Shown here: positions 1 to 33,672 of the stretch, piece by piece
Layout: every line of letters starts with the position of its first letter
Numbering within the stretch: position 1 is the stretch's first letter
Source: an uncultured Methanosarcinales archaeon
GTDB lineage: Archaea; Nanobdellota; Nanobdellia; Woesearchaeales; CAIVOO01
Reading direction: 5' to 3'
Assembly (NCBI GenBank): GCA_964485195.1
Contig: CAZAIK010000004.1
Location: 1 to 33,672 of the forward strand
Length of the DNA: 33,672 nucleotides
Made by a program: the position numbers and the translations under genes
Notes under the pieces: model-generated
Database searches by the model: none
What the model saw: the letters and a program-made list of their open reading frames with translations, nothing else
Told to the model about the DNA's origin: nothing

Positions 1-36
1 GAAACATTTAAATACTATCAAATCCTATTGTTTGTT

Positions 37-387
37 ATGAGGACTGTTCAGTTTAACATCAGGGTTCCGGAAAAGCTGCTGAGCGAGCTGGATGTCATCT
101 CCAGGATGTACAATGTTGACAGGAATGACTGGATCAGGGCTGCAATGTCAGAGGCGGTTTCAGAAAAGGCAGCCTCCATCAGGAAGAAAATGAGGCACAA
201 CTTCATCTACGGCTACTGCACAGAGGAGGAGTACAAGAAAGTGCTTGGGGAGAAGGACCTGGCAGGGATGAAAAAAATGAAGGAAAAGCTGCAGCCGTCC
301 CTGAAGTATGTTGAGTTCGCCCTTGAAAAGCTGAAGAGTCTGGATTCCAGGGCAAACGTTTATAAAGAACTGGCAAAATTTAAATAA
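37..387 (+). CDS. Ribbon-helix-helix (CopG-like) DNA-binding protein, possible antitoxin/regulator
   Basis: N-terminus MRTVQFNIRVPEKLLSELDVISRMYNVDRNDWIRAAMSEAV fits the RHH beta-alpha-alpha pattern. ATG at 37 is preferred over TTG 28. TATA-like TTTAAATA at 7-14. Confidence 0.7.
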   Translation: MRTVQFNIRVPEKLLSELDVISRMYNVDRNDWIRAAMSEAVSEKAASIRKKMRHNFIYGYCTEEEYKKVLGEKDLAGMKKMKEKLQPSLKYVEFALEKLKSLDSRANVYKELAKFK

Positions 388-417
388 AACATAATTACCT
401 GAAATCCAGGAGGATTT

Positions 418-768
418 ATGGCAGCAACGCAGAAGTTTTTTTATGATGAGTTATCAGACAGTTTAATGATAACCACAAGGGCGAAAAATGACAAGGTACA
501 GGGAAGTATAGCAATTGGGGATCTTATTCTGGACATTAATCAAAAGAAAAAAATAATTGGTGTTGAAATTGAAAACTTTTCTGAATTTCACAGGCGAATC
601 ACTGGCAGGCAGATGGGAAAAATAGAAAACGCAATTTTATCGCTTAATGAGATTGGTAACGGCTTTGAATTAATCATATCAATAAAAATGCATTCAATAA
701 AAGAGCCTCAGAGAATGGCGGTTCTTGTAAGCCAGGAAGATTGTAGAAAAATAAATGCGACAGCTTAA
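418..768 (+). CDS. DUF2283-family protein (putative antitoxin)
   Basis: YDELSDSLMI...GDLILDINQKKKIIGVEI matches the DUF2283 pattern YDxxxDxLYI...LDxDxxGxxxGIEI. AGGAGG SD precedes the ATG. Confidence 0.8.
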   Translation: MAATQKFFYDELSDSLMITTRAKNDKVQGSIAIGDLILDINQKKKIIGVEIENFSEFHRRITGRQMGKIENAILSLNEIGNGFELIISIKMHSIKEPQRMAVLVSQEDCRKINATA

Positions 769-1108
769 GCTTTCTCTTTTACCATCCCCCTCCATCCCCT
801 GGGCCTCAGGGTTATATGATTTATTAACAGCTTGTTCTCCAGAAAAATAAAGCCAAGGTCCAGCGTCTCATTAGCGGAAAGCTCATAATAAAATCTCAAT
901 CCGAGCTTCCCTTTGATTGACTTTTTTTCAACTATCCTGACAAGGCTGAACCGCTTCCAATTCTTGTTTACAAGGTTCATAGGAATATCCTTGCGCGCCT
1001 GTTAAAATGAAAATAGGGGGAAAACTTAAAACCATTTTTTGCAATATGGGATTTGACCATCTCAACAAAACCATTGACGTCCTTTTGAGAAGTGAACTGT
1101 TCCTTCAC
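765..1108 (-). pseudogene. Split/frameshifted small protein, loosely DUF4258/RelE-like toxin candidate
   Basis: GAGGTG SD (1115-1120) and GTG at 1108 open a 43-aa ORF ending at 977. The 765-980 ORF lies in the -1 frame. One added base near 1002-1005 would fuse them (…FSPYFHF[K]QARKDIPMNLVNKNWKRF…). Confidence 0.4.
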
Positions 1109-1208
1109 AAGCAGCACCTCTCGACAAAGTCAATCGCGGAAAGTCTGACTGAATTTCGCCTTTTCTTGCCTGTGTGTTTGCACATCTTCTAAACCTCTTT
1201 TTCACCCT

Positions 1209-2177
1209 TCAAATGAATGATGGATCTCTTCCGCGTTTAAAAGTCTTCTTGAGGAAAACAGCCATTTGTTTGTACTTTCCAATCGCCATTTTCATGTGCC
1301 TGTCTATTTCGTCTGCCAGGTCAGGATGCTTCTGCTTCTGCCATTCCTCCCAGAGGATTTCGCATAACAGGGCCACTTTCATGAAAACAAGCAACGCCTT
1401 TTTTTCTTCAAGATTCAGCTTTATCCGCTTTTGATAATGTTTCATAAACAATGAGATTTTATCTTTTTTAACCTTGTTTGGTCTAATAAAAATATCCTTC
1501 AACAATATTGCGATGTCATGCACAAGGAAATCTTTATGGGCATCCCCCCAGTCCAGAAAGACCTTTAGTTTGTTCCTCTCCACGAGAAAATTCATGTCGC
1601 TAAGGTCTGAGTGAATTATGCTCTTTTTTAGTTTTTTGTAATCAATGTCCTTTAGCTCTTTATTTGTTTTTTTGCATTGCTCAACCAAATACTTTGTTGG
1701 CCTGAACTTGTATTTCTTGAGCGAGAAATCAATCGCCTCGTCTGCCTTTGGAAAGTCCTCCCTTCCTCTGAGCTTTAATCTCAAGAGTTTTTTGTGCATA
1801 AACCCCATATTTTCTGCGAGGTCCTTAACCAGCTCTTCCGGGAATTTCTTGGGGTGGGTTCCTGGAACAAATTTATAAACAGTAACGGGCTTGTTCTTTA
1901 CCATCAGGATGTCCTTTCCTTTCTTGGTGAAAATAACTTTTGGGACTTTGACGCCTTCTTTATTCAAGAATTCTTCAATATTCAGCTGGTATCTTACTGA
2001 TTCCTCGTCATCCTGCTCAAATACCTTGACAACAAACCTGCCTTTGGTTGTCCTGAGAATGTAATTAGTGTTTCCCAAGGCGTATTCAACGTGCTTGTGG
2101 AACAGGTAATCCCCAATATTGTAATGTTTAAGCAATGCTAAGAAGTCCTTTTTTGTAAGTCTTGTTAAAACAGTCAT
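1209..2177 (-). CDS. thrB: Homoserine kinase type II / APH-family phosphotransferase
   Basis: MTVLTRL start, NTNYIL, IIHSDLSDMNFL (Brenner HxDxxxxN) and FLDWGD motifs. The ORF-track start at 2204 lies inside the tRNA, so ATG 2177 is used. Substrate uncertain. Confidence 0.7.
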   Translation of the reverse strand: MTVLTRLTKKDFLALLKHYNIGDYLFHKHVEYALGNTNYILRTTKGRFVVKVFEQDDEESVRYQLNIEEFLNKEGVKVPKVIFTKKGKDILMVKNKPVTVYKFVPGTHPKKFPEELVKDLAENMGFMHKKLLRLKLRGREDFPKADEAIDFSLKKYKFRPTKYLVEQCKKTNKELKDIDYKKLKKSIIHSDLSDMNFLVERNKLKVFLDWGDAHKDFLVHDIAILLKDIFIRPNKVKKDKISLFMKHYQKRIKLNLEEKKALLVFMKVALLCEILWEEWQKQKHPDLADEIDRHMKMAIGKYKQMAVFLKKTFKRGRDPSFI

Positions 2178-2183
2178 TAGGAC

Positions 2184-2329
2184 TGCCCCGGCCGGGATTT
2201 TCATTCTTGCGATTTTGAACCCGAGTCCTCGCCTTGCTTCCTGCCTTCCGGCAGCCGAAAGGGCAAGATGATTGGCTTTGTCTCAGGAGAGCAAGAAAAC
2301 TCTGCCTGATCGGACTACACCACCGGGGC
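2184..2329 (-). tRNA. tRNA-Glu(TTC) with three introns (D-loop 2277-2310; canonical 37/38 2235-2255; T-loop 59/60 2198-2213)
   Basis: Removing 34, 21 and 16 nt gives a 75-nt cloverleaf GCCCCGGTGGTGTAGTCCGGCCAATCATCTTGCCCTTTCGAGGCGAGGACTCGGGTTCAAATCCCGGCCGGGGCA. Anticodon at 2259-2257. Each junction pair folds as a BHB or BHB-like motif. Confidence 0.92.
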
Positions 2330-2353
2330 ATAAGAAGAGAGGAAAGCATTGCA

Positions 2354-2368
2354 TTTTTAAAGGTTTTC
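2354..2368 (-). promoter_or_regulatory. BRE/TATA promoter for tRNA-Glu (and possibly thrB)
   Basis: Minus strand reads GAAAACCTTTAAAAA about 25 nt upstream of the tRNA 5' end. Confidence 0.6.
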
Positions 2369-2404
2369 ATCAGGTTTAAATAAAGACCTTTTTTTATGTC
2401 ATAA

Positions 2405-2908
2405 ATGAGAAGGAAGGTTGTTGTCAATGACTTGATGCAGAAGAGCTATGTCTATTACCTCACTGAGCCCAAGGGGAAAAACTTTCACAGGGATTTCAGG
2501 CCAGAGCTGAAGCCGAAACAGATGCTTGAGCTGGGAGTTTTCGGAGGAAAGTATATGACCGACTGCAAGAGGGAGTTTCCAAAGTCCTGGTTTGAGAAAG
2601 CAAAATTATGCCACGAGAAACACGACCCCAAACTTAATTTTTTCAAGGTGAATGCCTCGCAGCCGCTGTCTGCCTGGAGAAAGAAAGGCTGGATTTACAG
2701 GGAAGACCCCAGGGGCTGGTTCCAGTGGTACTGCCGGTATTATGTGGGGCGCCGCTGCCAGGATGATGAAATGCAGATAAAGCGGTGGAAGGCGATAAAG
2801 AGGCACATTGCGCAGATAAGGAAGAACTGCAAAAAAAGGGATTTCAAGTGCAGGCCAAGGCAAAGGCAGGCAGTTCTGCACTGGGCTTATGACTCAAGGA
2901 AGGTCTGA
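2405..2908 (+). CDS. Conserved protein of unknown function
   Basis: Conserved-looking motifs MLELGVFGGKYMTDC, DPRGWFQWYCRYY and RPRQRQAVLHWAYD. Confidence 0.75.
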   Translation: MRRKVVVNDLMQKSYVYYLTEPKGKNFHRDFRPELKPKQMLELGVFGGKYMTDCKREFPKSWFEKAKLCHEKHDPKLNFFKVNASQPLSAWRKKGWIYREDPRGWFQWYCRYYVGRRCQDDEMQIKRWKAIKRHIAQIRKNCKKRDFKCRPRQRQAVLHWAYDSRKV

Positions 2909-3328
2909 TCATTCAACAGGTATCTGTATCTCTGTTGTTGAGCTGTCAAGATAAATTTCCCTGACAGGGCCGTTAACCTTGTGCTTGTTCTCATCAATCC
3001 ATTTGAAAATCTCTTCAAAGCTTTTGCCCAGCTCGTCAAATGAGCCCTTGTGGATTATGGAGGCGGCTTTTGCTCTGCCTAACCTTTTTGTTTCAACACC
3101 CTCAACTTCCGTGTTTTCCTGAACAGGAATGCACACTTCATAATGAACATTTTCCCTGCCCACCTCGTCAGGATTGTCGTAGAAAATGCCGATGGTGGGC
3201 CCATCAGGCTCAACATTGTCCCTGCTCAAGGCGGATTTTAATTCCGCTTCATCATTGTCAAAATCATCAAGCCCCTTTCCGCTCTTTACAGCCACAAAAG
3301 CTTTTTCCGTGTTTTTCAGCTCAACCAT
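2909..3328 (-). CDS. GyrI-like small-molecule-binding domain protein
   Basis: GIFYDNP, YEVCIPV, HKGSFDEL, GPVREIYL and TEIQIPV are typical of GyrI-like/effector-binding domains. Confidence 0.85.
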   Translation of the reverse strand: MVELKNTEKAFVAVKSGKGLDDFDNDEAELKSALSRDNVEPDGPTIGIFYDNPDEVGRENVHYEVCIPVQENTEVEGVETKRLGRAKAASIIHKGSFDELGKSFEEIFKWIDENKHKVNGPVREIYLDSSTTEIQIPVE

Positions 3329-3669
3329 TAATTCACCCCGTAATATCCCCTCAAGGATTTTTCAAAAGCCTTCTTGTCAGTATCGCTTAATGAATGGTAT
3401 CTTCTTGGCACTCTTGTGCTGCCAGGCCCCGGGTCGTTCAAATCCTCAGGCGGCTTGAAGGTAATGCCTTCAAGAATGGCGTCAAGCCAGGTAGCTGCAT
3501 TTGAGCGCACGCACCGGAGGAAATCATCACTGATTTTCCTGCCCATTTTTTTGGGATTTTTGTAGAAATTTTCCTGTCCTGTGACAGGATCGTAAACGCA
3601 AAAGGCAAATCTTGATGAATCAGGATGGATGCATTCCGCCCTTCCCACGAATACCCTGCCGCCTTTCAT
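3328..3669 (-). CDS. Hypothetical protein
   Basis: Stop overlaps the GyrI-like start. ATG 3669 chosen because the longer ORF overlaps the divergent gene at 3768. Confidence 0.5.
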   Translation of the reverse strand: MKGGRVFVGRAECIHPDSSRFAFCVYDPVTGQENFYKNPKKMGRKISDDFLRCVRSNAATWLDAILEGITFKPPEDLNDPGPGSTRVPRRYHSLSDTDKKAFEKSLRGYYGVN

Positions 3670-3767
3670 AGGCAAATGGAATATTGTTAGCATAAAAACA
3701 TTGCGCAGCCAAAACAATAAATTTTTAAATAGCAACTCTATCTTTCCTGGAAAAGGAGGCGAAAAAT

Positions 3768-4151
3768 ATGAGAGTTTTTTTGGAGAATGTTCCTGAGCGC
3801 TATGCATTTCTTTTGAAAGACGGCAATAGGCTTCTGAATGTTGAGGAATTAGCCAAGGCCCTGAAAAAGATGGAGCACGATGTTTTTTACCATCACGTTT
3901 CTGAAGAGAGGAATGACTTTCACAACTGGATAAGGGACATAGTTCTGGATTTGGAGCTGGCGGAGAAACTGCTTAATGCAAAAAATCCCGAAGAGGCAAG
4001 GAAGATATTAGACAGGAGGATTGAATTCATCAAGTCGCAGACAAGGCCTGCAAGAAAATCCCCTGCCAGGAAGAAAAAAACTGCAAAAAAGAAAACCGCC
4101 AAAAAAACAAAGAAAAAGCAGGCCAAGAAAACAAAAAAGAGGAAAAAATGA
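3768..4151 (+). CDS. DUF5752-like protein with Lys/Ala-rich histone-H1-like C-terminal tail
   Basis: FYHHVSEERNDFHNWIRDIVLDLELAEKL core, with tail RKSPARKKKTAKKKTAKKTKKKQAKKTKKRKK. AGGAGG SD. Confidence 0.7.
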   Translation: MRVFLENVPERYAFLLKDGNRLLNVEELAKALKKMEHDVFYHHVSEERNDFHNWIRDIVLDLELAEKLLNAKNPEEARKILDRRIEFIKSQTRPARKSPARKKKTAKKKTAKKTKKKQAKKTKKRKK

Positions 4152-4528
4152 AACGATTGAAGAATGTTCCTTCGGACAAGGCATTTCACGTTTACGGAGG
4201 GGGGGTTATACACAACATTTACCAGCTGGCAGACGCCCTTTCCTCACTGTCTGAAAAGTCTTTCAGGCATCACATTTCCCAGGGCAGGAATGACTTTGCA
4301 ACCTGGGTTAAAGACGTGCTGGAGGACGGAAAGCTGGCTTCCAGCCTGTCCTCTTCAAAATCCAAAAGCTCAATGGCAAGGGCTGTCAAGAAAAGGATTG
4401 ACGAGCTGGAGCACGAGCATATGCCTGCCCACGCTTCCCTGAACATTCTCAAGAGCGGCCTGGTGGATTTCACAGTGGGCTTGATAGTGGGGATAATAAT
4501 AGGGCTAATCCTGGCATCTTTTATCTAG
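4148..4528 (+). CDS. DUF5752-like paralog with C-terminal transmembrane anchor
   Basis: FRHHISQGRNDFATWVKDVLEDGKLA aligns with the upstream paralog. Hydrophobic end FTVGLIVGIIIGLILASFI. ATGA overlap with upstream gene. Confidence 0.7.
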   Translation: MKRLKNVPSDKAFHVYGGGVIHNIYQLADALSSLSEKSFRHHISQGRNDFATWVKDVLEDGKLASSLSSSKSKSSMARAVKKRIDELEHEHMPAHASLNILKSGLVDFTVGLIVGIIIGLILASFI

Positions 4529-4613
4529 CCATATATTAAGTATATAGGGTATATACAAAACACTTAAAAGCTGAACTTCTGAAACGCCAGAAAACTTACG
4601 GAGGTGTATGTTA

Positions 4614-4745
4614 ATGGATACATACAAGCTATACAACGAGGATTTTGATGATGAGGAAATAGACCTGCCTGAAGAGGACAAGGAAGACGATTCTTATGAT
4701 TTTGATGATGATGAGGATGAGGAGGAAGTGGCCGACCTTTTCTAA
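4614..4745 (+). CDS. Hyperacidic 43-aa microprotein (not in ORF track)
   Basis: MDTYKLYNEDFDDEEIDLPEEDKEDDSYDFDDDEDEEEVADLF. Strong SD GGAGGTG at 4600-4606. Fills the intergenic gap cleanly. Confidence 0.7.
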   Translation: MDTYKLYNEDFDDEEIDLPEEDKEDDSYDFDDDEDEEEVADLF

Positions 4746-4779
4746 ATCTTTTTAAATAAAATTCTTTTTGTTTTGTCTT

Positions 4780-5706
4780 ATGCTCATAAAGAAGAAGCAG
4801 GAACCTGCTTCAGGCAAAAAGCCCGAGGAGAGGACTGCGCAGGAACTTTTGGATTACGGCATTGCGGTGATAGACAAGCCCAAGGGGCCGACAACTCACC
4901 AGGTTGCAGACTATGTGAAAAGGATACTGCACATCAAAAAATGCGGGCATTCCGGCAGCCTGGACCCGGGAGTTACAGGGGTTGTTGTTATCGGACTGGG
5001 AAAATCAACAAAGATAGTGCACAACCTCCTCGCAGCAGGGAAGGAATATGTGGGCATAATGCATTTGCACAAGCTTGTTGAAAAAGACAAAATCAGGAAA
5101 GTCATGGAATCATTCATAGGGGAGATAAGGCAGATGCCTCCGGTCAAAAGCTCAGTGAGGAGAAGGGAGAGGACAAGAAAAATCTATGATATGAAAATTC
5201 TGGAGACAGAAAAGCAGGATATTCTTTTCACGGTCAAGTGCCAGGCAGGCACTTACATAAGAAAGCTGTGCCACGACATCGGAAAAAAACTGGGAGTGGG
5301 GGCGCACATGGCTGAATTGAGGAGAACGAAGGTGGGGCATATTGACGAAAGCCTTGCGGTTTCCCTGCAGGACCTTGCTGACGCTTACGCCTTCTGGAAG
5401 GAGGGGGATGAAATTGAAATAAGAAAAACAATCCTGCCAGTGGAAAGGGCAATAGAGCACCTTCCAAAAATTTATGTTCTTGATTCAACAGCAGAGTCAT
5501 TGACGCACGGGGCAACATTGAATGTTCCGGGCATTTCCAAGCTCCACGAGGGGATTGAAAAAGAAGACAAGGTGGCAGTGATGACTCTAAAAGGAGAACT
5601 GATAATGACAGGCATTGCGCAGATGAGCTCTGGGGAAATAATGGAAAAGGAAAAGGGAATCGCTGTGAAGCCGGAAAGGGTGTTTATGGATTTCAATCCA
5701 CAGTAA
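4780..5706 (+). CDS. cbf5: H/ACA RNA-guided pseudouridine synthase Cbf5 (TruB family)
   Basis: IDKPKGPT, GHSGSLDP (catalytic Asp), QMPPVKSSV, CQAGTYIRKLCHDIG and GAHMAELRR motifs, plus a C-terminal PUA domain. Confidence 0.95.
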   Translation: MLIKKKQEPASGKKPEERTAQELLDYGIAVIDKPKGPTTHQVADYVKRILHIKKCGHSGSLDPGVTGVVVIGLGKSTKIVHNLLAAGKEYVGIMHLHKLVEKDKIRKVMESFIGEIRQMPPVKSSVRRRERTRKIYDMKILETEKQDILFTVKCQAGTYIRKLCHDIGKKLGVGAHMAELRRTKVGHIDESLAVSLQDLADAYAFWKEGDEIEIRKTILPVERAIEHLPKIYVLDSTAESLTHGATLNVPGISKLHEGIEKEDKVAVMTLKGELIMTGIAQMSSGEIMEKEKGIAVKPERVFMDFNPQ

Positions 5707-5737
5707 ACAGTTCTGAATCCTTGTCAACGTCAAACAA
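5693..5737 (-). pseudogene. Orphan duplicate of the DUF357 gene 3' end (LFDVDKDSELFTVD*)
   Basis: Translation matches the DUF357 C-terminus LFDVGNDSKLFTVD* at 11/14 residues, with many synonymous differences. Confidence 0.8.
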
Positions 5738-5831
5738 AAGCGTTTGGGGAGGATATTCATTTGATGTTGGCGTTACTATTAAACATTTTAGTCAACCGTG
5801 AATAACTTTGAGTCGTTACCAACATCAAACA
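5725..5831. repeat. att-like repeat set: direct repeat CAAC(G/A)TCAAACA (5725-5736, 5820-5831) plus inverted copy TTTGATGTTGG (5760-5770)
   Basis: 11/12 direct-repeat identity at 95-bp spacing. 5760-5770 is the exact reverse complement of 5819-5829. Confidence 0.7.
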
Positions 5832-6075
5832 GCCCCAGCCTTGCCCCGGCGTCAAGCCATCCGTGGGCGTAGTTAAGGGCGGCAAACGCTGTCACTGCAT
5901 CCCCTTTTTCCTGGAAGTGCCTTGCATCCTCAAAATACCTTTTTGCCATGTCAAGGAAGTCATTTGCAGCGTCCTCAAAACATACCTTGCCTTCCTTTAC
6001 AATCTTGACTTTTGCCAGGGCCCTCTCAGTAACAGAGAAGTATTTTTCCAGTTTCTCATCTGTTATTCTGTTCAT
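5788..6075 (-). CDS. DUF357-family protein
   Basis: MAKRYFEDARHF...AFAALNYAHGWLDAGARLGLF signature. Confidence 0.9.
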   Translation of the reverse strand: MNRITDEKLEKYFSVTERALAKVKIVKEGKVCFEDAANDFLDMAKRYFEDARHFQEKGDAVTAFAALNYAHGWLDAGARLGLFDVGNDSKLFTVD

Positions 6076-6498
6076 CTAATCTCTTGTCCCTTCAAACAAT
6101 TCAATTGCAGCTTCATAAAAGCCGATCTGCTCATTGTTGAGTCTCATCAGCCATTCCAAATCCTTGAATTTCATTTTCACTTCAAAGCATTTATTATGGA
6201 TTTCCGGATGAAGAGGAGAACTAACAGGGGTTTTTTGATCCTCCTTTTCTGCCCATCTGCAAAGCTTTTCTGCATAAGGCTTTAATTCTGTTGCTTGTGC
6301 CAATAGCTCCTGTTTCCCGGATATTACGCATTGGTAATACGAGACAATCTTATCTATCTTCTCCTCTTTTGTCTCTCCTCCAAACTGTAACTCTGGCCTT
6401 TCCCTTGATATTCTGCAGTATTCATCTATTGTAACCATAGTTCTTTCTATTAAACCCATCATTTCCTTGTATTCAGCACTGGAATCTTCACCTGCCAT
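6076..6498 (-). CDS. Hypothetical helical protein
   Basis: Abuts the DUF357 start. ATG 6498 lies about 30 nt downstream of a TATA-like element. Confidence 0.55.
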   Translation of the reverse strand: MAGEDSSAEYKEMMGLIERTMVTIDEYCRISRERPELQFGGETKEEKIDKIVSYYQCVISGKQELLAQATELKPYAEKLCRWAEKEDQKTPVSSPLHPEIHNKCFEVKMKFKDLEWLMRLNNEQIGFYEAAIELFEGTRD

Positions 6499-6588
6499 TT
6501 TACTTCTGATTAATGACAACCAGTATAAATACATTTCGTAAATATATTAAATAACTTTTATAAACAATATTGCCTTAACTAGGGAAAA

Positions 6589-7041
6589 ATGGCGAGATTT
6601 CCAGTAGGGGCTGTCGCCCTGGCGGCAATAGTAATCCTGTGCTTCTTTTTCCTGTTCCTTCTCCCGCAGGGGTTAACAGACATTACTTCAAGAAGCGTCA
6701 TAGATGACGGGATAACTTTCAAGAGCTATTACCCTTCTGACAAGGTTGAGATTGTGGGAAGCTGCTACCCTGTAAAACTTCAGGTGGAATACTATGTGAA
6801 GTGCTCGCTATGCAACAGCAAGGACGTGAGGGAATACTTCTGGTTCAGGAAGGCAGGCAATCCTGAATTCAGGTTTCTGAAAGGCGAGAGGAAACTGATG
6901 AAGCCATCGCAGGTTTACACTGCTGAAATGGAAGTTGAGGTTTGCGCAGGCAATTCCTATGAGTGGTATTTCTGCCTTGACGACGGAGAGCTGAAATGCG
7001 CTGGCAGGAGAAAGCATTTCAGGTTTGCGGCATTTACATAA
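6589..7041 (+). CDS. Membrane-anchored Cys-containing hypothetical protein
   Basis: N-terminal hydrophobic helix, beta-rich remainder with CSLC and further Cys. Confidence 0.6.
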   Translation: MARFPVGAVALAAIVILCFFFLFLLPQGLTDITSRSVIDDGITFKSYYPSDKVEIVGSCYPVKLQVEYYVKCSLCNSKDVREYFWFRKAGNPEFRFLKGERKLMKPSQVYTAEMEVEVCAGNSYEWYFCLDDGELKCAGRRKHFRFAAFT

Positions 7042-7076
7042 ATTTTTTATACCCCTCCTGTTTACCCTGTTCCTTG

Positions 7077-7396
7077 ATGAGAACTCTTCGCGCAGGGAAA
7101 AAAAGCCTGGATGAAAAGCCGGAGCTAAGCGGGGACTCAATTCTTGAAGCTTGCAGGCTAAAGCTAAGGCTGGAGAGCGAGGGCAGGACAGGGAAGGTTT
7201 TTTTCGTGCCTTTTTTTATGATTCCTTGGGCAAGAAATTTTCAGTGAACCACGCCTATCTTGTTCTTTTTCCAGAAGATTCAAAGGCATTGGCCCTTAAT
7301 GCCAGGGACAACAAATATTACAGATGCCCGCAGCTGACAGTAAGCCAGGTTATGGAATATGCAGACAACAGGCACCTGTCAATAAAGTGGGACTAA
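7077..7396 (+). pseudogene. Hypothetical protein split by a -1 frameshift at T7 runs
   Basis: ATG 7077 frame stops at 7247, and the -1 frame continues to 7396. T7 tracts at 7198-7204 and 7211-7217 lie in the overlap. Confidence 0.5.
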
Positions 7397-7984
7397 ATCC
7401 TGCTGGGCGACCTTCCGAACTTGACAATTCCTTTTCCTGTTTTGTACGCCCTCTTCCCATTCTCTTCTTTCAGAAAGTCCGCTTCTTCAAAGCTGTCCCC
7501 CTTTTCAGGATGGGACGTAATCAGCCATTTCTTTTTGCATTCTGTGCACTGCCATACATCCCTGAAAACCCAGCTTGAATCATCCTCCTTGNNNNNNNNN
7601 NNNNNNNNNNNNNNNNNNNNNNNNNNNNNNNNNNNNNNNNNNNNNNNNNNNNNNNNNNNNNNNNNNNNNNNNNNNNNNNNNNNNNNNNNNNTCCTTGCAT
7701 CCTGCAGGGCATTTCCTGAAAAACCTTTTCCTGACCAGATGCTCCCTCACCCACTGGTCCTTTTTCACGTCGTAAAACCTGTATTCCCTGCAGTTGTCCA
7801 GCATTGCCTGCCTGAACTTGTTCTTCTCAACAACCAGGAATAAGAACTTGTCTTCCCCATTTTCATTGAAGTCTATCTTGAGCTTGACAAACCTGTAATC
7901 CTCAAGAGGGACTGAAGTGTGGGGCCTGCCTGCCATAAACCACTCCTTCTTCCCTTTTTTCAGAATGTCATCTGCTTCAACCAT
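7393..7984 (-). CDS. Hypothetical zinc-ribbon-containing protein spanning the assembly gap
   Basis: KCPAGCK before the gap and KEDDSSWVFRDVWQCTECKKKW…SRI* after it. TAG at 7393-7395. Confidence 0.6.
7592..7691. other. Scaffold gap (100 N placeholder)
   Basis: Run of N. Confidence 0.99.
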
Positions 7985-8035
7985 AAAACGTAATGGTTTA
8001 ATGCATTATTTAAATATTTTGAATAAAAAAAGAAA

Positions 8036-8248
8036 TTATCCCCTCTCGTGGGGGAGGGTTCTTACGATGGCGATGGGTATTGCTCCCTTTTCCAGCTCAA
8101 CCTTTGCGATTTCTATGGGGTTGTACTTCAGCCCTTCCAAGTCCTTTTTTTTGAGGTCAATGAGGAAAGGAGCGCCCATTGCTATCTGCAACGCCCTGCT
8201 TCCTATGATGCGGGCCTTTTCAAACTTGGTAAGTTTTTCCTCGCTCAT
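8036..8248 (-). CDS. rpoK: DNA-directed RNA polymerase subunit K (Rpo6)
   Basis: LTKFEKARIIGSRALQIAMGAP...NPIEIAKVELEKGAIPI. Confidence 0.97.
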   Translation of the reverse strand: MSEEKLTKFEKARIIGSRALQIAMGAPFLIDLKKKDLEGLKYNPIEIAKVELEKGAIPIAIVRTLPHERG

Positions 8249-9009
8249 TTTAGGTGTTTCCTTATCTCATCAGCTTTTTGCATGCCTATGTCAACCATTT
8301 TTTCAATTTCCTCAACACTGAGGGTGCCTTCACCTCCCTTCTGCATTGCGCAGATTGTGTGGTTGGTGGTTGTCACTGTGAGCTTGGCATCAAAAGCTTC
8401 CTCTTCCTCTACCAGAGGATCCACTATCAGGTGGCTGCCTACCTTGAGCACTGTCACGGGAACAGGCTCCTTGTTCAACGGCAAAGGCTCGTCTGTCAAT
8501 TCACCGTACTGCACCATGCCATCCTCTACCTTTGGCATTTTCGCGTTTTTCAACGCTGCCAATGCTGCAAGCCCTGCAGCGTCAAGAAGGTTTCCTGCGT
8601 CATTTACAGTTACGACGTCTATTGACACAAGCCATGCCTTCTCCCCTGCCTCTATGCAGAGTTTTTTCAGGTCTATGGCGCCTGCTTCCCTTATGCCCCT
8701 GTCAACAACCCTTGCCAGCTCTATTGCCTTTATGTCAGGTGGGCCTGTCTCGAACTCAGGGCTGGCCATTGGGGAAAGCTCTGCGTCAACCATCAGAGCG
8801 CCCTCTTCGGGCCTGTCAGGATAAGGGGTTCCTATTGAAAGCTTTATTCCTGCGAATACTTCTGTGTCGCCTATCTTTACGCTTGCAGAGCCCTCGGCAT
8901 TCTTGGAGATTCCGTATTTCACTTCTATCTTCCTCATGTCCAGGGGTTTTCTGCCGTCAAATCTCAAGTTTTCTTCAAGTCCTTTGATTATGTGTGATTT
9001 TAACCTCAT
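8245..9009 (-). CDS. rrp42: Exosome subunit Rrp42
   Basis: RFDGRK, AEGSASVKIGDT, FETGPPD, IELARVVDRGIRE and DAGNLLDA motifs. Confidence 0.95.
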   Translation of the reverse strand: MRLKSHIIKGLEENLRFDGRKPLDMRKIEVKYGISKNAEGSASVKIGDTEVFAGIKLSIGTPYPDRPEEGALMVDAELSPMASPEFETGPPDIKAIELARVVDRGIREAGAIDLKKLCIEAGEKAWLVSIDVVTVNDAGNLLDAAGLAALAALKNAKMPKVEDGMVQYGELTDEPLPLNKEPVPVTVLKVGSHLIVDPLVEEEEAFDAKLTVTTTNHTICAMQKGGEGTLSVEEIEKMVDIGMQKADEIRKHLK

Positions 9010-9734
9010 TTTTCATCACCTTTCTCTGCCTCAGCTTCTTTCTTGTACTTCTCCTTCAATGCTTTCTTCTGGGCGTCAAATATTATCTTTACCTGTTCCT
9101 GGCCCATCTTCAGGGCATTGATGAGCTGGTCCTTTTCTACGTCCCCGTCCATCTGGAGAAGTGACAAGGCACCTGTTCTCTGCACTATCGCTATGGGTAT
9201 GTCAGCTACCTTCCCGTCAAATGCCTCCTCGTCATAGTTGAGGTCTATCAGCACCTGCTCGTCAACTCTCCCCACGGAAACAGCAGCTACCAGGTCACGC
9301 ATAGGTATTCCTGCATCTGCAAGTGCTATTGAGGCGGCGCAGATTCCTGCGCATCTCGTTCCCGCGTCTGTCTGGGGAAGCTCTATGAAAACATCCACAA
9401 CAGCATTGGGGAACTCCTCAAGACTCAGAACAGGAAGCAAGGCCTTTTCAGTAACCATTGAAATTTCCTTGGACCTTCTTGAAGGCCCCGGCCTTACTCT
9501 CTCTCCCTTGCTGGAGAAGGGCATCATAGCGTAGTTAACCCTGATTATTCCTTCCTTGGGATTCTGAAGAAACCTGGGGTGAAGGTTCCTGGGGCCGTAA
9601 ACCGCTGCGTATGCGATGGTATTGCCTATCCTGAACATGGCAGAGCCGTCAGCCCTCTTTATTATTCCTGCCTTTGCCTCTATCTCCCGCATTTCCTCGA
9701 ATTTTCTTCCGTCAAGTCTTTTTGGATAAGTCAT
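9006..9734 (-). CDS. rrp41: Exosome subunit Rrp41
   Basis: RLDGRK, ADGSA, AVYGPR, PSRRSKEIS and DAGTRCA motifs. Confidence 0.95.
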   Translation of the reverse strand: MTYPKRLDGRKFEEMREIEAKAGIIKRADGSAMFRIGNTIAYAAVYGPRNLHPRFLQNPKEGIIRVNYAMMPFSSKGERVRPGPSRRSKEISMVTEKALLPVLSLEEFPNAVVDVFIELPQTDAGTRCAGICAASIALADAGIPMRDLVAAVSVGRVDEQVLIDLNYDEEAFDGKVADIPIAIVQRTGALSLLQMDGDVEKDQLINALKMGQEQVKIIFDAQKKALKEKYKKEAEAEKGDEK

Positions 9735-10447
9735 TTTTGTTCACCTTTCTCTTCCACTTTCTTTCCTGTTGATTTTTCCAGGAAATCCTTTATCCTCTCG
9801 GTGAGCCCGCTTAAGTGGGATTCCTTTTCTATCTTCCTTATTGCTTCTATGGCGATAAGCTCGTTCTTGGGGTCTCCGGAAATCCAGAGCAGGCTGTTCT
9901 GCCCCACTATTATCTTGCAGCCGGTGACCTGCTTTATCATGTGCACCATTGAGCCCTGCTTTCCTATTATCCTCGGGACCTTGTTGGTGTTTACCTCTAT
10001 AATCCTCCCGCCGCTCAGCTTCCTGAGACCGGGCCCTCTTGCGGTAAGGTCCACAAGCTTTTGCGATGTTACATTTGTTATCTTTGCAACAATGTAATCA
10101 TCAACGTCAAAATACTGTGTCAAGTCCGCACCCCTCTGTATGAACTCGGAGGTGGCGTCCTTCACAGAAAGCATCGCCGGGTAAGCGCAGTTTGTGTCCA
10201 CGCGCCATCCGCTGTAGGAAACATCCTCCACTCTCCCTATTATCACGTCTCCCCTTCGGGGAATGTATTTTCCTGCAAGGGGGATTATCCTTATTATCTT
10301 TCCTTCTATGCTCACCAGGCCGAGCCTGGATGCGACAATCTTGTCCTTGTCCCTGTAAGTTCCGAAGGAGGGCAGGTATTCCATTCCTGTTGCCATCTCT
10401 TCCCCAGGGATAACTATCTCCTTGTTCTTCACTAAAATTTCTGCCAT
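9731..10447 (-). CDS. rrp4: Exosome RNA-binding subunit Rrp4
   Basis: IVIPGE, YIPRRGDVIIG (S1 domain), KVPRIIGKQGSM (KH domain) and HLSGLTERI. Confidence 0.95.
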   Translation of the reverse strand: MAEILVKNKEIVIPGEEMATGMEYLPSFGTYRDKDKIVASRLGLVSIEGKIIRIIPLAGKYIPRRGDVIIGRVEDVSYSGWRVDTNCAYPAMLSVKDATSEFIQRGADLTQYFDVDDYIVAKITNVTSQKLVDLTARGPGLRKLSGGRIIEVNTNKVPRIIGKQGSMVHMIKQVTGCKIIVGQNSLLWISGDPKNELIAIEAIRKIEKESHLSGLTERIKDFLEKSTGKKVEEKGEQK

Positions 10448-10452
10448 TTTAT

Positions 10453-11187
10453 TCACCTGTTTTCCTTTTCCTCTATCAGAGCTTCTCCGTGTGTCAGCTC
10501 ATTTATCCGGTCAAAGAATTCATCCCTTCTGCCCGCAGGCACTTCAATAAGGCAGGAATAAGAGCCATCGGTTTTCCATTCTTCCTTGTTTATGGTTCCG
10601 AATTGTTTCAGTATTCCCTGCGCGCGGGAAGCGGTTTTTAATGGAAGCAGAACACTGAAAACCTTTGAGTCCACTCTTATCGGAAGAACGGGCTTTAATT
10701 CCTTGACTGTTTCCTCAAGCTGTTCCTCAGCTGTTTTCCCTTCTTTAACCTTTATCCTTGCCTCTTCAAAGGCGTTTGCTATTCTCTGGACCGGCAATGG
10801 ATGCCCTGTCTTGCCGTCCACGCAGTTGACACGCACAAGCTCCAACAGCCTTTTTCTTTTTTTCTCTCTTTGCTCATCCCTGTATTTGTCAGAATACTGG
10901 ATGATGCCTTTCTTGATGATGATTTCAGCTATTTTTACCTTGTCTGTTGTCCCGAAAAAATCCGTCAGCTCCTGCTCGCTGGGCCTTAGCCCTTTCTTCG
11001 TGTCTGTGAAAATGTCCTCGCTAAGCAGGGCTTCCCTGACATTGTTAAGCCTGCCTTCCCTGAACTGCGCTGCAAGGTCGGGGTCTATGGCAACCTCAAA
11101 ATGCCTGGATCTTTCAGGAATGAAGCGTGCAACATTCCATTCCGCTGCACCTTCCTTCTTGAGGTCATAAACATATCCCTTAGCCAT
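10453..11187 (-). CDS. Ribosome maturation factor SBDS/Sdo1
   Basis: FEVAIDP, IFTDTKKG, FGTTD and LKPVLPI motifs, in its conserved position between psmA and rrp4. Confidence 0.92.
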   Translation of the reverse strand: MAKGYVYDLKKEGAAEWNVARFIPERSRHFEVAIDPDLAAQFREGRLNNVREALLSEDIFTDTKKGLRPSEQELTDFFGTTDKVKIAEIIIKKGIIQYSDKYRDEQREKKRKRLLELVRVNCVDGKTGHPLPVQRIANAFEEARIKVKEGKTAEEQLEETVKELKPVLPIRVDSKVFSVLLPLKTASRAQGILKQFGTINKEEWKTDGSYSCLIEVPAGRRDEFFDRINELTHGEALIEEKENR

Positions 11188-11188
11188 T

Positions 11189-11920
11189 TTATTTCTTCTT
11201 CAATGAGCTGAAAATCTTTTCAATCTCCTTTTTGTTCAGCTGCTTGAATTTCTTGTCCTCTGTCTTGATGTATGCAGCTGCCACCCTCTCCGGGCCGAAT
11301 TTCCCGTCGAGAACTTTGATGAGTGATTTTATTCCCAGCTTCAGCCCGTCTTCCACATTCATTGATTCCTTGTACTCCTTCTTCAGGATTTCCTCAACCT
11401 CTGCTTCAGCCTCGCCGATGGCCGCTGCCTTGAACTGGAAGTATATTCCCACGGGGTCTGTCTCAAACAGTTTTGGCCCCTGCTGGTCCACTCCTGTTAT
11501 CAGTAAAGAGACGCCGAAAGGCCTCAGCCCCGCCGACTGCGTGCATATCTGCTTCAGGCTGCAGATGTCCTTGACAACCTCATCAACATCAATCTGGGTG
11601 TCGTAAGTTACCTGGTGCTGCTGTGCCTTTAGCTGGCCCTTTTCCACCAGTACTCTTGCATCTGGCGCTATTCCTGAAAAGGTGGCGCCAATATGCTCAT
11701 CAATCTGGTATATTTTCTCCACAGATTCAGGTATTATGAAAGGGTCAACAATCCTCTTGTCAGCTATCAACACAACCCCGTCCTTGCATACTATGCCTAT
11801 TGCAGTGCTTCCCTGCTTTACTGTCTTTTTCGCATACTCAACCTGCAAAAGCCGCCCGTCGGGGGAGAACATCGTGATGGTCCTGTCATAACCCATCATT
11901 TGGTGCTGTACTTGCTGCAT
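11189..11920 (-). CDS. psmA: Proteasome alpha subunit
   Basis: GYDRTITMFSPDGRLLQVEYA signature and RPFGVSLL. Confidence 0.97.
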   Translation of the reverse strand: MQQVQHQMMGYDRTITMFSPDGRLLQVEYAKKTVKQGSTAIGIVCKDGVVLIADKRIVDPFIIPESVEKIYQIDEHIGATFSGIAPDARVLVEKGQLKAQQHQVTYDTQIDVDEVVKDICSLKQICTQSAGLRPFGVSLLITGVDQQGPKLFETDPVGIYFQFKAAAIGEAEAEVEEILKKEYKESMNVEDGLKLGIKSLIKVLDGKFGPERVAAAYIKTEDKKFKQLNKKEIEKIFSSLKKK

Positions 11921-11932
11921 TTTTCAACCTCC

Positions 11933-12277
11933 TTATTCGATATAACTCTGAGCCTTTTTCAAAGTTCCCGAAACTCCTGTTGAGGAGATTATTGCCGGAA
12001 CTTCCTTAACTTTTTTCACAAGAGCAATGCCTGCTCTCAGCTGGTCCAGAAACTTATGGTTGACCATAATTATTCCCTTGTTGTTTTTCTCTTTTATGAA
12101 CCTGATGCCTGCCTTGGCCATGCCGTAATCTCCAATAAGGCCTTTTACTGAATCAGTTATTTCAGCTTTTACAGCCTTAAAATCGCTAATTGCAGTTTTG
12201 GAGGTTAACTTGAAAGCCAAATAGCGTTTTCTTTCTCTTAAACTAGGCAATAAAGCCTTTAATCGTTTTTTTGCCAT
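11933..12277 (-). CDS. rnp2: RNase P protein Pop5/Rpp14
   Basis: LLPSLRERKRYLAF and GVSGTLKKA, directly upstream of psmA. Confidence 0.92.
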   Translation of the reverse strand: MAKKRLKALLPSLRERKRYLAFKLTSKTAISDFKAVKAEITDSVKGLIGDYGMAKAGIRFIKEKNNKGIIMVNHKFLDQLRAGIALVKKVKEVPAIISSTGVSGTLKKAQSYIE

Positions 12278-12398
12278 TTTTAGCCTCAAAACGGTTCTTT
12301 TTAACCGAGAAAACGTCTAATGCCCGTTTTTCTCCCTTTTCTCGCTGGAATTTATGATTATTCCGGAGTTTTTAAAAGTATTGTTTTCTATATAGAGA

Positions 12399-13616
12399 TT
12401 ATTTAATGAAGCTGGCTCCTGCCTCCTTAATCCTTTTCCTGACCACGCTGCCCAGCCTGCCCTCATCCAGCACCACCTGCTTGTAAGAATCATTCCTTCC
12501 AAGAATGCTTCCTTTCCTGATTTCATCAAGGTAAACCTCGCACTCCCTGCCCACCCATCTCTCGTTACGCTCCCTTGAGATTTTCCTGTGCAATTCCCTC
12601 ATTATCCTGGAGCGCTCGTTCCTTGTCCTGACATCAACCTGCTCCAGCCTGCTCGCTTCTGTCCCGGGCCTGGGCCAGAATTTTGAAATGTTCAGGGTGT
12701 CCGGCGTTATCTCTCTTATTAAATCGCAGCTGTCATTAAACTGCCTTTCTGTCTCCCCGGGGAATCCCACGATGATGTCTGTGGAAACGTGAATGTCCGG
12801 AATCTCACTCCTGAATTTGCTTATTATTCTCTTGAAATCCCCTGCTTTGTATTGCCTGTTCATTTTTTTCAGGATTTCATCATTGCCCGACTGCACAGGC
12901 AGGTGCAAAAACTTGAAAATTCGTTTGTCTTTATAGATTCCAATTAATTCATCTGCGAAATCAAGGATATGATTTGGGTTAATCATGCCTACCCTTAACC
13001 TGAAGTCTTTTTTTAATTCCAATATCTTTCTTAACAATCTGACCAGACTGGCATTCCTGTCCATTCCGTAAGCACCGCAGTCCTGCGAGGTGAGCCATAT
13101 CTCATATGCGTTTGAATTCCTGACAGCGTCAACAATCATCTTTTCAGGATAAGAAAACAAATTTCCTTTTGCAACCTTTGTGATGCAATAAGAACAATTC
13201 CCCACACACCCTTCAGCTATCTGGATTATCTCAATAGCCTTGTTCTTGTTTTTCTTGGGCAATCCCAATTTTATTTCCTTGTTTTTTCCCAAAAAATCCT
13301 GTTTCTCCTTGATTGCCCTGTTTATTTTTTCCAAATTTGTTAGTGAAACAAGAACAGCATCCTTCCTTACCCTCCTGACGACTTCCTCCTGGGCGTCAGC
13401 CATGCACCCTGTAACAATTATTGGCTTTTTTATGTCCTGCATTCTCTTGATTATCCTGTTCTCAGTGGGCCCCTTCACAGTGCAGGTGTTTACCACAACC
13501 AGCTCGGCATCCTTTTCTTCAACAACTTCGTGGCCGGCCGTTTCCAAAAGCCCTTCAATTATCTCGGAATTGTTTATGTTTGCCGAGCAGCCGTAGGTTT
13601 CTATGCTGATTTTCAT
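12399..13616 (-). CDS. MiaB-like tRNA methylthiotransferase (archaeal t6A37 MtaB type)
   Basis: ETYGCSAN, NTCTVK, VTGCM, CVGNCSYC (radical SAM), HLPVQSG and DIIVGFPGET motifs. Confidence 0.92.
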   Translation of the reverse strand: MKISIETYGCSANINNSEIIEGLLETAGHEVVEEKDAELVVVNTCTVKGPTENRIIKRMQDIKKPIIVTGCMADAQEEVVRRVRKDAVLVSLTNLEKINRAIKEKQDFLGKNKEIKLGLPKKNKNKAIEIIQIAEGCVGNCSYCITKVAKGNLFSYPEKMIVDAVRNSNAYEIWLTSQDCGAYGMDRNASLVRLLRKILELKKDFRLRVGMINPNHILDFADELIGIYKDKRIFKFLHLPVQSGNDEILKKMNRQYKAGDFKRIISKFRSEIPDIHVSTDIIVGFPGETERQFNDSCDLIREITPDTLNISKFWPRPGTEASRLEQVDVRTRNERSRIMRELHRKISRERNERWVGRECEVYLDEIRKGSILGRNDSYKQVVLDEGRLGSVVRKRIKEAGASFIK

Positions 13617-13693
13617 TTGCTCTCTTAAAAGTGCATATTTTTTAAAGCTTTTCGTGGGCAAAACTTTTTAAACAAAAACACCATTGCAGGATC

Positions 13694-14116
13694 ATGGAGC
13701 AGATAAACCTCTTCATAAAATCCCTGAAAGACACAATTCACAAAATAAAGCAGGATTATGCAATACTTAGGGAAAATCAAAACCTGACTGATGATAAGGA
13801 AAGAAAATCTTTTCTGGCCGCGCTTGGAAACGCGTTGGCAGCTTTGCAAGAATTCAATGAAAACACACATTACAGGAATTTCAAGGAGCTGGAGCCTGAG
13901 CTGCACAAGGTAAGGTCGTTTCTCTCTGTTAAGGATCTTAAGATGACATTTGAACGCCTGACAGAGCTGGAAGGCGAATTAAGGGCGATACTTGCTAAAG
14001 CGCAGTCAGGGGAGGGTATAAAGGAAATGATAATCGGAACCAGTTCTGCAATAGGCTCCCTTGAGAAAGCCGTAGATGAGCTGCCTTACCCTGTGGAATT
14101 CAGGAAAGTGGCTTAG
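13694..14116 (+). CDS. Hypothetical helical/coiled-coil protein
   Basis: Clean ORF between a TATA-containing spacer and the tRNA-Pro promoter. Confidence 0.6.
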   Translation: MEQINLFIKSLKDTIHKIKQDYAILRENQNLTDDKERKSFLAALGNALAALQEFNENTHYRNFKELEPELHKVRSFLSVKDLKMTFERLTELEGELRAILAKAQSGEGIKEMIIGTSSAIGSLEKAVDELPYPVEFRKVA

Positions 14117-14162
14117 CAACAGATAACTTTTTAAAAGAACATAATCCATACAGCTTATGCAC

Positions 14163-14266
14163 GGGGCCATGGGGTAGCTTGGTATCCTTTCCGGTTTGGG
14201 TAAGCGGAGAGAAGCTGCTTCGCAGCAAAAAACCGGATGACCCGGGTTCAAATCCTGGTGGCCCCA
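14163..14266 (+). tRNA. tRNA-Pro(TGG) with 31-nt canonical 37/38 intron (14201-14231)
   Basis: Acceptor GGGGCCA/TGGCCCC, anticodon stem TCCGG/CCGGA, TGG at 14197-14199, TTCAAAT T-loop, central helix TTTG/CAAA. TATA TTTTTAAA lies upstream. Confidence 0.95.
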
Positions 14267-14267
14267 C

Positions 14268-14600
14268 TTAATAAAGCCTTCCGCCAACAGGCACTTCTTT
14301 TTCAGGCTCAACAAGAATGCAGCTTCCGTCCTCTTTTGGAACGCCCAGAACAAGAACTTCCGACTTCATCGGTCCTATTTGCCTTGGCGGGAAGTTGATG
14401 ACTGCCAGGACAAGTTTTCCCTTCAGCTCCTCTTTTGTGTAATTGCCAGCCAGCTGAGCAGAGCTTTTCTTTTTTCCAATCTCCTTTCCAAAGTCAATCT
14501 TCAGCTTGTAGCTCGGATTTCTTGCCTCTGGAAAGTCCTCTGCCTCTAATATTCTTCCTACCCTTATGTCAACCTTTTGGAAGTCCTCATATGTTGCCAT
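14268..14600 (-). CDS. csaA: tRNA-binding/chaperone protein CsaA (Trbp111 family)
   Basis: FQKVDIRVG, FPEARNPSYKLKIDFG, KSSAQL and NFPPRQIGPMKSEVLVLG. Confidence 0.92.
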   Translation of the reverse strand: MATYEDFQKVDIRVGRILEAEDFPEARNPSYKLKIDFGKEIGKKKSSAQLAGNYTKEELKGKLVLAVINFPPRQIGPMKSEVLVLGVPKEDGSCILVEPEKEVPVGGRLY

Positions 14601-14719
14601 ATACTTTTAAGTGAAGAAGTATTTATATTTCTTCCCATACTGGGTTGAGCCAGCTGTTGCATTGCTGGCACAATAAAATGCCAGTTGGCATTTTCTGTGC
14701 AGAAACTCCTCCATATTGT

Positions 14720-15058
14720 CTAACAGGTGACGTGGATTATCGCGGCAGTTCTCCTTGAATTGGAGATTTCATTGAATTCTTCCCTGATGTCCTGCGTTTT
14801 GCCCTTGACCACTTCAACATTTTTTTCTTTCAACAGTTTCTTTGCTTCACCTGCAAGGCGGGCCATCCCCGAAGTGCCTTTGCCGATAAAAATTACTTCA
14901 GGCCGGCCTTCCAGTATGCGCTCAACTTCCTCTTTCTTTATGTCGTGGCCGTAATCTCTTTTTTCCACACTGCCTGAAACGAGAATGTAAACATCGTGCT
15001 CATTCCTCTTGTTGTTTATTTCAATGTACCCGTAGCCAGAGGAGGTAATTTCTGCCAT
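14720..15058 (-). CDS. Mth938-like (DUF498/DUF598) protein
   Basis: GYGYIEIN, HDVYI, PEVIFIGKG and terminal AAIIHVTC. Confidence 0.88.
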   Translation of the reverse strand: MAEITSSGYGYIEINNKRNEHDVYILVSGSVEKRDYGHDIKKEEVERILEGRPEVIFIGKGTSGMARLAGEAKKLLKEKNVEVVKGKTQDIREEFNEISNSRRTAAIIHVTC

Positions 15059-15113
15059 AAGACTGGGAAAATAGCATAATTTTTTTAAATTTATCACTAT
15101 TTTTGAATGGTAT

Positions 15114-15878
15114 ATGGCAGGAACAAGAAACATTGGGGAGTATCATATATACAGGACAGGAATGGATGAAGCAAATAAACTGCACCTTCTCACTGCAGAG
15201 ATGAGGGACAATTTCTTTGAAAATCCCGCAATTATGAACCTTTTGTGGGGAAGCAGCAGGGCGAGAGGTGAAGCTCCTGAATCATTCCTGGACATTCGCG
15301 ATGCAGTTGTCCACAGGAGCATTACAGCGCTGAGCCTGGCATATCTTGAACACGCGATTGGCATTGCAACAAGGCCTCAAATAATGAGCATAGGCTCCGG
15401 AGACGTGATAGCCACTCCTGAATCTGAAATCAAATTTGAAACCTCCCAGGGCCATAACTATTTCAGAGTCGAGGAATTGCAAAAGCAATGGTTTCAGAAC
15501 CCGGACATAGTTGAAAAAATAAGGGAGTATGAAAAAACACTGAATCTTGCATTTGACGAATTCAACTTGAAATTTGTCCTCTCAAGGATGTTTTACTCGC
15601 AAACCAATTTCATATTTGAAGACTGCGAGGAAAAGAGAATTCAGGAAAGAATAGCGGACGCAATGAAGCCGCACAGGCTTTATCACGAGATGGATAAAGC
15701 ATACTACAGTATGGGCAACAGGTTTTATGCAGAGGCAGGGAGTTTGTATGAAAAATTGTTTGAATCAGATTTCGGAAGATTCTTCATCTTGAAGGAAGAG
15801 GAGATACAGGCGGGTTTAAGCCACGATTTTGGCAGGATTAATGAGATTTTGGAAGAGCAGGAGGAGCAAAATTTATAA
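15114..15878 (+). CDS. Hypothetical protein
   Basis: 254-aa ORF with no recognised motif. Confidence 0.6.
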   Translation: MAGTRNIGEYHIYRTGMDEANKLHLLTAEMRDNFFENPAIMNLLWGSSRARGEAPESFLDIRDAVVHRSITALSLAYLEHAIGIATRPQIMSIGSGDVIATPESEIKFETSQGHNYFRVEELQKQWFQNPDIVEKIREYEKTLNLAFDEFNLKFVLSRMFYSQTNFIFEDCEEKRIQERIADAMKPHRLYHEMDKAYYSMGNRFYAEAGSLYEKLFESDFGRFFILKEEEIQAGLSHDFGRINEILEEQEEQNL

Positions 15879-15916
15879 ATGAAACCTTATCTTAATATTC
15901 AAAAGGGAGGTGTAAA

Positions 15917-16480
15917 ATGAAAAAATACATCATTGGTTTTGCAATCTTGCTTGTTATGGCTGTTATTCTAATTGGATGTGCTGAGAAAACAACAGTGCTT
16001 CCTCCGCAGGGAGAGGCTCCTGACCAGGAAGATGAACAGGCTCCGCCTGCCGCAGAGCCGGACACGGCAGAAGATGAAACACCAACCACTGCTCCTGAAG
16101 AAACAGGATTAGAGGAAACACAGATAGAAGAGCTAAAAGACTGCGAGACTGACTACGCAATAGGATGGGTTCCCAATTCCTGCAGTTTTGACGGGGAAAC
16201 TTTCAAGATAACACTGAAGGCAGTGGGCAAGGGAGGCATAGACGGAATAGTTTTCTATGTGACAGGGCCTACTGACAGGAAAGTGGTGCTCAAGGACAAC
16301 ACAAACGTTGCCTCTGAAGATTCACACGCTTACTCCTTTGATGTTTCAGAATTAGAGGATGACCTTGGGGGGAGCATAGATGACATACTCGCGCTGCCTG
16401 TGAAGGAAGTGGGAGGCACAGACTACGCCTGCTTCAACCAGAGACTAAAGGTCATAAAAGACCTGCACTGCGTGGGTTAA
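15917..16480 (+). CDS. Secreted/lipoprotein-like hypothetical protein
   Basis: MKK, hydrophobic stretch and LIGC lipobox-like site, then a Pro/Glu/Thr linker and four further Cys. GGAGGTG SD. Confidence 0.7.
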   Translation: MKKYIIGFAILLVMAVILIGCAEKTTVLPPQGEAPDQEDEQAPPAAEPDTAEDETPTTAPEETGLEETQIEELKDCETDYAIGWVPNSCSFDGETFKITLKAVGKGGIDGIVFYVTGPTDRKVVLKDNTNVASEDSHAYSFDVSELEDDLGGSIDDILALPVKEVGGTDYACFNQRLKVIKDLHCVG

Positions 16481-16978
16481 TTTTTTTATTTCCCCTTCTG
16501 AAACATATTTTTTTAATTCTTCTTCATCCAATGCCAGGATTCCGTATGTAACCTGCCCTTCTTCATACCCCAAAGCGCCAACATAAAGGGGCAATGCCGG
16601 AAAATCCCTTGTCTGGACAACTGCCTGCTCAAGCATGCTTATCTTTCCCGGCTTCAGCTTTTTGAAAATATAGTTAAGTGCATTCCTTCCGTCAAGAAAC
16701 CCCCTGCAGGTGTAAAAGTCAAGCTTCAGGGTTTCAAAGCCCTCCTCAGGAAAAGTGGATGCGTCCAGATGGGATTCTTCAAGTATTATTGATAGGGAAA
16801 AGCCCTGGGACTCAAACTTGTGCCCTGCCATCTTTATTACGCTGAAATTGTCGCGAACCAAACCTCTCTTGATTATTGCAGTCAGCCTGTCAGGATTGTT
16901 GAGAATGTTCTGGTTAATGCCTGTCAGCTGGCAGTAGATGTGATTTCCAATCCTGCTCACTTCATACTCTTCGCTCAT
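16445..16978 (-). CDS. Divergent prokaryotic S-adenosylmethionine decarboxylase-family (pyruvoyl) proenzyme
   Basis: GNHIYCQL, HKFESQGFS, LEESHL (Glu-Ser cleavage site), TFPE and DFYTC motifs. Confidence 0.8.
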   Translation of the reverse strand: MSEEYEVSRIGNHIYCQLTGINQNILNNPDRLTAIIKRGLVRDNFSVIKMAGHKFESQGFSLSIILEESHLDASTFPEEGFETLKLDFYTCRGFLDGRNALNYIFKKLKPGKISMLEQAVVQTRDFPALPLYVGALGYEEGQVTYGILALDEEELKKYVSEGEIKKLTHAVQVFYDL

Positions 16979-17029
16979 GCAAAAGAAAGATTTGAAAAAG
17001 AAATTTAAAATTTTGGGTTTTTGCAATTA

Positions 17030-17152
17030 TTACTTTTCTGCCGGCTTTTCTTCAGCCTTTTCGCACACGCAGGTTCTGCACTTCTTGCATCCGCCGCACA
17101 CCGGGCACTTCTCTTCTTCAGAACATTCGCATACTTTCTTGTCCTCTTCCAT
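17030..17152 (-). CDS. 40-aa Cys-rich metallothionein-like microprotein (not in ORF track)
   Basis: MEEDKKVCECSEEEKCPVCGGCKKCRTCVCEKAEEKPAEK. GAGGTGA SD and TTTATAAA TATA at 17189-17196. Confidence 0.75.
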   Translation of the reverse strand: MEEDKKVCECSEEEKCPVCGGCKKCRTCVCEKAEEKPAEK

Positions 17153-17239
17153 AAAACATCACCTCTCATCCTGAATTAAGTTGCTTTCTTTATAAATATA
17201 ACCAATTAATTTATAAACAAAAAATCAAAACTTTAACAA

Positions 17240-18547
17240 ATGGAAAAAAAGGTGTGGGTTATTTCTGTAGATATGGGATATGGGCATCAGAGGGCAGCTT
17301 ATCCCCTGAAAGACATTGCCTATGAAAGGATAATCACTGCCAATTCTGACAAGATTGTCACGCCTGGAGAAAAGAAGCAGTGGAAAAGGTTCAGGAGATA
17401 TTACGAAGGGCTTTCAAGGTTCAGGAGCTTTCCTGTGCTGGGAAGGTTTATCTGGAAAATATATGACAAGTTCCAGTCAATATCCCCTTTTTATCCCTTC
17501 AGGGACTTGTCCAAGCCGAACCTCGGCTCAATATTCATGCACAAATTAATCAGGAATGATTTTCTCAGGAGCATAGTTGACTACACAAGCAAGAAAAAGA
17601 TTCCTTTTGTGAGCACGTTCTTTGCCCCCGCACTTGCCGCAGCCCGCGCAGGAAGGAAGGATGTTTACTGCGTTGTCACAGATACTGACATTAACAGGAT
17701 ATGGGCCCCTGAAAAGCCGAAAGAAGACAGAGTATACTATCTGGCCCCCACGAGACACAGCACGAAAAGATTGATGCAGTACGGAGTGCCTGAAAAGAAC
17801 ATTTTCTTCACAGGATTCCCCCTGCCGAAGGAAAACACGGGCAGAAACCTGGAAATTATGAAAAAAGACCTGGGGGAACGACTGCCCAATCTCGACCCCA
17901 AAAAGGTCTACATATCACGCTACAAGGAAACAATAAAAAAACAGCTGGGCAAGCATTACAGGAAAAAAAGCAGGCATCCCCTGACATTGACATTCGCGGT
18001 GGGAGGTGCTGGCGCGCAAAAGGAAATAGGCAAGGCAATACTCAAAAGCCTTAAGAGCAGGATAAAAAGCCACAAAATACGCGTCAATCTGGTTGCAGGG
18101 ACGCGGCTTGAGATTAACCAATACTTCCTGAACGCGATCAAGGAAATCGGCCTGGAACAGGAACACGGCAAGTACGTAAGGGTTCTCTGCGAGCTTAACA
18201 AGAAAAACCATTTTGAAAAATTCAACGAATGGCTCCACGAGACAGACATATTGTGGACAAAGCCCAGCGAGCTTTCCTTCTACGTTGCTCTTGGCATACC
18301 CATAATAATCACCCCACCCCTTGGCTCTCACGAGATTTTCAACGAGAAATGGCTTGTAACAATGGGCTCGGGCATAAGGCAGGAAAACCCTGAGTATGCC
18401 AGTGAATGGCTGTTTGAATGGATTAACAAGGGCATACTTGCAGAAGCGGCCTGGGAAGGATACCTGGAAGCTCCTTCCTACGGCGCATACAACATAGAAA
18501 AAATAATATTCAACAAGGACAAAAACAGGATAAAATTAAGGTATTAA
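17240..18547 (+). CDS. GT-B glycosyltransferase, MGDG-synthase/GT28-like
   Basis: MGYGHQRAA, VVTDTD, TGFPLP, GGAGAQ and WTKPSEL motifs. Confidence 0.8.
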   Translation: MEKKVWVISVDMGYGHQRAAYPLKDIAYERIITANSDKIVTPGEKKQWKRFRRYYEGLSRFRSFPVLGRFIWKIYDKFQSISPFYPFRDLSKPNLGSIFMHKLIRNDFLRSIVDYTSKKKIPFVSTFFAPALAAARAGRKDVYCVVTDTDINRIWAPEKPKEDRVYYLAPTRHSTKRLMQYGVPEKNIFFTGFPLPKENTGRNLEIMKKDLGERLPNLDPKKVYISRYKETIKKQLGKHYRKKSRHPLTLTFAVGGAGAQKEIGKAILKSLKSRIKSHKIRVNLVAGTRLEINQYFLNAIKEIGLEQEHGKYVRVLCELNKKNHFEKFNEWLHETDILWTKPSELSFYVALGIPIIITPPLGSHEIFNEKWLVTMGSGIRQENPEYASEWLFEWINKGILAEAAWEGYLEAPSYGAYNIEKIIFNKDKNRIKLRY

Positions 18548-18819
18548 ACCTTTTTCCTGGCCTCTTCCAAAATCCTTTGAAGAGAGCTAAATGCTTCGCT
18601 GGTTTTTTGCTGTTCAACCAATTTTTCCACCACGTCAGCCTGTCCCGCCAAATCATTCAAGCCGGCTTTTTTTAGCAGGTCCTTTAGCACGTCAAGCTGT
18701 TCCTTAAGCTTTTTCTCGTCTTCCACTTCCATTTCGTTTGTCTTTTGGTCCCTGACAAAAGGCCAGTTAAGTATGACCAGGAGTTTTTGCAAAACCTGTT
18801 TCTCATCGTCGTTTAGCAT
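18544..18819 (-). CDS. Hypothetical helical protein
   Basis: 91-aa ORF with a TATA (TTTATAAA) about 25 nt upstream, consistent with a leaderless transcript. Confidence 0.55.
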   Translation of the reverse strand: MLNDDEKQVLQKLLVILNWPFVRDQKTNEMEVEDEKKLKEQLDVLKDLLKKAGLNDLAGQADVVEKLVEQQKTSEAFSSLQRILEEARKKV

Positions 18820-18861
18820 TTTAATAACTTTTCACTTTTGGTTTATAAACTTTTTGTAAAT

Positions 18862-19332
18862 TCAGTTCAGCAGCACAAAGCTCAGGTTAAGAACAGCTGC
18901 AAAGCTTACCCACACTATGTATGGAACAAGCAGGCAGGCAGCTGTTCTTGAAACCCTTGCAAACCATATGATTGTCAGTAAAATCGCAATCCACAAGACA
19001 ATTATCCCTATAAGCCCAAACAGCGGGCTTCTCAGGTAAAAGAAGAAAAAAGACCACAGGACATTCAACACAAGCTGTACCCCAAACAGGGCAATCCCTG
19101 TCCTGACCTCTTTCTTTTTCCATCCCTTTGCCCAGACAATATAAAGGGAGATGCCCATCAGGACAAACAGGGCTGTCCATACCGGGGCGAAAACCCAGCT
19201 CGGAGGATTGAAGAAGGGCTTGTTCAACGTGTCATACCATTCGGGAATTGACCTTGCGTTGAACAAGGAGCCGATAAGCGCCGCTAATTGGCAAACTCCC
19301 AAAGAAACTACCAATACTGCAATATTCTTCAA
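18862..19332 (-). CDS. tspO: TspO/MBR tryptophan-rich sensory protein
   Basis: WYDTLNKPFFNPPSWVFAPVWT, QLVLNVLWSFFFF and LVPYIVWVSFA. Start uncertain (TTG 19332, just after the gnd stop). Confidence 0.9.
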   Translation of the reverse strand: MKNIAVLVVSLGVCQLAALIGSLFNARSIPEWYDTLNKPFFNPPSWVFAPVWTALFVLMGISLYIVWAKGWKKKEVRTGIALFGVQLVLNVLWSFFFFYLRSPLFGLIGIIVLWIAILLTIIWFARVSRTAACLLVPYIVWVSFAAVLNLSFVLLN

Positions 19333-19334
19333 CC

Positions 19335-20249
19335 TTATTTTCTGCCTCCGGATTTTTTCTTTATGACCTCGTGACCGCCAAACATATTTCTTAATGCAGC
19401 TATTATCCGCCCGCAAACCTTGTGCTTCCTGGAGCGGACCCTAATCATCCTTGCCTCGTGAAGTATGGGCATATCTGCCATGTTCTCAAGCATTTTCATC
19501 TCCTCCTCTGTCTCCCCTTTTGGAACTTCGCAGGATATCTTTTCCAGGAAGCCTTTTTTCCGGAAGGCCTCCCATAGCCAGTCCATCAGGCGGCCTTCAA
19601 TGATGCTTCCGTGGGAATAAACTTTTACAACCTCTTTCAAGTCGGTATTGAAAACCCCCTGCTGTTTTTCTATTGCAAGAAATCCTTCAGCAATTGCTCC
19701 CATCATTCCGTATTCAATTGCATTATGCACTGCCTTAACAAAATGGCCGGCTCCTGATTCGCCCATATAGCCGTAGCCGTTCACAACGCACAAATCCCTG
19801 AAAAGCTTTTCAGTCTTCCTAAAAGCTGTTTTTTGGCCGCCGACCATCATGCACGCTCCCTTCCTTGCTCCCTCAATTCCTCCCGAGGTTCCGCAGTCAA
19901 GAAAATAAACATCTTTCTTTTCCAGCCTGTTACGCCTTTTGATGGAGTCCTTGTAAAAGGAATTTCCTCCGTCTATCACTATGTCTCCTTTTTTCAGGTG
20001 AGGCTCAAGCTTTGATATGGTATCATCAACAGGCCTGCCTGCAGGCACCATAATCCAGATTATCCTCTCTTTTTTTGGAAGTTTGTCAAACATCTGCTTT
20101 AATGTGAAAGCAGGAACAGCTCCCCTGCCGGCCAGCGCCTTTATGGGCTTTTCAGAAACATCATAAACAACTGGCTTGTTCCTCTTATCCAGAAGGTTAA
20201 GCACCATATTATGGCCCATCTTTCCGAGTCCGATAAAGCCTATTTTCAT
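19335..20249 (-). CDS. gnd: 6-phosphogluconate dehydrogenase, decarboxylating (short type)
   Basis: IGLGKMG, MVPAG, IDGGNS, DCGTSGG and GAGHFVKAVHNAIEYG. Confidence 0.93.
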   Translation of the reverse strand: MKIGFIGLGKMGHNMVLNLLDKRNKPVVYDVSEKPIKALAGRGAVPAFTLKQMFDKLPKKERIIWIMVPAGRPVDDTISKLEPHLKKGDIVIDGGNSFYKDSIKRRNRLEKKDVYFLDCGTSGGIEGARKGACMMVGGQKTAFRKTEKLFRDLCVVNGYGYMGESGAGHFVKAVHNAIEYGMMGAIAEGFLAIEKQQGVFNTDLKEVVKVYSHGSIIEGRLMDWLWEAFRKKGFLEKISCEVPKGETEEEMKMLENMADMPILHEARMIRVRSRKHKVCGRIIAALRNMFGGHEVIKKKSGGRK

Positions 20250-20263
20250 TTTAACCTCCTTTT

Positions 20264-20647
20264 TTATCTTTCATTAACAATTAATGTTCCTCTCATCCCT
20301 GAATGCCCTCTCCCGCAGGGAACATTGCACCAGAAATCAAATTCTCCTGCCTCATCAGCCACGAATTCCACAATAACCTCACTCTCCGGCTCCAGCCTTT
20401 CATTGATGCCGTATTCAGGAAGCACAAAGCCGTGGGTTACATCAGCGCTTGTGATTCTCAGCCTGACAAAATCCCCTTGATTGACTGTTATTGGGTCAGG
20501 GGTGTACTCCCACTGCACGGCTGTAACTTCAATCTCCCTTTCATTGCCGGTTACATTCTGCACTGAGTTATCATTTCCATCCTGCGCGCACCCAAAAAAC
20601 ACGGGAAGGAGCAATGCAAATATTCCCAAGATAACGTATCTTCTCAT
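20264..20647 (-). CDS. Stand-alone CuA-type cupredoxin, lipoprotein-like
   Basis: FFGC signal/lipobox-like site. DVTHGF…FWCNVPCGRGHSGM supplies His, Cys, Cys, His and Met as in COX2/NosZ CuA domains. Confidence 0.85.
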   Translation of the reverse strand: MRRYVILGIFALLLPVFFGCAQDGNDNSVQNVTGNEREIEVTAVQWEYTPDPITVNQGDFVRLRITSADVTHGFVLPEYGINERLEPESEVIVEFVADEAGEFDFWCNVPCGRGHSGMRGTLIVNER

Positions 20648-20648
20648 C

Positions 20649-22052
20649 TTATTTCGCCCTTAAATGCCATTGCCTGTTGTCCTTTTCTATGAATTCTTTT
20701 GCCTTTTCAGGATAGCTTCCTTTTTTGTGAGGATGAATTCTTAATCTTTTACCTATTATATTATCAACTATCTTCCACTGCTCCTCAATCTCGTCAGACC
20801 GTACAAAAACTGACTGGTCCCCTTTTACGACATCCATAAGCAGTGTTTCATAAGCTTCAGGGGTGTTGGGGCCGAAGGTGCATTCGTGGCAGAAGTCCAT
20901 CATCACAGAGGTTATGTCGCTGCTGGCAGGCACCTTGGCATTCAGCCTCATGTAAAACCCCTCCTCAGGCTGTATCTGTATGACAAGGTAATTGGGCTCA
21001 AAATTGCATATCCCTCTGAAAAGCAGGCAGGGCGCCTGCTTGAACTGTATGTATATTGAGGTTATCTTGTCCTTCATTCCCTTGCCTGTTATGAAATAAA
21101 AGGGAACCTCTTTCCACCTGCTGTTATTCACGAAAAGTTTCAGCGCTGCAAATGTTTCAGTTTTTGAGTTCTTCTTGACTCCTTTTTCTTTTTTGTATCC
21201 TTCATACTGTCCGAGGACAACATTTTTGCTGTCAATCTTCTTTGCTGATTTCAAAACCTTTACCTTTTCATTCCTTATGTGCTGCGCTGTCAGCGTCACA
21301 GGGGACTCCATTGAAGTGAGGCACAATAACTGGAGCATATGATTCTGTACCACATCCCGCATGGCGCCGTGTTCATCATAGTAATTGCCTCTCCCTTCAA
21401 GCCCGAAGTCCTCACTCAAGATTATCTGAACGTGATCTATGTAATTCCTGTTCCATAAAGGTTCCAGTATCGTGTTGGTAAACCTTATGATGGAAATGTT
21501 CTGCACAAGCTCCTTCCCAAGATAATGATCTATCCTGTAAATCTGCTCTTCCCTGAAAATCTTTTTCAGCTGGTTGTTTATCTTTTTTGCTGATTTCAGG
21601 TCGTGGCCGAAGGGCTTTTCAAAAACAACCCTGCTCCAGGTATTTTTCTTTTTGTTAACCAGCTTGCATCTGCTCAGGGCATTTGCAATTGCACCGAAGT
21701 GCTGGGGCATGGTTGCAAGATAAAAAAGCCTGTTGCCTTCCAGCCTGTGCTTTTTTTCCTTTTCCCTTATGAAATCGCCCAGCGCCACAAATCTTTCTTC
21801 GTCATAAAAATCTGCCCTGAAATAATAGCACCTTTTTTTCAGCTTTTCCATAACTTTCTTATTGGCATTTTTGATGAATTTTTTTGAGTTTTCAACAAGT
21901 TTTTCCCCGTTAATGTCTTCCCGGGCAATTCCCACCACTGCAAAATTATCCGCACTTTCATTGACTAGAATATTGTAAATAGCGGGAAGAAGCTTTTTCT
22001 TGGCCAAGTCTCCCGTAGCTCCAAATATTACAAACAACACATCCTTTTTCAT
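20649..22052 (-). CDS. zwf: Glucose-6-phosphate 1-dehydrogenase (bacterial type)
   Basis: FGATGDLA, EKPFG, YRIDHYLGKE and RDVVQNHMLQ. Confidence 0.96.
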   Translation of the reverse strand: MKKDVLFVIFGATGDLAKKKLLPAIYNILVNESADNFAVVGIAREDINGEKLVENSKKFIKNANKKVMEKLKKRCYYFRADFYDEERFVALGDFIREKEKKHRLEGNRLFYLATMPQHFGAIANALSRCKLVNKKKNTWSRVVFEKPFGHDLKSAKKINNQLKKIFREEQIYRIDHYLGKELVQNISIIRFTNTILEPLWNRNYIDHVQIILSEDFGLEGRGNYYDEHGAMRDVVQNHMLQLLCLTSMESPVTLTAQHIRNEKVKVLKSAKKIDSKNVVLGQYEGYKKEKGVKKNSKTETFAALKLFVNNSRWKEVPFYFITGKGMKDKITSIYIQFKQAPCLLFRGICNFEPNYLVIQIQPEEGFYMRLNAKVPASSDITSVMMDFCHECTFGPNTPEAYETLLMDVVKGDQSVFVRSDEIEEQWKIVDNIIGKRLRIHPHKKGSYPEKAKEFIEKDNRQWHLRAK

Positions 22053-22870
22053 TTTGTGATATCCCCATATTCAGGGATTACATCTTCAGTGAAATTCCTC
22101 ATTCCTTCCTGGGACTTGTAATGAACAAGAAGCTCCTTGATTACTTTGTACGGAAGGGTTGCTATGTCTGCTCCCACCAGCGCAGCTTCCCTCACCTGTC
22201 TTGGATTTCTCAGGCTTGCTGCCAGCACTTTCGCTTTTATGTCCTGCTTCTTGAAAATTTCCACTATCTGTCTTACAAGGTCAATTCCTGATATTATCCC
22301 GTTGTCCTCCAGAATCTTGCCGTTTTCATTCCAGCCATAGGCAGGAAAATAGTCACGCTTCTCAAACGGGATGTTATTGTTCTTTCTTATGAAATCGTCA
22401 ATCCTTCCTGCGAAGGGGCTCACGAATCTTGCCCCGGCCCTTGCAGCCAGCAGGGCCTGCTCAGGAGTGAATATCAGGGTGCAGTTCACAGGGATACCTT
22501 CCCTGGAAAGGGCTTCTATGGCTTTTATCCCCTCAAACTCCCTGCCCTGCTCTCCTTCAAATGAAGGGTTCACAGGTATTTTTATGTAAACATTGTTTGC
22601 AACGGGATTGAATCTTTTGAACAGCTTTTCGCCCTGCTCCACCATTTTTTCATATTCATATTCAGTGACTTCAAGGCTGACAGGGGTGCCCTTTGCAGTG
22701 AGCAGGATTTTCTCAATATACTGCTCCATATCTATTTCTTCTCCCTTCTCTTTCATAGCATCAACAGCTTTCTTGATAAGGGAAGGGTTCATGGTAATGC
22801 CGTCAGCTATTCCCGCAGAATAAATTTCCTCTATTTCTTCCAGTTTTGCAGAATCTATGAATATTCTCAT
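22049..22870 (-). CDS. tal: Transaldolase (TalC/FSA family)
   Basis: FIDSA, GITMNPSL, YIKIP, NCTLIF, VSPFAGRIDD and LAASLR. Confidence 0.9.
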   Translation of the reverse strand: MRIFIDSAKLEEIEEIYSAGIADGITMNPSLIKKAVDAMKEKGEEIDMEQYIEKILLTAKGTPVSLEVTEYEYEKMVEQGEKLFKRFNPVANNVYIKIPVNPSFEGEQGREFEGIKAIEALSREGIPVNCTLIFTPEQALLAARAGARFVSPFAGRIDDFIRKNNNIPFEKRDYFPAYGWNENGKILEDNGIISGIDLVRQIVEIFKKQDIKAKVLAASLRNPRQVREAALVGADIATLPYKVIKELLVHYKSQEGMRNFTEDVIPEYGDITK

Positions 22871-22927
22871 ATTGGCCTCTTTTTACAGCCTGAAAATTTC
22901 TGCACTTTTAAATCTTTATCTTTGAGA

Positions 22928-23287
22928 TTATAATTTGCACATATAGCAGTCTGAACGCCGGCAGGTAATGCTGCTGCCTTTCCATTTCAGGCTCCATTTT
23001 TTCATGTCCTTGATTATTCCTATGAAATCCTTCCCGCTTCTTGTGAGGGAATACTCGCATTTGATAGGAGACGTCTTTGCATCAACTTTTTTAGTTATCA
23101 GTTTTTCATTCTCAAGCTCTTTTAGCCTCATGGAAAGCACTTTTGGTGTAATTTCCTCCATCTTTTTTTTGAGATGGGAATATCTTTTCCATTTTGCTTT
23201 CCCCTTGTATAATTCAAGAAGTATGAGTAGCGTCCATTTTTTGCCCACAAAACTAACAGTCCTGTATATGGTGCATTTCTTGTCCAT
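22928..23287 (-). CDS. HxlR/DUF24-family winged-helix regulator with N-terminal Cys and C-terminal Cys cluster
   Basis: KCTI...VGKKWTLLILLEL, ITPKVLSMRLKELE and EYSLT, with tail CRRSDCYMC. Confidence 0.9.
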   Translation of the reverse strand: MDKKCTIYRTVSFVGKKWTLLILLELYKGKAKWKRYSHLKKKMEEITPKVLSMRLKELENEKLITKKVDAKTSPIKCEYSLTRSGKDFIGIIKDMKKWSLKWKGSSITCRRSDCYMCKL

Positions 23288-23305
23288 AGTATCTTTATGG
23301 AAACT
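23288..23305. promoter_or_regulatory. Candidate HxlR-family operator AGTATC-N6-GAAACT
   Basis: Near-perfect inverted repeat abutting the hxlR start. Resembles GTATC-N6-GATAC boxes of DUF24 regulators. Confidence 0.45.
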
Positions 23306-23371
23306 CCATATTATTTAAATAAGTTTCTTTTTTATACCAGCTATACTTATGATAACGAGGGGTTTGGAATT

Positions 23372-24994
23372 ATGAACGAATATGAAAGGGCAAAAAAATT
23401 CAATTTTCCCACGCAGAACGTTTCCCTGGAATGGCCTGAGAGGACGGTTGACAGCTTGTGCCCCATATGCTTGAAGCACATTGCAGCCAAAATCTACGAA
23501 AAGAACAATAAAATATTTATGGAAAAAGAGTGCAAGGAGCACGGCAGTTTTAAGGAATGCTTAAGCGATGATGCTGTTTTCTTCAAGAGAAACGAATTAC
23601 TGACATTTGAGGACGGATGGGGGCAGACAAACCCTCAGGTCAAAAATCCGAAAGGCTGCCCCGAATCCTGCGGACTTTGCAGCAATCACATAGGCTCGCC
23701 CTGTCTTGTAAACATCGACCTGACCAACAGGTGCAATATGAAATGCCCTGTCTGCTTCGCAAATTCAAACGCGGCAGGCTATGTTTATGAGCCCAGCCTT
23801 GCCCAAGTCAAAAAGATGATCAGAACAGCAAGAAGCCTGAGGCCGGTGCCCACAATGGCAATACAATACTCCGGCGGGGAGCCGACCATGTCCCCCATAT
23901 GGTTTGACGCCTTGAAGGCTGCAAAAGAAATGGGAATAACCCACGTCCAGGCAGCCTCCAACGGGATGAAATTTGCCAACGAGCCCGGCTTTGCCAAGAA
24001 GAGCAAGGAAGCTGGGCTGGACGTTGTATACCTGCAGTTTGACGGCACAGATGACAAGCCATACAAATACACGAGGAACATTTCCAACCTTTGGCACGTT
24101 AAGGAAAAAGCAGTGGAGGAGATTGGCAAGGCAGGCATAGGCATCTGCCTGGTCTCAACCCTTGTAAAGGGGGAAAGCAGCAGGAACGTGGGGGACATAA
24201 TAAGGTTTGCAGTGAATAACGACTACGTTACATCGGTGAGCCTCCAGCCTGTGTCATTCACCGGCAGGATGGACCCTGAAGAGAGAGCCAAAAAAAGGTT
24301 CACGCTCACGGACTTGGCGAATGAGACAGAGAAGCAGACAAAGGGAATTATAAAAAAATATGACTGGTATCCCATGAGCACGGTCAGTCCTTTTTCCAGG
24401 CTGCTGGACATCCTGAAACCTTCTGACACAAGGCATATGATTGCTGTTTCCCACGCCCATTGCGGAACTGCAACTTATCTGTGTGTGAATAAGGAAACAA
24501 AGGAAGCTGTTCCATTTCCAAGGTTCCTGGACATAGAAGGGCTGATGGGATATTTTGATGAGATGGCCAAAAAGCTGGAAAACAAGTCAAAGCTCACAAG
24601 AAGCATAAGCCTTGTCAAGATTTTTGCAAACCTGAAGAAATATTTCAAGGAAGAGAAAGCCCCTGAAGGGATGAAATTCAAAGACTTTATCGGTTTTTTG
24701 CGCAGCTTTTCTGACAGCTCCCAGAGGAAAAAGAGCAGGGAAAGCAAGTGGAAGATGCTCTTTGTGGCGTCAATGCACTTCCAGGACAGCTACAACTTTG
24801 AGGTTGACAGGATAAGAAGATGCTCAATATACTACTGCTCCCCTGAAGGAAAGATATACCCCTTTTGCAGTTATAACGTGGGCCCTTACTACAGGGAATA
24901 TGTTGAGAAGAAATTCTCAATTCCCATAAAGGAATGGGTCAGGAAAAGGACTTCAGAAGGGGTTACCAAAGGGTTTTATGAAGGCAAAGTTTAG
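23372..24994 (+). CDS. tes: Radical SAM protein, tetraether lipid synthase (Tes/GDGT-MAS, MJ0619) family
   Basis: N-terminal CPIC…CKEHG metal site, GCPESCGLCSNH, TNRCNMKCPVCFAN, SGGEPT, YLQFDG, QPVSFTGR, HCGTATY and MHFQDSYNF…RCSIYY…PFCSYN. Confidence 0.8.
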   Translation: MNEYERAKKFNFPTQNVSLEWPERTVDSLCPICLKHIAAKIYEKNNKIFMEKECKEHGSFKECLSDDAVFFKRNELLTFEDGWGQTNPQVKNPKGCPESCGLCSNHIGSPCLVNIDLTNRCNMKCPVCFANSNAAGYVYEPSLAQVKKMIRTARSLRPVPTMAIQYSGGEPTMSPIWFDALKAAKEMGITHVQAASNGMKFANEPGFAKKSKEAGLDVVYLQFDGTDDKPYKYTRNISNLWHVKEKAVEEIGKAGIGICLVSTLVKGESSRNVGDIIRFAVNNDYVTSVSLQPVSFTGRMDPEERAKKRFTLTDLANETEKQTKGIIKKYDWYPMSTVSPFSRLLDILKPSDTRHMIAVSHAHCGTATYLCVNKETKEAVPFPRFLDIEGLMGYFDEMAKKLENKSKLTRSISLVKIFANLKKYFKEEKAPEGMKFKDFIGFLRSFSDSSQRKKSRESKWKMLFVASMHFQDSYNFEVDRIRRCSIYYCSPEGKIYPFCSYNVGPYYREYVEKKFSIPIKEWVRKRTSEGVTKGFYEGKV

Positions 24995-25004
24995 GAGGTG
25001 ATAT

Positions 25005-25262
25005 ATGATGGCCAAAAAAATAAATGTGCTCCATCTGGGGTACGCACTGGGCATAACAGGGGCATTGTACGCATTATTCCTGGGAATTGTTGCGTGGCTT
25101 TACAGCTGGGGCGCTGACCTTGTGTTCGCGCTAAGCTCCTACTATATAGGATACGCCCCCACCCTGGGAGGAGCCCTGATAGGAACACTATGGGTGCTGG
25201 TTGACGGCTTCATAGCAGGAGTGCTGATAGCAGTGTTTTACAACCTGTTCCAGCAAAAATGA
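25005..25262 (+). CDS. Small membrane protein (family often labelled 'holin'-like)
   Basis: Hydrophobic, with LSSYYIGYAPTLGGALIG…VDGFIAG…FYN. GGAGGTGA SD. Confidence 0.7.
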   Translation: MMAKKINVLHLGYALGITGALYALFLGIVAWLYSWGADLVFALSSYYIGYAPTLGGALIGTLWVLVDGFIAGVLIAVFYNLFQQK

Positions 25263-25372
25263 CTTTTGCTTTTCAATGAAGCTTGGAAAACTTGCACGTG
25301 ACTGCAGAACCCGGTCAAGAAAGAGGATTGTAGATGAAAAACTAATATCAAAGATAAAAGAGTTTGTTAAAA

Positions 25373-26194
25373 ATGAAAAGGAAAATAATAGAGATAGAGG
25401 ATGAGAAGTGCAACGGATGCGGGGTTTGCATTCCCAACTGCCCAGAAGGGGCTATCCAGATTATTGACGGCAAGGCAAGGCTGGTAAGCGACCTGTATTG
25501 CGACGGGCTGGGAGCCTGCATAGGCCACTGCCCCACAGATGCAATAAGAATTATTGAAAGGGAGGCAGAGCCGTATGATGAAAAAAAGGTCATGGAAAGG
25601 ATAGTTAGGCAGGGCAGGAACGTCATAAAGGCGCACCTTGAGCATCTTAAGGAGCATAATGAGGGGGAGTTCCTGAAACAGGCAGAGGAATACCTCAGGG
25701 AAAACAACATCAGCAATCCTCTTGAAGTGAAGGCATCCAATAACCGTTCAGCAGCCCTTCAGCAGTTCCACAGCTGTCCCGGCTCGCAAACCCTGGACTT
25801 CAGCAGGAAAAGGAGCGCAAAATCAAATGCACCAAAACAGCAGTCCGAGCTGCGGCAATGGCCTGTCCAGCTGACACTGGTCCCGCCCGACGCGGGATTC
25901 TTCCAAAATTCTGACTTGCTTGTCGCAGCTGACTGCGTTCCATTTGCAAACGCAAACTTTCACCCTGAACTGTTAAAGGGGAAGTCTCTTGTCATAGGAT
26001 GCCCCAAGCTTGATGACATAGAAATGTACAGGGAAAAACTCACAGCAATGCTGAAGCAGAACAGCATAAAGAGTGTTACTGTTGCGATAATGGAAGTGCC
26101 CTGCTGCAACGGGCTTTACCACGCAGTTGATGAAGCGATAAGGGAGTCAGGCAAGAACATTGAACTGGAAAAGGTGATAATTCCTATACAATGA
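25373..26194 (+). CDS. 4Fe-4S dicluster protein with conserved Cys-rich C-terminal domain
   Basis: CNGCGVCIPNCPEG and CDGLGACIGHCP, plus LRQWPVQL, AADC, IGCPKLDD and MEVPCC. Confidence 0.9.
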   Translation: MKRKIIEIEDEKCNGCGVCIPNCPEGAIQIIDGKARLVSDLYCDGLGACIGHCPTDAIRIIEREAEPYDEKKVMERIVRQGRNVIKAHLEHLKEHNEGEFLKQAEEYLRENNISNPLEVKASNNRSAALQQFHSCPGSQTLDFSRKRSAKSNAPKQQSELRQWPVQLTLVPPDAGFFQNSDLLVAADCVPFANANFHPELLKGKSLVIGCPKLDDIEMYREKLTAMLKQNSIKSVTVAIMEVPCCNGLYHAVDEAIRESGKNIELEKVIIPIQ

Positions 26195-26197
26195 TTG

Positions 26198-26452
26198 TCA
26201 GCCAAGAAAGGGGTTGCCGAAAATAAGAAATGCCAGGATGGTGTGAGCAATTACTGATGCGAAGAAGAACCACCAGAACCAGCAGTGTTTGTAATAGTAT
26301 CTCCTGTACCACTTGTGCCTGAACATCCTGTTAATGAAGTTTATCCCTGCCAGGCATCTGCAGGAAAAAAACACCAGCAATAGCAGGACTATGTTTGTTA
26401 TCCCCAGCAGGAATACAAGCTTCACTCCAAGTTCGGGATTTATCAGCACCAT
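26198..26452 (-). CDS. Small two-helix membrane protein
   Basis: Two hydrophobic segments, FFSCRC and two His. Begins 1 nt after the FTR stop. Confidence 0.65.
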   Translation of the reverse strand: MVLINPELGVKLVFLLGITNIVLLLLVFFSCRCLAGINFINRMFRHKWYRRYYYKHCWFWWFFFASVIAHTILAFLIFGNPFLG

Positions 26453-26453
26453 T

Positions 26454-26735
26454 TTACGCCTTTACAAAGAGGGAGCACCAGCATTCTCCCTTCTCCTTCC
26501 AGGTTTTTTGCATCTTGAAATTGCAGGGGCAGATTAATTTCAAGTCCTCCTCCCTGTTGCCGGTGGTCATCCTGCAGGGGCAGAATTTCAGGCCGTGGTT
26601 TTTCTCATTCTCAAGAACGCCCCTTGCCAGCCTTTCCACCTCTTTTTCGTCAGGGTTTAGCCTGAAATCATTTGGTTCCTGCCTGTCCACGAAATCCTGC
26701 CAGATTTTAATCAGCTTTTCTATTTTGTTGCCCAT
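26454..26735 (-). CDS. Ferredoxin:thioredoxin reductase catalytic subunit-like
   Basis: FCPCR…ICPC…ECWCSLF motif triad. Confidence 0.9.
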   Translation of the reverse strand: MGNKIEKLIKIWQDFVDRQEPNDFRLNPDEKEVERLARGVLENEKNHGLKFCPCRMTTGNREEDLKLICPCNFKMQKTWKEKGECWCSLFVKA

Positions 26736-26995
26736 TTTTTCAGCTCCTCATATGGCATCTCCCCGCAGTTTGCCCTGTTGTTTTCCTCATCCACATATGC
26801 AGGAACTCCGAATTCCCCTCCGCAGGCTTTCTTGATTTTTTCAGTGAACTTCCTCATCTTCTTTGCGTTTTTCTCATCACGCCACACTTCCAGCTTTTCA
26901 ACTTCAATGCCTTCCTCCTTAAGTTTGTCAACCAAAGGCTGCATCTTGTGGCAATGGGGGCATTCCTTTCCGTAAAAGAATATTATCTTTTTCAT
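26720..26995 (-). CDS. Thioredoxin/glutaredoxin-like protein
   Basis: FFYGKECPHC and GVP cis-Pro. GGAGGTG SD before ATG 26995. Confidence 0.9.
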   Translation of the reverse strand: MKKIIFFYGKECPHCHKMQPLVDKLKEEGIEVEKLEVWRDEKNAKKMRKFTEKIKKACGGEFGVPAYVDEENNRANCGEMPYEELKKWATK

Positions 26996-27249
26996 AATCC
27001 CAACACCTCCCTGATTTCTTTCTCTTTGATTTCGCAGTAAGCGTGAAGTGTTGAGCAGGTAGGGCACTGCTCCGGAGGCTCCCTGCCTATATGAATGTCA
27101 TTGCACACATAGCATCTCCATATTCTCTTGTCGCCAAGGTCAGAAAGTGTTTTCTCAACATCCTCATTTCCAGCATTGTCATAATCTTCAGGAGCATTGA
27201 CTCCCCAGTGTATGTCCCCATCCTTGTTTTTGAATAAAGCTTTTGGCAT
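26992..27249 (-). CDS. Rubredoxin-like domain protein
   Basis: WRCYVCNDIH…PPEQCPTC. Confidence 0.85.
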   Translation of the reverse strand: MPKALFKNKDGDIHWGVNAPEDYDNAGNEDVEKTLSDLGDKRIWRCYVCNDIHIGREPPEQCPTCSTLHAYCEIKEKEIREVLGL

Positions 27250-27353
27250 TTCCTGTCCTAATTCATTGTTTTTTATAAACCTTGTTATGTTACATTCATA
27301 TAGTGGTAAAAATGAAAATATTTATAAATAACTAATAATTCTTAATAGTGAAA

Positions 27354-27488
27354 ATGAAGCGCATAATCAGCGTCTCTTTGGAAAAGGAAACAATAGCCAG
27401 GATAAGCGAGATTCTAAAGAAAGGCAAGTTCAGGAACAAGAGCCACATTGTGGAGGAAGCAGTGAGGAGAATGCAGGATGACGAGTGA
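27354..27488 (+). CDS. 44-aa ribbon-helix-helix protein (not in ORF track)
   Basis: MKRIISVSLEKETIARISEILKKGKFRNKSHIVEEAVRRMQDDE. TATA TTTATAAA near 27320. Overlaps the kinase start. Confidence 0.8.
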   Translation: MKRIISVSLEKETIARISEILKKGKFRNKSHIVEEAVRRMQDDE

Positions 27489-29742
27489 GAAAAAGAAACA
27501 CAAAAAAAGAGAGATAGTAGAACCAAGTTCAACTGTGATGGGAATTCATACGAATACTCCTGTTAATGTTTGGCAGTTAGATTATGAGTCTCCTCCTGAG
27601 GAGGTGATAAGACAGAAACATTGTTATGTTAAAAATATGCGATTCTTATCAGGAGAAGTCGGAAAGATTATTAAACTTATGACACAAGATGCCATTGGAA
27701 TCTCAGTTCCGCATGAAATCTCTTTTTTTAATTTTACTCACTATACTTATGAATTTTTAAGCCTTTTTTCTGAAGACCTGCACTCAGAAATAATTTTTCT
27801 GCAACAGGCTATTCAAAAATTCAATAATAGGAAAGTAGATTCTCTAAGACTGAATGAAAAATCACATGGTATTACCTCGGAAGGTTTAGAAGAAGACAGA
27901 AAAAGCAGACTAGAAGGTCTGGATGATATGATTAGTACGCTTGTGGCTTATAATAACAGAGGGGTTAAAAACTTGGTTGAAAGCGATGATATGGTACATT
28001 TAGTACAACTAGCACAAGAATTGCCTTTTTCTTTTTCGAGACTTATGGGATTTGATTTCATAAGATACTCAGGAGATAGAAATTATAATGCTGAAAGATT
28101 TAGTTTCTTGAAGGAAGCAAGAGATCTTGAATTACTATTGGAAAGTAAAAGGAGCATACTTATGGGGAGATGGGGGGCTTATATCTTAGGTCCTGGCTCT
28201 GAAGATGTTTTTGCTGATCAGTTAGAAGAAACACATTTTTCAAGAATTAGTTCTTGGGAGGATTTTATTAAAAAAGTACCGAGGGAGAAATTAGAAAAAT
28301 ATTTATCTTTTCCTTTAACCTATGATGACCTTGTTTTAGGCACGCCTGAGACTGGCTATTATAAACAGCTCAGCAGCGCTACTAAAAAATTCGGTGCGTT
28401 ACTTAATGTTTACCAAGCAGTGAATGATATCATTATTAATTATCAAGAAAGTATTAACATTGAGAATGGCAAAGTTAATTTTGACTTCAAAAGATTAAAG
28501 AAATTTGATGAGATACGTTCAAAAATTGAAAATCTCAAATTAAAGACAGCGCAACTTCCCCATTATAGTTTGACAAAGCACATTGGTTCGGGAGGAGCAG
28601 GAGACGTTTATCACGCTGTTGATGATTTTTCAGGGACCGATGTCAAGATCAAGGTTTTCAGGGAGGACATGAAGACTTCCATGCGGGAGGCCCGTGAGAA
28701 GGAGGGCAGGTCTGTTGACAATGTTGTCAGGGGGATGATGACCAAGATGAGGAGCAGGATAAGTGATTTCACGAACATAGGCCAGGTTTATCACGGAGGT
28801 TCAACTGAGGATGGCAGGATATTCATTGTGGGTGAATATGTTGATGGCGGAGCTGTGGAAGAAGAAGTTGATGGCGAGTATCGGATAAGGGATGATATTT
28901 CTGGTAAAGCTGTTTTTGACATTTTTGACAAGATGCTCCAGGGTATGCAAGTTTTACACGATGCCGGGATGTTGTGGAAGGATGTCAAGTTAAGGAATTT
29001 GCTTGTTTCAAAAGATCATTCAAAAGTCAAGATTGATGACCTGGAGATGCTTTCAGGGCTTGATGAGATGGTGCAGGAGCCGAGATATTCAAAGGCCTCT
29101 GACAGGTATGCAGCGCCGGAGGTGATGCAGGATCCCACGCAGGCAAGCGTGGCATCGGAGATTTATTCTGCGGGGGTCTGCCTGTTGACTATGCTTACAA
29201 GGAAGTCTGGGATAATGGACGGAGTTAATACTTTACCGCGTGAAAAATATGCTCTTGAGCTGGTTAATATTTTACGAGACCACGAATTTGGTATTGCAAA
29301 TATACCTCCATTTAGTGTTATTCAGGATTTGGAGATAAAAAGTTGCATATTTGAAAGTTTGGCTTATGACCCAGTAGATAGGCCCGGGGTTACAAAAGAA
29401 TTAAGACAGAACATAAAAAATCTAAATAATGAGAGGTATTACAGGGAGGGAATACCCCTGATTGATCGTGAGTTTTATGAACAGGTTTATATGAAAAAAG
29501 AAGAAAGAATAGATTTAAATCAAGCACTCATCCGCGATAAGACTTCAAAATTACTTCTTGATATTGCCAATATGAATAAAACTATTCCCATCGATACTGA
29601 CAGTTCCAAGATTATGAAAGAGGCGTTTTCCATCATTGTAGAGGAGACCAGGACAAAAATAAAAAATCTTGATTACTGGAAATCTGAAGAATTCCTTTGT
29701 CTGCCTGAGAAAGCGCCCGAGTGGGGCTGTCCAGCTGTATGA
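27478..29742 (+). CDS. Atypical Hanks-type Ser/Thr protein kinase with long N- and C-terminal extensions
   Basis: IGSGGAGDVY, VKIK, WKDVKLRN, KIDDLE, YAAPE and SEIYSAG. Confidence 0.85.
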   Translation: MTSEKKKHKKREIVEPSSTVMGIHTNTPVNVWQLDYESPPEEVIRQKHCYVKNMRFLSGEVGKIIKLMTQDAIGISVPHEISFFNFTHYTYEFLSLFSEDLHSEIIFLQQAIQKFNNRKVDSLRLNEKSHGITSEGLEEDRKSRLEGLDDMISTLVAYNNRGVKNLVESDDMVHLVQLAQELPFSFSRLMGFDFIRYSGDRNYNAERFSFLKEARDLELLLESKRSILMGRWGAYILGPGSEDVFADQLEETHFSRISSWEDFIKKVPREKLEKYLSFPLTYDDLVLGTPETGYYKQLSSATKKFGALLNVYQAVNDIIINYQESINIENGKVNFDFKRLKKFDEIRSKIENLKLKTAQLPHYSLTKHIGSGGAGDVYHAVDDFSGTDVKIKVFREDMKTSMREAREKEGRSVDNVVRGMMTKMRSRISDFTNIGQVYHGGSTEDGRIFIVGEYVDGGAVEEEVDGEYRIRDDISGKAVFDIFDKMLQGMQVLHDAGMLWKDVKLRNLLVSKDHSKVKIDDLEMLSGLDEMVQEPRYSKASDRYAAPEVMQDPTQASVASEIYSAGVCLLTMLTRKSGIMDGVNTLPREKYALELVNILRDHEFGIANIPPFSVIQDLEIKSCIFESLAYDPVDRPGVTKELRQNIKNLNNERYYREGIPLIDREFYEQVYMKKEERIDLNQALIRDKTSKLLLDIANMNKTIPIDTDSSKIMKEAFSIIVEETRTKIKNLDYWKSEEFLCLPEKAPEWGCPAV

Positions 29743-30657
29743 TCAATAAAACAACTCTTCATTTATATGATGCGAGATTTCTATGATTCCTGAAAGCTGG
29801 GCGGCGATGAATGAATCTATCTTGTTGCCCTCTAAAAGGGAGGCATCGTGAAAGACATCTTTCCTTATCCTTTTGTGTTCTTTGAACATTTCCAGCTCGT
29901 CCATTGCTGTTTTTCCCTTCATCATCCGCGTGAATATCTTGAAGTTTATTTCCTGGACTTTTATGGCTTTTTCAAACAGCTCTTTTGTTTCTTTTCTTAA
30001 TTTTATCTTTTGACCCGTCACGGTCTGGATTATGTGCCTTATGTTGTCTGCAATCTCTTCAAGATGCCCCACAATTGAATAAAGCGTGGCAGGCGAATGG
30101 ACTGTTCCGGGTATTGTTGTGGTCTGTAAAGCCCTCCTGCAAAAAAGAGAAAGGCGGTTGGTGTTGAACTCATATTCTAAAAGGCTTTTAAGTTCTTTAT
30201 CCTCTTTTTTCAGCCTCTCAAAGGTTTCTCTTGAAAAACTTATTGCGCTTGTGAAAAGTCTTGATATAAGAATCTCAAAATTCTGCTCTAGTTTTGTTGA
30301 AATATTCATTAATCTGCAAGAATTTTCCTTGTTCTCAACAATCTCAAACCCCATTAACAATTTTGACTCTTTTAATATCCTGTCATAAACTTCTTTATCC
30401 TTAAATCGCACATTAATGATGTCATATCCTTTAACATAGGGGGAACATAAAAAACGGGTAAGAAAATCTTTCAGTTTTGGAAGCTCAATAGTTACTTCTT
30501 TCTTGGGCAGGTTAAGCGATCCCGCCAGGATTATCTTTTCACCTTCTTCCTCTACCTCAACTTCATCCCCTGCCTTTATGCCGTATTTCTTGGCCCATTT
30601 GGAGGGCAGGCTTACCATGAGCGTGCTGGGCCCTATCTTGTTGACTTTCCTTTTCAT
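29743..30657 (-). CDS. AbrB/MazE-domain, PhoU-like transcriptional regulator
   Basis: RKVNKIGPSTLMVSLPSKWAKKYGIKAGDEV, then YVKGYD and LEEIAD. Confidence 0.85.
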   Translation of the reverse strand: MKRKVNKIGPSTLMVSLPSKWAKKYGIKAGDEVEVEEEGEKIILAGSLNLPKKEVTIELPKLKDFLTRFLCSPYVKGYDIINVRFKDKEVYDRILKESKLLMGFEIVENKENSCRLMNISTKLEQNFEILISRLFTSAISFSRETFERLKKEDKELKSLLEYEFNTNRLSLFCRRALQTTTIPGTVHSPATLYSIVGHLEEIADNIRHIIQTVTGQKIKLRKETKELFEKAIKVQEINFKIFTRMMKGKTAMDELEMFKEHKRIRKDVFHDASLLEGNKIDSFIAAQLSGIIEISHHINEELFY

Positions 30658-30810
30658 TTGCCTTTAAACCGCAATATTTGCAGAAATCACAAATTATATT
30701 TAAATTTATCGGAAATATTATAATATTATAATCAGTTATTATAATATAATCAAAATGTTTAAATAAAATCTGCTCCCATTTACAGACATCTTACAGAACA
30801 CCCGGAAAAA

Positions 30811-31284
30811 ATGCCAAGCAAAAAAGACATACAAATCATAACCCACCTGCGCCAGAACGCAAGGATGCCCCTGACTGTTATGAGCAAGAAAACCAGGATT
30901 CCGGTTTCCACCATCTTTGACAGGCTGAAGGACAATGAAAAAGGATTGATAACAAGGCACACCTGCCTGCTGGATTTTGAGAAGTTGGGTTATGGCGTGA
31001 AGGCCAACATAGCTTTCAAGGTGGACAGGGAGGACAAGGATTCATTGAAGGAATTCCTGGTAAAAAATCACCTGATAAACTCTGTCTATAAAATCAACAA
31101 TGGATTTGATTTTATGATAGAAGCAGTGTTCAGGCAAATCAAGGATATGGATGACTTCATGGAAAACATAGACTCAAAATTCAGGATTCAGGACAAGAAA
31201 TCATTCTTCATAATTGAGGAATTAAAGAAGGAGGAATTTATGAGCGACCCTATATTGACACAGGAGGTATTGCAGAATGAATGA
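30811..31284 (+). CDS. Lrp/AsnC-family regulator
   Basis: LRQNARMPLT…IPVSTIFDRL, LDFEKLGY and NGFDF. Confidence 0.92.
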   Translation: MPSKKDIQIITHLRQNARMPLTVMSKKTRIPVSTIFDRLKDNEKGLITRHTCLLDFEKLGYGVKANIAFKVDREDKDSLKEFLVKNHLINSVYKINNGFDFMIEAVFRQIKDMDDFMENIDSKFRIQDKKSFFIIEELKKEEFMSDPILTQEVLQNE

Positions 31285-31552
31285 CAACGCGTTTGAAAAA
31301 GTCAGAAAAATACTAAGGGGGGAAATAGAAAAAAACCTGGAGCAAGGGCTTGAATGTGAAGAAGTTGTTGAAGATTGTGGCATGAGGATATGCGGAAATC
31401 CTTCATTGGCAGATAAATTCTGCCCCTATTTCAGCACTAAGAATTTCAGAACAATGAAAAAAGCCTCATCTTCAGACATCCTTTTTTGGGATGACTACAT
31501 TGAAATAAAGCTTCAGACAAATTACTGCAATTACAAACCAAAATCAGGCTAG
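31277..31552 (+). CDS. Hypothetical Cys-containing protein
   Basis: GGAGGT SD, overlaps the Lrp stop, five Cys. Confidence 0.55.
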   Translation: MNDNAFEKVRKILRGEIEKNLEQGLECEEVVEDCGMRICGNPSLADKFCPYFSTKNFRTMKKASSSDILFWDDYIEIKLQTNYCNYKPKSG

Positions 31553-32205
31553 GATTCAAGGGCTTTTTGAATATGCTCCAGCTGGTCAGTAAAAATATGG
31601 GCTGACACTGATAAAGTGGCAATCTCCCCTATTTTGCATCCCACCCTTTTGGCAACATACTCCTGTATGGTCCTGATCTGGTAGATGTTTGCTGGCCATC
31701 CGAAGAACATGTCGTTGCTTCTGATAATGCCTGTGACATTCAGTTTATTGTCCCTTAATTTGAAGTCAAGCGATATCAGCCCGGGCGCGTCAGGATTAAG
31801 ATTGTTTGAATCTTCCACGGGGTCCCAAAGGCATATTATTGCTTTTCTTGAGGAGGGCTTTGCCTGCAGTGTAGGTATTATGAAATCATTAACCTGGTTT
31901 ATTTTCTTCTGGAAATTGAAAATCCTGGGGCCGTAGCTGTATGCGTAATCAGGAGAGGGGTTTATGGCCAGCATAACATTCCTTATCTCCTTCAGGGGAG
32001 GATATTTCCACTCTTCAAAGCTGTTCAGAATGCTTATGGGCCTGTCCAGGTCCTGGGCATCTGCAGTCAAAACTATCTGGATGTTATTGGCTTCCCTGCA
32101 GACCCTGTTGTCCTCATCCAAAAACTCATTTCCATATTCCATTACTGTTTTCAAAGCTTCTCTCCAGCACTCAAGGGCGGAGCTGCATTTTATTGTTTTT
32201 CTCAT
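31549..32205 (-). CDS. Thymidylate synthase-fold protein lacking the catalytic Cys
   Basis: YSYGPRI, SSRKAI…WDP, RSNDMFFGWPAN and SAHIF are present. APGL replaces the canonical PC motif. Confidence 0.85.
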   Translation of the reverse strand: MRKTIKCSSALECWREALKTVMEYGNEFLDEDNRVCREANNIQIVLTADAQDLDRPISILNSFEEWKYPPLKEIRNVMLAINPSPDYAYSYGPRIFNFQKKINQVNDFIIPTLQAKPSSRKAIICLWDPVEDSNNLNPDAPGLISLDFKLRDNKLNVTGIIRSNDMFFGWPANIYQIRTIQEYVAKRVGCKIGEIATLSVSAHIFTDQLEHIQKALES

Positions 32206-32206
32206 T

Positions 32207-33670
32207 TTAATCTATGAATTTTGTCAGGCTTTTGTGAACGTCCTGCGCTGCCCTGAAATCATACCTGAAAAAGGGCAGCCTGAAGGTGTTGAGCACGAAA
32301 AGTATCTCCCTGATTACCTCGTCAGGGCTCGCCTTTCCCTTTCTGTAAAATGTAATCAAATCGCCTCCGTCAAATATCTCAAACAGCCTTTCCTTCTCGC
32401 TTACCAGCTTCTTGACCTTTTCGTCGTAAAAATCCTTTATGTCCTTTATGTAAAATCTTTCGTAAACCGGCTGCGTAAAGTCAGATTCAACCAGCTCCTC
32501 AAAAACAAATGAAAAAGCCACCCTGAATCTTGTGGGCATTCCGCAGCTTTTGTAAATTGTGTCTTCGTAATTGCAGAAGGTGTCTATCATCTCTTTTGAA
32601 TTCTTCATGAGGTTAATCATTATTTCAGGATCCACATTCTTGTTTTTCCAGCCGTAGTTCCAGAATCTCACATAATTCTTGCTGAACCTCAGCAGGTTTT
32701 TCTTTGTGAAATTGTCAAACTTTTCTACGCTCTCAAAATACTTGCTTGACTGGGTTCTTTGCACTGAGTTAGTCTCAAGGAAGGAGTAGGCGATATTTGA
32801 TATGAGATTCCTGAATTTTGAGATTGACTTGCCCTTGCTCTTGAAGAATTTTTCAACGTCAACCATCACCGTTGCCTGCGAAACTATCAGCCCCATCACC
32901 TTTCCTTTGAGCTCTTTCTCATAAAGCTCCCATTCCCTCTCGCTGAAGGTGTAAGGCCCTGCCCTGCCTATGAGGTAGGGCGCTTTCTGGATGTTCTTGT
33001 TCTTGAAATAAAGCCTCTGGACATTCCTTGAAAAAAAGTTTATCAGCTCATAGAAAAGCATGCTTTTTGTCTGGATGTCCTTTGGCTCCACCTCAAAGAC
33101 AAACTGGATGTTTTTTGATTTCAGCCTGCTGTAGCTGTGCATAATCTCAGTGAAAACGTCAGCATCCCTTATCCTTGCAATGTCTATTATGCAGCAGATT
33201 TTCTTGCCGTAATCAGAGCATTTCAGGTTCATCCTTTTCATAAACAATTCCAGCTGCTCCACGGAGTAGTCCTCAAAAAATGATTCAAATGAGTCAAAGG
33301 CTATGACATCATTGATTATTGAGAATGAATTCGTGACAAGGCTTTCCAGCTCCCTCAGTGTTTCAATTAAGTCGCACTCAATGATTATGGAATTAAGCCT
33401 TTCTATCCAGGTGGAGGTCTCCAGCCTTTTGATTATCCCTTCCTGTTCAAATCCCTCAATGGGAATGGAAGGGGCAGTGGGCCTTTGTATGGTGATTGAC
33501 CTTCTTCCGTATTTGTCCAGGATAAGCTCCTCACCTTCCTGCAGTGCCAGCTCAAAGAATTTTTCTCCTTTTGCTGTTTTCCTGGTTTCTTTCAGGACAT
33601 TGTTTTTGACTAATTTGCTCAGGTAATACAGGGTTTTGCGGTGCAGTTGGGCCTTTTTGAGCCTGAAACC
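32207..33670 (-). CDS. Large hypothetical protein with probable N-terminal winged-helix, 5'-truncated by the window edge
   Basis: The frame stays open from 33262 to the window end (at least 487 aa). HRKTLYYLSKLVKNNVL…KGEKFFEL resembles a wHTH recognition helix and wing. Confidence 0.7.
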   Translation of the reverse strand, partial: GFRLKKAQLHRKTLYYLSKLVKNNVLKETRKTAKGEKFFELALQEGEELILDKYGRRSITIQRPTAPSIPIEGFEQEGIIKRLETSTWIERLNSIIIECDLIETLRELESLVTNSFSIINDVIAFDSFESFFEDYSVEQLELFMKRMNLKCSDYGKKICCIIDIARIRDADVFTEIMHSYSRLKSKNIQFVFEVEPKDIQTKSMLFYELINFFSRNVQRLYFKNKNIQKAPYLIGRAGPYTFSEREWELYEKELKGKVMGLIVSQATVMVDVEKFFKSKGKSISKFRNLISNIAYSFLETNSVQRTQSSKYFESVEKFDNFTKKNLLRFSKNYVRFWNYGWKNKNVDPEIMINLMKNSKEMIDTFCNYEDTIYKSCGMPTRFRVAFSFVFEELVESDFTQPVYERFYIKDIKDFYDEKVKKLVSEKERLFEIFDGGDLITFYRKGKASPDEVIREILFVLNTFRLPFFRYDFRAAQDVHKSLTKFID

Positions 33671-33672
33671 CC

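Follow-up and report, generated by a model that had tools for sequence, protein, structure and literature searches.

The locus raises two questions: whether a gene resembling those for Tes/GDGT-MAS enzymes, here called tes, encodes a genuine lipid tail-coupling enzyme belonging to the archaeal genome in which it lies, and whether the genes around it are its partners. The window (the whole stretch of DNA analyzed, 33,672 nucleotides) had earlier been described from its letters alone. That sequence-only reading placed an hxlR-type gene, a radical SAM gene, a gene for a small membrane protein and a 2x[4Fe-4S] protein gene side by side, and all four were recovered at those places. On balance, it appears likely that tes specifies an intact, probably active Tes-family enzyme native to a Woesearchaeota/Nanoarchaeota-like DPANN genome; the activity is what we infer.

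Identity and metal ligands of the tes product

The tes gene occupies positions 23372..24994 (+). The public gene call (P0001, 100% coverage) gives 540 amino acids from the ATG at 23372. The longest open reading frame from the first possible start (23297-24994, +) is 565 amino acids, but the in-frame ATG with which it opens, at 23297, is unlikely to serve as the start. The product scored 539.6 bits against the NCBIfam Tes equivalog NF045702 (cut-off 450), the runner-up family being TrsS at 323.7 bits (cut-off 490). HMMER aligned residues 48-551 of the 565-residue frame to MJ0619 (PDB 7TOL) with an E-value of 1.4e-126. An AF2 model (pLDDT 86.4) was matched by Foldseek to 7TOM at E 1.9e-51 (TM 0.84/0.90), and TM values against 7TOM and 7TOL were 0.84-0.92 across 505-512 columns; the PDB matches that followed covered the radical SAM core only (TM ∼0.3). 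The resemblance far exceeds chance. Family score, alignment and fold agree with the Tes-like identity first proposed, and the product is a genuine, complete Tes-family radical SAM enzyme.

Ligands were mapped through the HMMER alignment to 7TOL using the list in PMC9433317. Residues are given in the 540-residue numbering, and the 7TOL chain numbering was taken to be native plus 20. The rubredoxin-like site of MJ0619 (C9/C12/C33/H36) corresponds to C30/C33/C54/H57, the [4Fe-4S]N ligands (C73/C77/C80 and a His) to C96/C100/C103/H106, and the radical SAM CX3CX2C motif is C121/C125/C128. Met439 and Tyr459 align with M468 (codon 24773-24775, +), within MHFQD, and Y488 (codon 24833-24835, +), within CSIYY; the segment between them (24773..24835, +) preserves the 20-residue spacing. 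The claim that all metal motifs are present, with Met and Tyr spaced as in MJ0619, thus held at every ligand that PMC9433317 lists. In a 32-sequence alignment, C30, C33, C54, C96, C100, C103, H106, C121, C125, C128, C364, M468, C484 and C499 are invariant, and conservation at H57 and Y488 reaches 90% or more. Since M439A, Y459F and Y459L variants of MJ0619 retain activity according to PMC9433317, the Met and Tyr are best taken as family signatures and not as proof of activity.

By homology with MJ0619, the enzyme would bind two lipids and reductively cleave SAM at the CX3CX2C cluster, and the resulting radical would take hydrogen from the terminal carbon of an alkyl chain. The substrate radical may then be stored at the C-terminal [4Fe-4S] cluster, for which M468 is the predicted resting ligand, until a second radical allows a C-C bond to form, giving a macrocyclic or membrane-spanning lipid. 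A low-potential donor would have to supply the electrons.

The divergent regulator and its possible targets

The hxlR gene (22928..23287, −; 119 amino acids) encodes a winged-helix regulator of the HxlR/DUF24 type (PF01638, 81.4 bits), with PDB matches to YdzF (5e-15) and HxlR (9e-13). It is separated from tes by 84 bp (23288..23371). Cysteines lie at positions 5, 77, 109, 114 and 117, and Cys5 is the aligned counterpart of the N-terminal Cys in Bacillus subtilis HxlR (7BZE/7BZD), in keeping with the Cys-bearing, divergent regulator described earlier. The protein has the winged-helix domain of the DUF24 set (B. subtilis HxlR 7BZE, YdzF, YodB 5HS7 and Staphylococcus aureus QsrR 4HQM), but it falls far under the NCBIfam cut-offs of the named redox regulators (RrpB, 61.3 bits versus 175) and differs in carrying an extra C-terminal CX4CX2C tail.

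Control of tes by this regulator is plausible, and here the regulation is what we infer. The intergenic region contains A/T-rich TATA-like boxes and a palindrome, TATGGAAACTCCATA, at 23296-23310, found once in the window. It is a candidate operator; 62 of 100 shuffled sequences also contained a core of its type. The target of HxlR is ambiguous because hxlR also heads an oxidative pentose-phosphate string on its own strand, TAL-G6PD-cupredoxin-6PGD-TspO (18862..22870, −), which begins 57 bp past the hxlR stop and whose frames overlap or nearly touch. It is quite possible, though less likely than not, that HxlR has no connection with tes and regulates itself together with this operon or other redox genes, its divergent position being incidental; this would be compatible with the explanation favored above. 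In B. subtilis the genes under HxlR control are hxlAB, of the ribulose-monophosphate pathway, which is linked to pentose-phosphate metabolism, and no hxlR homologue occurred within ∼10 kb of tes in 80 related loci. Against an unconnected regulator, an HxlR site in the shared 84 bp would likely affect both divergent promoters, and DUF24 regulators often control a divergent neighbor.

Bacterial relatives and candidate substrates

A maximum-likelihood tree of 55 rows was computed in which lineage proxies stood in for validated Tes sequences. Together with three relatives of 70-72% identity, tes forms a four-member clade (support 100/100). A 12-row set with Planctomycetota, Desulfohalobiaceae and Pacearchaeota received 100/97, and the bacterial and DPANN clade containing tes 100/100. 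Bacteria were separated from Archaea in none of 200 bootstraps, and an AU test of bacterial monophyly gave p 0.027. A PTQNV motif ahead of the first CxxC is common to the tes product and delta-proteobacterial copies, and P[TS]Q was seen in 12 of the clade's 32 rows versus 0 of 57 other rows. The gene therefore sits in a Tes subclade common to bacteria and other DPANN. The phylogenetic check proposed with the sequence-only reading accordingly came out divided: Tes-family membership stood, and grouping with the archaeal lineages that represent validated Tes did not. Its caveat about bacterial homologs proved apt, as these are the closest to the tes product.

The bacterial homologues compared (Thermodesulfobacteriota/Syntrophaceae, Planctomycetota, Acidobacteriota, KSB1 and Eisenbacteria) are the nearest relatives outside the four-member clade, at 42-48% identity, and gave the best E-values in the genome scan (5e-171 for L027). 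They differ in their neighbors, which are a histidine kinase with a sigma-54 activator, an ArsR gene or tandem paralogues, and their function is described as unconfirmed in PMC11868695 (2025) and the review PMC13459092 (2026). Two DPANN copies, L042 (Candidatus Pacearchaeota) and P0073 (Nanoarchaeota), share the clade but are only 45-46% identical to tes and have unlike neighbors; their placement as sisters of the four-member clade is unsupported (89/47). The surroundings of L042 are genuinely archaeal, with Cdc6, the PolD small subunit, PRPP synthetase and Lhr as flanking genes; Zeng et al. (2022) found no Tes homologue in Pacearchaeota (PMC8941075).

Because tes belongs to a subclade with bacteria and DPANN, the candidate substrates are archaeal diethers or bacterial-type lipids, either self-made or host-derived. 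We consider it unlikely, though worth weighing, that the substrate is something other than archaeal diethers, for example iso-branched or bacterial-type acyl or alkyl glycerolipids, supplied by bacterial-type genes or a bacterial partner and joined into bacterial-like membrane-spanning lipids. The nesting of tes among bacterial homologues and the N-terminal motif point this way, as do the bacterial copies in nine of the 14 organism-named matches (among 120 listed). PMC9433317 reports E. coli phospholipids bound by GDGT-MAS itself, and Woesearchaeota MAGs are reported to contain lipid genes of bacterial type (Fab, MEP, CFA synthase, Mss, Ger). On the other side, PMC11868695 and PMC13459092 give no demonstrated product for a bacterial Tes homologue, and the screen of diabolic- and iso-diabolic-acid producers in PMC13159169 found no Tes homologue in them, the exception being 3 of 14 iso-diabolic-acid-producing acidobacteria under stringent criteria. 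The ligand set and fold of the tes product are, moreover, indistinguishable from those of the archaeal enzyme.

Downstream genes and genomic setting

The next gene, memb85 (25005..25262, +), encodes an 85-residue, glycine-rich membrane protein with two hydrophobic stretches predicted to be helices. A perfect Shine-Dalgarno sequence, AGGAGGTGAT, overlaps the tes stop, and the memb85 ATG lies 10 nt past that stop; this arrangement suggests that the two are probably co-transcribed as an operon. The family comprises 584 cluster representatives at E≤1e-3 and is remotely related to DUF5676; the memb85 protein scored 66.7 bits against NCBIfam “holin_4”, under the cut-off of 70, and no match was obtained in PHROG.

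After a gap of 110 bp with no Shine-Dalgarno sequence comes FeS273 (25373..26194, +; open reading frame 25364-26194), called in P0121 as 273 amino acids from the ATG at 25373. It combines an N-terminal 2x[4Fe-4S] ferredoxin domain (Pfam Fer4 families) with a Cys-rich C-terminal alpha/beta domain, PF27217 in precomputed annotation, and residues C135, C188, C210, C244 and C245 are invariant. Its AF2 model (pLDDT 71.7) matched no PDB fold at E≤0.001. At least 8000 homologues exist, with 58-68% identity among the 120 listed, and they occur in DPANN, Altiarchaeota, Thermoplasmata and bacteria. Given this huge independent family and the gap, FeS273 is by conservation not a dedicated tes partner; it remains a candidate reductant. 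A ferredoxin-type donor for Tes in general is plausible from gene neighborhoods, with a small ferredoxin directly 3′ of tes in 21 of 80 related loci and the pair conserved in a sister Thermoplasmatota clade. Those tes-linked ferredoxins (Thermoplasmatota/Methanomassiliicoccales) have the same 2x[4Fe-4S] motif pair as the FeS273 N-domain, which is 29-42% identical to them, but they are 54-73 amino acids long where the start is clear, whereas FeS273 has 273 residues and a second domain, lies two genes from tes and belongs to another, ubiquitous family. An alternative client of FeS273 is possible in the convergent thiol-redox string at 26198..27249 (−; Pfam and NCBIfam matches), which encodes an 84-residue membrane protein, a protein like the catalytic subunit of ferredoxin:thioredoxin reductase, a CPHC thioredoxin/glutaredoxin-like protein and a rubredoxin-like protein.

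The sequence-only reading had joined hxlR, tes, memb85 and FeS273 into a thiol-stress-inducible system that cross-links host-scavenged lipids, with FeS273 as dedicated reductant. We now regard this full scheme as improbable. It would suit the divergent hxlR with its conserved N-terminal Cys, the redox- and stress-rich surroundings (an NADPH-generating pentose-phosphate operon, TspO, and FTR-like, thioredoxin-like and rubredoxin-like proteins), the conserved Thermoplasmatota pairs, and the published view that most DPANN lack lipid synthesis (PMC8941075, PMC11868695). The expected recurrence of the cluster failed, however: among 80 related loci, examined over ∼10 kb around tes and sampled outside the closest (70-72%) relatives, none had a homologue of hxlR, memb85 or full-length FeS273, and conservation does not support any of the three as tes partners. 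Regulators adjoining tes also vary (a sigma-54 two-component pair in delta-proteobacteria, ArsR in L033), and the palindrome is statistically unremarkable.

The contig itself is archaeal and DPANN-like (Woesearchaeota/Nanoarchaeota-like). Pfam matches in the window include archaeal exosome, SBDS, proteasome alpha, Pop5 and Cbf5 genes; all 13 organism-named Cbf5 matches among 120 listed come from Woesearchaeota (8), Nanoarchaeota (4) or an “archaeon” (1), and Nanobdellota make up most of the Atlas cluster closest to the proteasome subunit, as the suggestion of a DPANN archaeon had anticipated. The organism is tiny and probably host-dependent. No GGGPS, DGGGPS, CarS or mevalonate gene was present among the 48 open reading frames scanned (33.7 kb of the 102.8-kb contig). 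The composition of tes (GC 0.466, z 0.5; GC3 z 0.92 versus 27 window genes) is typical of the window, which marks it as a native gene and not host contamination. Although Zeng et al. (PMC8941075) raised such contamination to account for the Tes homologues of DPANN MAGs, a mis-assembled or mis-binned host or bacterial gene, or a decaying relic, is close to refuted by this composition, the mid-window position between archaeal genes within a contig of 102,833 bp, the intact frame with every ligand, the three 70-72% relatives (one on a 647,887-bp contig labeled “archaeon”) and the same situation of L042 on a Pacearchaeota contig. As a further member of a known family, closest to its bacterial versions, tes is a good candidate for asking whether host-dependent archaea remodel lipids.

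Comparison with characterized enzymes

The closest structural counterpart is GDGT-MAS/Tes MJ0619 of Methanocaldococcus jannaschii (7TOL, 7TOM), which has the same four-domain architecture and equal rubredoxin-like, [4Fe-4S]N, radical SAM and [4Fe-4S]C ligand sets, Met439 and Tyr459 included, at 41-42% identity and TM 0.84-0.92. The tes product, known here from sequence and model, differs in having ∼27 extra N-terminal residues with the PTQNV motif of bacterial homologues, and it falls in a different subclade. The validated Tes proteins MA_1486 (Methanosarcina acetivorans), Maeo_0574 (Methanococcus aeolicus) and that of Thermococcus kodakarensis belong to the same NCBIfam equivalog family, but the Methanosarcinales proxy L004 shares only 40% identity with tes and stands on the opposite side of the tree from its clade. 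MA_1486 adjoins the ferredoxin MA_1485 (PMC8941075). MA_1114, a paralogue from a validated lineage, made only traces of macrocyclic archaeol according to the same source, so membership of the Tes family is no guarantee of GDGT output. Mss of Thermotoga and Thermoanaerobacter, a radical SAM synthase of bacterial membrane-spanning lipids, also couples tail to tail; PMC13159169 and PMC11868695 report homologues from DPANN MAGs, and the former describes Mss as only remotely related to Tes. Unlike Mss, the tes product is a Tes by both HMM score and fold.

The tes gene and its product

The interval 22928-26194 contains four genes. The regulator gene hxlR, an ORF call on the minus strand (22928-23287), is divergent from tes on the plus strand, for which the mechanical ORF begins at 23297 and the public call (P0001, 540 aa, the numbering used here) at the ATG at 23372, preceded by a GAGGGG box. 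The plus strand then carries the gene for an 85-aa membrane protein, memb85 (25005-25262), and the gene for FeS273 (25364/25373-26194), a 2x[4Fe-4S] protein of 273 aa in its public call (P0121).

Pfam profiles for Radical_SAM and the HMPTM zinc ribbon (Zn_ribbon_HMPTM, 62.2 bits) both matched the tes product. The NCBIfam Tes equivalog NF045702 scored 539.6 bits over profile positions 3-485 of 486 (cut-off 450 bits), and the next NCBIfam family, TrsS, scored 323.7 bits, far under its own cut-off of 490. In a PDB sequence search, GDGT-MAS of M. jannaschii (MJ0619; 7TOL/7TOM) was the sole strong match (E 1.4e-126). Metal ligands were taken from Lloyd et al. (PMC9433317), and each residue was checked in the tes-7TOL alignment. 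The radical SAM CX3CX2C motif is present as C121/C125/C128, corresponding to C98/C102/C105 of MJ0619 and invariant in 32 sequences. The rubredoxin-like CX2C...CX2H iron site (C30, C33, C54 and H57; C9, C12, C33 and H36 in MJ0619) and the ligands of the N-terminal auxiliary [4Fe-4S] cluster (C96, C100, C103 and H106; C73, C77, C80 and the next His) are likewise present. C364, C484 and C499 are invariant in the 32-sequence alignment, and the assignment of Cys residues to the C-terminal auxiliary [4Fe-4S] cluster is one that we infer. The sequence-only reading had listed these metal motifs together with a Met and a Tyr 20 residues apart, and both observations stand: every ligand was matched in the 7TOL alignment, the ligands are invariant or nearly so across the 32 homologues, and M468 and Y488 occupy the positions of Met439 and Tyr459 of MJ0619. 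Because the MJ0619 variants M439A, Y459F and Y459L are still active, according to PMC9433317, the Met/Tyr pair should be considered a family signature and no proof of catalysis.

An AlphaFold2 model of the tes product (pLDDT 86.4, pTM 0.90) was compared with PDB structures using Foldseek. It matched 7TOM/7TOL at E of about 1e-51 with TM 0.84-0.92 over 505-512 columns, and all remaining PDB matches were confined to the radical SAM core. By this match the protein has the four-domain fold, with a predicted lipid tunnel. The gene is genuine and intact, and its mechanism would by homology be that of MJ0619.

Genome of origin and relatives of tes

Archaeal genes in the window include those for exosome Rrp4, Rrp41 and Rrp42, SBDS, proteasome alpha, Pop5 and Cbf5, and an archaeal-type MtaB is also encoded. 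Among 120 listed Cbf5 relatives, the 13 with an organism name comprise 8 Woesearchaeota, 4 Nanoarchaeota and 1 “archaeon”, the best named match being 64% identical. For the proteasome subunit, the closest Atlas cluster consists mostly of Nanobdellota. Named relatives of FeS273, among the matches listed, are mostly DPANN, and come from Diapherotrites, Nanoarchaeota, Woesearchaeota, Altiarchaeota, Thermoplasmata and one bacterium. The probable DPANN origin proposed at the outset is thus upheld by informational genes nearest DPANN (Cbf5 and the proteasome clusters) and by the named FeS273 relatives. GGGPS, DGGGPS, CarS and mevalonate families were absent from the 48 ORFs scanned, which cover 33.7 kb of the 102.8-kb contig and say nothing of the remaining genome. 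A DUF6938 protein about 5 kb from tes (17240-18547, plus strand) has a weak match to diglucosyl-diacylglycerol synthase (E 1.7e-7, far below cut-off) and may be a lipid glycosyltransferase. Scans of the window for tRNAs and Rfam families gave no matches.

DPANN Tes homologues were noticed in 2022 by Zeng et al. (PMC8941075), where host contamination was suggested. That suggestion fails for the window gene, given its ordinary composition (GC z 0.5, GC3 z 0.9; 27 genes) and its mid-contig position on 102.8 kb. A further homologue lies on a Candidatus Pacearchaeota contig (L042:9986-11575); Pacearchaeota are named by Zeng et al. as a phylum without Tes. This copy is flanked on each side by archaeal replication genes, lying between Cdc6, the PolD small subunit, PRPP synthetase and Lhr, and host contamination is rejected for it as well. 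Since tes lies amid DPANN informational genes in both cases, at least some DPANN truly encode Tes, and the window gene is native to a DPANN genome. Elsewhere in the window, the gene for a 754-aa eukaryote-type Ser/Thr protein kinase (27478-29742, plus strand) has the lowest GC3 (0.359, z -2.8). As the adjoining AbrB-domain gene is also GC3-poor, this region may be a more recently acquired patch.

A protein search with tes returned three full-length relatives at 70-72% identity, one of them on a 647,887-bp “archaeon” contig, and a 324-aa fragment at 84%. Among the matches listed, identity then drops to 49% and lower and bacterial homologues dominate, making up 9 of the 14 organism-named rows. 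A genome scan, in which loci were chosen by peptide words in common with the tes query, yielded 80 loci, 33-48% identical, with Syntrophaceae and Thermodesulfobacteriota at the top by E-value. One Acidobacteriota locus carries two Tes-family paralogues in tandem, one of 701 aa (L077:7277-9382) and one of 587 aa (L077:9806-11569).

A first tree of 89 rows comprised 76 loci alongside 12 database proteins and the window protein; the other four of the 80 loci (L027, L039, L046 and L047) were left out by a filter on length and ambiguous residues. Removal by hand of 34 near-duplicate rows left 55, from which a quick tree and then a careful tree were built. In the careful tree tes and its three 70-72% relatives form a clade (the window clade; support 100/100). 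It lies within a 12-row set (100/97) that also holds Planctomycetota, Desulfohalobiaceae and Pacearchaeota copies, and this set is nested in a bacterial+DPANN clade (100/100), next to which lies the Thermoplasmatota/Methanomassiliicoccales clade. The window clade is apart from Methanosarcinales, Methanobacterium, Thermoproteales and Thermoplasmatota rows. A grouping of tes with validated archaeal Tes was therefore not recovered, the window clade falling in the bacterial+DPANN clade; note that validated Tes sequences stand in this tree through lineage proxies only. A split between Bacteria and Archaea appeared in 0 of 200 bootstrap trees. Forcing 17 bacterial rows into a single clade was worse by 32.3 log-likelihood units (p-AU 0.027, a soft value due to the bacterial group having been chosen after the tree was viewed). 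The PTQNV motif before the first CxxC of tes also occurs in delta-proteobacterial copies, and P[TS]Q is found in 12/32 clade rows versus 0/57 other rows, using mechanically chosen starts. The tes gene belongs to a Tes subclade common to DPANN and bacteria; because the tree root is unknown, the direction of transfer cannot be stated.

Neighbouring genes and their recurrence

The 27 window proteins were compared by tblastn with the 80 loci, which extend up to 10 kb on the flanks of tes, and profile and phmmer searches were performed on 7,603 ORFs. The earlier proposal of a recurring hxlR-tes-membrane-FeS cluster was not borne out in these loci, whose Tes proteins are 33-48% identical to that of the window. 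None of the 80 loci holds an HxlR ORF, a memb85-family ORF (no convincing relative, best E 0.0022) or a full-length FeS273-family ORF. All 16 FeS273 profile matches were confined to the ferredoxin domain (profile positions 3-66). In a weak test of co-occurrence, no contig among those of the 120 FeS273 relatives listed had the size (647,887, 8,289 or 2,866 bp) of a contig bearing a close Tes relative. By this comparison of 80 loci, a four-gene hxlR-tes-memb85-FeS273 “system” is not supported by conservation. Regulators adjoining tes vary by lineage, with a histidine kinase and sigma-54 activator in delta-proteobacteria and an ArsR in L033. Like-sized ORFs of about 237, 720-750 and 470 aa lie upstream of tes in L030, L031, L032, L036, L037 and L043, the first of them being absent in L031 and L036. 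On Pfam analysis of L043 alone, they are an ABC ATPase, a GAF histidine kinase and a sigma-54 response regulator; downstream of tes in L043 are a LiaI-like membrane protein and an MrfA-like helicase. This upstream block suggests that tes expression may be regulated in the delta-proteobacterial clade.

The hxlR product matches PF01638 (HxlR-type winged helix-turn-helix) at 81.4 bits (cut-off 20.8) and is related to 13 PDB entries at E<=1e-5. In the alignment with B. subtilis HxlR, Cys5 falls on the N-terminal Cys of that protein (chain Cys14), which we take to be the sensing Cys of HxlR/DUF24 regulators. The 84-bp divergent region between hxlR and tes contains TATA-like boxes. A 6-3-6 palindrome lies at 23296-23310; chance alone would give about one of this kind per window, and no second site was found within the window; an inverted-repeat finder returned only a distant, chance-like pair from the intergenic region. 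The surrounding 18.8-27.3 kb reads as a redox island, a setting that fits stress control of tes by HxlR. The same setting fits equally well with HxlR serving an NADPH-generating operon rather than tes. Only 57 bp past hxlR, and on the same strand, lie genes for transaldolase, G6PD, a small cupredoxin, 6PGD and TspO (18862-22870, minus strand; ORFs and Pfam), and this string is a possible HxlR target. The presence of an oxidative pentose-phosphate set with TspO is unusual for an archaeon.

The other side of the island bears on FeS273. A thiol-redox string on the minus strand (26198-27249) encodes an 84-aa membrane protein, a protein like the catalytic subunit of ferredoxin:thioredoxin reductase (CPC...CPC...CWC), a CPHC thioredoxin/glutaredoxin-like protein and a rubredoxin-like protein. 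Because this string converges on the FeS273 gene, FeS273 may serve it instead of Tes. The 110-bp spacer between memb85 and the FeS273 gene is without a AGGAGGTGAT-type site.

At the other junction, memb85 begins with an ATG 10 nt beyond the tes stop codon, and this stop codon shares bases with a perfect AGGAGGTGAT. Judging from this overlap and spacing, tes and memb85 are almost certainly translated together from one mRNA. The memb85 family consists of two-helix proteins of 80-125 aa (584 cluster representatives), with DUF5676 as a remote relative. The nearest Atlas clusters of memb85 are bacterial hypothetical proteins. A phage holin assignment was rejected as unreliable, the NCBIfam holin_4 match being under cut-off and no PHROG match being found. 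Tes lacks any hydrophobic segment of its own, which makes a small membrane adaptor appealing as an idea, with memb85 as the putative candidate.

Electron donors and the wider reading

In FeS273 a 2x[4Fe-4S] domain at the N-terminus is followed by a C-terminal alpha/beta domain (PF27217 in precomputed annotation) with five invariant Cys residues, C135, C188, C210, C244 and C245. A PDB sequence search reached the ferredoxin domain only, and Foldseek with the FeS273 model gave 0 PDB structures at E<=0.001. The family has at least 8000 matches; among those listed, identity is 58-68%, a level at which the C-terminal domain is kept across DPANN, Altiarchaeota, Thermoplasmata and bacteria. FeS273 is a very common, uncharacterised redox protein.

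A different Fe-S protein recurs beside tes. In 21/80 loci (L022, L025, L035, L040, L041, L045, L048-L053, L055, L058, L061, L063, L067, L069, L072, L074 and L075) the ORF that immediately follows tes, on the same strand, encodes a small 2x[4Fe-4S] ferredoxin. The ferredoxin is 54-73 aa; mechanical ORFs are 54-118 aa, the excess in the ten longer than 58 aa being due to an early start codon. All but one of the 21 pairs fall within 22 loci of the Thermoplasmatota/Methanomassiliicoccales clade, where the two loci lacking the pair are L059 and L076, the contig of the latter ending 2 nt past tes. No pair was found in the bacterial+DPANN, Methanobacterium or Thermoproteales loci among the 80. In M. 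acetivorans, tes adjoins the GGR ferredoxin gene (PMC8941075). In the accessible portions of the Tes literature searched no description of the tes-ferredoxin pair was found. Taken together, the 21 pairs and the M. acetivorans case make a ferredoxin-type donor a recurring theme for Tes. The first reading had cast the Fe-S protein as redox partner; the general idea gains from the pairs, but its assignment to FeS273 does not, as 0/80 loci hold a full-length relative. Likeness between FeS273 and the tes-linked ferredoxins is only generic (29-42% identity).

The most far-reaching reading is that a Woesearchaeota-like DPANN archaeon unable to make lipids of its own uses a Tes common to DPANN and bacteria via transfer, together with the memb85 adaptor, to fuse scavenged lipids, of the host diether or bacterial type, into membrane-spanning ones, the operon being induced by a thiol- or electrophile-sensing HxlR within a local redox-stress island. 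We consider this improbable as a whole. If true, it would give the remodelling of borrowed membrane lipids by a symbiont its first enzymatic route. DPANN archaea are widely held to live off borrowed lipids, so that a tail-coupling enzyme provides a rare handle on whether they remodel such lipids. Short and intact, tes is a directly testable candidate for DPANN lipid remodelling and for learning what the bacterial Tes clade does; lipid chassis suited to it already exist in M. maripaludis and E. coli.

Our literature search found no report testing a DPANN Tes copy, and in the accessible portions of two recent papers (PMC11868695, 2025; review PMC13459092, 2026) none of the bacterial Tes homologues has a confirmed product. 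The placement of tes bears on how GDGT-type biomarkers are assigned in anoxic waters and sediments. The gene is a newly found member of a known family, and its position inside the bacterial Tes clade links it to what bacterial Tes homologues may contribute to brGDGT formation.
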